A DNA stretch of 64,000 nucleotides from Eledone cirrhosa (lineage: Eukaryota). The notes below the pieces were generated by a model that saw nothing but the letters and a program-made list of their open reading frames with translations, had not been told where the DNA came from and did no database searches. Numbering within the stretch: the stretch's first letter is position 1; each line of letters begins with the position of its first letter. The position numbers and the translations under genes are program-made. Below are positions 1-64,000 of the stretch, piece by piece. The stretch spans positions 109,802,001 to 109,866,000 of the forward strand of contig OZ024744.1 of assembly GCA_964016885.1 (NCBI GenBank), in the 5' to 3' direction.

Positions 1-2
1 AA

Positions 3-286
3 GCCCTCCCTCCTGGCTCAGAAGCACCATGGGTCCAGTGGAAGACACTCAACCCCCTGAGAACAGGAATGGGGAGATCAAAAGCTGCTATGGCCAGATG
101 GGGCTACAAGACCGACCCAACCATCTGTGAATGTGGAGAGGAGGACCATACGATGCAGCACTGCCTTGTTTGCCCTCTACTACCCAACCAGTGCAGCTTA
201 AAAGATCTTGCAGAATTTAATAATGTGTAAAGAAATGGGAAACTCTCATATAACCAGATGCTTCGAAGATACGAAAAGAAGAAGAA
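3..286 (+). mobile_element. 3' end of a non-LTR retrotransposon (ORF2 C-terminus with CCHC zinc knuckle, short 3' UTR and GAA-type tail); continues upstream of the window
   Basis: The frame from 3 to TAA 228-230 reads ALPPGSEAPWVQWKTLNPLRTGMGRSKAAMARWGYKTDPTICECGEEDHTMQHCLVCPLL. This is the LNRLRTG...CxC-x8-H-x3-C pattern of LINE ORF2 C-termini. It is followed by GAAAAGAAGAAGAA at about 273-286. Confidence 0.75.
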
Positions 287-427
287 TCTTCACTATTTTC
301 CGTTCATTGCCAGGGAACGTCTTCACAAACCAAAGTATCGTCTGACTGCTTTCCTTCGGTTGCAACGTTTTGCGAAATATTTATTTCTGCGTTCACAGAT
401 TGACTTTTTTTAGTTTCAGAAGATCCC

Positions 428-1380
428 GTTAAGGGTGAAAGCAGCGATTCTTTGCTTAAACTTTAAACTGTTATTTTATTTTAATAAATATTTGGTTGCG
501 GGTTCTTATATATTTGATATATCCTTATCGAGCCCTCTTTGGATTTTAGTCTTCACATTTATTATATATATATATATATATAGTATTAAGGATACTATTT
601 ATGGTTATGTATATACTAAAACTTTTTATAGTTATATATATTTTAAACCCTAAACAGTGAAAGACAGTAATATATTACTACCTTATTACCAGTAAGATAA
701 ATAGCTCAATGTAATAACATCAGTTGTTCTACAGAGCAGTTATATAGAATTCACATGAATCAAAGTTCTGTTCAAACCATTTATTAGCTTACAATTGTTT
801 CATCCAAACCGAGGTTTGGAATCTTCGGAACATTTTTCAATGTTTGTTTACATACATGACCTCCTTTCCAACACAAGAGACATACAGATACATATGTATA
901 TATTGATGCACAGTGGGGTGACATCCATTATATTATTTCTAAGGATAAAAACATCCCGTATCTATCGATTGGTCTATTTTAGACCATTCGAGGGAGTACC
1001 AAAGGGGCACAAAGAATTGTTCTTTGTGTACCACTGAAAAATTTTGCATTTTACAAAACTTGAAAGCCACTTCAACTTGCCTGAACTCCAAGCCTGAGAT
1101 CTTCAGATGTTGTCCTCACCTGAAATCACATCCGATCTGTAACTGGATTGACATTCCTACGATAACTCAACCACCTTGAACTCCTTCTCTGCTCTCTACG
1201 CCTTACATCCACTACGATTTTTTTACATTCTGAATTCACTTTCTGTACTCTTATATTCTTTTTCTCCCTTATCTCCCCTTATATTTAAACCTTTTCCTAT
1301 GTCATTTATTCCCCCTTTTCTCCCCTCCTTTCTACCTTACCCTTCACATACCCACCTTTTTTATTTTTATATATTTATTT
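428..1380 (+). mobile_element. Non-autonomous Penelope-like element remnant (C-terminal GIY-YIG endonuclease fragment plus pyrimidine-rich tail), copy 1
   Basis: 961-1179 translates SIDWSILDHSREYQRGTKNCSLCTTEKFCILQNLKATSTCLNSKPEIFRCCPHLKSH, matching the W-x-IL...Y...C-x-LC-x2-EK...LN...E...C-x-H tail of PLE GIY-YIG domains. 428-466 and about 952-1380 are reverse-complement homologs of 5640-6099. Confidence 0.65.
787..831 (-). ncRNA. Type I hammerhead ribozyme motif, slightly degenerate (U4C)
   Basis: Minus strand reads GTT CCGAAGA T-TCCAAACC-TC-GGTTTGGA-T GAAA CAATTG TA AGC. The core is one mismatch from CUGANGA, stem II is 7-8 bp, the stem III insert CAATTG is palindromic, the UH site is UA, and stem I is 3 bp. 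Confidence 0.65.
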
Positions 1381-1530
1381 CTGTGTGTGCGCGTGTGTGT
1401 GTTGCGCATATGTGTATATATGTATGTATATATATATATGTATGGATATGTATGTGTGTATGTATGTTTATATATCAGTATGTATATGTATGTGTGTATA
1501 TAATTGTATTTTATATGCTTCTGTTGTATT

Positions 1531-1589
<59 letters not shown>

Positions 1590-1979
1590 AAAATTAAGAT
1601 AAATTAAATGAATTTAATCTAAATCAAAATTATGGGTGTCATGCCAGAGAGACATGCGTCATATCACCCGGAAAATAAGCTCTAAGATTCTAACGAGTAG
1701 GTCCGAGCATTTTATAATAACTAGAAATTGATTAACATATAAATAAACATGAATAATCACAGGAGATAATTTTTACAAGTGGGTAACCACACATAGCTAG
1801 GTAGGTAACTAAATAAAGTTGACCAGAACTTCAAAAATAGATACCTTATAATATGATTAATCTTCCCTGTATATATTCCATTAAAGAAATATATTTCACC
1901 AATTAATCGGATGGTAAACCACGGAAGTGGAGACTTGGATTTTCAACAAGGAAGAGGTTCCAGCGATCCGTGTTTACAC

Positions 1980-2059
<80 letters not shown>

Positions 2060-2257
2060 GTGTGTATGTGTGTGTGCGTGTGTATATTTGTTTGAGTGTA
2101 TTTTTATGTAATTGTTTTTGTGTGTATATATATATTAGCCTCAGAAACAGCTTGAGCTCTGCCGTGGGGTCATACTTTTTCCTATATCTGTATATACATA
2201 CGTATATGTATGTATGTGTATGTATGTATGTGTGTATTTGTATGGTTGTATGTGTGG

Positions 2258-2337
<80 letters not shown>

Positions 2338-2569
2338 ATGTATTTGCATAATACTATACAGAGATTTAATGCTTATTTTCATTGATCATTTGCTCCAGGA
2401 ACTTATTGAGTGCTCTAAATCAGCTTTAAACATTTATACCCTTTTCTAATTATTTATTTATTTATTATTTGTCGTATTCCCAACTTTTTATTTTTATATA
2501 TATATAATATTTATGTATTTTCTTATATATATATATATGTGTGTGTGTGTATGTGTATGTGTATATATA

Positions 2570-2613
<44 letters not shown>

Positions 2614-2726
2614 GGAGGTGAGTTTTATTGTAGTACAATAAAGCAATGCAGATATCGGATAAGAAGCACTCTACAGTTTGTGGGACTGGAGTATGCATAA
2701 TATAAGATCAAAAGATGGTTAAAGGA

Positions 2727-2812
2727 GTTCAATATATTTTATTATGCGCATTTCAAAAACAAACATCATCAAATAATAATATTTGTGTTTTCATCAGATA
2801 AAACAGGAGAAC
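2727..2812 (-). ncRNA. Type I hammerhead ribozyme, mirror copy on the minus strand (left palindrome arm)
   Basis: Exact reverse complement of 2921-3006 because of the palindrome. On this strand it is followed by the conserved downstream hairpin (2693-2667), an AATAAA and then (TA)n. Confidence 0.85.
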
Positions 2813-2920
2813 ATGATATGAAGGCTAAAAAAACACTTGTTGATAGTGCAGTTTTAAATCAACATATATGTTGATTTAAAACTGCACTATCAACAAGTGT
2901 TTTTTTAGCCTTCATATCAT

Positions 2921-3006
2921 GTTCTCCTGTTTTATCTGATGAAAACACAAATATTATTATTTGATGATGTTTGTTTTTGAAATGCGCATAATAAAATATA
3001 TTGAAC
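2921..3006 (+). ncRNA. Type I hammerhead ribozyme with intact catalytic core (right palindrome arm)
   Basis: Stem I is TGTTTTAT(2928-2935)/ATAAAATA(2991-2998) plus GTTC/GAAC. CTGATGA is at 2936-2942, a stem II of about 16 bp at 2943-2978, GAAA at 2979-2982 and palindromic TGCGCA at 2983-2988. U16.1-A17 is at 2989-2990. Confidence 0.85.
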
Positions 3007-3028
3007 TCCTTTAACCATCTTTTGATCT

Positions 3029-3065
<37 letters not shown>

Positions 3066-3607
3066 TATATATATATTTAAGAGTTAAACAAGGTTCATAT
3101 GAATACATCTAAGAATGAGTTTTACACACATACATATGTGTGTGTGTATTTGTATGTATGTGTTTGTGTATATGTATGTATATATGTATATATGTGTGTA
3201 TATGTATTTGTGAATATATATATATATATATTTATATATGTATATATGTTTGTATGTATGTATTTGTGTATGTGTATGTGTGTGTATATGTATATATATA
3301 TATATGTATGTGTATGTGTGTGTATGTATTTATGTTTACGTATGTATGTGTATGTGCAATTGTGTGTATTGCTTACCACGTGTGTTTGTACATTTATCTG
3401 TTGCCTGTATCGCTGTCAACTTTATAATAATTCTTTCATCTATTTTTTATTCTTATGTGACGGTATTTTTATTATTACATTTTTTCTTAAAATTATTTGT
3501 GTGTGCGTATGTAGGTGTGTGTACATATATCTACATTTGTGGATGCGTATGTATGCGTGTATATATGTGTGTATGTATGTACGTGTGTATATATGTATGA
3601 TTGTGTG

Positions 3608-3640
<33 letters not shown>

Positions 3641-3647
<7 letters not shown>

Positions 3648-3905
3648 AAGTAATTCCGTCGGAAAAGACCAGGAAAAAAGAGTGCTCTATGTAGGTAACA
3701 GAGCTTAATAGTTATGTAATAAACAACATAAGGCAATTATTCCATTTACCAGTGGTTTCTTAAAAGCAAAAGATTTTGCTTTCAATCCTCAGAATGAAAA
3801 AATCCTGGTCTGTTTATTGAATTTGGATTTTAAAAACAAAAATGCAATCTATATGGAAGTGAGGCTGGAGAAGGAAGAAGGAAAGGAAAAATAAAATCAA
3901 ACTAC
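3641..3905 (+). repeat. Dispersed repeat module (copy 1; inverted copy at about 6320-6575, partial direct copy at about 5422-5510)
   Basis: TGTGAAGTAATTCCGTCGGAAA...GAGTGCTCTATGT...TTTCAATCCTCAGAATGAAAAAATCCTGG...GTGAGGCTGG matches the reverse complement of 6320-6575 with scattered substitutions. Confidence 0.85.
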
Positions 3906-3943
3906 ACATGCAAACACACACACAAAAACACAAAAGCATACAT

Positions 3944-3982
<39 letters not shown>

Positions 3983-4229
3983 CATATATATACATATATA
4001 CATACATATACATACACATATATATACATATACATAGACTCATACATACACACACACATATATACACACATATATGTGTATATAAATACACACAAACGCA
4101 TATATACATACGCACATAAATATCAACACATCCATACATACAAATAGATATATACAACCACACACACATATATATACACACATACATACACATAGAAACA
4201 TAAATATAAATACATATACATACACACAT

Positions 4230-4269
<40 letters not shown>

Positions 4270-4272
4270 TGT

Positions 4273-4353
4273 CTATATTGTATTTTGTCTGAGGAAGGCA
4301 TAACATATTGTTAATATGATATCCCTGAAATATATATAATGAAATAAATATGG
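4273..4353 (+). ncRNA. Type I hammerhead ribozyme with intact core inside an island of about 210 bp (4267-4475) flanked by (TA)n
   Basis: Stem I is TATTTTGT(4281-4288)/ATGAAATA(4339-4346), extendable to 4273/4353. CTGAGGA is at 4289-4295. Stem II AGGCATAACATATT/AATATGATATCCCT is 14 bp with 2 mismatches. GAAA is at 4327-4330, then palindromic TATATA, then UA at 4337-4338. Confidence 0.8.
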
Positions 4354-5074
4354 TTTTATAAATATAGTTTCCATTTATTTAATATCATAAATATACTCCA
4401 AATACTTGTTGAGTGCTTTTATATCAGTTATAAATATTTACTAGTTGTAACCCAACAATTTAAATATAACTTTCCATATATATATATATATTTATGTATA
4501 CAAGCATACACATACACAAACATAGCCATACACACATACATAAACATACATACATACATGCACACAATCGTACATATATACACACGTACATACATACACA
4601 TACATAAATGCACTCCTCTACATATTCACACACGCAAATAAATATAAGAAAAAATATATATATTAAAAAAAAAAAAATTTTTTGACAGAGATACAGAACG
4701 CAGCTAACTGGACAGACACGCGTGGTAAGTAATACACACAAATGCACGTATACATACGTACGGAATAGTAAATACATACACACACTCTCGCACATAAATA
4801 TACATATACAAATACATAAACACATATATACACATACATGCACAAACACGCACACGTATACAATATATACACACACATATGTATATGTAATTATATACAC
4901 ACACATATATATATATATATATACATAAATATAACACACACACATATATATATACATACACACATACATATACATACATAGCTATACAATTATACACATA
5001 CAAATACGTACATATCATAAACACGCACAACCAAATACAAACACACACACACATACATACATATATATATATAT

Positions 5075-5124
<50 letters not shown>

Positions 5125-5246
5125 AACCATAGAGAAAAATACTGCAGGTAGCACATGGATAACATGTAATAAAATGAGTCCCTCATCAGTGATTTGCCGA
5201 CGATCATAGATATTTCATTGCATTAAAAATCATATACCTCACGTCG

Positions 5247-5327
<81 letters not shown>

Positions 5328-5639
5328 TACACATATACATGTGTGTGTGTGTGTGTAAAACTCAGTCTTAGATAATTCATATGAACCTTACATATACATA
5401 TATATAGTAGTAAAGTAATAAAGTAATAAGCAACATAAGGCAATTATTCCATTCACCAGTGGTTTCTTAAAAGCAAAAAATATTTCCTTCAATCTTCAGA
5501 ATGAAAAAAATATACATACATATACATACATATACACACACAAATATATATATATACATATATATACACACACATATACATACATATATATATACATATA
5601 TATACACACAAATATACATACACATACACATAGGAGTGT

Positions 5640-6099
5640 GAAGGGCAAGGCAAAAAGAATATATGGGGGGGGGGGGCATAGGAAAAGGTGAAATATAAGG
5701 GGAGGTAAGGGAGAGAAAAAAAAAATATACAAGAGTACATAACGTAGATTCAGCAAAAAAACCGAAGCAGAAGTAAAGAGCAGAGAAGGAGTTCAAGGCG
5801 GTTGATTTATCATAGGAGTGTCAACCAATTACAGATCAGATGCGATTTCAGATGAGGACAGCATCTGAAGATCTCAGTCTTTGAGTTAAGGCAAGCGGAA
5901 GTGGCTCTCAAGTTTAGCAAAATCCTATACTTTTCTGTGGTACACAAAGAACAATTCTTTGTGCCCCTTTTGTACTCCCTCGAATGGTCTAATATAGACC
6001 AATCAATAGAGTACGGGATATATATAATAAATATATATATAATAAATATTATATATATATTAAAGTTTAAGCAAAGAATCGCTGCTTTCACCCTTAACG
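5640..6099 (-). mobile_element. Non-autonomous Penelope-like element remnant (GIY-YIG C-terminal fragment), copy 2, inverted relative to 428-1380
   Basis: ORF 5810..6091(-) contains IPYSIDWSILDHSREYKRGTKNCSLCTTEKYRILLNLRATSACLNSKTEIFRCCPHLKSH. It shares the CGTTAAGGGTGAAAGCAGCGATTCTTTGCTTAAACTTTA end with position 428. Confidence 0.7.
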
Positions 6100-6319
6100 T
6101 ATATATATGTATGTATATATATATTTATATGCATGTATGTGTGCGTGTTTGTGTATTTGTGTGTATGTGTTTGTATGGATATGTTGATATATATACGTGT
6201 GTATGTATGTATGTGTATATGTATGTGTATGTATATATATATACATATATATGTGTGTGTGTGTATATATATGTGTATGTATATATGTGTGTGTATGTAC
6301 TTGTGTGTGTGCATGTGTG

Positions 6320-6575
6320 TTTATTTTTCCTTTCCCGCTTTCTTTTCCAGCCTCACTTTCATATAGATTATATTTTTGTTTTTAAAATCCAACGTCAATA
6401 AATACACCAGGATTTTTTCATTCTGATGATTGAAAGCAAATTTTGTTTGCTCTCAAGAAAACACTGGTAAATGAAATAATTATCTTATGTTATTTATTAC
6501 ATAACTATTAAGCTCTGTAACTTACATAGAGCACTCTTTTTTCCTGGACCTTTCCGACGGAATTACTTCACACAT
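6320..6575 (-). repeat. Inverted copy of the 3641-3905 module
   Basis: Reverse-complement similarity over about 250 bp, extending into the adjacent degenerate microsatellite. Confidence 0.85.
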
Positions 6576-7449
6576 ATATATATATGTATGTATGCGTGTA
6601 CGCGTGTGCGTGCGTGCGTGTATGTATGTATGTATGTATGTATGTATGTATGTATGTATGTATGTATGTATGTATGTATGTATGTATGTATGAGGGAGCT
6701 TATAGATAGGACAACACACGCTGTCTTTTCGTGGGGTAAGTTTTTAATTAATTTTTGTATTCTGAAACATCAAAATACAACAATTTTTTGGTCACTGGAC
6801 TCAGGAATGTCACGACAGAAGTTTGTGGAAGTTACACAAATATTTTAGTATATTTTAGCAGAGCAATCCTTATTTATATTTTACATTTTACATTTACTTA
6901 CATCTCAATATAACATGGCTAAAATTCAAATTTTGCAAAGAGAAGAAAACGGACAAATGAACTAGATACATCTCACTGTCCCCCACCTCCACAATAACGT
7001 CTACACTCCCTCCCCACCATCACATGTCATTACCCCATCTAGACTAAAGTCATCGACCTGTTGTCAAACTCTCTACTCTGTGTTGAACGTATATATATGT
7101 ATGTATATGTGTGTATATACATCACTCAGTCAAACGACCAGATTTCAACCCAACATCTACAACAACAACAACACCGGCACTAATGATTACAGCAACAACA
7201 GCTTCAGAATGAACAGAAATCAACATTTACAACAACAACAGAGGCATCAAACGATAATAATAATTTAATAAAAAAATTAAAAAAACCACAAACAAACAAA
7301 AACAACTCAAATAACAAAACACACACACACACGCACACAACACAACAACAACATCAACTACCACCACCACCACCACTACCGCCGCCGCCGCCATCACCAG
7401 CGACCGGGCCTTAAGAAAATAACTTTAATAATAATTTTTCTGCTTTTGG

Positions 7450-7585
7450 CATGGATCCAGCGACTGGTCCAGCGCATCACTGGTACTCTCTTTTGTTGAC
7501 TCCGTGGGGGGTGAAAGGCAAGGTTGACCTCGGCGGGATTTGAGCTCAGAGCGTGGAGGGCCGTGACTCTATGCTGTAAAGCAAT
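7450..7585 (+). mobile_element. SINE-like interspersed repeat fragment (cephalopod-type family), copy 1
   Basis: CCAGCGCATCACTGGTACT...GAAAGGCAAGGTTGACCTCGGCGGGATTTGAGCTCAGAGCGTGGAGGGCCGTGACTCTATGC is homologous to 17941-18050. The family is recognised from memory of Octopus genomes, not from a search. Confidence 0.65.
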
Positions 7586-7684
7586 TATAATAATACTGGA
7601 CTGTAATACGATCGGCTTCAACTATACAAACTCTTGAAAGTCAACAGTTGACATAATCTTGTAATCTTGTATCAGTAATGACGG

Positions 7685-7724
<40 letters not shown>

Positions 7725-8194
7725 AAGTGAGTAGAGTAGCGTGTGTGTGTTTGCTGTATGTATGAGTGTTGCTGTGTGCGCATATGTATGCGTGTGTGTG
7801 TATGTCGTACGTATAAGTGTCAATAAGTGAGTTTTTTTATTTATTTTTTTATTTTTCGCGGGGACATAGAAATAATCGGGCTGGATGCCCGATCGCGCAG
7901 TTAAACCACTGGGAGTGAAGAACCCCTAGCCCTTGTCAGGGCATTCTTCTAGGAGAAGGCATCTCGGGAAACTGGGTTAACTCCGATATAAAACCTGCGG
8001 CTCAGTAGTTACCGATGATGTTGATCTTTTCTTCTTTTCGGGTTATAGCTACTGTCGCTCAGAGAGTGGGATTGGCTCAGTGCACAGTCTTTCCTCACTT
8101 TAAAAATATTCGTCACGCACAGGCATTGCACGAGTGCATTAATAATTATTAATATTATTATTACTATTATTATTACTTTTTTTTTTTCAATTCA

Positions 8195-9619
8195 ATGATG
8201 TTCCAGAACAATATAAAAGAGATAATTGGCAATTTAGGTTCTGGAACAAAAAAGATAATTGGCAATAAGGGCAGGGGCCCCAGGTTATCACAGCCTGGGT
8301 CCGCTCGTCATCGTGCCATTGTAATAGAGCCAAACAAGGCACTTAGTCTTGGCTGCTGGAACGTACGGACGCTGCTTGATAGGGATTCCTTGGAGCGTCC
8401 TGAACGAAGGACCGCTCTTGTTGCAAAGGAGCTTCGACGTTACGATCTTGACATCGTGGCTTTATCTGAGACGAGGTTAGCTGGAGATGGTCATCTTACA
8501 GAATTTTGTGGAGAATATACATTCTTCTGGAAAGGAAGAGATGAAGGAACCAGAAGAGAGGCTGGGGTAGGATTTGCTGTTAAGACTGTTCTGAATAAAT
8601 TAGAAGAATTCCCAATAGGGATTAGTGAGCGTCTTATGTCCATGAGAATTCCGCTGGACAAAGGAAGATATGCGACACTGGTGAGTGTGTATGCTTCAAC
8701 TATGAATTCTGTCGATGAAGAAAAAGTGTCCTTTTACCATGCCTTGAAAGGTGTTTTAAGAAATATCCCTCAGGCAGACAAAGTCATCGTGCTTGGTGAC
8801 TTTAATGCTAGAGTGGGTAGGGATTTTAACACATGGAATGTAATCGGAAGGCATGGGGTGGGAAAGTGTAACAACAATAGTATGCTCCTGTTGCAGATGT
8901 GTGAGGAGCTGGATCTGTGTGTTACCAACACCATGTTCCAACAAAAGAACAAATTCAAGACCACATGGATGCATCCTGCATCTAAGGAATGGCATCTTTT
9001 GGACTACGTCCTAGTCAGGATGCGTGACAGACAGGATGTGCAGTGTGTTCGTGTTCTTCGTGGAGCTGAGTGCTGGACGGACCACCGCCTGGTACGCGCA
9101 AAAGTGAAACTAATCACTAAACGTAAAATCCGGGCTCCTGGTGTTGCCCTGCCCAAAAGATTGAATGCTGCTCGTCTTAAGGATAAAAATGTGAAGAGGA
9201 CATTGGAAGAAGAGATGCAGGCTGCAGATCTTGGTGAGGATTGGCCGACCCTTAAAAAGTCGGTTTATGATGTAGGCAGGCGTGTTCTGGGATTGGTGCA
9301 GAGAAAACATCAGGACTGGTTTGATGAGAATGATGTACATATAGAAGACTTGTTGGCTGATAAGAGGCCTGCTCTGTCATGCTACTTGACGGCAAAACCA
9401 CAGGAGAGGAATACGTTGCATGAGGAACTCAAGGATGTAAAATCACGCGTTAGGCGGAGTCTTTCTCAGATGAAGGATCAGTGGTGGAGTGAGAAGGCTG
9501 GTGAGATACAAACTGCGTCAGATTCCAATAACACAAAGCTGTTGTACAGTCTCTTGCGTAAGGTTTATGGACCGTCTTCTTCTCTGGTGCCACCGCTTCG
9601 CAGCAAGGATGGCAAATAA
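8195..9619 (+). pseudogene. RTE LINE apurinic-like endonuclease domain and linker
   Basis: Motifs LGCWNVRTL, DIVALSETR, GVGFAV, VLGDFNARVG, TWMHP..KEWHLLDYVLV, CWTDHRLV and HQDWFDEND. Confidence 0.93.
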
Positions 9620-11304
9620 CTTCTTCGTGACTCACAAGGAATTCTACGAAGGTGGTGAGAGCACTTTGATGATCTTTTGAATCAGCCGTCTGTCGTCAGT
9701 GAAGATTTCCTCAATCTCATTCCAGAAAGTCCTGTGAAAGTAGCCCTCGCAGAACCTCCGACGCTTGTGGAGGTTGCAGTGGCTATCTCGAAGCTGAACA
9801 GTGGAAGGTCTCCAGGCATGGATGACATACATGCTGAGCTCCTACAATATGGTGGTGAGAGACTCCTGCAACATCTTAACTCTTTATTTGGCAGGATATG
9901 GGCTAATGAATCCGTACCTGAGGACTGGAGAGATGCAGTAATGGTGGTCTTGTACAAGGGAAAGGGTAACAGGAACGATTGTGGGAACTACAGAGGTATA
10001 TCATTGCTTTCTGTCGTAGGGAAAGTTTTATGTAGGGTGCTTCTAGACCGTCTGCTGACGCACATTGCAGATTGTGTTCTTCCTGAAAGTCAATCTGGTT
10101 TTCGTGCTGGGCGCGGCACTACTGATATGATCTTCTCAGCTAGACAGCTCCAGGAGAAGTGCATGGAACAAGGCTTGGATCTGTATCAGGTTTTTGTAGA
10201 TCTGACAAAAGCTTTCGATACTGTTAACAGAGTGGCATTGTGGAAGGTTCTCCAGAAACTTGGTTGCCCTGATAAGTTCCTTGCTTTAGTTAGATTTTTC
10301 CATGACGACATGAAGGCTTGGGTTAATGTCGGAGGTAACATGTCGGAGCCTATCTCAGTAAAAAATGGAGTGAAACAGGGGGATATTCCAGCACCGACCC
10401 TGTTTTCCATATACTTTGCAATGGTTTTCTGTATTGCATTCAGGAATTGCGAGCATATTTAACATCAGGCGCTTTGCTGCAAAGACAAAAGTATTTAACA
10501 TCAATCATAAGAGACCTCTTGTATGCAGATGATTGCGATCTTGTAACGCACACAGAGAGTGATATGCAGCACATTTTGAATGCATTTTCTGACGCTTGCA
10601 CTGCCCTAGGATTGACTATCAGTCTCAAGAAAACTGTCGTCATGTACCAACCTGCCCCTGGTAAGCAGTACACTGAACCAAATATCTATGTGTATGGTAA
10701 ACGACTGGTTGATCAGTTTGTCTACCTGGGAAGCACTGTCAATCGATACAGCAACCTTGACAGTGAAATCTCACTTAGGATTAGGAAAGCAAGTGATGCT
10801 TTCGGAAAGCTAGAAAGGCGACTCTGGGGTCGGCGAGACATATGCAGGGGGACAAAGGTAAAGGTGTACAAGGCATGTGTGCTCTCTTGTCTTCTTTATG
10901 CATGCGAGATCTGGGTCACATATCGATACTACCTTAAGCAATTGGAGCGTTTCCATCAGATGTGTCTCAGACGGATCCATGGCGTTCAGTGATGTTGAGA
11001 TTTTGGAAAGCTCTATGTGTGACAGTATAGAAGCTCTTGTGCTTAAGCAACGACTCCGTTGGAGTGGTCACCTTGCCAGGATGAAGGATTCTTTTATGGA
11101 GAGTTGGTTAAAGGAAAACGACCGCCACATAAACCAAAAAAGAGGTATAAGGATTCCTTAAAAGCCTCTTTGAAAGACGCTAACATCTCTGCTGATACAT
11201 GGGAAAATATTGCTGCTGATCGTAATAAATAGAGAAAGACTGTATATGAGGGAAAAGTTGCCTTTGAGGCATCTCGAATCGCATACGAGAAAGTAAAGCG
11301 GGAT
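9620..11304 (+). pseudogene. RTE LINE reverse transcriptase and thumb region (disrupted)
   Basis: Motifs GNYRGISLLS, ESQSGFRAGRGTTDMIF, FVDLTKAFDTV, GVKQGD, LLYADD (second frame), FVYLGS, RLRWSGHLARM and KRYKDSLK. Confidence 0.93.
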
Positions 11305-11661
11305 GTGAGGAAGGGCATTGCTGTTGCACTTCCAGACGGCGAGGCTCCTCCTATGGTGCTGACATGCAGCGTATGTGCGAGACTCTGCCTAAGCAAAGCT
11401 GGACTCGAAAGTCATCTTCGCAGTCATAAAGTAAGACCAGTGGTTGACTACCAGGCTGCTGTTGGAGATGCTACTCCTCATGCTTGCCAAACATGTGGTA
11501 GAGAATGTAAATCAGCAGGAGGGCTCAAGCGACATGCAAAAGTACATGAACTCCAACCACAGCCGGCTATTCCCAGTGAATGTTTTGGTTGCCGACTCTA
11601 TGCAAGACATTTTAGATCATTGGCTGAGTTAAAAAGCCACATTCGATCGCAGCGCTGTTAG
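11305..11661 (+). pseudogene. RTE LINE C-terminus with three C2H2-type zinc fingers
   Basis: CSVCARLCLSKAGLESHLRSH, CQTCGRECKSAGGLKRHAKVH and a degenerate CRLYARHFRSLAELKSHIRSQ. Confidence 0.85.
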
Positions 11662-11844
11662 TTGTTATCGTGTGTGTGTGTGTATAGGTATGTTTATGTG
11701 TGTGCGTGTGTGTGTATATATATATGTATATGTATATTATTATTGTTGTTGTTGTCGTTATTATTATTGTTGTTATTATTATTATTATTGTTATTAATGT
11801 ATATGTGTGTTTGTATATATATATATGTGTGTATATATGTATAT

Positions 11845-11884
<40 letters not shown>

Positions 11885-12150
11885 CTTTTTTCTTGTTTTA
11901 TTTTATTTTTTATTTATTTATTAATATATATATATATATAGTAAATATCTTTAAGTCGTTTGGAAGCCTTGACAATGCAAATGGGTAAATCTCCGGGTAA
12001 CAAGATCCGATGGTGGAGAGAGAGATGTAAGTGGGTGTACGTTGAGATGCGTGGTGTGTATAAGACGTGTAGAGGAATGAAGGAAAGAGTATAAAGGATA
12101 AAATAAAAATAACAACACGAGAGAGAGTTACCTTGGGAGAGATTTAATAG

Positions 12151-12187
12151 TCCCTATATATTTCGGATTCACATCCATCAACTGGGG
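12151..12187 (-). ncRNA. Degenerate minimal type I hammerhead in the Penelope pLTR
   Basis: Minus strand reads CCC CAGTTGA T GGAT-GTGA-ATCC GAAA TATA TA GGG. Stem I is CCC/GGG, stem II is 4 bp, and stem III is 1 bp with a palindromic TATA loop. The core has 2 substitutions relative to CUGAUGA. Confidence 0.65.
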
Positions 12188-12584
12188 TTTTTTTTCCGGG
12201 GTGGGGGAAAGGTTGTCTGTCTGACAGGTGCAAAACGCGTCCTCCGCTGTTTGTTGTTTTGAATATCTGAGGTATTCGGCAGAGCGCGCGTGCGCGTGAA
12301 ATGGGGTCGGTCGGGCAGAGGCCGAATGAGGGAGTGGGGTGGCGCTAGCTGTCATTCCATTCTCTGCCTGTTTGTTAAATGTTACTGTGTGTGTGTGTGT
12401 GCGTGTGTTGTTGTCTCGCTTGAGTGTGTGTGTGTGTGTGCGTGTGTTGTTGCCTTGTTCCTCTGTATTGGCAGTGTAGTATGTTCGTATGGTGGAATGC
12501 TACTGTGTGTGTGTGCGCGTGTGTGTGTGTAGTTGTCTCGTTTGTGTGTGTGTGTGTGCGTGTGTTGCTGCATCGTTTGTTAGT

Positions 12585-13157
12585 TTAAACCAGCCATCTC
12601 ATTTCGCTTCTCTCTGATCGGTTGTTTATTTGCGGTTGCAGGCGTTTGATGAAAAGCGCTTCCTTGATACGTAACGTGCCGACGTTTCTTTCAGTCGCTA
12701 GAATTGTGACAATCGGCCTTCCGTCTTTGTTTCCGCATTTGTCTATGTGTTTCCGGAAAGACGAGGCCCTGGATTTAGTGTGTTCCTTGATCCGGATGTG
12801 CAAAGGTCGAATTGTGCTACCTACGTAGTATTGGTTGCACGTGTCACATTCTATCTTATACACGACGTATGTGCGTAGGCAACAGTTCGCATGGCGTATC
12901 GGGTAGTCTCTGAGGGAGCATGCGTCAGTAGATTTCCCGGGTTTCCTGGAGAGGCATCTTCGCAGGGAGGGGCCCGAGTGGGCCAGGTGGATGTCGAGGC
13001 CCTCCCTCCGTATAGCCTTGCGGATAGCGTTGGTGGTTTTCTCGCCCAGGTGTGGAATTTTAAGGAAGCACTTGCCTTGGGTGCCTCTCTGTCTCTTGCG
13101 TCTGGTGTCTCCTATTCTGTCTGTGATCGAGGTAGGGTACCCGTTCGTCTCCAGCAC
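12585..13157 (-). pseudogene. Penelope linker and GIY-YIG endonuclease
   Basis: Motifs LETNGYP, VVYKIECDTCNQYYVGSTIRPLHIRIKEH and IKEALFIKRLQPQIN. Confidence 0.92.
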
Positions 13158-13214
13158 CTCGAGGAATCGCTTGGTATGAGTGACACCACTCGCGGGATTG
13201 CATCTGTTTTTGAT

Positions 13215-14006
13215 TCACGCGATCTCGTTCGTGATGTATCCTCTTTTGGCACTGTTAGGGAGGGCGGACTTGTAGTGAACGAACAGGTCCCTGCAGGCTG
13301 CCTTTCGGTAGAAGTTGCAGTGGATCCTTCCCTGTTCCGTGATGTTGATTCGGAAGTCGAGGAGGGCAAGTGACCCGTCTTCGTTGGGGTGTTCAACACT
13401 GAAGTCAATGTTCTCGTCCGTGTTGTTGAACGTCTCATAGATTCTGTTCGCCGTGTCTTGGGAAGGTGTGAGGATGAGGATATCGTCCACGTACCTTGAG
13501 AAAAAGGCTACGGCGTTGGGGTGGCAGGCGTTGAGTGCCTTGCGTTCGAGGTTGTCCATGTAAGAGATCGCTAGCACACCTGATAGGCTTGATCCCATGG
13601 GCAATCCCGAGGTTTGTTGGTATGTTTGGTCAAGTAATCCGAAGTAGGTGTTGTCGACGACGATGGATAGGAGTTGGTGGATGTCAGTGGTGGTGAGCCT
13701 GAAGCAGTGTAGGTCGGTGGATTGGACGCGTTCCAACAGTATATTGACGGCCGGGAGTGCCGGGACCGAGGTGTAGAGAGCGACTACATCAAGGCTGAAG
13801 GCATATCTGTTATTCCTTCTGGTTTCGGGATCCATTTGATGCAGGCGCTTCAACACCTCCTCGGAGCTGTTGACGTGTCCCGGCAAGGTGTCTAAGATGG
13901 ATTTGTGTATTCTGGCTAGGAGCCATGAAATTTTGTAGAGTGGTCCCTCCACGCTCGATACGATGGGCCTGATCTTCAGGTCGGGTCCCTGTTTGTGTGT
14001 TTTCAC
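13215..14006 (-). pseudogene. Penelope reverse transcriptase (N-truncated)
   Basis: Motifs KTHK...IRPIVS, FSLDVVALYTSVP, QTSGLPMGSSLSGVLA, RYVDDIL, LALLDF, FYRK and HYKSALP. Confidence 0.93.
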
Positions 14007-14055
14007 GAGCCTTGATGTAGTCGCTCTCTACACCTCGGTCCCGGCACATTAGGAT

Positions 14056-14794
14056 ATGGCGACGAGACTACGAACGAGCGAAGCGATTAGGGCATTTACC
14101 GGTGATTAGGGCATTTACTGGTCGCAAGCTTACAGAAGATAGAAGATGTGGCTGACCTCATGGCACTGTACCTCGAGGGGGCGCGTTGGTACTCTTCCTT
14201 GAGTTGGATGAACACAGCCAAAGGGATGCGCAAAAGATTGAGAGGCGCATGATGGAAGCGTTTGCGGAGGGACCGTTAGCCGCTTTTGCTAAGCTGGCAA
14301 GAATTAGATGGAACGGTGAACTCGTTGACATTTTCGCAGCGGAAATACGGCGATTGGCCATGTTGGCTGGATATCAGGTGGAATGCGAACGCACGGCGCG
14401 GTTGGCGTTCATAAATGGATTTCCAGACGACATAGCGGTGAAACTGCAGCAAGTCCCGGGTTACAAAGAAATGGAGATGCGTTCACTGGTGGAGCAAGCC
14501 CGCATCATAGCAGAAGATGCCAAGAAGAGTGTCGCGGCGATAGCAACTACAGAGGCTCAAGACAGTTGGCAGCGGAATGGTGAAAGGGAGGCAACCACAG
14601 TACGCGGTCGCCCGCGAACGTTTAGAGGTCGCTGTTTTAGGTGCTAGGGCCCGCACATAGCGAGAGACTGTAGAGAGTCAAGGCCGGAAATAATATGCTA
14701 CCGGTGTAAGCGACCAGGCCACATCGCTACTAACTGCGACCAGGGAAACGATCCAAGGGGAACTACTGCGCCGGTAGTTTCCCCTTACGAGTAG
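14056..14794 (+). pseudogene. gag: gypsy gag with two CCHC zinc knuckles
   Basis: MATRLRTSEAIRAFTGD start and LYLEGGAL. Knuckles are CFRC*GPHIARDC (premature TAG at 14645-14647) and CYRCKRPGHIATNC. The natural stop is at 14792-14794. Confidence 0.85.
14743..14786 (+). promoter_or_regulatory. -1 programmed ribosomal frameshift signal (G GGA AAC plus downstream stem-loop)
   Basis: The heptamer at 14743-14749 is in the gag frame. It is followed by a 5-nt spacer and the hairpin AAGGGGAACTACTG-CGC-CGGTAGTTTCCCCTT. The -1 frame is open into the protease ORF. Confidence 0.8.
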
Positions 14795-14805
14795 AGGCGC
14801 TGCCC

Positions 14806-17520
14806 GTGGTGGAAGTCTTCGTGAGGGGAAAGCCACAGCGACCCCTCGTGGACACGGGTTGTACGACGATACTGGTGACCGCGGGGGTGGCACAGAGGTG
14901 GAGAGGGAAGAGCAGCGTAAGGGCAGTCGACGGCAGGAAAATTGAATGCAGAGGTCGCAGCGAGATGGAGATGGCGGTACGGAGAAGGAAAATAAGGCTT
15001 TCTGCCATCGTAGTTGACAACGTGGTGGATGGGAACGGCGTGGTTATGGGCGTGGACGCAATTAGCCGTCTAGGAGGCGTCACAGTGAACAACGTCGGTG
15101 TGTCGTTTGGCGGCGCTGCATCGGTATGCGCTGTGAGTACGCGACAGGAGAACGAGAAGGCCCACGAGGAGAAATACCCCGCTTACACTGTGCAGGACAA
15201 AGACTTCAAGACCATGTTCGATGGGCAGCGATGGGTTGTTGAGTGGTACTGGAAGGGAGAACCACCAACACTGAAGACCAAAGTGGGCTGCTATAAACAC
15301 ACATTGAAGGGAAACATTAGGAGCGAGTTCGAGCGAGAGTTAGAGAGAAGGATTGGGAGGGCATACTGATTCCCTGGAAGGAGGAGGTGAAGTGCGGAGT
15401 ATTGCCGTTAATGGCGGTGGCGCAACCCACGAAGAACAAGGTGAGGACGGTACTAGACTTTCGGGAGCTGAACGAGCACGTGGCATGCCACACGGGTGGC
15501 GAGGTCACGGATGTCTGTGGGGAAACCCTGCGTGAGTGGAGACGCATGACGGGGGGTTCCGCAATCGTAGATCTAAAGTCGGCATACTTACAATTACACA
15601 TAGATGAGAAGCTTTGGTAGTATCTGCTGGTCAGGTATAAGGGCCGGAGATATTGCCTGACCAAGCTCGGTTTCGGGCTGAGCTCCGCACCGAAGATCAT
15701 GGCGGCGGTCCTCAAGACCATTCTGGGAAAGGCCGACAAGATGAAGAGGGCCTACATTGACGCCATCCTAGTGGACGAGTCTGTAGTGTCGGCAGCGGAG
15801 GTCACGAGCCATTTACAGGGGTATGGACTGGCTGCGAAGCCGTCAGAAGCGTTGGGGGAGGAGCCGCGCTGGGGCTTAGGCTACGGTAAGACAGGACGGG
15901 CGTCTTGGTATTCCAGAGGGGAAATGAAGTTCCAGAACTGGGCCCAAGTATGAGTAGGTGGGAGCTTTTCTCGATGTGTGGAAAGTTGGTGGGTCACTAC
16001 CCGATTGCTGGGTGGCTCCGGACGGCATGCAGCTATGTCAAGAGACGAGCGGGAGGGGTGACTTGGAGTGACAGAGTGGGAGAGAGGACAGTGGCCATGG
16101 TGCAGGAGATCGTGGAGAGGGTGAAGGCCGACGACCCAGTGCGGGGACGCTGGTATGTTCCCAAATCGCAGAGCGGGACCGTATGGTGCGATGCCAGCAG
16201 CATAGCGCTGGATGTCACGTTGGAGATAGGAGGTGTTGAGGTCGAGGATGCAGCCTGGCTTAGGAAGAAGGACGACTGCAACCACATCAATGTGGCCGAA
16301 CTGAACGCGGTGTTGAGAGGGGTGAACCTCGCCCTGAGGTGGGGTCTGCACACCATCGAGATACGCACCGACTCGGCTACTGTACTTGGATGGGTGAGAT
16401 CAGTGCTCACCAGTGAGAAGAGAGTGCGAACGAGAGGGGCGGCGGAGATGCTGATAAAGCGCCGCCTGGGAACATTAGGAGAGCTGGCCACCGAGTTCGA
16501 CCTGAGGCTGAATGTAGTTTTCGTGCCCTCAGAGAAAAATAGGGCGGACGTCTTAACCAGGGTGAAGAAAGCCTGGATGGAAGCGCCGGAGGAGGTAGAA
16601 GAGGAGATAGCTGCCGTGTGTCGGCTGACCGGAGTCGCATCTGAAAGGGTTGCTTGACATGCATCACATGGGAGTGGATAGGACCCTGTTCCTAGCCAGT
16701 AGAATCGACTCGGACGTTAACAGACACAGTGTTCAAAGGGTGGTTAGAGGCTACGTCCGATGTCAGTCCATTGATCCCGCCCCGGGTGTGCACGAAACGG
16801 GAAGCCTCCCGGTGGATCTCGACTGGAAGCGATTGGTGGTGGATGTAACGCACTACCGACAGGAAACGTACCTCTCGATGGTCGACTGTAGACCAGGATG
16901 GATGGTGATATGGAGGGAGATGAAGACTGGAACGGCCGAGGAAATCATGCGGACGTTGAGAGAGGTGTTCTTGGACAACAGCGAAGCGTTCAGCTCGGAG
17001 GCGCTGAGGGAGATGCTCGATGGATGGAAGGTGGACTGTTTCTTCAGAGCAGCGTGCAGGCCGACCGGAAATGGAATTGTGGAGCGACACCACCGGACGA
17101 TCAAGGCAATGGCGGAGCGGGGCCACATCTCACCAATGGAGGCAGTGTTCTGGTACAACATGTCCCCTCGGGTGGGACAGGTTGAGGAATCGGTGCCACA
17201 CAGAGCAGTATTCAGATACGAGTGGCGGCACCCGTGCACGCCACCACAACGGCCAGTGGGGAGAGAGAGTGGATTCGTGTAGGTGGGCGAAGAAGTCTGG
17301 GTTAAGGCCCCAGATGTACGTTGCACATCTCAATGGGGAAGGGGAACGGTGACGGCTTAAATTCCCAGAACAATGTGTCCGTGGACGGAGTCCCACGTCA
17401 TGTCCTGGATGTCCGTAGAATCACTGTCAACGGACTCCGAGGAAGAGGAAACCCAAAGTGCCTCCCCAACACTGAGGAGATCGCAAAGAAGTCGCAAACC
17501 ACCAACCTGGACAGCAGACT
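14806..17520 (+). pseudogene. pol: gypsy pol (protease, RT, RNase H, integrase), disrupted
   Basis: Protease: LVDTGCT. RT: VRTVLDFRELN, DLKSAYLQ, LGFGLSSAP and YIDA (YxDD mutated). RNase H: WCDAS, INVAEL, RTDS, NRADVLTR. Integrase: HMGVDRT, VDVTHY, LDNSEAF, NGIVERHHRTIK. Confidence 0.92.
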
Positions 17521-17571
17521 TTCATATGCAGAAGGACGAGGGGGAAATTTATCCTTGAGATCAGCGGGGCG

Positions 17572-17844
17572 TGTTGGTATGGTGTAGTGTGCGGTGGCCG
17601 GAAGCTGGGGAGTGCTCGACCGGAAGAGTGCTTGACCGGAAGGGTGCTTGGCCGGAAGGGTGCTCGACTGGAAGGGCCTTCAGATCGGTCTCTCTCTAGT
17701 GGTGATCAGGAACTGTGTGGACGCAAGTTTGGCAGCTCCCGGGTGTTAATGAGTTGGACGCACGTGGAAGAGGAGAAACCAGCCATGGGATTTAGCGGCA
17801 CCTATGAAAAGCGGTAAGTGAGATAGCTTTTTCTAACTACAACT
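17572..17844 (+). repeat. Putative 3' LTR with internal 16-bp tandem repeats
   Basis: Begins TGTTGG after AGATCAGCGGGGCG and ends near CTACAAC. CCGGAAGRGTGCTYGR is repeated about 4-5 times at about 17598-17676. The right boundary is approximate. Confidence 0.55.
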
Positions 17845-17907
17845 AGCACACCATGATTCAGAAATAAAACTACATGTGAACCCATATAAAATGTTTATAT
17901 AATAAGT

Positions 17908-18090
17908 GTTTCTACTTTTTGGCACAAGGCCAGCAATTATCCCAGTGCATTACTGGTACTTTATTTTATCGACCCTGTAAGGATATAAAGGCAAAGTTAA
18001 CCTCGGCGGGATTTGAACTCAGACCATAAAGGGCCGTAACTCTATGCGTCAAAATATGGCGTCCGACCCTCTACCGATACAGCCAATCCA
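17908..18090 (+). mobile_element. SINE-like interspersed repeat (cephalopod-type family), copy 2
   Basis: TTTCTACT...GGCACAAGGCCAGCAATT...CCCAGTGCATTACTGGTACTTTATTTTATCGACCC...AAAGGCAAAGTTAACCTCGGCGGGATTTGAACTCAGA is homologous to 7450-7585. Confidence 0.7.
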
Positions 18091-18295
18091 ATTAACATGC
18101 ATATAGTCTCTCTCTGTAAGTATATTAAGTTGTAAGTATTTAACCAGGTACCTCGGTAACTGTGTAAGGGGCCCTTACGTTTCTACTTCTACAATGTTGT
18201 CCATCAACAATAGCTTGCTACATTTCTTAGAGATTTTGAAAAGTTATTTTAGTATCTCGCGTAAATATACAGACAAAAGATTTAATATGGAAAAA

Positions 18296-18482
18296 AACAC
18301 CATCACCATCACCATCACCATCAACATGACAATAACCATCACCATCACCATCACCATCACCATGACAATAACCATCACCATCACCATCACCTCCACCATC
18401 ACCACCACCATCACCATGACAATAACCATCACCATCACCACCACCTTCATATCACCATCACCATCACCACCACCATCACCTT
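18296..18482. repeat. (ACCATC)n hexamer microsatellite with a recurring CATGACAATA variant
   Basis: Direct reading; the variant occurs three times. Confidence 0.95.
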
Positions 18483-18489
18483 CATGATC

Positions 18490-18518
18490 ACTTCTTCTTC
18501 TTCTTTTTCTTCTTCTTC

Positions 18519-18550
<32 letters not shown>

Positions 18551-18933
18551 CTTCTTTTTCTTCTTTTTCTTTTTCTTTTTCTTTTTCTCCTTCTTATTCT
18601 TCTTCTTCTTCTTCTTCTTCTTCTTCCTTTTCTTCTTTTTCGTTTTCTTCTTCTTCTTCTTCTTCTTCTTCTTCTTCTTCTTCTTCTTCTTCTTCTTCTT
18701 CTTCTTCTTTTTCTTCTTCCTTTACTTCTTTTTCTTTTTCTTTTTCTTTTTCTTTTTCTTTTTCTTTTTCTTTTTTTTCTTCTTCTTCTTTATCTTTTTC
18801 TTTTTCCTTTTTTTTTCTTATTCTTTTCTTCTTCTTCTTCTTCTTCTTCTTCTTCTTCTTCTTCTTCTTCTTCTTCTTCTTCTTCTTCTTCTTCTTCTTC
18901 TTCTTCTTCTTCTTCTTCTTCTTCTTCTTCTTC
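18490..18933. repeat. Polypyrimidine (TTC)n/(TTTTTC)n tract
   Basis: About 440 bp almost free of purines, with pure (TTC)n at about 18827-18933. Confidence 0.97.
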
Positions 18934-21900
18934 CATGTCTCTCTTCCTCTCTGTCCATGTGTCTCTACCTCTCTGTCTATGTCTCTCTACCTCTCTGTCC
19001 ATGTGTCTCTACCTCTCTGTCCCTGTGTCTCTACCTCTCTGTCCATGTGTCTCTACCTCTCTGTCCATGTCTCTCTACCTCTCTGTCCATGTGTCTCTAC
19101 CTCTCTGTCCATGTCTCTCTACCTCTCTGTCCCTGTGTCTCTACCTCTCTGTCCATGTGTCTCTACCTCTCTGTCCATGTGTCTCTACCTCTCTGTCCCT
19201 GTGTCTCTACCTCTCTGTCCATGTGTCTCTACCTCTCTGTCCATGTCTCTCTACCTCTCTGTCCATGTGTCTCTACCTCTCTGTCCATGTCTCTCTACCT
19301 CTCTGTCCATGTGTCTCTACCTCTCTGTCTATGTCTCTCTACCTCACTGTACATGTCTCTCTACCTCTCTGTCCATGTCTCTCTACCTCACTGTCCATGT
19401 GTCTCTACCTCTCTGTCCCTGTGTCTCTACCTCTCTGTCCCTGTGTCTCTATCTCACTGTCCATGTCTCTCTACCTCTCTGTCCCTGTGTCTCTACCTCT
19501 CTGTCCCTGTGTCTCTACCTCTCTGTCCCTGTGTCTCTACCTCACTGTCCATGTCTCTCTACCTCACTGTCCATGTCTCTCTACCTCTCTGTCCCTGTCT
19601 CTCTACCTCTCTGTCCCTGTGTCTCTACCTCTCTGTCCATGTGTCTCTACCTCTCTGTCCCTGTGTCTCTACCTCTCTGTCCCTGTGTCTCTACCTCACT
19701 GTCCCTGTCTCTCTACCTTTCTTTCCCTGTGTCTCTACCTCTCTGTCCATGTCTCTCTACCTCTCTGTCCATGTCTCTCTACCTCTCTGTCCCTGTGTCT
19801 CTACCTCACTGTCCATGTGTCTCTACCTCTCTGTCCATGTCTCTCTACCTCACTGTCCCTGTGTCTCTACCTCTCTGTCCATGTGTCTCTACCTCACTGT
19901 CCATGTGTCTCTACCTCTCTGTCCCTGTGTCTCTACCTCTCTGTCCATGTGTCTCTACCTCACTGTCCCTGTGTCTCTAACTCACTGTCCATGTCTCTCT
20001 ACCTCTCTGTCCCTGTGTCTCTACCTCTCTGTCCCTGTGCCTCTACCTCACTGTCCATGTCTCTCTACCTCTCTGTCCCTGTCTCTCTACCTCACTGTCC
20101 ATGTGTCTCTACCTCTCTGTCCCTGTGTCTCTACCTCACTGTCCATGTGTCTCTACCTCTCTGTCCCTGTCTCTCTACCTCTCTGTCCCTGTGTCTCTAC
20201 CTCTCTGTCCCTGTGTCTCTACCTCTCTGTCCCTGTGTCTCTACCTCTCTGTCCATGTCTCTCTACCTCTCTGTCCATGTCTCTCTACCTCACTGTCCAT
20301 GTGTCTCTACCTCTCTGTCCCTGTGTCTCTACCTCACTGTCCCTGTGTCTCTACCTCTCTGTCCATGTGTCTCTACCTCACTGTCCATGTCTCTCTACCT
20401 CTCTGTCCCTGTGTCTCTACCTCTCTGTCCATGTCTCTCTACCTCTCTGTCCCTGTGTCTCTAACTCTCTGTCCCCGTGTCTCTACCTCTCTGTCCCTGT
20501 GTCTCTACCTCACTGTCCATGTGTCTCTACCTCACTGTCCATGTGTCTCTACCTCTCTGTCCCTGTGTCTCTACTTCTCTGTCCATGTCTCTCTACCTCT
20601 CTGTCCATGTGTCTCTACCTCACTGTCCATGTGTCTCTACCTCACTGTCCATGTGTCTCTACCTCTCTGTCTATGTGTCTCTACCTCTCTGTCCATGTGT
20701 CTCTACCTCACTGTCCCTGTGTCTCTACCTCACTGTCCCTGTGTCTCTACCTCTCTGTCCCTGTGTCTCTACCTCTCTGTCCCTGTGTCTCTACCTCTCT
20801 GTCCATGGCTCTCTACCTCTCTGTCCATGTGTCACTACCTCTCTGTCCCTGTGTCTCTACATCTCTGTCCCTGTATCTCTACCTCTCTGTCTATGTCTCT
20901 CTACCTCTCTGTCCATGTCTCTCTACCTCTCTGTCCCTGTGTCTCTACCTCTCTGTCCCTGTCTCTCTACCTCTCTGTCCCTGTATCTCTACCTCTCTGT
21001 CCATGTGTCTCTACCTCTCTGTCCATGTCTCTCTACCTCTCTGTCTATGTCTCTCTACCTCTCTGTCCATGTCTCTCTACCTCTCTGTCCATGTCTCTCT
21101 ACCTCACTGTCCATGTGTCTCTACCTCACTGTCCCTGTGTCTCTACCTCTCTGTCCCTGTGTCTCTACCTCTCTGTCCATGTGTCTCTACCTCTCTGTCC
21201 ATGTGTCTCTACCTCACTGTCCATGTGTCTCTACCTCACTGTCCATGTGTCTCTACCTCTCTGTCCCTGTGTCTCTACCTCTCTGTCCATGTGTCTGTAC
21301 CTTTCTGTCCATGTGTCTCTACCTCACTGTCCATGTCTCTCTACCTCTCTGTCCCTGTGTCTCTACCTCTCTGTCCATGTGTCTCTACCTCACTGTCCAT
21401 GTCTCTCTACCTCTCTGTCCCTGTCTCTCTACCTCTCTGTCCCTGTGTATGTACCTCTCTGTCCATGTGTCTCTACCTTACTGTCCATGTCTCTCTACCT
21501 CTCTGTCCCTGTGTCTCTACCTCTCTGTCCATGTGTCTCTACCTCTCTGTCCCTGTCTCTCTACCTCTCTGTCCCTGTGTCTCTACCTCACTGTCCCTGT
21601 GTCTCTACCTCTCTGTCCATGTGTATCTACCTCTCTGTCCCTGTGTCTCTACCTCTCTGTCCCTGTGTCTCTACCTCACTGTCCATGTGTCTCTACCTCT
21701 CTGTCCATGTGTCTCTACTTCTCTGTCCATGTCTCTCTACCTCTCTGTCCATGTCTCTCTACCTCTCTGTCCCTGTGTCTCTACCTCACTGTCCATGTCT
21801 CTCTACCTCACTGTCCCTGTGTCTCTACCTCACTGTCCATGTGTCTCTACCTCTCTGTCCATGTGTCTCTACCTCACTGTCCCTGTCTCTCTACCTCTCT

Positions 21901-24900
21901 GTCCATGTGTCTCTACCTCTCTGTCCATGTGTCTCTACCTCACTGTCTATGTCTCTCTACCTCTCTGTCCCTGTGTCTCTACCTCACTGTCCATGTGTCT
22001 CTACCTCTCTGTCCATGTGTCTCTACCTCACTGTCCATGTGTCTCTACCTCACTGTCCATGTGTCTCTACCTCTCTGTCCATGTGTCTCTACCTCTCTGT
22101 CCCTGTGTCTCTACCTCACTGTCCATGTCTCTCTACCTCTCTGTCCCTGTGTCTCTACCTCTCTGTCCCTGTGTCTCTACCTCTCTGTCCATGTCTCTCT
22201 ACCTCTCTGTCCCTGTGTCTCTAACTCTCTGTCCCCGTGTCTCTACCTCTCTGTCCCTGTGTCTCTACCTCACTGTCCATGTGTCTCTACCTCACTGTCC
22301 ATGTGTCTCTACCTCTCTGTCCCTGTGTCTCTACTTCTCTGTCCATGTCTCTCTACCTCTCTGTCCATGTGTCTCTACCTCTCTGTCCATGTGTCTCTAC
22401 CTCACTGTCCATGTGTCTCTACCTCACTGTCCATGTGTCTCTACCTCTCTGTCTATGTGTCTCTACCTCTCTGTCCATGTGTCTCTACCTCACTGTCCCT
22501 GTGTCTCTACCTCACTGTCCCTGTGTCTCTACCTCTCTGTCCCTGTGTCTCTACCTCTCTGTCCCTGTGTCTCTACCTCTCTGTCCATGGCTCTCTACCT
22601 CTCTGTCCATGTGTCACTACCTCTCTGTCCCTGTGTCTCTACATCTCTGTCCCTGTATCTCTACCTCTCTGTCTATGTCTCTCTACCTCTCTGTCCATGT
22701 CTCTCTACCTCTCTGTCCCTGTGTCTCTACCTCTCTGTCCCTGTCTCTCTACCTCTCTGTCCCTGTATCTCTACCTCTCTGTCCATGTGTCTCTACCTCT
22801 CTGTCCATGTCTCTCTACCTCTCTGTCTATGTCTCTCTACCTCTCTGTCCATGTCTCTCTACCTCTCTGTCCATGTCTCTCTACCTCACTGTCCATGTGT
22901 CTCTACCTCACTGTCCCTGTGTCTCTACCTCTCTGTCCCTGTGTCTCTACCTCTCTGTCCATGTGTCTCTACCTCTCTGTCCATGTGTCTCTACCTCACT
23001 GTCCATGTGTCTCTACCTCACTGTCCATGTGTCTCTACCTCTCTGTCCCTGTGTCTCTACCTCTCTGTCCATGTGTCTGTACCTTTCTGTCCATGTGTCT
23101 CTACCTCACTGTCCATGTCTCTCTACCTCTCTGTCCCTGTGTCTCTACCTCTCTGTCCATGTGTCTCTACCTCACTGTCCATGTCTCTCTACCTCTCTGT
23201 CCCTGTCTCTCTACCTCTCTGTCCCTGTGTATGTACCTCTCTGTCCATGTGTCTCTACCTTACTGTCCATGTCTCTCTACCTCTCTGTCCCTGTGTCTCT
23301 ACCTCTCTGTCCATGTGTCTCTACCTCTCTGTCCCTGTCTCTCTACCTCTCTGTCCCTGTGTCTCTACCTCACTGTCCCTGTGTCTCTACCTCTCTGTCC
23401 ATGTGTATCTACCTCTCTGTCCCTGTGTCTCTGCCTCTCTGTCCCTGTGTCTCTACCTCACTGTCCATGTGTCTCTACCTCTCTGTCCATGTGTCTCTAC
23501 TTCTCTGTCCATGTCTCTCTACCTCTCTGTCCATGTCTCTCTACCTCTCTGTCCCTGTGTCTCTACCTCACTGTCCATGTCTCTCTACCTCACTGTCCCT
23601 GTGTCTCTACCTCACTGTCCATGTGTCTCTACCTCTCTGTCCATGTGTCTCTACCTCACTGTCCCTGTCTCTCTACCTCTCTGTCCATGTGTCTCTACCT
23701 CTCTGTCCATGTGTCTCTACCTCTCTGTCCATGTCTCTCTACCTCTCTGTCCCTGTGTCTCTACCTCTCTGTCCATGTCTCTCTACCTCTCTGTCCCTGT
23801 CTCTCTACCTCTCTGTACATGTCTCTCTACCTCTCTGTCCCTGTGTCTCTACCTCTCTGTCCATGTGTCTCTACCTCTCTGTCCCTGTGTCTCTACCTCT
23901 CTGTCCATGTGTCTCTTCCTCTCTGTCCATGTGTCTCTACCTCCCTGTCCCTGTATCTCTACCTCTCAGTCCATGTGTCTCTACCTCTCTGTCCCTGTGT
24001 CTCTACCTCACTGTCCATGTGTCTCTACCTCTCTGTACCTGTGTCTCTACCTCTCTGTCCATGTCTCTCTACCTCTCTGTCCCTGTGTCTCTACCTCTCT
24101 GTCCATGTGTCTCTACCTCTCTGTCCCCGTGTCTCTACCTCTCTGTCCATGTGTCTCTACCTCTCTGACCATGTGTCGCTACCTCTCTGTCCATGTCTCT
24201 CTACCTCTCTGTCCCTGTCTCTCTACCTCACTGTCCCTGTATCTCTACCTCTCTGTCCCTGTGTCTCTACCTCTCTGTCCCTGTATCTCTACCTCTCTGT
24301 CCATGTCTCTCTACCTCTCTGTCCCTGTATCTCTACCTCTCTGTCCCTGTGTCTCTACCTCTCTGTCCCTGTGTCTCTACCTCTCTGTCCATGTCTCTCT
24401 ACCTCTCTGTCCATGCCTCTCTACCTCTCTGTCCCTGTGTCTCTACCTCTCTGTCCCTGTGTCTCTACCTCTCTGTCCATGTGTCTCTACCTCACTGTCC
24501 ATGTGTCTCTACCTCACTGTCCATGTGTCTCTACCTCTCTGTCCATGTGTCTCTACCTCTCTGTCCATGTGTCTCTAACTCTATGTCCCTGTGTCTCTAC
24601 CTCACTGTCCATGTGTCTCTACCTCTCTGTCCATGCCTCTCTACCTCTCTGTCCCTTTGTCTCTACCTCTCTGTCCCTGTGTCTCTACCTCTCTGTCCAT
24701 GTGTCTCTACCTCACTGTCCATGTGTCTCTACCTCTCTGTCCATGTGTCTCTACCTCTCTGTCCCTGTGTCTCTACCTCTCTGTCCCTGTCTCTCTACCT
24801 CTCTGTCCCTGTCTCTCTACCTCTCTGTCCCTGTCTCTACCTCTCTGTCCATGTCTCTCTACCTCACTGTCCCTGTGTCTCTACCTCTCTGTCCATGTCT

Positions 24901-27900
24901 CTCTACCTCTCTGTCCATGTCTCTCTACCTCACTGTCCCTGTGTCTCTACCTCACTGTCCATGTGTCTCTACCTCTCTGTCCCTGTGTCTCTACCTCTCT
25001 GTCCATGTGTCTCTACCTCTCTGTCCATGTCTCTCTACCTCTCTGTCCATGTCTCTCTACCTATCTGTCCATGTGTCTCTACCTCTCTGTCCATGTCTCT
25101 CTACCTCTCTGTCCATGTCTCTCTACCTCTCTGTCCCTGTGTCTCTACCTCTCTGTCCCTGTGTCTCCACCTCTCTGTCCCTGTGTCTCTACCTCTCTGT
25201 CCCTGTGTCTCTACCTCTCTGTCCATGTCTCTCTACCTATCTGTCCATGTGTCTCTACCTCTCTGTCCATGTCTCTCTACCTCTCTGTCCATGTCTCTCT
25301 ACCTCTCTGTCCCTGTGTCTCTACCTCTCTGTACATGTGTCTCTACCTCTCTGTCCCTGTGTCTCTACCTCTCTGTCCCTGTGTCTCTACCTCTCTGTCC
25401 ATGTGTCTCTACCTCACTGTCCATGTGTCTCTACCTCTCTGTCCATGTGTCTCTACCTCTCTGTCCCTGTGTCTCTACCTCTCTGTCCCTGTCTCTCTAC
25501 CTCTCTGTCCCTGTGTCTCTACCTCTCTGTCCCTGTGTCTCTACCTCACTGTCCCTGTGTCTCTACCTCACTGTCCATGTGTCTCTACCTCTCTGTCCCT
25601 GTGTCTCTACCTCTCTGTCCATGTGTCTCTACCTCTCTGTCCATGTCTCTCTACCTCTCTGTCCATGACTCTCTACCTATCTGTCCATGTGTCTCTACCT
25701 CTCTGTCCATGTCTCTCTACTTCTCTGTCCATGTCTCTCTACCTCTCTGTCCCTGTGTCTCTACCTCTCTGTCCCTGTGTCTCCACCTCTCTGTCCCTGT
25801 GTCTCTACCTCTCTGTCCCTGTGTCTCTACCTCACTGTCCATTTCTCTCTACCTCACTGTCCATGTGTCTCTACCTCTCTGTCCATGTGTCTCTACCACC
25901 CTGTCCCTGTCTCTACCTCTCTGTCCCTGTGTCTCTACCTCTCTGTCCCTGTGTCTCTACCTCTCTGTCCCTGTGTCTGTACCTCTCTGTCCATGTGTCT
26001 CTACCTCTCTGTCCATGTGTCTCTACCTCTCTGTCCATGTGTCTCTACCTCTCTGTCCATGTGTCTCTACCTCTCTGTCCATGTGTCTCTACCTCTCTGT
26101 CCCTGTGTCTCTACCTCACTGTCCATGTGTCTCTACCTCACTGTCCATGTGTCTCTACCTCTCTGTCCCTATGTCTCTACCTCACTGTCCATGTGTCTCT
26201 ACCTCACTGTCGATGTGTCTCTACCTCTCTGTCCATGTGTCTCTACCTCTCTGTCCCTGTGTCTCTACCTAAATGTCCATGTGTCTCTACCTCTCTGTCC
26301 ATGTGTCTCTACCTCTCTGTCCCTGTGTCTCTACCTCACTGTCCATGTGTCTCTACCTCACTGTCCACGTGTCTCTACCTCTCTGTCCATGTGTCTCTAC
26401 CTCTCTGTCCATGTCTCTCTACCTCTCTGTCCCTGTGTCTCTACCTCTCTGTCCCTGTGTCTCTACCTCTCTGTCCATGTGTCTCTACCTCTCTGTCCCT
26501 GTGTCTCTACCTCTCTGTCCATGTGTCTCTACCTCTCTGTCCATGTCTCTCTACCTCTCTGTCCATGTCTCTCTACCACTCTGTCCCTGTGTCTCTACCT
26601 CTCTGTCCCTGTGTCTCTACATCTCTGTCCCTGTGTCTCTACCTCTCGGTCCTTGTGTCTCTACATCTCTGTCCCTGTATCTCTACCTCTCTGTCCCTGT
26701 GTCTCTACCTCTCTGTCCCTGTGTCTCTACCTCACTGTCCCTGTGTCTCTACCTCTCTGTCCACGTGTCTCTACCTCACTGTCCCTGTGTCTCTACCTCT
26801 ATGTCCATGTGTCTCTACCTCTCTGTCCATGTGTCTCTACCTCTCTGTCCATGTGTCTCTACCTCTCTGTCCAAGTGTGTCTACCTCTCTGTCCATGTGT
26901 CTCTACCTCTCTGTCCATGTCTCTCTACCTCTCTGTCCCTGTGTCTCTACCTCACTGTCCATGTGTCTCTATTTCTCTGTCCATGTGTCTCTACCTCTCT
27001 GTACCTGTGTCTCTACCTCACTGTCCATGTGTTTCTACCTCTCTGTCCATGTGTCTCTACCTCTCTGTCCATGTGTCTCTACCTCTCTGTCCATGTGTCT
27101 CTACCTCTCTGTCCCTGTGTCTCTACCTCTCTGTCCATGTGTCTCTACCTCTCTGTCCATGTGTCTCTACCTCCCTGTTCCTGTCTCTACCTCTCTGTCC
27201 CTGTCTCTCTACCTCACTGTCCATGTCTCTCTACCTCTCTGTCCATGTGTCTCTACCTCTCTGTCCCTGTGTCTCTACCTCTCTGTCCCTGTCTCTACGT
27301 CTCTGTCCCTGTGTCTCTACCTCTCTGTTCATGTCTCTATACCTCCCTGTCCCTGTCTCTACCTCTCTGTCCATGTGTCTCTACCTCACTGTCCATGTCT
27401 CTCTACCTCTCTGTCCATGTCTCTCTACCTCTCTGTCCCTGTGTCTCTACCTCTCTGTCCCTGTCTCTCTACATCTCTGTCCCTGTGTCTCTACCTCACT
27501 GTCCCTGTGTCGCTACCTCACTGTACATGTGTCTCTACCTCTCTGTCCATGTGTCTCTACCTCTCTGTCCATGTCTCTCTACCTCTCTGTCCATGTGTCT
27601 CTTCCTCTCTGTCCCTGTGTCTCTACCTCTCTGTCCATGTGTCTCTACCTCCCTGTCCCTGTCTCTACCTCTCTGTCCCTGTGTCTCTACCTCTCTGTCC
27701 ATGTGTCTCTACCTCTCTGTCCATGTCTCTCTACCTCTCTGTCCATGAGTCTCTACCTATCTGTCCATGTGTCTCTACCTCTCTGTCCCTGTCTCTCTAC
27801 CTCTCTGTCCCTGTGTCTCTACTTCTCTGTCCCTGTGTCTCTACCTCACTGTCCCTGTGTCTCTACCTCACTGTCCATGTGTCTCTACCTCTCTGTCCCT

Positions 27901-30900
27901 GTGTCTCTACCTCTCTGTCCCTGTGTCTCTACCTCTCTACCTCTCTGTCCATGTGTCTCTACCTCTCTGTCCATGTCTCTCTACCTCTCTGTCCATGTGT
28001 CTCTACCTCTCTGTCCATGTCTCTCTACTTCTCTGTCCATGTCTCTCTACCTCTCTGTCCCTGTGTCTCTACCTCTCTGTCCCTGTGTCTCCACCTCTCT
28101 GTCCCTGTGTCTCTACCTCTCTGTCCCTGTGTCTCTACCTCACTGTCCATGTCTCTCTACCTCACTGTCCATGTGTCTCTACCTCTCTGTCCATGTGTCT
28201 CTACCTCCCTGTCCCTGTCTCTACCTCTCTGTCCCTGTGTCTCTACCTCTCTGTCCCTGTGTCTCTACCTCTCTGTCCCTGTGTCTGTACCTCTCTGTCC
28301 ATGTGTCTCTACCTCTCTGTCCATGTGTCTCTACCTCTCTGTCCATGTGTCTCTACCTCTCTGTCCATGTGTCTCTACCTCTCTGTCCATGTGTCTCTAC
28401 CTCTCTGTCCCTGTGTCTCTACCTCACTGTCCATGTGTCTCTACCTCACTGTCCATGTGTCTCTACCTCTCTGTCCCTGTGTCTCTACCTCACTGTCCAT
28501 GTGTCTCTACCTCACTGTCCATGTGTCTCTACCTCTCTGTCCATGTGTCTCTACCTCTCTGTCCCTGTGTCTCTACCTCACTGTCCATGTGTCTCTACCT
28601 CTCTGTCCATGTGTCTCTACCTCTCTGTCCCTGTGTCTCTACCTCACTGTGCATGTGTCTCTACCTCACTGTCCATTTGTCTCTACCTCTCTGTCCATGT
28701 GTCTCTACCTCTCTGTCCATGTATCTCTACCTCTCTGTCCCTGTGTCTCTACCTCTCTGTCCCTGTGTCTCTACCTCTCTGTCCATGTGTCTCTACCTCT
28801 CTGTCCCTGTGTCTCTACCTCTCTGTCCATGTGTCTCTACCTCTCTGTCCATGTCTCTCTACCTCTCTGTCCATGTCTCTCTACCACTCTGTCCCTGTGT
28901 CTCTACCTCTCTGTCCCTGTGTCTCTACATCTCTGTCCCTGTGTGTCTACCTCTCTGTCCTTGTATCTCTACCTCTCTGTCCATGTGTCTCTACCTCTCT
29001 GTCCATGTGTCTCTACCTCTCTGTCCATGTGTCTCTACCTCTCTGTCCAAGTGTCTCTACCTCACTGTCCCTGTGTCTCTACCTCTCTGTCCATGTGTCT
29101 CTACCTCTCTGTCCATGTGTCTCTACCTCTCTGTCCATGTGTCTCTACCTCTCTGTCCATGTGTCTCTACCTCTCTGTCCAAGTGTCTCTACCTCACTGT
29201 CCCTGTGTCTCTACCTCTCTGTCCACATGTCTCTACCTCACTGTCCCTGTGTCTCTACCTCTCTGTCCATGTGTCTCTACCTCTCTGTCCATGTGTCTCT
29301 ACCTCTATGTCCATGTGTCTCTACCTCTCTGTCCATGTGTCTCTACCTCTCTGTCCATGTGTCTCTACCTCTCTGTCCAAGTGTGTCTACCTCTCTGTCC
29401 ATGTGTCTCTACCTCTCTGTCCATGTCTCTCTACCTCTCTGTCCCTGTGTCTCTACCTCATTGTCCATGTGTCTCTATTTCTCTGTCCACGTGTCTCTAC
29501 CTCTCTGTACCTGTGTCTCTACCTCACTGTCCATGTGTTTCTACCTCTCTGTCCATGTGTCTCTACCTCTCTGTCCATGTGTCTCTACCTCTCTGTCCAT
29601 GTGTCTCTACCTCTCTGTCCCTGTGTCTCTACCTCTCTGTCCATGTGTCTCTACCTCTCTGTCCATGTGTCTCTACCTCCCTGTTCCTGTCTCTACCTCT
29701 CTGTCCCTGTCTCTCTACCTCACTGTCCATGTCTCTCTACCTCTCTGTCCATGTGTCTCTACCTCTCTGTCCCTGTGTTTGTACCTCTCTGTCCATGTGT
29801 CTCTACCTCTCTGTCCCTGTGTCTCTACCTCTCTGTTCATGTCTCTATACCTCTCTGTCCCTGTGTCTCTACCTCTCTGTCCCTGTCTCTCTACATCTCT
29901 GTCCCTGTGTCTCTACCTCACTGTCCCTGTGTCGCTACCTCACTGTACATGTGTCTCTACCTCTCTGTCCATGTCTCTCTACCTCTCTGTCCATGTGTCT
30001 CTTCCTCTCTGTCCCTGTGTCTCTACCTCTCTGTCCATGTGTCTCTACCTCCCTGTCCCTGTCTCTACCTCTCTGTCCATGTGTCTCTACCTCACTGTCC
30101 ATGTGTCTCTACCTCACTGTCCATGTGTCTCTACCTCTCTGTCCATGTGTCTCTACCTCCCTGTCCCTGTCTCTACCTCTCTGTCCATGTCTCTCTACCT
30201 CTCTGTCCATGTGTCTCTACCTCTCTGTCCCTGTGTCTCTACCTCTCTGTCCATGTGTCTCTACCTCTCTGTCCCTGTGCCTCTACCTCTCTGTCCATGT
30301 GTCTCTACCTCTCTGTCCCTGTGTCTCTACCTCTCTGTCCTTGTGTCTCTACCTCTCTGTCCCTGTCTCTCTACCTCTCTGTCCATGTCTCTCTACCTCT
30401 CTGTCCATGTGTCTCTCTACCTCTCTGTCCCTGTGTCTCTCTAACTCTCTGTCCACGTGACTCTCTACCTCTCTGTCCCTGTGTCTCTACCTCACTGTCC
30501 ATGTCTCTCTACCTCGCTGTCCCTGTGTCTCTACCTCTCTGTCCATGTGTCTCTACCTCTCTGTCCCTGTGTCTCTACCTCTCTGTCCCTGTGTCTCTAC
30601 CTCTCTGTCCATGTGTCTCTACCTCTCTGTCCCTGTGTCTCTACCTCTCTGTCCATGTGTCTCTACCTCTCTGTCCATGTATCTCTACCTCTCTGTCCAT
30701 GTCTCTCTACCTCTCTGTCCCTGTGTCTCTACCTCTCTGTCCATGTCTCTCTACCTCACTGTCCATGTGTCTCTACCTCTCTGTCCATGTGTCTCTACCT
30801 CACTGTCCCTGTGTCTCTACCTCACTTTCCATGTCTCTCTACCTCACTGTCCCTGTGTCTCTACCTCTCTGTCCCTGTGTTTCTACCTCTCTGTCCATGT

Positions 30901-33900
30901 CTCTCTACCTCTCTGTACATGTGTCTCTACCTCTCTGTCCCTGTGTCTCTACCTCTCTCTCCCTGTATCTCTACCTCTCTGTCCCTGTGTCTCTACCTCT
31001 CTGTCCCTGTGTCTCTACCTCTCTGTCCCTGTGTCTCTACCTCTCTGTCCCTGTGTCTCTACCTCACTGTCCATATGTCTCTACCTCTTTCTCCATGTGT
31101 CTCTACATCTCTGTCCCTGTGTCACTACCTCACTGTCCCTGTCTCTCTACCTCTCTGTCTATGTCTCTCTACCTCTCTGTCCATGTCTCTCTACCTCACA
31201 GTCCATGTGTCTCTACCTCACTGTCCCTGTGTCTCTACCTCTCTGTCCCTGTGTCTCTACCTCTCTGTCCATGTGTCTCTACCTCTCTGTCCATGTGTCT
31301 CTACCTCACTGTCCATGTGTCTCTACCTCACTGTCCATGTGTCTCTACCTCCCTGTCCCTGTGTCTCTACCTCTCTGTCCATGTGTCTGTACCTCTCTGT
31401 CCATGTGTCTCTACCTCACTGTCCATGTCTCTCTACCTCTCTGTCCCTGTGTCTCTACCTCTCTGTCCATGTGTCTCTACCTCACTGTCCATGTCTCTCT
31501 ACCTCTCTGTCCCTGTCTCTCTACCTCTCTGTCCCTGTGTCTGTACCTCTCTGTCCATGTGTCTCTACCTCACTGTCCATGTCTCTCTACCTCTCTGTCC
31601 CTGTGTCTCTACCTCTCTGTCCCTGTGTCTCTACCTCTCTGTCCATGTGTCTCTACCTCTCTGTCCCTGTCTCTCTACCTCTCTGTCCCTGTGTCTCTAC
31701 CTCACTGTCCCTGTGTCTCTACCTCTCTGTCCATGTGTCTCTACCTCTCTGTCCCTGTGTCTCTACCTCTCTGTCCCTGTGTCTCTACTTCACTGTCCAT
31801 GTGTCTCTACCTCTCTGTACATGTGTCTCTACCTCTCTGTCCATGTGTCTCTACCTCATGTCCATGTCTCTCTACCTCACTGTCCCTGTGTCTCTACCTC
31901 ACTGTCCATGTGTCTCTACCTCTCAGTCCATGTGTCTCTACCTCACTGTTCCTGTCTCTCTACCTCTCTGTCCATGTGTCTCTACCTCTCTGTCCATGTG
32001 TCTCTACCTCTCTGTCCATGTCTCTCTACCTCTCTGTCCCTGTGTCTCTACCTCACTGTCCATGTCTCTCTACCTCACTGTCCCTGTGTCTCTACCTCAG
32101 TGTCCATGTGTCTCTACCTCTCTTCCATGTGTCTCTACCTCACTGTCCCTGTCTCTCTACCTCTCTGTCCATGTGTCTCTACCTCTCTGTCCATGTGTCT
32201 CTACCTCACTGTCTATGTCTCTCTACCTCTCTGTCCCTGTGTCTCTACCTCACTGTCCATGTGTCTCTACCTCTCTGTCCATGTGTCTCTACCTCACTGT
32301 CCATGTGTCTCTACCTCACTGTCCATGTGTCTCTACCTCTCTGTCCATGTGTCTCTACCTCACTGTCCATGTGTCTCTAGCTCACTGTCCATGTGTCTCT
32401 ACCTCTCTGTCCATGTGTCTCTACCTCTCTGTCCCTGTCTCTCTACCTCACTGTCCCTGTGTCTCTACCTCACTGTCCATGTGTCTCTACCTCACTGTCC
32501 ATGTGTCTCTACCTCTCTGTCCATTTGTCTCTACCTCACTGTCCATGTCTCTCTACCTCTCTGTCCATGTGTCTCTACCTCTCTGTCCCTGTCTCTCTAC
32601 CTCACTGTCCCTGTGTCTCTACCTCACTGTCCATGTGTCTCTACCTCACTGTCCATGTGTCTCTACCTCTCTGTCCATGTGTCTCTACCTCACTGTCCAT
32701 GTCTCTCTACCTCTCTGTCCATGTGTCTCTTCCTCTCTGTCCCTGGGTCTCTACCTCTCTGTCCATGTGTCTCTACCTCCCTGTCCCTGTCTCTACCTCT
32801 CTGTCCATGTGTCTCTACCTCACTGTCCATGTGTCTCTACCTCACTGTCCATGTGTCTCTACCTCTCTGTCCATGTGTCTCTACCTCCCTGTCCCTGTCT
32901 CTACCTCTCTGTCCATGTCTCTCTACCTCTCTGCCCATGTGTCTCTACCTCTCTGTCCCTGTGTCTCTACCTCTCTGTCCATGTGTCTCTACCTCTCTGT
33001 CCCTGTGTCTCTACCTCTCTGTCCATGTGTCTCTACCTCTCTGTCCCTGTGTCTCTACCTCTCTGTCCTTGTGTCTCTACCTCTCTGTCCCTGTCTCTCT
33101 ACCTCTCTGTCCATGTCTCTCTACCTCTCTGTCCATGTGTCTCTCTACCTCTCTGTCCCTGTGTCTCTCTAACTCTCTGTCCACGTGTCTCTCTACCTCT
33201 CTGTCCATGTGTCTCTGCCTCTCTGTCCATGTGTCTCTACCTCTCTGTCCATGTCTCTCTACCTCGCTGTCCATGTGTCTCTATCTCACTGTCCCTGTGT
33301 CTCTACCTCTCTGTCCATGTGTCTCTACCTCTCTGTCCCTGTGTCTCTACCTCTCTGTCCATGTGTCTCTACCTCTCTGTCCCTGTGTCTCTACCTCTCT
33401 GTCCCTGTCTCTCTACCTCTCTGTCCATGTGTCTCTACCTCTCTGTCCCTGTGTCTCTACCTCTCTGTCCATGTGTCTCTACCTCTCTGTCCCTGTCTCT
33501 CTACCTCTCTGTCCATGTGTCTCTACCTCTCTGTCCATGTCTCTCTATCTCTCTGTCCATCTCTCTCTACCTCTCTGTCCCTGTGTCTCTACCTCTCTGT
33601 CCATGTGTCTCTACCTCTCTGTCCATGTCTCTCTACCTCTCTGTCCATGTCTCTCTACCTCACTGTCCATGTCTCTCTACCTCTCTGTCCCTGTGTCTCT
33701 ACCTCTCTGTCCATGTGTCTCTACCTCTCTGTCCATGTGTCTCTACCTCTCTGTCCATGTGTCTCTACCTCACTGTCCCTGTGTCTCTCCCTCACTTTCC
33801 ATGTCTCTCTACCTCACTGTCCCTGTGTCTCTACCTCTCTGTCCCTGTGTCTCTACCTCTCTGTCCATGTCTCTCTACCTCTCTGTACATGTGTCTCTAC

Positions 33901-36900
33901 CTCTCTGTCCCGGTGTCTCTACCTCTCTGTCCCTGTATCTCTACCTCTCTGTCCCTGTGTCTCTACCTCTCTGTCCCTGTGTCTCTACCTCTCTGTCCCT
34001 GTGTCTCTACCTCTCTGTCCCGGTGTCTCTACCTCACTGTCCATATGTCTCTACCTCTTTCTCCATGTGTCTCTACCTCTCTGTCCTTGTGTCTCTACCT
34101 CTCTGTCCCTGTGTCTCTACCTCACTGTCCCTGTGTCACTACCTCACTGTCCCTGTCTCTCTACCTCTCTGTCTATGTCTCTCTACCTCTCTGTCCATGT
34201 CTCTCTACCTCACAGTCCATGTGTCTCTACCTCACTGTCCCTGTGTCTCTACCTCTCTGTCCCTGTGTCTCTACCTCTCTGTCCATGTGTCTCCACCTCT
34301 CTGTCCATGTGTCTCTACCTCACTGTCCATGTGTCTCTACCTCACTGTCCATGTGTCTCTACCTCTCTGTCCCTGTGTCTCTACCTCTCTGTCCATGTGT
34401 CTGTACCTCTCTGTCCATGTGTCTCTACCTCACTGTCCATGTCTCTCTACCTCTCTGTCCCTGTGTCTCTACCTCTCTGTCCATGTGTCTCTACCTCACT
34501 GTCCATGTCTCTCTACCTCTCTGTCCCTGTCTCTCTACCTCTCTGTCCCTGTGTTTGTACCTCTCTGTCCATGTGTCTCTACCTCACTGTCCATGTCTCT
34601 CTACCTCTCTGTCCCTGTGTCTCTACCTCTCTGTCCCTGTGTCTCTACCTCTCTGTCCATGTGTCTCTACCTCTCTGTCCCTGTCTCTCTACCTCTCTGT
34701 CCCTGTGTCTCTACCTCACTGTCCCTGTGTCTCTACCTCTCTGTCCATGTGTCTCTACCTCTCTGTCCCTGTGTCTCTACCTCTCTGTCCCTGTGTCTCT
34801 ACTTCACTGTCCATGTGTCTCTACCTCTCTGTACATGTGTCTCTACCTCTCTGTCCATGTGTCTCTACCTCACTGTCCCTGTGTCTCTACCTCTCTGTCC
34901 CTGTGTCTCTACCTCTCTGTCCCTGTGTCTCTACCTCACTGTCCATGTGTCTCTACCTCACTGTCCATGTCTCTCTACCTCACTGTCCCTGTGTCTCTAC
35001 CTCACTGTCCATGTGTCTCTACCTCTCAGTCCATGTGTCTCTACATCACTGTCCCTGTCTCTCTAACTCTCTGTCCATGTGTCTCTACCTCTCTGTCCAT
35101 GTGTCTCTACCTCTCTGTCCATGTCTCTCTACCTTTCTGTCCCTGTGTCTCTACCTCACTGTCCATGTCTCTCTACCTCACTGTCCCTGTGTCTCTACCT
35201 CAGTGTCCATGTGTCTCTACCTCTCTTCCATGTGTCTCTACCTCACTGTCCCTGTCTCTCTACCTCTCTGTCCATGTGTCTCTACCTCTCTGTCCATGTG
35301 TCTCTACATCACTGTCTATGTCTCTCTACCTCTCTGTCCCTGTGTCTCTACCTCACTGTCCATGTGTCTCTACCTCTCTGTCCATGTGTCTCTACCTCAC
35401 TGTCCATGTGTCTCTACCTCACTGTCCATGTGTCTCTACCTCTCTGTCCATGTGTCTCTACCTCACTGTCCATGTGTCTCTAGCTCACTGTCCATGTGTC
35501 TCTACCTCTCTGTCCATGTGTCTCTACCTCTCTGTCCCTGTCTCTCTACCTCACTGTCCCTGTGTCTCTACCTCACTGTCCATGTGTCTCTTCCTCTCTG
35601 TCCATGTGTCTCTACCTCTCTGTCCATGTGTCTCTACCTCACTGTCCATGTCTCTCTACCTCTCTGTCCATGTGTCTCTACCTCTCTGTCCCTGTCTCTC
35701 TACCTCTCTGTCCCTGTGTCTCTACCTCTCTGTCCCCGTGTCTCTACCTCTCTGTCCCTGTGTCTCTACCTCTCTGTCCCTGTGTCTCTACCTCTCTGTA
35801 CATGTCTCTCTACCTCTCTGTTCCTGTCTCTGTACCTCACTGTCCATGTGTCTCTACCTCCCTGTCCCTGTGTCTCTACCTCTCTGTCCCTGTGTCTCTA
35901 CCTCTCTGTCCCTGTGTCTCTACCTCTCTGTCCCTGTGTCTCTACCTCTCTGTCCCTGTGTCTCTACATCTCTGTCCCTGTGTCTCTACCTCACTGTCCA
36001 TGTGTCTCTACCTCTCTGTCCCTGTGTCTCTACCTCTCTGTCCATGTCTCTCTACCTCTCTGTCCCTGTCTCTCTACCTCTCTGTCCATGTCTCTCTACC
36101 TCTCTGTCCCTGTGTCTCTACCTCACTGTCCATGTGTCTCTACCTCTCTGTCCCTGTGTCTCTATTTCTCTGTCCCTGTGTCTCTACATCTCTGTCCCTG
36201 TGTCTCTACCTCTCTGTCCCTGTGTCTCTACCTCTCTGTCCCTGTGTCTCTACCTCTCTGTCCCTGTGTCTCTACCTCTCTGTCCCTGTGTCTCTACCTC
36301 TCTGTCCCTGTGTCTCTACCTCTCTGTCCCTGTGTCTCTACATCTCTGTCCCTGTGTCTCTACCTCACTGTCCATGTGTCTCTACCTCTCTGTCTATGTG
36401 TCTCTACCTCTCTGTCCATGTCTCTCTACCTCTCTGTCCCTGTGTCTCTACCTCTCTGTCCATGTCTCTCTACCTCTCTGTCCCTGTCTCTCTACCTCTC
36501 TGTCCATGTCTCTCTACCTCTCTGTCCCTGTGTCTCTACCTCACTGTCCATGTGTCTCTACCTCTCTGTCCCTGTGTCTCTATTTCTCTGTCCCTGTGTC
36601 TCTACCTCTCTGTCCATGTGTCTCTTCCTCTCTGTCCCTGTGTCTCTACCTCCCTGTCCCTGTGTCTCTACCTCTCTGTCCATGTGTCTCTACCTCTCTG
36701 TCCCTGTGTCTCTACCTCTCTGTCCCTGTGTCTCTACCTCTCTGTCCATGTGTCTCTACCTCTCTGTCCCTGTCTCTCTACCTCTCTGTCCCTGTGTCTC
36801 TACCTCTCTGTCCCTGTGTCTCTACCTCTCTGTCCCTGTGTCTCTACCTCACTGTCCATGTGTCTCTACCTCTCTGTCCATGTGTCTCTACCTCTCTGCC

Positions 36901-39900
36901 CATGTGTCTCTACCTCACTGTCCATGTCTCTCTACCTCACTGTCCCTGTGTCTCTACCTCACTGTCCATGTGTCTCTACCTCTCTGTCCATGTGTCTCTA
37001 CCTCACTGTCCCTGTCTCTCTAACTCTCTGTCCACGTGTCTCTACCTCTCTGTCCATGTCTCTCTACCTCTCTGTCCCTGTGTCTCTACCTCTCTGTCCA
37101 TGTGTCTCTACCTCTCTGTCCATGTATCTCTACCTCTCTGTCCATGTCTCTCTACCTCTCTGTCCATGTCTCTCTACCTCACTGTCCATGTCTCTCTACC
37201 TCTCTGTCCCTGTGTCTCTACCTCTCTGTCCATGTGTCTCTACCTCTCTGTCCATGTGTCTCTACCTCTCTGTCCATGTGTCTCTACCTCTCTGTCCATG
37301 TGTCTCTACCTCACTGTCCCTGTGTCTCTACCTCACTTTCCATGTCTCTCTACCTCACTGTCCCTGTGTCTCTACCTCTCTGTCCCTGTGTTTCTACCTC
37401 TCTGTCCATGTCTCTCTACCTCTCTGTCCATGTCTCTCTACCTCTCTGTCCCTGTGTCTCTACCTCTCTGTCCCTGTGTCTCTACCTCTCTGTCCCTGTG
37501 TCTCTACCTCACTGTCCATATGTCTCTACCTCTTTCTCCATGTGTCTCTACCTCTCTGTCCCTGTGTCTCTACCTCTCTGTCCATGTGTCTCTACCTCTC
37601 TGTCCCTGTGTCTCTACCTCTCTGTCTATGTCTCTCTACCTCTCTGTCCATGTCTCTCTACCTCTCTGTCCCTGTGTCACTACCTCACTGTCCCTGTCTC
37701 TCTACCTCTCTGTCTATGTCTCTCTACCTCTCTGTCCATGTCTCTCTACCTCACAGTCCATGTGTCTCTACCTCTCTGTCCATGTGTCTCTACCTCGCTG
37801 TCCATGTGTCTCTACCTCACTGTCCATGTGTCTCTACCTCTCTGTCCCTGTGTCTCTACCTCTCTGTCCATGTGTCTGTACCTCTCTGTCCATGTGTCTC
37901 TACCTCACTGTCCATGTCTCTCTACCTCTCTGTCCCTGTGTCTCTACCTCTCTGTCCATGTCTCTCTACCTCTCTGTCCATGTGTCTCTACCTCACTGTC
38001 CATGTCTCTCTACCTCTCTGTCCATGTGTCTCTACCTCCCTGTCCCTGTGTCTCTACCTCTCTGTCCCTGTGTCTCTACCTCTCTGTCCATGTGTCTCTA
38101 CCTCACTGTCCATGTCTCTCTACCTCTCTGTCCCTGTCTCTCTACCTCTCTGTCCCTGTGTCTGTACCTCTCTGTCCATGTGTCTCTACCTCACTGTCCA
38201 TGTCTCTCTACCTCTCTGTCCCTGTGTCTCTACCTCACTGTCCCTGTGTCTCTACCTCTCTGTCCCTGTGTCTCTACCTCTCTGTCCATGTGTCTCTACC
38301 TCACTGTCCATGTGTCTCTACCTCACTGTCCATGTGTCTCTACCTCACTGTCCATGTGTCTCTACCTCTCTGTCCCTGTGTCTCTACCTCTCTGTCCATG
38401 TGTCTGTACCTCTCTGTCCATGTGTCTCTACCTCACTGTCCATGTGTCTCTACCTTTCTGTCCCTGTGTCTCTACCTCTCTGTCCATGTCTCTCTACCTC
38501 TCTGTCCATGTGTCTCTACCTCACTGTCCATGTCTCTCTACCTCTCTGTCCCTGTCTCTCTACCTCTCTGTCCCTGTGTCTGTACCTCTCTGTCCATGTG
38601 TCTCTACCTCACTGTCCATGTCTCTCTACCTCTCTGTCCCTGTGTCTCTACCTCTCTGTCCCTGTGTCTCTACCTCTCTGTCCATGTGTCTCTACCTCTC
38701 TGTCCCTGTCTCTCTACCTCTCTGTCCCTGTGTCTCTACCTCACTGTCCCTATGTCTCTACCTCTCTGTCCATGTGTCTCTACCTCTCTGTCCCTGTGTC
38801 TCTACCTCTCTGTCCCTGTGTCTCTACTTCACTGTCCATGTGTCTCTACCTCTCTGTACATGTGTCTCTACCTCTCTGTCCATGTGTCTCTACCTCATGT
38901 CCATGTCTCTCTACCTCACTGTCCCTGTGTCTCTACCTCACTGTCCATGTGTCTCTACCTCTCAGTCCATGTGTCTCTACCTCACTGTTCCTGTCTCTCT
39001 ACCTCTCTGTCCATGTGTCTCTACCTCTCTGTCCATGTGTCTCTACCTCTCTGTCCATGTCTCTCTACCTCTCTGTCCCTGTGTCTCTACCTCACTGTCC
39101 ATGTCTCTCTACCTCACTGTCCCTGTGTCTCTACCTCAGTGTCCATGTGTCTCTACCTCTCTTCCATGTGTCTCTACCTCACTGTCCCTGTCTCTCTACC
39201 TCTCTGTCCATGTGTCTCTACCTCTCTGTCCATGTGTCTCTACCTCACTGTCTATGTCTCTCTACCTCTCTGTCCCTGTGTCTCTACCTCACTGTCCATG
39301 TGTCTCTACCTCTCTGTCCATGTGTCTCTACCTCACTGTCCATGTGTCTCTACCTCACTGTCCATGTGTCTCTACCTCTCTGTCCATGTGTCTCTACCTC
39401 ACTGTCCATGTGTCTCTAGCTCACTGTCCATGTGTCTCTACCTCTCTGTCCATGTGTCTCTACCTCTCTGTCCCTGTCTCTCTACCTCACTGTCCCTGTG
39501 TCTCTACCTCACTGTCCATGTGTCTCTACCTCACTGTCCATGTGTCTCTACCTCTCTGTCCATGTGTCTCTACCTCACTGTCCCTGTCTCTCTACCTCTC
39601 TGTCCATGTGTCTCTACCTCTCTGTCCATGTGTCTCTACCTCACTGTCTATGTCTCTCTACCTCTCTGTCCCTGTGTCTCTACCTCACTGTCCATGTGTC
39701 TCTACCTCTCTGTCCATGTGTCTCTACCTCACTGTCCATGTGTCTCTACCTCACTGTCCATGTGTCTCTACCTCTCTGTCCATGTGTCTCTACCTCACTG
39801 TCCATGTGTCTCTAGCTCACTGTCCATGTGTCTCTACCTCTCTGTCCATGTGTCTCTACCTCTCTGTCCCTGTCTCTCTACCTCACTGTCCCTGTGTCTC

Positions 39901-42900
39901 TACCTCACTGTCCATGTGTCTCTACCTCACTGTCCATGTGTCTCTACCTCTCTGTCCATGTGTCTCTACCTCACTGTCCATGTCTCTCTACCTCTCTGTC
40001 CATGTGTCTCTACCTCTCTGTCCCTGTCTCTCTACCTCACTGTCCCTGTGTCTCTACCTCACTGTCCATGTGTCTCTACCTCACTGTCCATGTGTCTCTA
40101 CCTCTCTGTCCATGTGTCTCTACCTCACTGTCCATGTCTCTCTACCTCTCTGTCCATGTGTCTCTACCTCACTGTCGATGTGTCTCTACCTCTCTGTCCA
40201 TGTGTCTCTACCTCTCTGTCCCTGTGTCTCTACCTAAATGTCCATGTGTCTCTACCTCTCTGTCCATGTGTCTCTACCTCACTGTCCATGTGTCTCTACC
40301 TCACTGTCCACGTGTCTCTACCTCTCTGTCCATGTGTCTCTACCTCTCTGTCCATGTCTCTCTACCTCTCTGTCCCTGTGTCTCTACCTCTCTGTCCCTG
40401 TGTCTCTACCTCTCTGTCCATGTGTCTCTACCTCTCTGTCCCTGTGTCTCTACCTCTCTGTCCATGTGTCTCTACCTCTCTGTCCATGTCTCTCTACCTC
40501 TCTGTCCATGTCTCTCTACCACTCTGTCCATGTGTCTCTACCTCTCTGTCCCTGTGTCTCTACATCTCTGTACCTGTGTCTCTACCTCTCGGTCCTTGTG
40601 TCTCTACATCTCTGTCCCTGTATCTCTACCTCTCTGTCCCTGTGTCTCTACCTCTCTGTCCCTGTGTCTCTACCTCACTGTCCCTGTGTCTCTACCTCTC
40701 TGTCCACGTGTCTCTACCTCACTGTCCCTGTGTCTCTACCTCTATGTCCATGTGTCTCTACCTCTCTGTCCATGTGTCTCTACCTCTCTGTCCATGTGTC
40801 TCTACCTCTCTGTCCAAGTGTGTCTACCTCTCTGTCCATGTGTCTCTACCTCTCTGTCCATGTCTCTCTACCTCTCTGTCCCTGTGTCTCTACCTCACTG
40901 TCCATGTGTCTCTATTTCTCTGTCCATGTGTCTCTACCTCTCTGTACCTGTGTCTCTACCTCACTGTCCATGTGTTTCTACCTCTCTGTCCATGTGTCTC
41001 TACCTCTCTGTCCATGTGTCTCTACCTCTCTGTCCATGTGTCTCTACCTCTCTGTCCCTGTGTCTCTACCTCTCTGTCCATGTGTCTCTACCTCTCTGTC
41101 CATGTGTCTCTACCTCCCTGTTCCTGTCTCTACCTCTCTGTCCCTGTCTCTCTACCTCACTGTCCATGTCTCTCTACCTCTCTGTCCATGTGTCTCTACC
41201 TCTCTGTCCCTGTGTCTCTACCTCTCTGTCCCTGTCTCTACGTCTCTGTCCCTGTGTCTCTACCTCTCTGTTCATGTCTCTATACCTCCCTGTCCCTGTC
41301 TCTACCTCTCTGTCCATGTGTCTCTACCTCACTGTCCATGTCTCTCTACCTCTCTGTCCATGTCTCTCTACCTCTCTGTCCCTGTGTCTCTACCTCTCTG
41401 TCCCTGTCTCTCTACATCTCTGTCCCTGTGTCTCTACCTCACTGTCCCTGTGTCGCTACCTCACTGTACATGTGTCTCTACCTCTCTGTCCATGTGTCTC
41501 TACCTCTCTGTCCATGTCTCTCTACCTCTCTGTCCATGTGTCTCTTCCTCTCTGTCCCTGTGTCTCTACCTCTCTGTCCATGTGTCTCTACCTCCCTGTC
41601 CCTGTCTCTACCTCTCTGTCCCTGTGTCTCTACCTCTCTGTCCATGTGTCTCTACCTCTCTGTCCATGTCTCTCTACCTCTCTGTCCATGAGTCTCTACC
41701 TATCTGTCCATGTGTCTCTACCTCTCTGTCCCTGTCTCTCTACCTCTCTGTCCCTGTGTCTCTACTTCTCTGTCCCTGTGTCTCTACCTCACTGTCCCTG
41801 TGTCTCTACCTCACTGTCCATGTGTCTCTACCTCTCTGTCCCTGTGTCTCTACCTCTCTGTCCCTGTGTCTCTACCTCTCTGTCCATGTGTCTCTACCTC
41901 TCTGTCCATGTCTCTCTACCTCTCTGTCCATGTGTCTCTACCTCTCTGTCCATGTCTCTCTACTTCTCTGTCCATGTCTCTCTACCTCTCTGTCCCTGTG
42001 TCTCTACCTCTCTGTCCCTGTGTCTCCACCTCTCTGTCCCTGTGTCTCTACCTCTCTGTCCCTGTGTCTCTACCTCACTGTCCATGTCTCTCTACCTCAC
42101 TGTCCATGTGTCTCTACCTCTCTGTCCATGTGTCTCTACCTCCCTGTCCCTGTCTCTACCTCTCTGTCCCTGTGTCTCTACCTCTCTGTCCCTGTGTCTC
42201 TACCTCTCTGTCCCTGTGTCTGTACCTCTCTGTCCATGTGTCTCTACCTCTCTGTCCATGTGTCTCTACCTCTCTGTCCATGTGTCTCTACCTCTCTGTC
42301 CATGTGTCTCTACCTCTCTGTCCATGTGTCTCTACCTCTCTGTCCCTGTGTCTCTACCTCACTGTCCATGTGTCTCTACCTCACTGTCCATGTGTCTCTA
42401 CCTCTCTGTCCCTGTGTCTCTACCTCACTGTCCATGTGTCTCTACCTCACTGTCCATGTGTCTCTACCTCTCTGTCCATGTGTCTCTACCTCTCTGTCCC
42501 TGTGTCTCTACCTCACTGTCCATGTGTCTCTACCTCTCTGTCCATGTGTCTCTACCTCTCTGTCCCTGTGTCTCTACCTCACTGTGCATGTGTCTCTACC
42601 TCACTGTCCATGTGTCTCTACCTCTCTGTCCATGTGTCTCTACCTCTCTGTCCATGTCTCTCTACCTCTCTGTCCCTGTGTCTCTACCTCTCTGTCCCTG
42701 TGTCTCTACCTCTCTGTCCATGTGTCTCTACCTCTCTGTCCCTGTGTCTCTACCTCTCTGTCCATGTGTCTCTACCTCTCTGTCCATGTCTCTCTACCTC
42801 TCTGTCCATGTCTCTCTACCACTCTGTCCCTGTGTCTCTACCTCTCTGTCCCTGTGTCTCTACATCTCTGTCCCTGTGTGTCTACCTCTCTGTCCTTGTA

Positions 42901-45900
42901 TCTCTACCTCTCTGTCCATGTGTCTCTACCTCTCTGTCCATGTGTCTCTACCTCTCTGTCCATGTGTCTCTACCTCTCTGTCCAAGTGTCTCTACCTCAC
43001 TGTCCCTGTGTCTCTACCTCTCTGTCCATGTGTCTCTACCTCTCTGTCCATGTGTCTCTACCTCTCTGTCCATGTGTCTCTACCTCTCTGTCCATGTGTC
43101 TCTACCTCTCTGTCCAAGTGTCTCTACCTCACTGTCCCTGTGTCTCTACCTCTCTGTCCACATGTCTCTACCTCACTGTCCCTGTGTCTCTACCTCTCTG
43201 TCCATGTGTCTCTACCTCTCTGTCCATGTGTCTCTACCTCTATGTCCATGTGTCTCTACCTCTCTGTCCATGTGTCTCTACCTCTCTGTCCATGTGTCTC
43301 TACATCTCTGTCCCTGTGTGTCTACCTCTCTGTCCTTGTATCTCTACCTCTCTGTCCATGTGTCTCTACCTCTCTGTCCATGTGTCTCTACCTCTCTGTC
43401 CATGTGTCTCTACCTCTCTGTCCAAGTGTCTCTACCTCACTGTCCCTGTGTCTCTACCTCTCTGTCCATGTGTCTCTACCTCTCTGTCCATGTGTCTCTA
43501 CCTCTCTGTCCATGTGTCTCTACCTCTCTGTCCATGTGTCTCTACCTCTCTGTCCAAGTGTGTCTACCTCTCTGTCCATGTGTCTCTACCTCTCTGTCCA
43601 TGTCTCTCTACCTCTCTGTCCCTGTGTCTCTACCTCATTGTCCATGTGTCTCTACCTCTCTGTACCTGTGTCTCTACCTCACTGTCCATGTGTTTCTACC
43701 TCTCTGTCCATGTGTCTCTACCTCTCTGTCCATGTGTCTCTACCTCTCTGTCCATGTGTCTCTACCTCTCTGTCCCTGTGTCTCTACCTCTCTGTCCATG
43801 TGTCTCTACCTCTCTGTCCATGTGTCTCTACCTCCCTGTTCCTGTCTCTACCTCTCTGTCCCTGTCTCTCTACCTCACTGTCCATGTCTCTCTACCTCTC
43901 TGTCCATGTGTCTCTACCTCTCTGTCCCTGTGTCTCTACCTCTCTGTCCCTGTCTCTACCTCTCTGTCCCTGTGTCTCTACCTCTCTGTTCATGTCTCTA
44001 TACCTCTCTGTCCCTGTGTCTCTACCTCTCTGTCCCTGTCTCTCTACATCTCTGTCCCTGTGTCTCTACCTCACTGTCCCTGTGTCGCTACCTCACTGTA
44101 CATGTGTCTCTACCTCTCTGTCCATGTGTCTCTACCTCTCTGTCCATGTCTCTCTACCTCTCTGTCCATGTGTCTCTTCCTCTCTGTCCCTGTGTCTCTA
44201 CCTCTCTGTCCATGTGTCTCTACCTCCCTGTCCCTGTCTCTACCTCTCTGTCCATGTGTCTCTACCTCACTGTCCATGTGTCTCTACCTCACTGTCCATG
44301 TGTCTCTACCTCTCTGTCCATGTGTCTCTACCTCCCTGTCCCTGTCTCTACCTCTCTGTCCATGTCTCTCTATCTCTCTGTCCATGTGTCTCTACCTCTC
44401 TGTCCCTGTGTCTCTACCTCTCTGTCCATGTGTCTCTACCTCTCTGTCCCTGTGCCTCTACCTCTCTGTCCATGTGTCTCTACCTCTCTGTCCCTGTGTC
44501 TCTACCTCTCTGTCCTTGTGTCTCTACCTCTCTGTCCCTGTCTCTCTACCTCTCTGTCCATGTCTCTCTACCTCTCTGTCCATGTGTCTCTCTACCTCTC
44601 TGTCCCTGTGTCTCTCTAACTCTCTGTCCACGTGACTCTCTACCTCTCTGTCCCTGTGTCTCTACCTCACTGTCCATGTCTCTCTACCTCGCTGTCCCTG
44701 TGTCTCTACCTCTCTGTCCATGTGTCTCTACCTCTCTGTCCCTGTGTCTCTACCTCTCTGTCCCTGTGTCTCTACCTCTCTGTCCATGTGTCTCTACCTC
44801 TCTGTCCCTGTGTCTCTACCTCTCTGTCCATGTGTCTCTACCTCTCTGTCCATGTATCTCTACCTCTCTGTCCATGTCTCTCTACCTCTCTGTCCATGTC
44901 TCTCTACCTCACTGTCCATGTCTCTCTACCTCTCTGTCCCTGTGTCTCTACCTCTCTGTCCATGTCTCTCTACCTCACTGTCCATGTGTCTCTACCTCTC
45001 TGTCCATGTGTCTCTACCTCACTGTCCCTGTGTCTCTACCTCACTTTCCATGTCTCTCTACCTCACTGTCCCTGTGTCTCTACCTCTCTGTCCCTGTGTT
45101 TCTACCTCTCTGTCCATGTCTCTCTACCTCTCTGTACATGTGTCTCTACCTCTCTGTCCCTGTGTCTCTACCTCTCTGTCCCTGTATCTCTACCTCTCTG
45201 TCCCTGTGTCTCTACCTCTCTGTCCCTGTGTCTCTACCTCTCTGTCCCTGTGTCTCTACCTCTCTGTCCCTGTGTCTCTACCTCACTGTCCATATGTCTC
45301 TACCTCTTTCTCCATGTGTCTCTACATCTCTGTCCCTGTGTCACTACCTCACTGTCCCTGTCTCTCTACCTCTCTGTCTATGTCTCTCTACCTCTCTGTC
45401 CATGTCTCTCTACCTCACAGTCCATGTGTCTCTACCTCACTGTCCCTGTGTCTCTACCTCTCTGTCCCTGTGTCTCTACCTCTCTGTCCATGTGTCTCTA
45501 CCTCTCTGTCCATGTGTCTCTACCTCACTGTCCATGTGTCTCTACCTCACTGTCCATGTGTCTCTACCTCCCTGTCCCTGTGTCTCTACCTCTCTGTCCA
45601 TGTGTCTGTACCTCTCTGTCCATGTGTCTCTACCTCACTGTCCATGTCTCTCTACCTCTCTGTCCCTGTGTCTCTACCTCTCTGTCCATGTGTCTCTACC
45701 TCACTGTCCATGTCTCTCTACCTCTCTGTCCCTGTCTCTCTACCTCTCTGTCCCTGTGTCTGTACCTCTCTGTCCATGTGTCTCTACCTCACTGTCCATG
45801 TCTCTCTACCTCTCTGTCCCTGTGTCTCTACCTCTCTGTCCCTGTGTCTCTACCTCTCTGTCCATGTGTCTCTACCTCTCTGTCCCTGTCTCTCTACCTC

Positions 45901-48900
45901 TCTGTCCCTGTGTCTCTACCTCACTGTCCCTGTGTCTCTACCTCTCTGTCCATGTGTCTCTACCTCTCTGTCCCTGTGTCTCTACCTCTCTGTCCCTGTG
46001 TCTCTACTTCACTGTCCATGTGTCTCTACCTCTCTGTACATGTGTCTCTACCTCTCTGTCCATGTGTCTCTACCTCATGTCCATGTCTCTCTACCTCACT
46101 GTCCCTGTGTCTCTACCTCACTGTCCATGTGTCTCTACCTCTCAGTCCATGTGTCTCTACCTCACTGTTCCTGTCTCTCTACCTCTCTGTCCATGTGTCT
46201 CTACCTCTCTGTCCATGTGTCTCTACCTCTCTGTCCATGTCTCTCTACCTCTCTGTCCCTGTGTCTCTACCTCACTGTCCATGTCTCTCTACCTCACTGT
46301 CCCTGTGTCTCTACCTCAGTGTCCATGTGTCTCTACCTCTCTTCCATGTGTCTCTACCTCACTGTCCCTGTCTCTCTACCTCTCTGTCCATGTGTCTCTA
46401 CCTCTCTGTCCATGTGTCTCTACCTCACTGTCTATGTCTCTCTACCTCTCTGTCCCTGTGTCTCTACCTCACTGTCCATGTGTCTCTACCTCTCTGTCCA
46501 TGTGTCTCTACCTCACTGTCCATGTGTCTCTACCTCACTGTCCATGTGTCTCTACCTCTCTGTCCATGTGTCTCTACCTCACTGTCCATGTGTCTCTAGC
46601 TCACTGTCCATGTGTCTCTACCTCTCTGTCCATGTGTCTCTACCTCTCTGTCCCTGTCTCTCTACCTCACTGTCCCTGTGTCTCTACCTCACTGTCCATG
46701 TGTCTCTACCTCACTGTCCATGTGTCTCTACCTCTCTGTCCATGTGTCTCTACCTCACTGTCCATGTCTCTCTACCTCTCTGTCCATGTGTCTCTACCTC
46801 TCTGTCCCTGTCTCTCTACCTCACTGTCCCTGTGTCTCTACCTCACTGTCCATGTGTCTCTACCTCACTGTCCATGTGTCTCTACCTCTCTGTCCATGTG
46901 TCTCTACCTCACTGTCCATGTCTCTCTACCTCTCTGTCCATGTGTCTCTTCCTCTCTGTCCCTGGGTCTCTACCTCTCTGTCCATGTGTCTCTACCTCCC
47001 TGTCCCTGTCTCTACCTCTCTGTCCATGTGTCTCTACCTCACTGTCCATGTGTCTCTACCTCACTGTCCATGTGTCTCTACCTCTCTGTCCATGTGTCTC
47101 TACCTCCCTGTCCCTGTCTCTACCTCTCTGTCCATGTCTCTCTACCTCTCTGCCCATGTGTCTCTACCTCTCTGTCCCTGTGTCTCTACCTCTCTGTCCA
47201 TGTGTCTCTACCTCTCTGTCCCTGTGTCTCTACCTCTCTGTCCATGTGTCTCTACCTCTCTGTCCCTGTGTCTCTACCTCTCTGTCCTTGTGTCTCTACC
47301 TCTCTGTCCCTGTCTCTCTACCTCTCTGTCCATGTCTCTCTACCTCTCTGTCCATGTGTCTCTCTACCTCTCTGTCCCTGTGTCTCTCTAACTCTCTGTC
47401 CACGTGTCTCTCTACCTCTCTGTCCATGTGTCTCTGCCTCTCTGTCCATGTGTCTCTACCTCTCTGTCCATGTCTCTCTACCTCGCTGTCCATGTGTCTC
47501 TATCTCACTGTCCCTGTGTCTCTACCTCTCTGTCCATGTGTCTCTACCTCTCTGTCCCTGTGTCTCTACCTCTCTGTCCATGTGTCTCTACCTCTCTGTC
47601 CCTGTGTCTCTACCTCTCTGTCCCTGTCTCTCTACCTCTCTGTCCATGTGTCTCTACCTCTCTGTCCCTGTGTCTCTACCTCTCTGTCCATGTGTCTCTA
47701 CCTCTCTGTCCCTGTCTCTCTACCTCTCTGTCCATGTGTCTCTACCTCTCTGTCCATGTCTCTCTATCTCTCTGTCCATCTCTCTCTACCTCTCTATCCC
47801 TGTGTCTCTACCTCTCTGTCCATGTGTCTCTACCTCTCTGTCCATGTCTCTCTACCTCTCTGTCCATGTCTCTCTACCTCACTGTCCATGTCTCTCTACC
47901 TCTCTGTCCCTGTGTCTCTACCTCTCTGTCCATGTGTCTCTACCTCTCTGTCCATGTGTCTCTACCTCTCTGTCCATGTGTCTCTACCTCTCTGTCCATG
48001 TGTCTCTACCTCACTGTCCCTGTGTCTCTCCCTCACTTTCCATGTCTCTCTACCTCACTGTCCCTGTGTCTCTACCTCTCTGTCCCTGTGTCTCTACCTC
48101 TCTGTCCATGTCTCTCTACCTCTCTGTACATGTGTCTCTACCTCTCTGTCCCGGTGTCTCTACCTCTCTGTCCCTGTATCTCTACCTCTCTGTCCCTGTG
48201 TCTCTACCTCTCTGTCCCTGTGTCTCTACCTCTCTGTCCCTGTGTCTCTACCTCTCTGTCCCGGTGTCTCTACCTCACTGTCCATATGTCTCTACCTCTT
48301 TCTCCATGTGTCTCTACCTCTCTGTCCTTGTGTCTCTACCTCTCTGTCCCTGTGTCTCTACCTCACTGTCCCTGTGTCACTACCTCACTGTCCCTGTCTC
48401 TCTACCTCTCTGTCTATGTCTCTCTACCTCTCTGTCCATGTCTCTCTACCTCACAGTCCATGTGTCTCTACCTCACTGTCCCTGTGTCTCTACCTCTCTG
48501 TCCCTGTGTCTCTACCTCTCTGTCCATGTGTCTCTACCTCTCTGTCCATGTGTCTCTACCTCACTGTCCATGTGTCTCTACCTCACTGTCCATGTGTCTC
48601 TACCTCTCTGTCCCTGTGTCTCTACCTCTCTGTCCATGTGTCTGTACCTCTCTGTCCATGTGTCTCTACCTCACTGTCCATGTCTCTCTACCTCTCTGTC
48701 CCTGTGTCTCTACCTCTCTGTCCATGTGTCTCTACCTCACTGTCCATGTCTCTCTACCTCTCTGTCCCTGTCTCTCTACCTCTCTGTCCCTGTGTTTGTA
48801 CCTCTCTGTCCATGTGTCTCTACCTCACTGTCCATGTCTCTCTACCTCTCTGTCCCTGTGTCTCTACCTCTCTGTCCCTGTGTCTCTACCTCTCTGTCCA

Positions 48901-51900
48901 TGTGTCTCTACCTCTCTGTCCCTGTCTCTCTACCTCTCTGTCCCTGTGTCTCTACCTCACTGTCCCTGTGTCTCTACCTCTCTGTCCATGTGTCTCTACC
49001 TCTCTGTCCCTGTGTCTCTACCTCTCTGTCCCTGTGTCTCTACTTCACTGTCCATGTGTCTCTACCTCTCTGTACATGTGTCTCTACCTCTCTGTCCATG
49101 TGTCTCTACCTCACTGTCCCTGTGTCTCTACCTCTCTGTCCCTGTGTCTCTACCTCTCTGTCCCTGTGTCTCTACCTCACTGTCCATGTGTCTCTACCTC
49201 ACTGTCCATGTCTCTCTACCTCACTGTCCCTGTGTCTCTACCTCACTGTCCATGTGTCTCTACCTCTCAGTCCATGTGTCTCTACATCACTGTCCCTGTC
49301 TCTCTACCTCTCTGTCCATGTGTCTCTACCTCTCTGTCCATGTGTCTCTACCTCTCTGTCCATGTCTCTCTACCTTTCTGTCCCTGTGTCTCTACCTCAC
49401 TGTCCATGTCTCTCTACCTCACTGTCCCTGTGTCTCTACCTCAGTGTCCATGTGTCTCTACCTCTCTTCCATGTGTCTCTACCTCACTGTCCCTGTCTCT
49501 CTACCTCTCTGTCCATGTGTCTCTACCTCTCTGTCCATGTGTCTCTACATCACTGTCTATGTCTCTCTACCTCTCTGTCCCTGTGTCTCTACCTCACTGT
49601 CCATGTGTCTCTACCTCTCTGTCCATGTGTCTCTACCTCACTGTCCATGTGTCTCTACCTCACTGTCCATGTGTCTCTACCTCTCTGTCCATGTGTCTCT
49701 ACCTCACTGTCCATGTGTCTCTAGCTCACTGTCCATGTGTCTCTACCTCTCTGTCCATGTGTCTCTACCTCTCTGTCCCTGTCTCTCTACCTCACTGTCC
49801 CTGTGTCTCTACCTCACTGTCCATGTGTCTCTTCCTCTCTGTCCATGTGTCTCTACCTCTCTGTCCATGTGTCTCTACCTCACTGTCCATGTCTCTCTAC
49901 CTCTCTGTCCATGTGTCTCTACCTCTCTGTCCCTGTCTCTCTACCTCTCTGTCCCTGTGTCTCTACCTCTCTGTCCCCGTGTCTCTACCTCTCTGTCCCT
50001 GTGTCTCTACCTCTCTGTCCCTGTGTCTCTACCTCTCTGTACATGTCTCTCTACCTCTCTGTTCCTGTCTCTGTACCTCACTGTCCATGTGTCTCTACCT
50101 CCCTGTCCCTGTGTCTCTACCTCTCTGTCCCTGTGTCTCTACCTCTCTGTCCCTGTGTCTCTACCTCTCTGTCCCTGTGTCTCTACCTCTCTGTCCCTGT
50201 GTCTCTACATCTCTGTCCCTGTGTCTCTACCTCACTGTCCATGTGTCTCTACCTCTCTGTCCCTGTGTCTCTACCTCTCTGTCCATGTCTCTCTACCTCT
50301 CTGTCCCTGTCTCTCTACCTCTCTGTCCATGTCTCTCTACCTCTCTGTCCCTGTGTCTCTACCTCACTGTCCATGTGTCTCTACCTCTCTGTCCCTGTGT
50401 CTCTATTTCTCTGTCCCTGTGTCTCTACATCTCTGTCCCTGTGTCTCTACCTCTCTGTCCCTGTGTCTCTACCTCTCTGTCCCTGTGTCTCTACCTCTCT
50501 GTCCCTGTGTCTCTACCTCTCTGTCCCTGTGTCTCTACCTCTCTGTCCCTGTGTCTCTACCTCTCTGTCCCTGTGTCTCTACATCTCTGTCCCTGTGTCT
50601 CTACCTCACTGTCCATGTGTCTCTACCTCTCTGTCTATGTGTCTCTACCTCTCTGTCCATGTCTCTCTACCTCTCTGTCCCTGTGTCTCTACCTCTCTGT
50701 CCATGTCTCTCTACCTCTCTGTCCCTGTCTCTCTACCTCTCTGTCCATGTCTCTCTACCTCTCTGTCCCTGTGTCTCTACCTCACTGTCCATGTGTCTCT
50801 ACCTCTCTGTCCCTGTGTCTCTATTTCTCTGTCCCTGTGTCTCTACCTCTCTGTCCATGTGTCTCTTCCTCTCTGTCCCTGTGTCTCTACCTCCCTGTCC
50901 CTGTGTCTCTACCTCTCTGTCCATGTGTCTCTACCTCTCTATCCCTGTGTCTCTACCTCTCTGTCCCTGTGTCTCTACCTCTCTGTCCATGTGTCTCTAC
51001 CTCTCTGTCCCTGTCTCTCTACCTCTCTGTCCCTGTGTCTCTACCTCTCTGTCCCTGTGTCTCTACCTCTCTGTCCCTGTGTCTCTACCTCACTGTCCAT
51101 GTGTCTCTACCTCTCTGTCCATGTGTCTCTACCTCTCTGCCCATGTGTCTCTACCTCACTGTCCATGTCTCTCTACCTCACTGTCCCTGTGTCTCTACCT
51201 CACTGTCCATGTGTCTCTACCTCTCTGTCCATGTGTCTCTACCTCACTGTCCCTGTCTCTCTAACTCTCTGTCCACGTGTCTCTACCTCTCTGTCCATGT
51301 CTCTCTACCTCTCTGTCCCTGTGTCTCTACCTCTCTGTCCATGTGTCTCTACCTCTCTGTCCATGTATCTCTACCTCTCTGTCCATGTCTCTCTACCTCT
51401 CTGTCCATGTCTCTCTACCTCACTGTCCATGTCTCTCTACCTCTCTGTCCCTGTGTCTCTACCTCTCTGTCCATGTGTCTCTACCTCTCTGTCCATGTGT
51501 CTCTACCTCTCTGTCCATGTGTCTCTACCTCTCTGTCCATGTGTCTCTACCTCACTGTCCCTGTGTCTCTACCTCACTTTCCATGTCTCTCTACCTCACT
51601 GTCCCTGTGTCTCTACCTCTCTGTCCCTGTGTTTCTACCTCTCTGTCCATGTCTCTCTACCTCTCTGTCCATGTCTCTCTACCTCTCTGTCCCTGTGTCT
51701 CTACCTCTCTGTCCCTGTGTCTCTACCTCTCTGTCCCTGTGTCTCTACCTCACTGTCCATATGTCTCTACCTCTTTCTCCATGTGTCTCTACCTCTCTGT
51801 CCCTGTGTCTCTACCTCTCTGTCCATGTGTCTCTACCTCTCTGTCCCTGTGTCTCTACCTCTCTGTCTATGTCTCTCTACCTCTCTGTCCATGTCTCTCT

Positions 51901-54900
51901 ACCTCTCTGTCCCTGTGTCACTACCTCACTGTCCCTGTCTCTCTACCTCTCTGTCTATGTCTCTCTACCTCTCTGTCCATGTCTCTCTACCTCACAGTCC
52001 ATGTGTCTCTACCTCACTGTCCCTGTGTCTCTACCTCTCTGTCCCTGTGTCTCTACCTCTCTGTCCATGTGTCTCTACCTCTCTGTCCATGTGTCTCTAC
52101 CTCACTGTCCATGTGTCTCTACCTCACTGTCCATGTGTCTCTACCTCTCTGTCCCTGTGTCTCTACCTCTCTGTCCATGTGTCTGTACCTCTCTGTCCAT
52201 GTGTCTCTACCTCACTGTCCATGTCTCTCTACCTCTCTGTCCCTGTGTCTCTACCTCTCTGTCCATGTCTCTCTACCTCTCTGTCCATGTGTCTCTACCT
52301 CACTGTCCATGTCTCTCTACCTCTCTGTCCATGTGTCTCTACCTCCCTGTCCCTGTGTCTCTACCTCTCTGTCCCTGTGTCTCTACCTCTCTGTCCATGT
52401 GTCTCTACCTCACTGTCCATGTCTCTCTACCTCTCTGTCCCTGTCTCTCTACCTCTCTGTCCCTGTGTCTGTACCTCTCTGTCCATGTGTCTCTACCTCA
52501 CTGTCCCTGTGTCTCTACCTCTCTGTCCCTGTGTCTCTACCTCTCTGTCCATGTGTCTCTACCTCACTGTCCATGTGTCTCTACCTCACTGTCCATGTGT
52601 CTCTACCTCACTGTCCATGTGTCTCTACCTCTCTGTCCCTGTGTCTCTACCTCTCTGTCCATGTGTCTGTACCTCTCTGTCCATGTGTCTCTACCTCACT
52701 GTCCATGTGTCTCTACCTTTCTGTCCCTGTGTCTCTACCTCTCTGTCCATGTCTCTCTACCTCTCTGTCCATGTGTCTCTACCTCACTGTCCATGTCTCT
52801 CTACCTCTCTGTCCCTGTCTCTCTACCTCTCTGTCCCTGTGTCTGTACCTCTCTGTCCATGTGTCTCTACCTCACTGTCCATGTATCTCTACCTCTCTGT
52901 CCCTGTGTCTCTACCTCTCTGTCCCTGTGTCTCTACCTCTCTGTCCATGTGTCTCTACCTCTCTGTCCCTGTCTCTCTACCTCTCTGTCCCTGTGTCTCT
53001 ACCTCACTGTCCCTATGTCTCTACCTCTCTGTCCATGTGTCTCTACCTCTCTGTCCCTGTGTCTCTACCTCTCTGTCCCTGTGTCTCTACTTCACTGTCC
53101 ATGTGTCTCTACCTCTCTGTACATGTGTCTCTACCTCTCTGTCCATGTGTCTCTACCTCATGTCCATGTCTCTCTACCTCACTGTCCCTGTGTCTCTACC
53201 TCACTGTCCATGTGTCTCTACCTCTCAGTCCATGTGTCTCTACCTCACTGTTCCTGTCTCTCTACCTCTCTGTCCATGTGTCTCTACCTCTCTGTCCATG
53301 TGTCTCTACCTCTCTGTCCATGTCTCTCTACCTCTCTGTCCCTGTGTCTCTACCTCACTGTCCATGTCTCTCTACCTCACTGTCCCTGTGTCTCTACCTC
53401 AGTGTCCATGTGTCTCTACCTCTCTTCCATTTGTCTCTACCTCACTCTCCCTGTCTCTCTACCTCTCTGTCCATGTGTCTCTACCTCTCTGTCCATGTGT
53501 CTCTACCTCACTGTCTATGTCTCTCTACCTCTCTGTCCCTGTGTCTCTACCTCACTGTCCATGTGTCTCTACCTCTCTGTCCATGTGTCTCTACCTCACT
53601 GTCCATGTGTCTCTACCTCACTGTCCATGTGTCTCTACCTCTCTGTCCATGTGTCTCTACCTCACTGTCCATGTGTCTCTAGCTCACTGTCCATGTGTCT
53701 CTACCTCTCTGTCCATGTGTCTCTACCTCTCTGTCCCTGTCTCTCTACCTCACTGTCCCTGTGTCTCTACCTCATGGTCCATGTGTCTCTACCTCACTGT
53801 CCATGTGTCTCTACCTCTCTGTCCATGTGTCTCTACCTCACTGTCCATGTCTCTCTACCTCTCTGTCCATGTGTCTCTACCTCTCTGTCCCTGTCTCTCT
53901 ACCTCACTGTCCCTGTGTCTCTACCTCACTGTCCATGTGTCTCTACCTCACTGTCCATGTGTCTCTACCTCTCTGTCCATGTGTCTCTACCTCACTGTCC
54001 ATGTCTCTCTACCTCTCTGTCCATGTGTCTCTTCCTCTCTGTCCCTGTGTCTCTACCTCTCTGTCCATGTGTCTCTACCTCCCTGTCCCTGTCTCTACCT
54101 CTCTGTCCATGTGTCTCTACCTCACTGTCCATGTGTCTCTACCTCACTGTCCATGTGTCTCTACCTCTCTGTCCATGTGTCTCTACCTCCCTGTCCCTGT
54201 CTCTACCTCTCTGTCCATGTCTCTCTACCTCTCTGCCCATGTGTCTCTACCTCTCTGTCCCTGTGTCTCTACCTCTCTGTCCAGGTGTCTCTACCTCTCT
54301 GTCCCTGTGTCTCTACCTCTCTGTCCATGTGTCTCTACCTCTCTGTCCCTGTGTCTCTACCTCTCTGTCCTTGTGTCTCTACCTCTCTGTCCCTGTCTCT
54401 CTACCTCTCTGTCCATGTCTCTCTACCTCTCTGTCCATGTGTCTCTCTACCTCTCTGTCCCTGTGTCTCTCTAACTCTCTGTCCACGTGTCTCTCTACCT
54501 CTCTGTCCATGTGTCTCTACCTCTCTGTCCATGTGTCTCTACCTCTCTGTCCATGTCTCTCTACCTCGCTGTCCATGTGTCTCTACCTCACTGTCCCTGT
54601 GTCTCTACCTCTCTGTCCATGTGTCTCTACCTCTCTGTCCCTGTGTCTCTACCTCTCTGTCCATGTGTCTCTACCTCTCTGTCCCTGTGTCTCTACCTCT
54701 CTGTCCCTGTCTCTCTACCTCTCTGTCCATGTGTCTCTACCTCTCTGTCCCTGTGTCTCTACCTCTCTGTCCATGTGTCTCTACCTCTCTGTCCCTGTGT
54801 CTCTACCTCTCTGTCCATGTGTCTCTACCTCTCTGTCCATGTCTCTCTAGCTCTCTGTCCATCTCTCTCTACCTCTCTGTCCCTGTGTCTCTACCTCTCT

Positions 54901-57900
54901 GTCCATGTGTCTCTACCTCTCTGTCCATGTCTCTCTACCTCTCTGTCCATGTCTCTCTACCTCACTGTCCATGTCTCTCTACCTCTCTGTCCCTGTGTCT
55001 CTACCTCTCTGTCCATGTGTCTCTACCTCTCTGTCCATGTGTCTCTACCTCTCTGTCCATGTGTCTCTACCTCTCTGTCCATGTGTCTCTACCTCACTGT
55101 CCCTGTGTCTCTACCTCACTTTCCATGTCTCTCTACCTCACTGTCCCTGTGTCTCTACCTCTCTGTCCCTGTGTCTCTACCTCTCTGTCCATGTCTCTCT
55201 ACCTCTCTGTACATGTGTCTCTACCTCTCTGTCCCGGTGTCTCTACCTCTCTGTCCCTGTATCTCTACCTCTCTGTCCCTGTGTCTCTACCTCTCTGTCC
55301 CTGTGTCTCTACCTCTCTGTCCCTGTGTCTCTACCTCTCTGTCCCGGTGTCTCTACCTCTCTGTCCCTGTGTCTCTACCTCTCTGTCCCTGTGTCTCTAC
55401 CTCTCTGTCCCTGTGTCTCTACCTCTCTGTCCCTGTGTCTCTACCTCTCTGTCCCTGTGTCTCTACCTCTCTGTCCCTGTGTCTCTACCTCTTTGTCCCT
55501 GTGTCTCTACCTCTCTGTCCCTGTGTCTCTACCTCACTGTCCATATGTCTCTACCTCTCTGTCCATGTCTCTCTACCTCTCTGTCCATGTCTCTCTACCT
55601 CACTGTCCCTGTGTCTCTACCTCTCTGTCCATGTCTCTCTACCTCACAGTCCATGTGTCTCTACCTCACTGTCCCTGTGTCTCTACCTCTCTGTCCCTGT
55701 GTCTCTACCTCTCTGTCCATGTGTCTCTACCTCTCTGTCCATGTGTCTCTACCTCACTGTCCATGTGTCTCTACCTCACTGTCCATGTGTCTCTACCACT
55801 CTGTCCCTGTGTCTCTACCTCTCTGTCCATGTGTCTCTACCTCTCTGTCCATGTGTCTCTACCTCTCTGTCCATGTCTCTCTACCTCTCTGTCCATGTGT
55901 CTCTACCTCACTGTCCATGTCTCTCTACCTCTCTGTCCCTGTGTCTCTACCTCTCTGTCCATGTGTCTCTACCTCACTGTCCATGTCTCTCTACCTCTCT
56001 GTCCCTGTCTCTCTACCTCTCTGTCCCTGTGTCTGTACCTCTCTGTCCATGTGTCTCTACCTCACTGTCCATGTCTCTCTACCTCTCTGTCCCTGTGTCT
56101 CTACCTCTCTGTCCCTGTGTCTCTACCTCTCTGTCCATGTGTCTCTACCTCTCTGTCCCTGTCTCTCTACCTCTCTGTCCCTGTGTCTCTACCTCACTGT
56201 CCCTGTGTCTCTACCTCTCTGTCCATGTGTCTCTACTTCACTGTCCATGTGTCTCTACCTCTCTGTACATGTGTCTCTACCTCTCTGTCCATGTGTCTCT
56301 ACCTCACTGTCCATGCCTCTCTACCTCACTGTCCCTGTGTCTCTACCTCACTGTCCATGTGTCTCTACCTCTCAGTCCATGTGTCTCTACCTCACTGTCC
56401 CTGTCTCTCTGCCTCTCTGTCCATGTGTCTCTACCTCTCTGTCCATGTGTCTCTACCTCTCTGTCCATGTCTCTCTACCTTTCTGTCCCTGTGTCTCTAC
56501 CTCACTGTCCATGTCTCTCTACCTCACTGTCCCTGTGTCTCTACCTCAGTGTCCATGTGTCTCTACCTCTCTTCCATGTGTCTCTACCTCACTGTCCCTG
56601 TCTCTCTACCTCTCTGTCCATGTGTCTCTACCTCTCTGTCCATGTGTCTCTACATCACTGTCTATGTCTCTCTACCTCTCTGTCCCTGTGTCTCTACCTC
56701 ACTGTCCATGTGTCTCTACCTCTCTGTCCATGTGTCTCTACCTCACTGTCCATGTGTCTCTACCTCACTGTCCATGTGTCTCTACCTCTCTGTCCATGTG
56801 TCTCTACCTCACTGTCCATGTGTCTCTAGCTCACTGTCCATGTGTCTCTACCTCTCTGTCCATGTGTCTCTACCTCTCTGTCCCTGTCTCTCTACCTCAC
56901 TGTCCCTGTGTCTCTACCTCACTGTCCATGTGTCTCTTCCTCTCTGTCCATGTGTCTCTACCTCTCTGTCCATGTGTCTCTACCTCACTGTCCATGTCTC
57001 TCTACCTCTCTGTCCATGTGTCTCTACCTCTCTGTCCCTGTCTCTCTACCTCTCTGTCCCTGTGTCTCTACCTCTCTGTCCCCGTGTCTCTACCTCTCTG
57101 TCCCTGTGTCTCTACCTCTCTGTCCCTGTGTCTCTACCTCTCTGTACATGTCTCTCTACCTCTCTGTCCATGTCTCTCTACCTCTCTGTCCATGTGTCTC
57201 TACCTCTCTGTTCCTGTCTCTGTACCTCACTGTCCATGTGTCTCTACCTCTCTGTCCATGTGTCTCTACCTCTCTGTTCCTGTGTCTCTACCTCTCTGTC
57301 CCTGTGTCTCTACATCTCTGTCCCTGTGTTTCTACCTCTCTGTCCATGTCTCTCTACCTCTCTGTCCCTGTCTCTCTACCTCTCTGTCCATGTCTCTCTA
57401 CCTCTCTGTCCCTGTGTCTCTACCTCACTGTCCATGTGTCTCTACCTCTCTATCCCTGTGTCTCTATTTCTCTGTCCCTGTGTCTCTACCTCTCTGTCCA
57501 TGTGTCTCTTCCTCTCTGTCCCTGTGTCTCTACCTCCCTGTCCCTGTGTCTCTACCTCTCTGTCCATGTCTCTCTACCTCTCTGTCCCTGTGTCTCTACC
57601 TCTCTGTCCATGTCTCTCTACCTCTCTGTCCATGTGTCTCTACCTCTCTGTCAATGTGTCTCTACCTCTCTGTCCATGTGTCTCTACCTCTCTGTCCATG
57701 TGTCTCTACCTCTCTGTCCATGTCTCTCTACCTCTCTGTCCCTGTGTCTCTACCTCTCTGTCCATGTCTCTCTACCTCTCTGTCCCTGTCTCTCTACCTC
57801 TCTGTCCATGTCTCTCTACCTCTCTGTCCCTGTGTCTCTACCTCACTGTCCATGTGTCTCTACCTCTCTGTCCCTGTGTCTCTATTTCTCTGTCCCTGTG

Positions 57901-60900
57901 TCTCTACCTCTCTGTCCATGTGTCTCTTCCTCTTTGTCCCTGTGTCTCTACCTCCCTGTCCCTGTGTCTCTACCTCTCTGTCCATGTGTCTCTACCTCTC
58001 TGTCCCTGTGTCTCTACCTCTCTGTCCCTGTGTCTCTACCTCTCTGTCCATGCGTCTCTACCTCTCTGTCCCTGTCTCTCTACCTCTCTGTCCCTGTGTC
58101 TCTACCTCTCTGTCCCTGTGTCTCTACCTCTCTGTCCCTGTGTCTCTACCTCACTGTCCCTGTGTCTCTACCTCTCTGTCCATGTGTCTCTACCTCTCTG
58201 TCCATGTGTCTCTACCTCTCTGTCCATGTGTCTCTACCTCTCTGCCCATGTGTCTCTACCTCACTGTCCATGTCTCTCTACCTCACTGTCCCTGTGTCTC
58301 TACCTCACTGTCCATGTGTCTCTACCTCTCTGTCCATGTGTCTCTACCTCACTGTCCCTGTCTCTCTAACTCTCTGTCCACGTGTCTCTACCTCTCTGTC
58401 CATGTGTCTCTACCTCTCTGTCCATGTCTCTCTACCTCTCTGTCCCTGTGTCTCTACCTCACTGTCCATGTCTCTCTACCTCACTGTCCCTGTGTCTCTA
58501 CCTCTCTGTCCATGTGTCTCTACCTCTATGTCCATGTGTCTCTACCTCACTGTCCCTGTCTCTCTACCTCTCTGTCCATGTGTCTCTACCTCTCTGTCCA
58601 TGTGTCTCTACCTCACTGTCTATGTCTCTCTACCTCTCTGTCCCTGTGTCTCTACCTCACTGTCCATGTGTCTCTACCTCTCTGTCCATGTGTCTCTACC
58701 TCACTGTCCATGTGTCTCTACCTCACTGTCCATGTGTCTCTACCTCTCTGTCCATGTGTCTCTACCTCACTGTCCATGTGTCTCTACCTCACTGTCCATG
58801 TGTCTCTACCTCTCTGTCCATGTGTCTCTACCTCTCTGTCCCTGTCTCTCTACCTCACTGTCCCTGTGTCTCTACCTCACTGTCCATGTGTCTCTACCTC
58901 ACTGTCCATGTGTCTCTACCTCTCTGTCCATGTGTCTCTACCTCACTGTCCATGTCTCTCTACCTCTCTGTCCATGTGTCTCTACCTCTCTGTCCCTGTC
59001 TCTCTACCTCTCTGTCCCTGTGTCTCTACCTCTCTGTCCCTGTGTCTCTACCTCTCTGTCCCTGTGTCTCTACCTCTCTGTCCCTGTGTCTCTACCTCTC
59101 TGTCCATGTCTCTCTACCTCTCTGTCCATGTGTCTCTACCTCTCTGTCCCTGTCTCTCTACCTCACTGTCCCTGTGTCTCTACCTCTCTGTCCATGTCTC
59201 TCTACCTCTCTGTCCCTGTCTCTCTACCTCTCTGTCCATGTCTCTCTACCTCTCTGTCCCTGTGTCTCTACCTCACTGTCCATGTGTCTCTACCTCTCTG
59301 TCCCTGTGTCTCTATTTCTCTGTCCCTGTGTCTCTACCTCTCTGTCCATGTGTCTCTTCCTCTCTGTCCCTGTGTCTCTACCTCCCTGTCCCTGTGTCTC
59401 TACCTCTCTGTCCATGTGTCTCTACCTCTCTGTCCCTGTGTCTCTACCTCTCTGTCCCTGTGTCTCTACCTCTCTGTCCATGTGTCTCTACCTCTCTGTC
59501 CCTGTCTCTCTACCTATCTGTCCCTGCGTCTCTACCTCACTGTCCCTGTGTCTCTACCTCTCTGTCCATGTGTCTCTACCTCTCTGTCCCTGTGTCTCTA
59601 CCTCTCTGTCCCTGTGTCTCTACCTCACTGTCCATGTGTCTCTACCTCTCTGTCCATGTGTCTCTACCTCTCTGTCCATGTGTCTCTACCTCACTGTCCA
59701 TGTCTCTCTACCTCACTGTCCCTGTGTCTCTACCTCACTGTCCATGTGTCTCTACCTCTCTGTCCATGTGTCTCTACCTCACTGTCCCTGTCTCTCTAAC
59801 TCTCTGTCCACGTGTCTCTACCTCTCTGTCCATGTGTCTCTACCTCTCTGTCCATGTCTCTCTACCTCTCTGTCCCTGTGTCTCTACCTCACTGTCCATG
59901 TCTCTCTACCTCACTGTCCCTGTGTCTCTACCTCTCTGTCCATGTGTCTCTACCTCTCTGTCCATGTGTCTCTACCTCACTGTCCCTGTCTCTCTACCTC
60001 TCTGTCCATGTGTCTCTACCTCTCTGTCCATGTGTCTCTACCTCACTGTCTATGTCTCTCTACCTCTCTGTCCCTGTGTCTCTACCTCACTGTCCATGTG
60101 TCTCTACCTCTCTGTCCATGTGTCTCTACCTCACTGTCCATGTGTCTCTACCTCACTGTCCATGTGTCTCTACCTCTCTGTCCATGTGTCTCTACCTCAC
60201 TGTCCATGTGTCTCTACCTCACTGTCCATGTGTCTCTACCTCTCTGTCCATGTGTCTCTACCTCTCTGTCCCTGTCTCTCTACCTCACTGTCCCTGTGTC
60301 TCTACCTCACTGTCCATGTGTCTCTACCTCACTGTCCATGTGTCTCTACCTCTCTGTCCATGTGTCTCTACCTCACTGTCCATGTCTCTCTACCTCTCTG
60401 TCCATGTGTCTCTACCTCTCTGTCCCTGTCTCTCTACCTCTCTGTCCCTGTGTCTCTACCTCTCTGTCCCTGTGTCTCTACCTCTCTGTCCCTGTGTCTC
60501 TACCTCTCTGTCCCTGTGTCTCTACCTCTCTGTCCCTGTCTCTCTACCTCACTGTCCATGTGTCTCTACCTCTCTGTCCATGTGTCTCTACCTCTCTGTC
60601 CCTGTGTCTCTACCTCTCTGTCCCTGTGTCTCTACCTCTCTGTCCCTGTGTCTCTACCTCACTGTCCATGTGTCTCTACCTTTCTGTCCCTGTGTCTCTA
60701 CCTCTCTGTCCATGTCTCTCTACCACTCTGTCCCTGTGTCTCTACCTCTCTGTCCATGTCTCTCTACCTCTCTGTCCCTGTGTCTCTACCTCTCTGTCCA
60801 TGTCTCTCTACCTCTCTGTCCATGTGTCTCTACCTCTCTGTCCATGTGTCTCTACCTCTCTGTCCATGTCTCTCTACCTCTCTGTCCATGTGTCTCTACC

Positions 60901-63900
60901 TCTCTGTCCATGTCTCTCTACCTCTCTGTCCCTGTCTCTCTACCTCTCTGTCCATGTCTCTCTACCTCTCTGTCCCTGTGTCTCTACCTCACTGTCCATG
61001 TGTCTCTACCTCTCTGTCCCTGTGTCTCTATTTCTCTGTCCCTGTGTCTCTACCTCTCTGTCCATGTGTCTCTTCCTCTCTGTCCCTGTGTCTCTACCTC
61101 CCTGTCCCTGTGTCTCTACCTCTCTCTCCATGTGTCTCTACCTCTCTGTCCCTGTGTCTCTACATCACTGTCCATGTGTCTCTACCTCTCTGTCCCTGTG
61201 TCTCTACCTCTCTGTCCATGTCTCTCTACCTCTCTGTCCCTGTGTCTCTACCTCTCTGTCCATGTGTCTCTACCTCACTGTCCCTGTGTCTCTACCTCTC
61301 TGTCCATGTCTCTCTACCTCTCTGTCCCTGTGTCTCTACCTCTCTGTCCATGTGTCTCTACCTCTCTGTCCATGTGTCTCTACCTCTCTGTCCATGTCTC
61401 TCTACCTCTCTGTCCCTGTCTCTCTACCTCACTGTCCCTGTATCTCTACCTCTCTGTCCCTGTGTCTCTACCTCTCTGTCCCTGTGTCTCTACCTCTCTG
61501 TCCATGTCTCTCTACCTCTCTGTCCCTGTATCTCTACCTCTCTGTCCCTGTGTCTCTACCTCTCTGTCCCTGTGTCTCTACCTCTCTGTCCATGTCTCTC
61601 TACCTCTCTGTCCATGCCTCTCTACCTCTCTGTCCCTGTGTCTCTACCTCTCTGTCCCTGTGTCTCTACCTCTCTGTCCATGTGTCTCTACCTCACTGTC
61701 CATGTGTCTCTACCTCACTGTCCATGTGTCTCTACCTCTCTGTCCATGTGTCTCTACCTCTCTGTCCATGTGTCTCTACCTCTCTGTCCCTGTGTCTCTA
61801 CCTCACTGTCCATGTGTCTCTACCTCTCTGTCCATGCCTCTCTACCTCTCTGTCCCTGTGTCTCTACCTCTCTGTCCCTGTGTCTCTACCTCTCTGTCCA
61901 TGTGTCTCTACCTCTCTGTCCATGTGTCTCTACCTCTCTGTCCATGTGTCTCTACCTCACTGTCCATGTGTCTCTACCTCCCTGTCCATGTCTCTCTACC
62001 TCGCTGTCCCTGTGTCTCTACCTCTCCGTCCATGTGTCTCTACCTCTCTGTCCCTGTGTCTCTACCTCTCTGTCCCTGTGTCTCTACCTCTCTGTCCATG
62101 TGTCTCTACCTCTCTGTCCCTGTGTCTCTACCTCTCTGTCCCTGTGTCTCTACCTCTCTGTCCATGTGTCTCTACCTCTCTGTCCCTGTGTCTCTACCTC
62201 TCTGTCCATGTGTCTCTACCTCTCTGTCCATGTCTCTCTACCTCTCTGTCCATTTCTCTCTACCTCTCTGTCCCTGTGTCTCTACCTCTCTGTCCATGTG
62301 TCTCTACCTCTCTGTCCATGTCTCTCTACCTCTCTGTCCATGTCTCTCTACCTCACTGTCCATGTCTCTCTACCTCTCTGTCCCTGTGTCTCTACCTCTC
62401 TGTCCATGTGTCTCTACCTCTCTGTCCATGTGTCTCTAACTCTCTGTCCATGTGTCTCTACCTCTCTGTCCATGTGTCTCTACCTCACTGTCGCTGTGTC
62501 TCTACCTCACTTTCCATGTCTCTCTACCTCACTGTCCCTGTGTCTCTACCTCTCTGTCCCTGTGTTTCTACCTCTCTGTCCATGTCTCTCTACCTCTCTG
62601 TACATGTGTCTCTACCTCTCTGTCCCTGTGTCTCTACCTGTCTGTCCATGTCTCTCTACCTCTCTGTCCATGTCTCTCTACCTCTCTGTCCATGTGTCTC
62701 TACCTCTCTGTCCATGTCTCTCTACCTCTCTGTCCCTGTGTCTCTACCTCTCTGTCCCTGTGTCTCTACCTCTCTGTCCCTGTGTCTCTACCTCTCTGTC
62801 CCTGTATCTCTACCTCACTGTCCATATGTCTCTACCTCTTTCTCCATGTGTCTCTACCTCTCTGTCCCTGTGTCTCTACCTCTCTGTCCCTGTGTCTCTA
62901 CCTCTCTGTCCCTGTGTCTCTACCTCACTGTCCATGTGTCTCTACCTTTCTGTCCCTGTGTCTCTATCTCTCTGTCCATGTCTCTCTACCACTCTGTCCC
63001 TGTGTCTCTACCTCTCTGTCCATGTCTCTCTACCTCTCTGTCCCTGTGTCTCTACCTCTCTGTCCATGTCTCTCTACCTCTCTGTCCATGTGTCTCTACC
63101 TCACTGTCCATGTGTCTCTACCTCTCTGTCCATGTGTCTCTACCTCTCTGTCCATGTGTCTCTACCTCTCTGTCCATGTGTCTCTACCTCTCTGTCCATG
63201 TGTCTCTACCTCTCTGTCCATGTCTCTCTACCTCTCTGTCTATGTCTCTCTACCTCTCTGTCCATGTCTCTCTACCTCACAGTCCATGTGTCTCTACCTC
63301 ACTGTCCCTGTGTCTCTACCTCTCTGTCCCTGTGTCTCTACCTCTCTGTCCATGTCTCTCTACCTCTCTGTCCATGTGTCTCTACCTCTCTGTCCATGTC
63401 TCTCTACCTCTCTGTCCCTGTGTCTCTACCTCTCTGTCCATGTGTCTCTACCTCACTGTCCATGTCTCTCTACCTCTCTGTCCCTGTCTCTCTACCTCTC
63501 TGTCCCTGTGTCTGTACCTCTCTGTCCATGTGTCTCTACCTCACTGTCCATGTCTCTCTACCTCTCTGTCCCTGTGTCTCTACCTCTCTGTCCCTGTGTC
63601 TCTACCTCTCTGTCCATGTGTCTCTACCTCTCTGTCCCTGTCTCTCTACCTCTCTGTCCCTGTGTCTCTACCTCACTGTCCCTGTGTCTCTACCTCTCTG
63701 TCCATGTGTCTCTACCTCTCTGTCCCTGTGTCTCTACCTCTCTGTCCCTGTGTCTCTACTTCACTGTCCATGTGTCTCTACCTCTCTGTACATGTGTCTC
63801 TACCTCTCTGTCCATGTGTCTCTACCTCATGTCCATGTCTCTCTACCTCACTGTCCCTGTGTCTCTACCTCACTGTCCATGTGTCTCTACCTCTCAGTCC

Positions 63901-64000
63901 ATGTGTCTCTACCTCACTGTCCCTGTCTCTCTACCTCTCTGTCCATGTGTCTCTACCTCTCTGTCCATGTGTCTCTACCTCTCTGTCCATGTCTCTCTAC
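18934..64000. repeat. 22-bp tandem satellite CTCTACCTC[T/A]CTGTCC[A/C]TGT[G/C]T, about 2,050 monomers, running off the window end
   Basis: Uninterrupted head-to-tail array with occasional 20-, 21- and 24-bp variant monomers. Higher-order duplications are traced by rare variants. Confidence 0.99.

Follow-up and report, generated by a model that had tools for sequence, protein, structure and literature searches.

The hammerhead ribozyme (HHR)-bearing islands of the 64,000-nt window analysed here (the whole stretch of Eledone cirrhosa DNA under study) are, judged by their sequences, very probably the 5'-truncated 3' ends (pLTRs) of several families of Hydra-clade Penelope-like elements (PLEs). 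The explanation as a whole, in which such ends would be left by a reverse transcriptase (RT) that docks on a hairpin and is primed at nicked (TA)n, seems likely. The features are as follows.

286-560, + strand: island I, variant HHR (core CAGAAGA at 417, long stem III), decayed hairpin at about 515-535, then (TA)n; motif identified by eye.
587-938, - strand: island A, putative 3' end/pLTR of a high-copy family; HHR at about 832-786 (stem III CAATTG, variant U4C core CCGAAGA at 828-822, predicted cleavage after 790); hairpin 737-702; tail of about 115 nt to (TA)n at 582-562.
953-1380, + strand: EN1, 5'-truncated Hydra-type GIY-YIG C-terminus (residue pattern WSIL..CSLC..EK..LN.K.E..CCPH) and pyrimidine-rich 3' UTR, head-to-head with A.
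2345-2490, + strand: island F, decayed hairpin 2392-2413 and a tail related to that of C; no HHR core.
2611-2866, - strand: island B, left arm; HHR 2805-2735 (core CTGATGA, stem III TGCGCA, predicted cleavage after 2743); hairpin 2692-2666; 55-nt tail to (TA)n.
2867-3036, + strand: island B, right arm; HHR 2928-2998 (same core and stem III, predicted cleavage after 2990); ends in (TA)n 4 nt short of hairpin 1. The arms form a perfect inverted copy of 170 nt each, centred on CATATATG.
3361-3496, + strand: X, unique segment in the microsatellite-rich 3' UTR of the D/E family's + copy.
3643-3934, - strand: island D, HHR 3799-3740 (predicted cleavage after 3747); hairpin 3704-3682 (covariance model E=3.7e-5); 39-nt tail to (TA)n.
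4268-4475, + strand: island C, HHR 4281-4346 (core CTGAGGA, stem III TATATA, predicted cleavage after 4338); hairpin 4395-4416; 59-nt tail; (TA)n on both sides; nested in the microsatellite of the D/E family's - copy.
4608-4740, - strand: X', homologue of X in the 3' UTR of the D/E family's - copy.
5410-5508, - strand: island G, D-family HHR 5506-5447; departs from D about 11 nt before hairpin 1, then TA.
5634-6019, - strand: EN2, second Hydra-type GIY-YIG C-terminus and 3' UTR, 84% identical to EN1.
6322-6573, + strand: island E, 89% identical to D; HHR 6416-6476; hairpin 6512-6534 (covariance model E=4.1e-5); 39-nt tail to (TA)n.

A partial copy of island I lies at 6099-6033 on the - strand, and further islands are seen at 1589-1980 and 5125-5244.

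The sequence-only reading had placed type I HHR motifs in A, B and C, and they are present there, stem III palindromes included; those of D, G and E, which form one family, come in addition to its list, as do the hairpin-and-tail piece F and the variant HHR of island I. The hammerheads of the islands are real, and their self-cleavage is predicted. In the non-repeat island bases, with palindrome B counted once, four strict motifs occur in 4,587 bases against a shuffle mean of 0.007, and none of 150 shuffles reaches four. B, C and D show the CUGANGA/GAAA core, three stems and a UH site, while the HHR of G carries a G at position 17 and that of E has a stem III mismatch. Strict scans miss the HHR of A, whose stem I has only 3 pairs in the window's copy; with stem I relaxed to 3 pairs, five motifs are found (shuffle mean 0.013, 0/150 as high), the fifth of which is taken to be A. 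The U4C variant has been reported as weaker yet functional in a viroid.

The layout described by that reading was largely confirmed. The spacer is indeed about 50 nt long, the hairpin lying 42-56 nt past the cleavage site in A, B, C, D and E (42 nt in E on recount). Targeting of (TA)n holds for both arms of B and for C, D, E and G, all of which are terminated by TA runs. An AT-rich tail leading into (TA)n is seen in the left arm of B and in C, D and E, where TA begins 39-59 nt past the hairpin; the tail of A runs some 115 nt. C is embedded in (TA)n on both sides, as that reading said, whereas the 5' side of A adjoins the endonuclease remnant. B resembles C, and C resembles F (0/300 shuffles), while A is not significantly similar in DNA to any of B, C and D. 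On this comparison of their DNA the islands are several families, not one.

The assignment to the Hydra clade comes from the endonuclease remnants. Compared with a profile of 41 full-length Hydra-type proteins, EN1/EN2 gave an hhalign probability of 97.8 (E 8.6e-13), and they carry CxxC and CxH on either side of a conserved E and N, a pattern described as Hydra-specific (Craig 2021, PMC8557442). The remnants do not include the region of the CCHH in the GIY-YIG core that marks Penelope/Poseidon, Neptune and Naiad; their C-terminus matches Hydra. Hydra-type RTs are marked by RWK, DKT, a divergent RT4 and a CxCX5C linker, and no RT part of these families lies in the window. A word-indexed protein search with the 67-aa remnant gave no match, Pfam recognised neither this remnant nor the Hydra proteins, and no Hydra relative was found among viral contigs. 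The HHRs of D, E and G lie on the same strand as, and downstream of, the Hydra-type C-termini by way of a collinear 3' UTR; the order endonuclease, UTR, X, terminus is collinear, and the polarity of the TG-rich strand tracks element orientation. Hydra membership of D/E/G is thus suggested by collinearity, in which the link from endonuclease to D/E spans microsatellites and is based on two copies. A, B, C and F have no linked ORF in the window. C starts 21 nt before its core and B 69 nt before, and these differing distances look like random 5' truncation.

Published Hydra families have canonical HHRs and, in nearly all cases, a (TA)n target, and include one Octopus family (Craig 2021, PMC8557442). 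This family, Hydra-1_Obim of Octopus bimaculoides, shares with the other Hydra PLEs and with the window the CxxC/E/N/CxH end, a type I HHR near the 3' end and the (TA)n target (PMC8557442). Its stem III, CCAATGG, resembles the CCACTGG of D, whereas HHR stem II and the tails differ. With a stem II of up to 36 nt, an internal 3' UTR microsatellite and a U4C core in A, the window families are, by sequence, different from the published ones. The link to PLEs made in the sequence-only reading was borne out by the Hydra-type remnants collinear with D/E/G, and of its two options (retrozyme-like or solo pLTR) the second is favoured, as the islands read as truncated PLE 3' ends. The succession of HHR, spacer, hairpin, tail and (TA)n is the normal end of autonomous Hydra PLEs. 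The expected multi-copy status holds as well, island A matching 2,516 contigs in run X1.

What that reading called a conserved hairpin is a clade-wide motif, GCTC-stem-loop-stem-T[TCA]-GAGCAC, seen at 89 Hydra-PLE loci. Two copies stand between HHR and start codon in 33 of 40 ORF-linked HHRs, and full-length Hydra elements run from the HHR over 38-57 nt to hairpin 1, over 35-57 nt to hairpin 2 and, mostly, over 13-40 nt to the ATG. Strict matches number 58 in the 7,879 nt downstream of ORF-linked HHRs versus 2 within the ORFs themselves (224,278 nt). In the inner stem, pair 2 forms in 32/45 sequences and pair 3 in 26/34, against 18.4 and 14.1 in shuffles (0/2000), and the covariation of this stem appears only with a 2-nt bulge (0/500 in a separate shuffle test). 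Pair 1 forms in 45/45, a value that is partly circular because the motif finder demanded one inner pair. In the outer stem, which hardly varies, compensatory changes are seen in 2/45.

A covariance model built from loci outside the window finds D and E at E=4e-5, is weak on A (E 0.42), C (0.16) and F (2.1), and misses B on its own strand. The descriptor that finds the hairpins of A, B and C, 50-56 nt past cleavage, was written post hoc, after they had been seen; the hairpin interior of B is identical to one in locus L031. None of the window families shows hairpin 2; in A, a divergent stretch at about 665-645 that may be a second hairpin, judged by eye only, has no ATG after it. As controls, neither the window's other PLE (14027-12585), which is unrelated to the Hydra protein and has no hairpin match, nor seven HHRs of another stem III type carry a hairpin at 20-75 nt. 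Pattern matches at L001-L006 and L098 were rejected as chance, having neither the HHR-plus-hairpin context nor a covariance model match.

The hairpin is apparently undescribed. No prior description was found in the searched literature or Rfam families, an Rfam search of eight Hydra loci returned nothing relevant, and a SECIS identity was dropped on sight in the absence of the AUGA/GA quartet, the criterion for a SECIS element. The words 'hairpin' and 'stem-loop' do not occur in the main text of Craig 2021 (PMC8557442). By eye, it can be seen in the consensuses published there, at the 3' ends of Hydra-2_Amil, Hydra-2_Ajap and Hydra-1_Crog, and in two copies at the 5' end of that of Hydra-1_Ajap.

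Most terminal copies end just short of hairpin 1 or hairpin 2 and pass into (TA)n. In the BLAST-based comparison, 15 of 20 same-family terminal copies end at -12 to +2 of hairpin 1 (nine) or hairpin 2 (six; uniform null 0.15, P=5e-9), mostly 0-5 nt from either hairpin, and one family uses both sites. The 20 copies are not independent (five share one reference; in 10 of 14 references all copies end in the windows) and were drawn from 109, leaving out 23 below 92% identity, 3 entering their own hairpin, 6 cut by a contig end and 57 running into the ORF. A TA-weighted null already places 0.45 of ends in the windows, and P weakens to 0.006, because TAT/ATA triplets cluster just before the hairpins; TA-richness accounts for part of the clustering. 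Anchored on the HHR, 13/13 non-truncated copies end at -6 to 0. The five ends outside the windows lie at -62, -43, -29 and, twice, -16, of which one -16 is an internal copy mis-called via an indel and the other is -4 in the HHR-anchored comparison. On the unfiltered map only 14/33 ends are near a hairpin, since alignments between families break off right after the HHR. Palindrome B fits: the right arm stops 4 nt short of hairpin 1, while the left arm goes on for 55 nt past it, as an end before hairpin 2 would. A runs about 115 nt beyond hairpin 1 without an ATG, and the two-site rule does not explain it. In run X10, reads pile up at 669/671, 751 and 793/796, but these positions were rejected as element ends; all are on AATT sites (one created by a majority variant at 672) and are taken as RAD-digest ends.

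These observations suggest a potential mechanism. That the hairpin is an RT docking signal is a proposal whose chances we regard as even. In its fuller form, which we offer tentatively and hold to be slightly on the doubtful side of even, the twice-repeated, clade-wide bulged hairpin would dock the telomerase-related RT and set each start directly 5' of itself, like a template-boundary element. The GIY-YIG endonuclease would nick (TA)n DNA, and the freed 3' end would pair, on tandem or read-through RNA, with the TA-rich sequence that immediately precedes a hairpin, where the RT would begin; starting 5' of the hairpin, it would leave the docking hairpin itself uncopied. Copies begun at hairpin 2 would include hairpin 1 and carry a tail (B-left, C, D, E), those begun at hairpin 1 would be tailless (B-right, G), and palindrome B would result if each site were used once, on opposite strands, and the products were joined at a TATA microhomology. 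Stubs of 100-350 nt would be left when synthesis stopped early. The D/E family would also offer a target of its own, the long (TG/TA) microsatellite in its 3' UTR, so that stubs would pile up and nest, here probably in the order EN1 > UTR > X > [D < X' < EN2] > E. Cutting of multimeric transcripts would likely be the only role of the HHR.

In Poseidon of Anolis the RT has two internal start sites, the gap between them being the optional tail, both strands are extended, nicking is AT-rich and the HHR is dispensable for insertion in vitro (Frangieh 2024, PMC11167929). Those starts lie at one AC-rich stem-loop inside the ORF (+111-118; PMC11167929), whereas the starts proposed for Hydra would lie in the 5' UTR, each 5' of its own conserved bulged hairpin and about 57-85 nt apart. 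Palindrome B has the layout of the inverted head-to-head pLTR with optional tail (Arkhipova 2013, PMC3846280), including the one-sided extension, but hairpin 1 and the 55 nt past it bring this extension to about 86 nt, against 30-40 nt in that system, and the B insert is wholly non-coding.

Three other explanations deserve consideration. It is very improbable that AT-rich DNA has produced the motifs as folds by chance and that palindrome B is a fold-back artefact of assembly. Rfam gave no hammerhead match in the whole window at E<=1, and folding z-scores of whole islands are significant for D (-2.7) and E (-2.6) and not for A (-1.2), B (-1.6) or C (+1.3); against this stand the 0/150 shuffles and an architecture repeated in dozens of independent loci. 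The arms of B are 100% identical and B is known from assembled sequence alone, but its right arm ends at the predicted site and such inversions are canonical for PLEs. It is also unlikely, though less so, that a Hydra RT acts in trans, possibly via circular RNA, on genuinely non-autonomous elements, be they retrozyme monomers or mini-elements derived from pLTRs, and that A is such an element, as perhaps are B/C/F. Animal non-LTR retrozymes are likewise short, non-coding, AT-rich and PLE-related, with a type I HHR and short palindromic stem III (PMC7229834; 10.64898/2026.07.22.740005), and they are derivatives of pLTRs that leave numerous monomers (Li 2026 preprint, 10.64898/2026.07.22.740005). 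A is abundant in X1, with a summed contig depth of about 1-3e5 for the HHR part versus 0.7-4e4 for the endonuclease remnant (not a copy number), spans 592-825 in a second organism (X4 record 11), has its U4C core family-wide and has no ATG past its possible second hairpin. However, retrozymes are defined by tandem HHR units giving circular RNA, and masked self-comparison and a tandem-repeat scan show no tandem unit, head-to-tail HHR repeat or terminal redundancy in the window. As to the retrozyme traits of a fixed unit length and the lack of coding remnants, D/E/G carry a remnant of the endonuclease and A goes on upstream in other copies (304-314 reads with loose ends at 932/938, where the window copy stops); the 5' starts of C and B look like random truncation. 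The retrozyme-like option, and the earlier suggestion of non-autonomous elements mobilised in trans, are not supported, though A and B/C/F may be non-autonomous.

More serious, while still less than probable, is the possibility that the islands are Hydra-PLE ends whose hairpins act elsewhere, as a DNA endonuclease-recognition or promoter element, or as a signal for translating the uncapped RNA left by HHR cleavage, with TA-rich stretches merely priming best on (TA)n. The 45% of ends already expected under the TA-weighted null would fit this, as would the strong conservation of the hairpin sequence and its quasi-palindromic AG-CA-CT (flipped to AG-TG-CT in B/C/F). The promoters of PLEs sit in the pLTR, hairpin 2 mostly lies 13-40 nt ahead of the ATG, and the D. 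virilis Penelope endonuclease, as cited by a later paper, requires the tail for recognition. Conversely, that the inner stem covaries and the bulge is fixed at 2 nt speaks for a single-stranded fold, and ends lie mostly 0-5 nt from the hairpins, with both sites used in one family.

While the islands themselves appear to be ordinary debris of a known clade, the hairpin is the part that matters. How the RTs of PLEs, the closest relatives of telomerase RT, choose their start sites, and how the optional tail arises, has been in question; one in-vitro study found two internal starts but named no conserved signal. Here a motif is kept from corals to cephalopods, twice per element, and is aligned with two observed insertion ends. 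Two RT starts fixed by hairpins would explain the PLE 'tail' in the Hydra clade, and the hairpin would, if this is true, be a defined RNA signal for it. As a portable 25-35-nt tag it could then make any RNA, including that of family A, a template for (TA)n-targeted insertion, and it would serve as a marker for Hydra-derived stubs and non-autonomous elements hidden in microsatellite-rich genomes.

The window consists of animal DNA; its repeat landscape and a resemblance to Hydra-1_Obim suggest a cephalopod host. From 1 to 7100, (TA)n and (TG/TATG)n microsatellites are interspersed with islands of 50-450 nt, and we designate those bearing hammerhead (HHR) or hairpin sequence A to G. A descriptor scan placed type I HHRs in four of them:

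2805-2735 (-) and 2928-2998 (+), type I HHRs of island B, a palindrome
4281-4346 (+), type I HHR of island C
3799-3740 (-), type I HHR of island D
5506-5447 (-), type I HHR of island G

Strict motifs numbered four in 4,587 island bases against a shuffle mean of 0.007, and five against 0.013 with stem I relaxed. None of 150 shuffles equalled the strict count, and the type I HHR motifs that the sequence-only reading had placed in (TA)n islands are confirmed. An Rfam search found no hammerhead in the window, and folding was better than shuffles only for islands D and E. Islands B and C, and C and F, are related in sequence; island A has no detectable relationship to B, C or D. Island 5125-5244 (-) has a CTGATGA core at 5189 and lacks a matching GAAA half.

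The island A HHR has the core CCGAAGA and a stem I of three pairs. In sequencing run X1, stem I is improved by a G at 830 (32,822/33,328 of depth) and by a T at 786 (about half of depth), and the core variant is retained in the loose ends at 829 and 857; the U4C core is therefore a family trait and not decay. A U4C hammerhead is reported to be weaker in vitro, yet sufficient in a viroid (Perreault 2011). Island A is not single-copy but belongs to a high-copy family, with copies in 2,516 contigs in X1, 35 in X4 and 4 in X6, and in 7,270 reads in X10; other copies run on past 938.

Between the islands lie two paired segments:

953-1301 (+) and 6019-5677 (-), endonuclease remnants EN1 and EN2, 84% identical, encoding the end of a GIY-YIG domain
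3361-3496 (+) and 4740-4608 (-), shared segments X and X', with a similarity reached in 0/300 shuffles

The EN remnant has 371 relatives at E<=0.001, and among the 150 listed C.LC occurs in 134 and C.H in 146. One match was a full RT-EN protein, whose relatives gave a 41-protein Hydra-type alignment; used as a profile, this matched the remnant at E 8.6e-13. The Hydra clade of Penelope-like elements (PLEs) is defined by a CxxC-E-N-CxH end, canonical HHRs and (TA)n targeting (Craig 2021, PMC8557442), and the elements here are likely new members of this known clade. Downstream of each remnant, and on the same strand as it, come a pyrimidine-rich UTR, a microsatellite with its TG-rich strand in the orientation of the element, X or X', and a D-family end. 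The simplest reading of these two copies is EN1 > UTR > X > [D < X' < EN2] > E, one copy apparently nested in the other's microsatellite; F, B, C and G probably inserted later. The 5' truncation points of the two remnants (925-960 and 6019) lie about 25 nt apart or less; instead of being truncated at random, the two could descend from one deletion derivative. The earlier interpretation is partly supported, its PLE link being borne out. Its retrozyme-like part is not supported, as the window has no head-to-tail HHR unit, the retrozyme criterion of Li 2026 (10.64898/2026.07.22.740005) and Cervera 2020 (PMC7229834).

Other elements of the window are as follows:

1-285 (+), 3' end of a LINE-like ORF, with a CECG..HTMQHCLVC zinc knuckle and a GAA repeat at its end
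7424-7574 and 17894-18047, short interspersed repeat, 76% identical, presumably of a type typical of octopus genomes
8153-11661 (+), RTE-type LINE with APE endonuclease, RT and C-terminal C2H2 fingers, carrying stops and frameshifts
14027-12585 (-), second PLE with RT and GIY-YIG but of a non-Hydra type, its 3' region CA-rich; the Gypsy-like element interrupts it at about 14030, and an inverted duplication of 40 bp is present (13757-13796 / 14047-14008)
14050-17700 (+), degenerate Gypsy-like LTR retrotransposon with a 16-bp tandem repeat (17612-17676) near its right end
18932-64000, 22-bp satellite filling 45 kb with about 2,050 copies (91% match), with tracts of (CACCAT)n and (CTT)n ahead of it

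We examined Hydra loci from metagenome contigs (77) and genome contigs (12 used of 14; L096 and L097 were weak non-PLE matches). Loci L084-L095 are Hydra PLEs on contigs belonging to bacterial MAGs and to a symbiont assembly, where they are probably carried-over host DNA. Between the HHR and the start codon sits a bulged hairpin, GCTC-stem-loop-stem-T[TCA]-GAGCAC-T, usually present twice (hairpins 1 and 2). The Hydra N-terminal motif follows 40 of 100 HHR copies, and two hairpins accompany 33 of these ORF-linked copies, with at least one accompanying 36; the seven without two comprise a spurious ORF call, an other-type HHR, two copies whose hairpins were both missed by the script, two variant outer stems and a short leader. 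Strict matches number 58 in 7,879 nt downstream of ORF-linked HHRs versus 2 in 224,278 nt of ORF interior. In 34 internal copies, hairpin 1 begins 38-57 nt after the cleavage site, hairpin 2 follows the end of hairpin 1 by 35-57 nt, and the ATG lies 3-40 nt beyond.

Across 45 non-redundant hairpins the inner pairs are held in 45/45 (partly a result of selection), 32/45, 26/34 and 18/27, against shuffled means of 34.2, 18.4, 14.1 and 11.9, comparisons that are not probabilities because the sequences are related; with bulges of 0, 1 or 3 nt, pairing is no better than in shuffles. A covariance model built from them gave 154 matches across the 89 loci. In the window it matched D and E (E=4e-5), C (0.16), A (0.42) and F (2.1), and had no match on the sense strand of B, whose hairpin interior is identical to one in L031. 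Islands A, B, C and D carry the hairpin 42-56 nt past cleavage. L031:285-330 is itself a Hydra element whose core departs from CUGANGA, with stems I-III, twin hairpins and a site-2 end kept. Island 1589-1980 (+) has a weak match (1673-1715, E 4.1), a GC-closed hairpin and GAAA upstream of it, and no CUGANGA core.

Most terminal copies end near these hairpins. With the HHR as anchor, 17 terminal copies were set against ORF-linked members of their own family; four were cut by the contig end, and in 13/13 of the others the end lies 0-6 nt short of hairpin 1 or 2. A BLAST-based comparison without HHR anchoring, overlapping the first in most copies, kept 20 of 109 after removal of 23 below 92% identity, 3 continuing into their own hairpin, 6 contig-cut and 57 running into the ORF; 15/20 end within -12..+2 of a hairpin (9 at hairpin 1, 6 at hairpin 2). 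Both sites are used within two families. In the window, the right arm of B stops 4 nt and G about 11 nt before hairpin 1, while D and E (39 nt), B-left (55 nt) and C (59 nt) end after hairpin 1 at about the place where hairpin 2 would be expected to start, in agreement with this pattern. Island A is an exception, with a tail of about 115 nt and no ATG.

The Poseidon protein nicks AT-rich DNA and extends both strands; its RNA has two internal start sites, the gap between them being the genomic tail, and HHR cleavage is dispensable (Frangieh 2024, PMC11167929). We propose that each bulged hairpin docks the Hydra-element RT, and that copying would begin in the TA-rich sequence immediately 5' to the hairpin, a sequence that could pair with nicked (TA)n. 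Starts at the two hairpins would then give rise to both ends without a tail and ends with one; palindrome B may be one of each, head-to-head and joined at CATATATG, an inverted layout it shares with the canonical PLE arrangement (Arkhipova 2013, PMC3846280). The main rival explanation is that the hairpins are promoter, endonuclease-recognition or translation elements and that TA microhomology alone sets the ends. In the BLAST-based set 14 copies run into TA, and the clustering of ends near hairpins has P=5e-9 under a uniform null of 0.15 and P=0.006 under a TAT/ATA-weighted null of 0.45. If the hairpins do dock the RT, a solo stub would retain at most hairpin 1 and its daughters would lose it; in contrast to tandem or circular retrozymes, such stubs would have almost no capacity for further spread.

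The literature we searched does not describe the twin hairpins or their agreement with insertion ends, although figures, Repbase reports and subscription papers may hold a description, and Rfam has no family matching the hairpin. In the text searched, neither 'hairpin' nor 'stem-loop' occurs in Craig 2021 or Cervera 2014, 'hairpin' is absent from Arkhipova 2013 and 'stem-loop' from Cervera 2020; the passages searched of a 2026 Octopus vulgaris repeat paper and its supplement mention neither Hydra nor hammerhead. The elements themselves are ordinary; their conserved cis-motif makes the question of where PLE copying starts directly testable.

Follow-up and report, generated by a model that had tools for sequence, protein, structure and literature searches.

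We analysed a 64,000-nucleotide stretch of the Eledone cirrhosa genome (the window) in which a perfect 340-bp palindrome marks an inverted pair of pLTRs from a Penelope-like retrotransposon (PLE). Judging from the junctions of its sister loci, such an inverted pair probably consists of two separate cDNAs, both copied from a capped, uncut sense RNA and twin-primed in a (TA)n target. A single palindrome is ordinary for a PLE, and inverted pLTRs are known; the junction statistics are the new part.

The insertion in the window and its parent element

The two arms (2697–2866 and 2867–3036) are exactly complementary over 170 + 170 bp with a 0-nt spacer, and the first mismatch falls at arm position 171. 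The palindrome is also the top entry in the inverted-repeat listing of the window, and the preliminary description of a perfect 340-bp palindrome is borne out. The inserted sequence extends beyond it, as the left arm continues for 88 nt in element sequence to about position 2609, so that the whole element is a 428-bp insertion (2609–3036). The long arm (2609–2867, minus strand) comprises the first ~259 nt of a PLE transcript, namely the pLTR with its hammerhead plus the tail, and has its distal 3' end in (TA)n. It differs from an intact tandem copy (L032) by one mismatch over 259 nt, with a boundary that is fuzzy by a few nucleotides in the (TA)n. The short arm (2866–3036, plus strand) comprises the first 171 nt of the same transcript, is 100% identical to L032 over those 171 nt, and has its proximal 3' end in (TA)n. 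The arms meet at a head-to-head joint (2866–2867) with a 2-nt AT overlap, where each starts at the A of an initiator-like TCA(+1)TAT; we infer this A to be the transcription start. The tail (2609–2696, minus strand) is the 88 nt between the two 3' ends and is carried by one arm only. Sequence of the (TA)n target flanks the element on the left (2581–2610) and on the right (3037–3062). With a single mismatch to the intact unit over its whole length, the element falls into the youngest subfamily that we saw, and in this sense the insertion is young, as had been claimed.

The preliminary description had proposed a genome search for other copies. Using the right arm as the query against the 3.0-Gb source genome (65 candidates, 40 scored), we found 54 matches, of which 38, the two arms of the window among them, showed no difference along the full 170 nt, and many formed inverted pairs. 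Three matches lay in tandem, 3,918 bp apart, and define a 3.9-kb unit with an 800-aa RT/GIY-YIG ORF that begins 338 nt past the arm start and is uninterrupted in two units. The Penelope-like origin suggested for the palindrome is therefore upheld, but the idea of a small non-coding retroelement fails since the sequence is the 5' end of an autonomous PLE. The parent tandem array (L031–L032, C3:26,516,001–26,536,000), which has the two uninterrupted ORFs and is preceded at the 5' end by a partial copy in inverted orientation, is a candidate active source.

The parent is almost certainly a member of the Hydra clade, which was defined among C-terminal-endonuclease PLEs by Craig et al. (2021; PMC8557442); the assignment was made by comparing motifs and the (TA)n target with that definition, as far as the accessible text gives it. 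Its protein carries a YRDD RT motif, and a structural model (pLDDT 79) matched RTs in Foldseek, with TERT at ranks 2–3. Pfam and PDB sequence searches with the 800-aa protein returned nothing significant. The C-terminal GIY-YIG domain was recognized from its motifs: LIY...YFG, which aligns with VIY...YIG of the homologs, and the residues R, E, and N. Among the Hydra motifs we found SDKT, the linker CNCRIKNKC (CxCX5C), and CNLC-NEK and NRR-CLH around E and N; the RWK position reads RWT in the parent and RWK in 12 of 21 homologs. As in other EN+ PLEs, the pLTRs occur in tandem or inverted and the tail is on one side only, and insertion into (TA)n is seen at the window flanks and in sister loci. 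The element thus resembles the Hydra clade (PMC8557442) in its single ORF, DKT, CxCX5C linker, C-terminal GIY-YIG with CxxC/CxH, pLTR hammerhead, and (TA)n target, and PLEs in general (PMC8557442) in the inverted 5'-truncated copy with a one-sided tail. It differs from the clade as described there in its unit length (3.9 kb versus generally <3 kb), RWT for RWK, a tail of about 88 nt versus 30–40 nt, an Asn-rich stretch of about 100 aa, and about 20,000 arms. The Asn-rich stretch (residues 561–665 of the ORF at L032:2963–5362, minus strand; 26/105 N) is a low-confidence region between the RT and the linker.

Two other classes were considered and rejected. Naiad/Chlamys PLEs have an N-terminal endonuclease and no canonical hammerhead, whereas our element has a hammerhead and carries its endonuclease motifs at the C terminus. 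Non-LTR retrozymes consist of short head-to-tail units that each carry a hammerhead, whereas the layout here is head-to-head and the sole tandem seen is the 3.9-kb coding unit.

Other repeats lie around the insertion. Two dispersed-repeat pairs in the window are inverted (961–1146 with 5825–6010, and 3623–3895 with 6320–6593) and 88–91% complementary. By eye, we recognized a broken LINE with AP-endonuclease and RT frames (8,153–11,660, plus strand), a second, different Penelope-like fragment with a YVDD RT and then a GIY-YIG-like frame (12,585–14,027, minus strand), and a broken LTR retrotransposon with gag, protease, RT, RNase H, and integrase-like frames (14,050–17,550, plus strand). A 22-bp satellite array runs from 18,930 to the window end at 64,000, with >2,000 copies that are about 94% alike and a strong strand skew. 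Just upstream of the window (L251:6642–7711) lie old fragments with about 70% identity to the parent ORF.

Head-to-head joints across the genome

The rarity implied by the preliminary description does not hold. We counted 1,976 head-to-head joints genome-wide at the same centre as in the window, and loci whose arms are identical form the largest class (22 of 48 loci, with one locus counted twice). Among 49 distinct joints listed, the 2-nt overlap of the window occurred in five and a 4-nt overlap, the commonest form, in 18; the rest had fillers or small deletions. Arms differed on average by 2.25 positions within loci versus 8.5 between loci, which may mean that one RNA molecule served as template for both arms, although gene conversion or descent from one active source would have the same effect. 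Arms of all intermediate lengths occur, up to full tandem units. The joints and arms inspected were those at the head of the listings, almost all from one contig (C1), and were chosen by arm-anchored patterns.

The arms end at two 3' positions about 90 nt apart, both in (TA)n. Every classifiable joint paired one long with one short arm: the 34 start-site joints comprised 25 long-plus-short pairs, one short arm with a partial tail, eight that could not be classified, and no long-plus-long or short-plus-short pair. An overlapping set of 94 arms, in which a few loci are present twice, gave 58 mixed and 34 unclassified calls, and the remaining two were called short-plus-short but run into the tail by eye. 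Both 3' ends are also seen next to (TA)n in the raw reads of another study (1,191 + 338 and 275 reads). In an accessible part of the report on another PLE, the tail is likewise tied to two internal start sites of reverse transcription (PMC11167929).

The two arms of a locus need not share the same stretch of the transcript. In seven loci (L003, L016, L035, L043, L046, L047, and L049) the short arm extends farther upstream than the long arm and is without a tail. In 11 loci (nine detected by script and two by eye) the long arm is <90 nt and stops inside the tail, so that no sequence is common to both arms. Folding back can only copy what the template already contains, so arms of which neither includes the other, or which have no common sequence, are not fold-back products.

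At the start shared by the arms, TCATATG is kept across subfamilies with differing flanks, and it resembles the initiator consensus. Native upstream sequence before the arm start was found in none of 30 inspected arms. An A or G at position -1, where the element has C, was present in 2,278 arms (G in 79 of the first 100 listed), and one base later only 104 arms had a G or C. When 94 of the 2,278 arms were examined, 60 of the -1 bases had another possible source (54 as part of a natural element 9-mer and six by local duplication). The remaining -1 bases were 28 G versus six A, compared with 17 G versus 64 A for other filler bases (Fisher p = 1.5e-9), and four loci carried the extra G on both arms. 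Extra G at full-length 5' junctions of L1 has been ascribed to the cap in the part of that report available (PMC11702581), and the centre of the palindrome likely corresponds to the capped 5' end of the RNA. Untemplated addition of C by the RT would mimic this cap mark, and would still imply run-off at the 5' end.

The hammerhead motif and the state of the template

Each arm carries a type I hammerhead motif, recognized from sequence, fold, and pair counts across subfamilies in the right arm (2928–2998, plus strand) and present as its exact reverse complement in the left arm (2735–2805, minus strand; predicted cut between 2743 and 2742). In the right arm, stem I pairs 2928–2935 with 2991–2998 (8 bp, one G-U), followed by the core CUGAUGA at 2936–2942, a stem II of 15 pairs and one mismatch with a 4-nt loop, and GAAA. 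Stem III is the palindrome AUGCGCAU, after which comes the U-A cut site. The elements of a type I hammerhead (CUGANGA, GAAA, and UH around three stems) are thus all in place, and the sequence layout agrees with the earlier claim of a complete ribozyme on both strands with a palindromic stem III and a cut after A2990. In transcript coordinates, this predicted cut is at +125, and the ORF begins downstream of it at +338.

The preliminary description had also proposed a check with the Rfam hammerhead model, and here the outcome was negative. An Rfam scan of the window gave no matches at the gathering score, and no hammerhead was among the 67 matches in 2500–3200 at E ≤ 10, where only hairpin-shaped miRNA matches below the gathering score were returned. 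The Rfam hammerhead models may fit poorly to a motif with such a long stem II and a stem III of two pairs. The hammerhead core pattern had 19,857 exact matches genome-wide versus none for the reversed control, which excludes chance.

Predicted folding of a single arm gave pair probabilities of 0.46–1.0 for stems I and II. Stem III was predicted with a probability of 0.001 as a monomer and at -10.5 kcal/mol as an 8-bp homodimer, and the isolated hammerhead fold was only modestly stable (z of -1.0 to -1.7). When the whole palindrome is folded, a predicted hairpin of -264.7 kcal/mol takes up the motif, which supports, as a prediction, the earlier claim that a read-through hairpin competes with the ribozyme fold. 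Across 31 sequences, 95.4% of stem cells were paired, a figure inflated by the relatedness of the sequences, and conservation of the core is not independent evidence because the core was set by the search patterns. The pair at the base of stem II was GC in 15 sequences, GU in eight, and AU in seven, and changes from G-C through G-U to A-U from divergent to young subfamilies. A more divergent subfamily (L252–L281, 781 core matches) has the canonical G-C at this position, and the young subfamily of the window has A-U. By these comparisons, the hammerhead fold looks to be still maintained. The ribozyme would be a passenger in the pLTR that needs a partner RNA for stem III and would be off in read-through transcripts of the palindrome.

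Junctions near the ribozyme cut were also searched for signs of a cleaved template. Joints close to the cut numbered 157, far fewer than the 1,976 at the start, and both arms fell within 3 nt of the cut in nine of the 50 near-cut joints listed. Foreign bases just 5' of the cut were found in 206 arms versus 47 at a tail control, an excess of about two-fold after rough normalisation, and a minor pool of cut RNA is a possible template. There was no breakpoint peak at the cut among 30 inspected arms, which were spread over four positions. Together these counts suggest a template of mostly uncut RNA; the accessible text on another PLE reports that ribozyme mutants insert normally in vitro (PMC11167929). 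At L120 and L121, ORF sequence in both arms is joined directly to the predicted cut-site base in the same orientation, which is possibly a template jump from cut RNA.

A model for inverted pLTRs and its alternatives

In the insertion model that we favour, the element's protein would nick both strands of (TA)n, and reverse transcription would be primed internally near the RNA 5' end, at about +259 on one strand and +171 on the other. Each cDNA would then reach the 5' end of the RNA, often with a C added opposite the cap, and the AT-ending cDNAs would be joined, either through microhomology of 0–4 nt or with a few filler bases between them, before fill-in. Completion of both cDNAs would leave a perfect palindrome with a one-sided tail, as in the window.

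The palindrome had originally been read as a fold-back insertion, in which one strand primes on and copies itself, and self-priming on an antisense template was proposed for head-to-head palindromes in the available part of Arkhipova et al. (2013; PMC3846280). The identical arms of 22/48 loci fit this explanation, and a hairpin with a 4-nt loop would leave a 4-nt overlap, so the commonest of the 49 listed joints could also form by snap-back. However, the unnested arms in seven sister loci and the absence of common sequence in 11 loci do not support it, nor do the four loci in which each arm has a G ahead of its sense start, and the one-base spacers or the 2-nt overlap of the window are too tight for a hairpin loop. 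We consider fold-back or self-priming unlikely. It is very unlikely that the palindrome is a self-contained, non-autonomous element (retrozyme- or MITE-like) that is mobile as one unit. The roughly 2,000 loci of near-equal size would suit such an element, and pLTR-derived retrozymes are described in the accessible text of a recent report (10.64898/2026.07.22.740005). Retrozymes are, however, head-to-tail tandems, arm lengths here are continuous up to full tandem units, and overlaps and fillers at the centres vary by locus, as if every joint had arisen anew.

A pair of independent, oppositely oriented insertions that recombination or gene conversion then trimmed or made alike might be expected in a family with about 20,000 arms that targets (TA)n, and inverted repeats are generally known to be prone to conversion. 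Yet this history does not predict the strict long-plus-short pairing, the exact common start, or the untemplated G, and we find it barely credible. Finally, perfect palindromes can arise in sequencing, and our view of the window locus comes from the assembly. An assembly or library fold-back artefact, a concern raised in the preliminary description, is nonetheless scarcely conceivable here: the mirror ends at an element-specific site with unmirrored flanks, the same anatomy recurs on many contigs, and the raw reads of the other study link both 3' ends to (TA)n.

Twin priming on a capped RNA, the reading we prefer, agrees with the in vitro behaviour of the Anolis Poseidon PAc element, for which the accessible text (Frangieh et al., 2024; PMC11167929) describes two internal start sites that define the tail, nicking and extension of both strands, an AT-rich target, a predicted dimer, and uncut RNA as the main substrate with a dispensable ribozyme. 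The hammerhead of PAc overlaps the ORF start, whereas ours lies wholly in the 5' UTR. In the same part of that report, second-strand and joining steps are left unvalidated, and no rule of one start site per arm and no cap mark is given. The Penelopes of Adineta vaga (PMC3846280) share head-to-head pLTRs, joint palindromes, a tail at one end, an initiator-like pLTR motif, and Asn-rich inserts. Self-priming on an antisense template was favoured in the available part of that paper, with the question left open, whereas our counts favour two cDNAs from capped sense RNA. In L1 twin priming (PMC11702581, in the part available), both target ends are extended by RT and joined by microhomology, and full-length 5' ends bear an additional G. 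Inversions of L1 are sporadic and mostly do not overlap, whereas here the arms usually duplicate the same sequence from two fixed starts. The accessible text on non-LTR retrozymes (PMC7229834; 10.64898/2026.07.22.740005) describes a similar type I hammerhead, which has a weak, palindromic helix III and is more effective in dimeric form, and a pLTR origin has been proposed; retrozymes are head-to-tail tandems that yield circular RNAs, unlike the head-to-head pair here. Judged from the listings of our searches in mostly open-access literature, no paper reports twin priming, a long-plus-short rule, a cap mark, or a second-strand model for PLEs.

A broader reading goes further; we hold it only tentatively and think it possible rather than probable. 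In every insertion, an asymmetric protein pair would use a single capped RNA to prime both target strands, from two fixed sites with some 90 nt between them, and the second enzyme would displace the first cDNA. An inverted pLTR and its tail would then be the product of one event with no conventional second strand. The hammerhead would stand outside integration as a dimer-dependent 5' UTR switch that removes the cap from the mRNA, and the A-U for G-C replacement at the stem II base would have weakened it in the youngest subfamily. The roughly 2,000 palindromes would serve as a built-in source of hairpin RNA and as outward-facing promoter pairs. The possible self-silencing switch put forward in the preliminary description has a precedent in Drosophila, where siRNA self-silencing from Penelope inverted repeats is already known from the accessible part of an earlier report (PMC3681739).

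The origin of PLE inverted pLTRs and tails, and whether the template is sense or antisense and cut or uncut, is a question left open in the available parts of previous reports (PMC3846280, PMC8557442, PMC11167929). This family bears on PLE insertion with thousands of fresh junctions, and intact source ORFs exist. For the genome that hosts them, the perfect AT-rich palindromes, about 2,000 in number, could be of consequence both as fragile sites and as a source of hairpin RNA.

Follow-up and report, generated by a model that had tools for sequence, protein, structure and literature searches.

Animal Penelope-like elements (PLEs) of the Hydra clade share a small, conserved, bulged hairpin of the form RCUC-[variable stem-loop]-UH-GAGYRCU. 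It lies downstream of a hammerhead ribozyme (HHR), is doubled in full-length elements, and sits just 3' of the places where insertions end. We regard it as a real, conserved RNA-type element of a known retroelement clade, and one that is apparently undescribed. The reading we favor, with a probability of roughly 65%, is that the PLE protein recognizes every hairpin as a site in the RNA, by which an internal point of priming is set; a pair of hairpins would then give two ends and thereby the tail. The doubling, the assignment to the Hydra clade, and the insertion ends 5' of the motif all go beyond the first-pass annotation, which had reported a recurrent hairpin near the HHRs.

The window, meaning the whole 64,000-nucleotide stretch of DNA that was analyzed, begins with 7 kb of AT-rich animal repeat DNA in which PLE fragments lie between microsatellites (Table 1). 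Pattern scans and reading by eye identified five HHR-coupled hairpins, 42–56 nt 3' of the cut site. A covariance model, seeded with 10 hairpins of which none came from the window, ranked these five copies at the top of its 10 matches with E<=10 in the 64 kb. The three main hairpins of the first-pass annotation (4394+, 2693-, 737-) were recovered in place with the same letters, and its estimate of ~ 50–56 nt past the HHR cut agrees with the 56, 50, and 52 nt that we measured in the three complete cases. Two better copies had escaped it, 3704-3684(-) and 6512-6532(+), each 42 nt past an intact HHR. Two weaker copies had also been proposed. The one at 2391(+) is a decayed hairpin with C.A as its first inner pair, lying 41 nt after the cut site of an HHR remnant that is otherwise cut away, while the one at 1679(+) was rejected, being at chance level on either strand (E=4.9). 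The letters of the family A hairpin at 4395-4414(+) are ACTC/CAAATACTTG/TT/GAGT. Taken singly, the window hairpins are of ordinary stability (z -1.1, -1.5, -1.9).

Table 1. Hairpins, HHRs, and PLE ORF fragments located in the window (E, covariance-model value unless a profile is named)
Feature	Family	Position	Strand	Details
HP1 hairpin, long inner stem	B	704..737	-	E=0.034
HHR, CCGA core variant	B	783..835	-	read by eye, absent from pattern scans
Second Hydra-clade ORF fragment		949..1137	+	A9 profile 1e-12
Decayed hairpin behind truncated HHR	E	2392..2414	+	E=1.8
HP1 hairpin, ACUC/GAGU variant	D	2668..2692	-	E=0.5
Head-to-head palindrome	D	2692..3041		centre 2866/2867; HHRs at 2797(-) and 2936(+)
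HP1 hairpin	C	3684..3704	-	GCUC/GAGCACUC, the clade consensus; E=2e-6
HHR	C	3740..3799	-	predicted cut after 3747
Minimal type I HHR	A	4281..4346	+	predicted cut after 4338
HP1 hairpin, ACUC/GAGU variant	A	4395..4417	+	E=0.007
HHR	C	5423..5506	-	copy ends ~11 nt before expected hairpin start
Hydra-clade PLE ORF fragment, C-terminal		5825..6016	-	upstream of 5499 HHR across microsatellite; A9 profile 5e-12
HHR	C	6416..6476	+	predicted cut after 6469
HP1 hairpin	C	6512..6532	+	E=9e-6

Copies in the window end either just short of the hairpin or well past it. Two HHR copies, 2936(+) and 5499(-), both overlooked in the first pass, are of the first kind. The family D palindrome shows both, with a + arm that ends ~4 nt 5' of the hairpin (the short end) and a - arm that includes the hairpin and reaches a long end at about 2611, 57 nt past it. 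The (TA)n end of the family A copy lies at about 4475, 61 nt past the hairpin, and the family C copy at 3704(-) has its long end at about 3643-3646, identical by alignment to that of the 6512(+) copy. Families C (3654-3664), D (2625-2643), and A (4428-4470) have a second, unconserved hairpin immediately short of their long end. The 15-nt inner stem-loop of the family D hairpin (2692-2668(-)) is identical to that of HP2 in an otherwise unrelated Hydra element (L049:5084-5124(-)). A non-LTR retrozyme, in which 170–400 nt units stand head to tail in tandem with an HHR in each, was considered and rejected, as the window copies are solo or inverted.

Other repeats were also observed in the window. 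A Nematis-like PLE fragment at 12585-14027(-) holds RVT_1 and GIY-YIG domains and what resembles, by eye, a degenerate HHR in its 3' region at about 12150(-); the covariance model had no match to the hairpin in this element (12.6–14.0 kb). It adjoins a broken gypsy-like LTR retrotransposon, read by eye at about 14030-17800(+). A broken LINE with endonuclease and RT frames occupies 8153-11661(+) and, from its motifs, we take it to be RTE-like. A 22-bp satellite fills 18932-64000 with about 2050 copies at 91% matches.

The host elements were assigned to the Hydra clade through their proteins and layout. The two ORF fragments in the window carry a C-terminal GIY-YIG-type EN with CxxC and CxH around conserved E and N, and in their relatives C, C, N, C, and H are invariant. 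A full HMMER search returned 208 relatives at E<=0.001; a word-index search with the 67-aa ORF fragment gave no matches, and no relative was found in the viral contigs searched. An ORF extension over 724-943 suggested by tblastn was dropped, since the profile did not confirm it. ORFs of the outside loci contain a CxCX5C linker, RWK, DKT, and RT in the same frame (A9 consensus RMRWKA, ADKT, CNCRxKxxCP), all of them parts absent from the window. Sequence patterns place a putative type I HHR in the pLTR in the window and in the outside loci, with no Rfam match at gathering score, and insertion into (TA)n was seen in host contigs and in the ends of HHR copies. The Hydra clade is characterized in the available text of PMC8557442 by an HHR in the pLTR, the CxCX5C linker, CxxC/CxH around E and N, and the RWK motif, together with (TA)n targets, inverted 5'-truncated copies, and a one-sided tail. 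These features are shared by the elements analyzed here, the linker and RWK being present in the outside loci, and the motifs of the relatives match the clade as described there. Family C is probably linked to the ORF fragment at 5825-6016(-), from which a microsatellite separates it, and families A, B, D, and E, which have no ORF alongside in the window, were tentatively assigned from hairpin and layout alone.

Outside the window, the motif is conserved across 79 loci (65 families at 85% identity), taken as the best from 520 confirmed stretches of metagenome sequence, and across a held-out set of 17 further loci. The held-out loci, L080-L096, are Hydra PLEs flanked by (TA)n in bacterial MAG and symbiont assemblies; presumably they are host-animal DNA within bacterial bins, most likely contamination. 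The leader runs in the order HHR, first hairpin (HP1), second hairpin (HP2), and ATG, with a gap of 36–59 nt between the hairpins in 22 family-level cases. At least one hairpin was present at 34/38 ORF starts (loci not de-duplicated), with two in 24 and one in 10. The other four lacked a hairpin under the strict pattern, three of them having variants by eye. L077 has no hairpin, and the hairpins of L076 are stemless. Positional coupling was supported by sequence-only matches, 80 of 92 of which lay no more than 200 nt past an HHR or ahead of the start of an ORF, a space of 16,167 of 454,464 bases (3.6%). The covariance model gave 18 matches at E<=1 in the held-out loci, where L082, L087, and L090 have the same layout and L081 has a variant pair. 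By eye, four of the six published Hydra consensi in the available part of PMC8557442 carry the motif or a variant: Hydra-1_Ajap has two copies and starts 2 nt before HP1, Hydra-2_Ajap and Hydra-2_Amil hold the motif, and Hydra-1_Crog holds variants. The Hydra-1_Amil consensus stops before the motif, and no motif was seen by eye in the published Hydra-1_Obim consensus. An extra small ACUC/GAGU hairpin was observed in the HHR–HP1 interval of one subgroup (L013, L014, L022, L030, L044, L061).

The motif had not been recognized as a described one in the first pass, and a search of Rfam gave nothing relevant. There were 0 matches at gathering score in the window; at relaxed E, none fell on the hairpins, and what appeared was miRNA noise (E=1.1) on microsatellites and the palindrome. 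Six loci searched in the same database yielded a single miRNA match (E=0.13). Our literature search found no description of the motif, though subscription papers, figures, and Repbase reports could hold one. Hairpins are unmentioned in the text and supplement of PMC8557442 as available, and the accessible portion of bioRxiv 10.64898/2026.07.22.740005 does not contain 'hairpin', 'stem-loop', or 'tail'.

To measure covariation, GAGCnC in context was used as an anchor and joined to the nearest upstream GCUC, with no pairing rule. An upstream GCUC was present for 84/98 in-context anchors (14/98 lack it) versus 24/172 outside the context. Among 64 non-redundant cases from 38 families, the first inner pair was formed with a 2-nt bulge in 60, against 0.70 in shuffled sequences (0/2000 shuffles), and it was C-G in 39 and U-A in 18. 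With bulges of 0, 1, or 3 nt, this pair was formed in just 3–19%. Inner pairs 2–4 were paired at 0.67–0.71 versus 0.37–0.40 in shuffles. The bulge was UU in 35 cases, UC in 15, UA in 10, and other in 4, with U as its first base in 62/64. Since shuffles ignore kinship, the first pair of HP1 was mapped on a tree of 34 proteins (fetched loci only), where C-G changes 7 times, 3 of these changes being forced by starred branches; C-G and U-A have switched several times on this tree. MAFFT failed to align the 5' arm of 61 hairpins, so a fixed-length seed and anchored counts were used. The pairing in the model-fitted alignment (95.9% vs 81.1%) leans towards the model and is treated as secondary. In the host contigs, among the 40 of 100 variants listed, 3 fell in the 5-nt loop and 0 at the 16 stem and bulge positions.

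These counts describe two near-invariant arms 8–20 nt apart with a covarying inner stem between them, frequently of just 1–3 bp, and a 3' flank of ACU. By this pattern of pairing we judge that the hairpin is a structure. The near-invariance of the outer GCUC/GAGC stem arises partly from how the cases were chosen and may be overstated, as the loci were gathered with one subgroup's protein. Compensatory departures from it are ACUC/GAGU (window families A and D), GCAC/GUGC (L081), and GCCC/GGGC (published Crog), and mismatched outer stems occur in L009, L051, L060, and HP1 of L081. Of the compensatory changes claimed in the first-pass annotation, those in the inner stem hold, but the swap in the outer stem is seldom seen beyond the window. 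The TATC that it placed at the end of the motif is unconserved, and the 3' flank that is kept reads GAGC-ACU. Its proposal of a second structured element in this PLE family is supported by the covariation and by the HHR-coupled position in the outside loci.

The ends of insertions were located by comparing terminal with run-on copies of the same family over a visible range of -18 to +14. Thirteen termini were kept after two poly-A indel artefacts and two contig ends were left out. We found that 12 of the 13 stop 0–7 nt 5' of GCUC (4 at HP1 and 8 at HP2), with TA microhomology blurring every junction. This placement of the ends lends indirect support to the earlier suggestion of an 'RT-recognition or 3'-end signal'. 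Exceptions are an end at -12 (L018) and, elsewhere, one in mid-spacer (L016) and the 5499 copy at -11. In the held-out loci, short ends lie by eye at -5/-6 and long ends at -3/-4. Of the 74 copies with an HHR call, 21 extend past both hairpins, 13 meet a contig end, and 8 are other. The (TA)n ends that follow one hairpin lie 30–40 nt past GAGC in 12/13 cases, HP2 starting at 36–59, and one of these, L005, then runs on into HP2. Hairpin-less (TA)n ends lie 31–56 nt past the cut in 13/19, HP1 starting at 15–59; the other six are at 5, 9, 9, 72, 73, and 140, some of them false HHR calls. Families A, D, and B, which have no cognate ORF in the window, end 57–63 nt past the hairpin versus 30–40 nt in the outside loci.

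Two runs of one host sample gave 3151 and 2854 contigs that aligned at 80% likeness to family C. Among the piles of loose ends listed, one with (TA)n stands 4 nt 5' of the hairpin at 3708 (28 and 27 contigs) and another with (TA)n stands at 3646 (35 and 32). A third listed pile at 3671 (22 and 22) looks, by its letters, like a diverged subfamily tail. Read ends in RAD runs at 3652, 3735-3738, and 3820-3823 were discarded, as they fall on AATT, the library cut sites. Of 61 hairpins, 35 are preceded within 10 nt by a run of at least 4 in (TA) register, versus 14.4 expected (0/1000), with no enrichment in four neighboring intervals; this TATA-like run may serve as a pad for priming or may be left over from earlier junctions. 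Near-identical head-to-head pairs had one long and one short arm in 4/5 and two short arms in 1/5, a discordance that is not significant against even odds (p about 0.19). The 5499/6423 pair, only 80% alike, was excluded from this count. Two other arrangements were observed. At L090:1905-1950, an ORF-bearing copy starts at HP1 right after (TA)n, and by eye no HHR precedes it; HP1 can therefore form a 5' boundary as well. A single (TA)n tract can contain different PLE families, inserted tail to tail or nested and each adjoining the end of another, as at L049:2500-2960 and L056:2300-2540 and in L085, L086, and L094.

Since copies end a few bases 5' of either hairpin, the hairpins likely tell a telomerase-like enzyme where copying starts, which would explain the optional 'tail'. 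There is precedent for this in concept: in telomerase RNA (boundary/alignment elements), R2 (3' UTR), and hepadnaviruses (epsilon), a protein-bound RNA structure beside the template sets the RT start, with short primer-template pairing. The Hydra start differs from these in being internal, 5' of the hairpin, and one of two, and is not known to share any sequence or structure likeness with them. Under our proposal, the motif would act as sense-strand RNA, to which the RT-endonuclease protein would bind through the invariant face. The endonuclease would nick (TA)n DNA, whose 3' end would base-pair over 3–5 nt to the UAUA that precedes the hairpin and so prime copying of the RNA upstream. Because priming lies 5' of the hairpin, the hairpin that is used would never be copied: priming at HP1 would give tail-less (short) ends, and priming at HP2 would give tailed (long) ends, the tail being HP1 plus the spacer. 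Long ends would need a template in the order ORF-HHR-HP1-HP2, and thus an uncut tandem transcript or a circle. The Hydra protein was predicted with a mean pLDDT of 91 and is closest to telomerase RTs, on which model residues 1-479 superpose (Z 14–17, rmsd 3.4–6.8). This alignment from residue 1 presumably reaches into the RNA-binding domain.

That genomic ends would mark RT starts is carried over by analogy. For the anole Poseidon protein, the available text of PMC11167929 describes RT from two internal start sites between which the tail lies; RNA 3' of these sites is needed, and HHR cleavage is dispensable. As described there, the Poseidon element PAc resembles the Hydra elements in having two internal starts 3' of the HHR that bound the tail and in the involvement of a stem-loop; we also noted by eye a 3'-bulged hairpin after its +111-118 start, inside the required 172 nt. 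It differs in that its initiation region lies within the ORF and that an AC-rich loop, not homologous to the target, contains the start (PMC11167929, in the text available). By eye it has no GCUC/UH-GAGCAC motif, and the part of that source available to us reports no duplicated element. An AC-rich initiation stem-loop of the PAc type was rejected for the Hydra elements, in which ends lie 5' of the hairpin at the TATA-like run. The published Hydra-clade tail is 30–40 bp in the available text of PMC8557442, compared with about 55–85 nt here, starting with the hairpin.

A role in DNA is the rival that survives best, although we consider it unlikely. The GIY-YIG endonuclease would recognize the motif as a duplex, a cruciform, or a single-stranded cDNA hairpin and cut the 5' TATA, whether for the insertion of new copies into older ones or for the trimming of an intermediate, and the ends would be cut sites rather than start sites. 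The place before a hairpin is indeed also a DNA junction, as (TA)n directly abuts HP1 in L090 and HP2 in L005, an arrangement compatible with either reading, and the 14 G-U versus 10 A-C pairs give no strand signal. The tail is ascribed to EN-mediated resolution in the available text of PMC8557442, and the accessible part of PMC11167929 cites work according to which EN recognition requires the tail in Drosophila Penelope. However, the spaced arms with a covarying stem between them do not resemble a duplex site, no end contains the hairpin that marks it, and the Poseidon biochemistry in PMC11167929, as far as available, links tail ends to RT starts on RNA.

The short TA-rich leader offers another explanation, which we rate as quite improbable: the hairpins would control translation of the ORF, either by cap-independent initiation once the HHR has cleaved or by a feedback in which the protein represses it, and the ends would be near them by virtue of the leader's length and composition. 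The last hairpin does end 21–28 nt before the ATG in 22 matches, and viruses and retrotransposons are reported to use ribozyme-linked initiation (PMC13725137, available text). Translation control predicts neither two end classes 0–7 nt before a hairpin nor a TATA enrichment confined to that place, though it could be a second role. Highly improbable, in our view, is an accessory to the hammerhead, such as a folding aid, a dimer contact, or a protector of the cleaved 5' end. HP1 lies 15–59 nt past the cut site in 33 cases, and the Poseidon HHR cleaves only with protein (PMC11167929, available text), yet HP2 is 92–134 nt away, the spacing is variable, many HHR copies end before HP1, and such a role does not explain the ends. 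Inherited sequence without structural function, for which the relatedness of all copies and the weak single folds might speak, is largely refuted, as the motif is kept twice while flanks and loops are unalignable between families, the C-G/U-A switches are repeated, and the bulge register is specific.

How the protein might read hairpins as start sites is suggested by the arginine sandwich, in which a bulge U follows a paired base and an A-U pair stands at n+3 (7SK U40:A43-U66; TAR U23:A27-U38; PMC6189040, available text). The Hydra hairpin appears to match this with a pyrimidine bulge after a Watson-Crick pair and A-U at n+3, the constancy of this A-U being not independent, as it is part of the search pattern. 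Its stem order is permuted, HP2 of the held-out L081 flips A-U to U-A, which argues against a strict U.A-U triple, and Crog has G-C; the likeness is a lead only. An extension of our reading that we hold to be possible but doubtful is that a PLE dimer binds both hairpins of a single RNA, HP1 and HP2, via such TAR-like arginine pockets, each subunit priming from one nicked (TA)n strand by telomerase-like UAUA alignment, with the cDNAs joined head to head. A dimer is predicted for Poseidon, whose start site is non-homologous to the cut DNA (both in the available text of PMC11167929). The 4/5 discordant head-to-head pairs fit such twin priming, which is suggestive only. If true, one dimer event would yield an inverted copy, a one-sided tail, and, on an HHR-made circle, tandem pLTRs.

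PLEs are the sister group of telomerase RTs, and the motif bears on how they choose their own RNA and an internal start, and on why their tail is optional (PMC11167929 and PMC8557442, as available). The two copies of this ~25-nt motif predict, to within a few bases, where either class of end falls, which opens the way to point-mutation experiments, and the motif can serve as a marker for annotating the boundaries of Hydra PLEs. If active in trans, it would offer a compact means of directing RNA-templated insertion to (TA)n.
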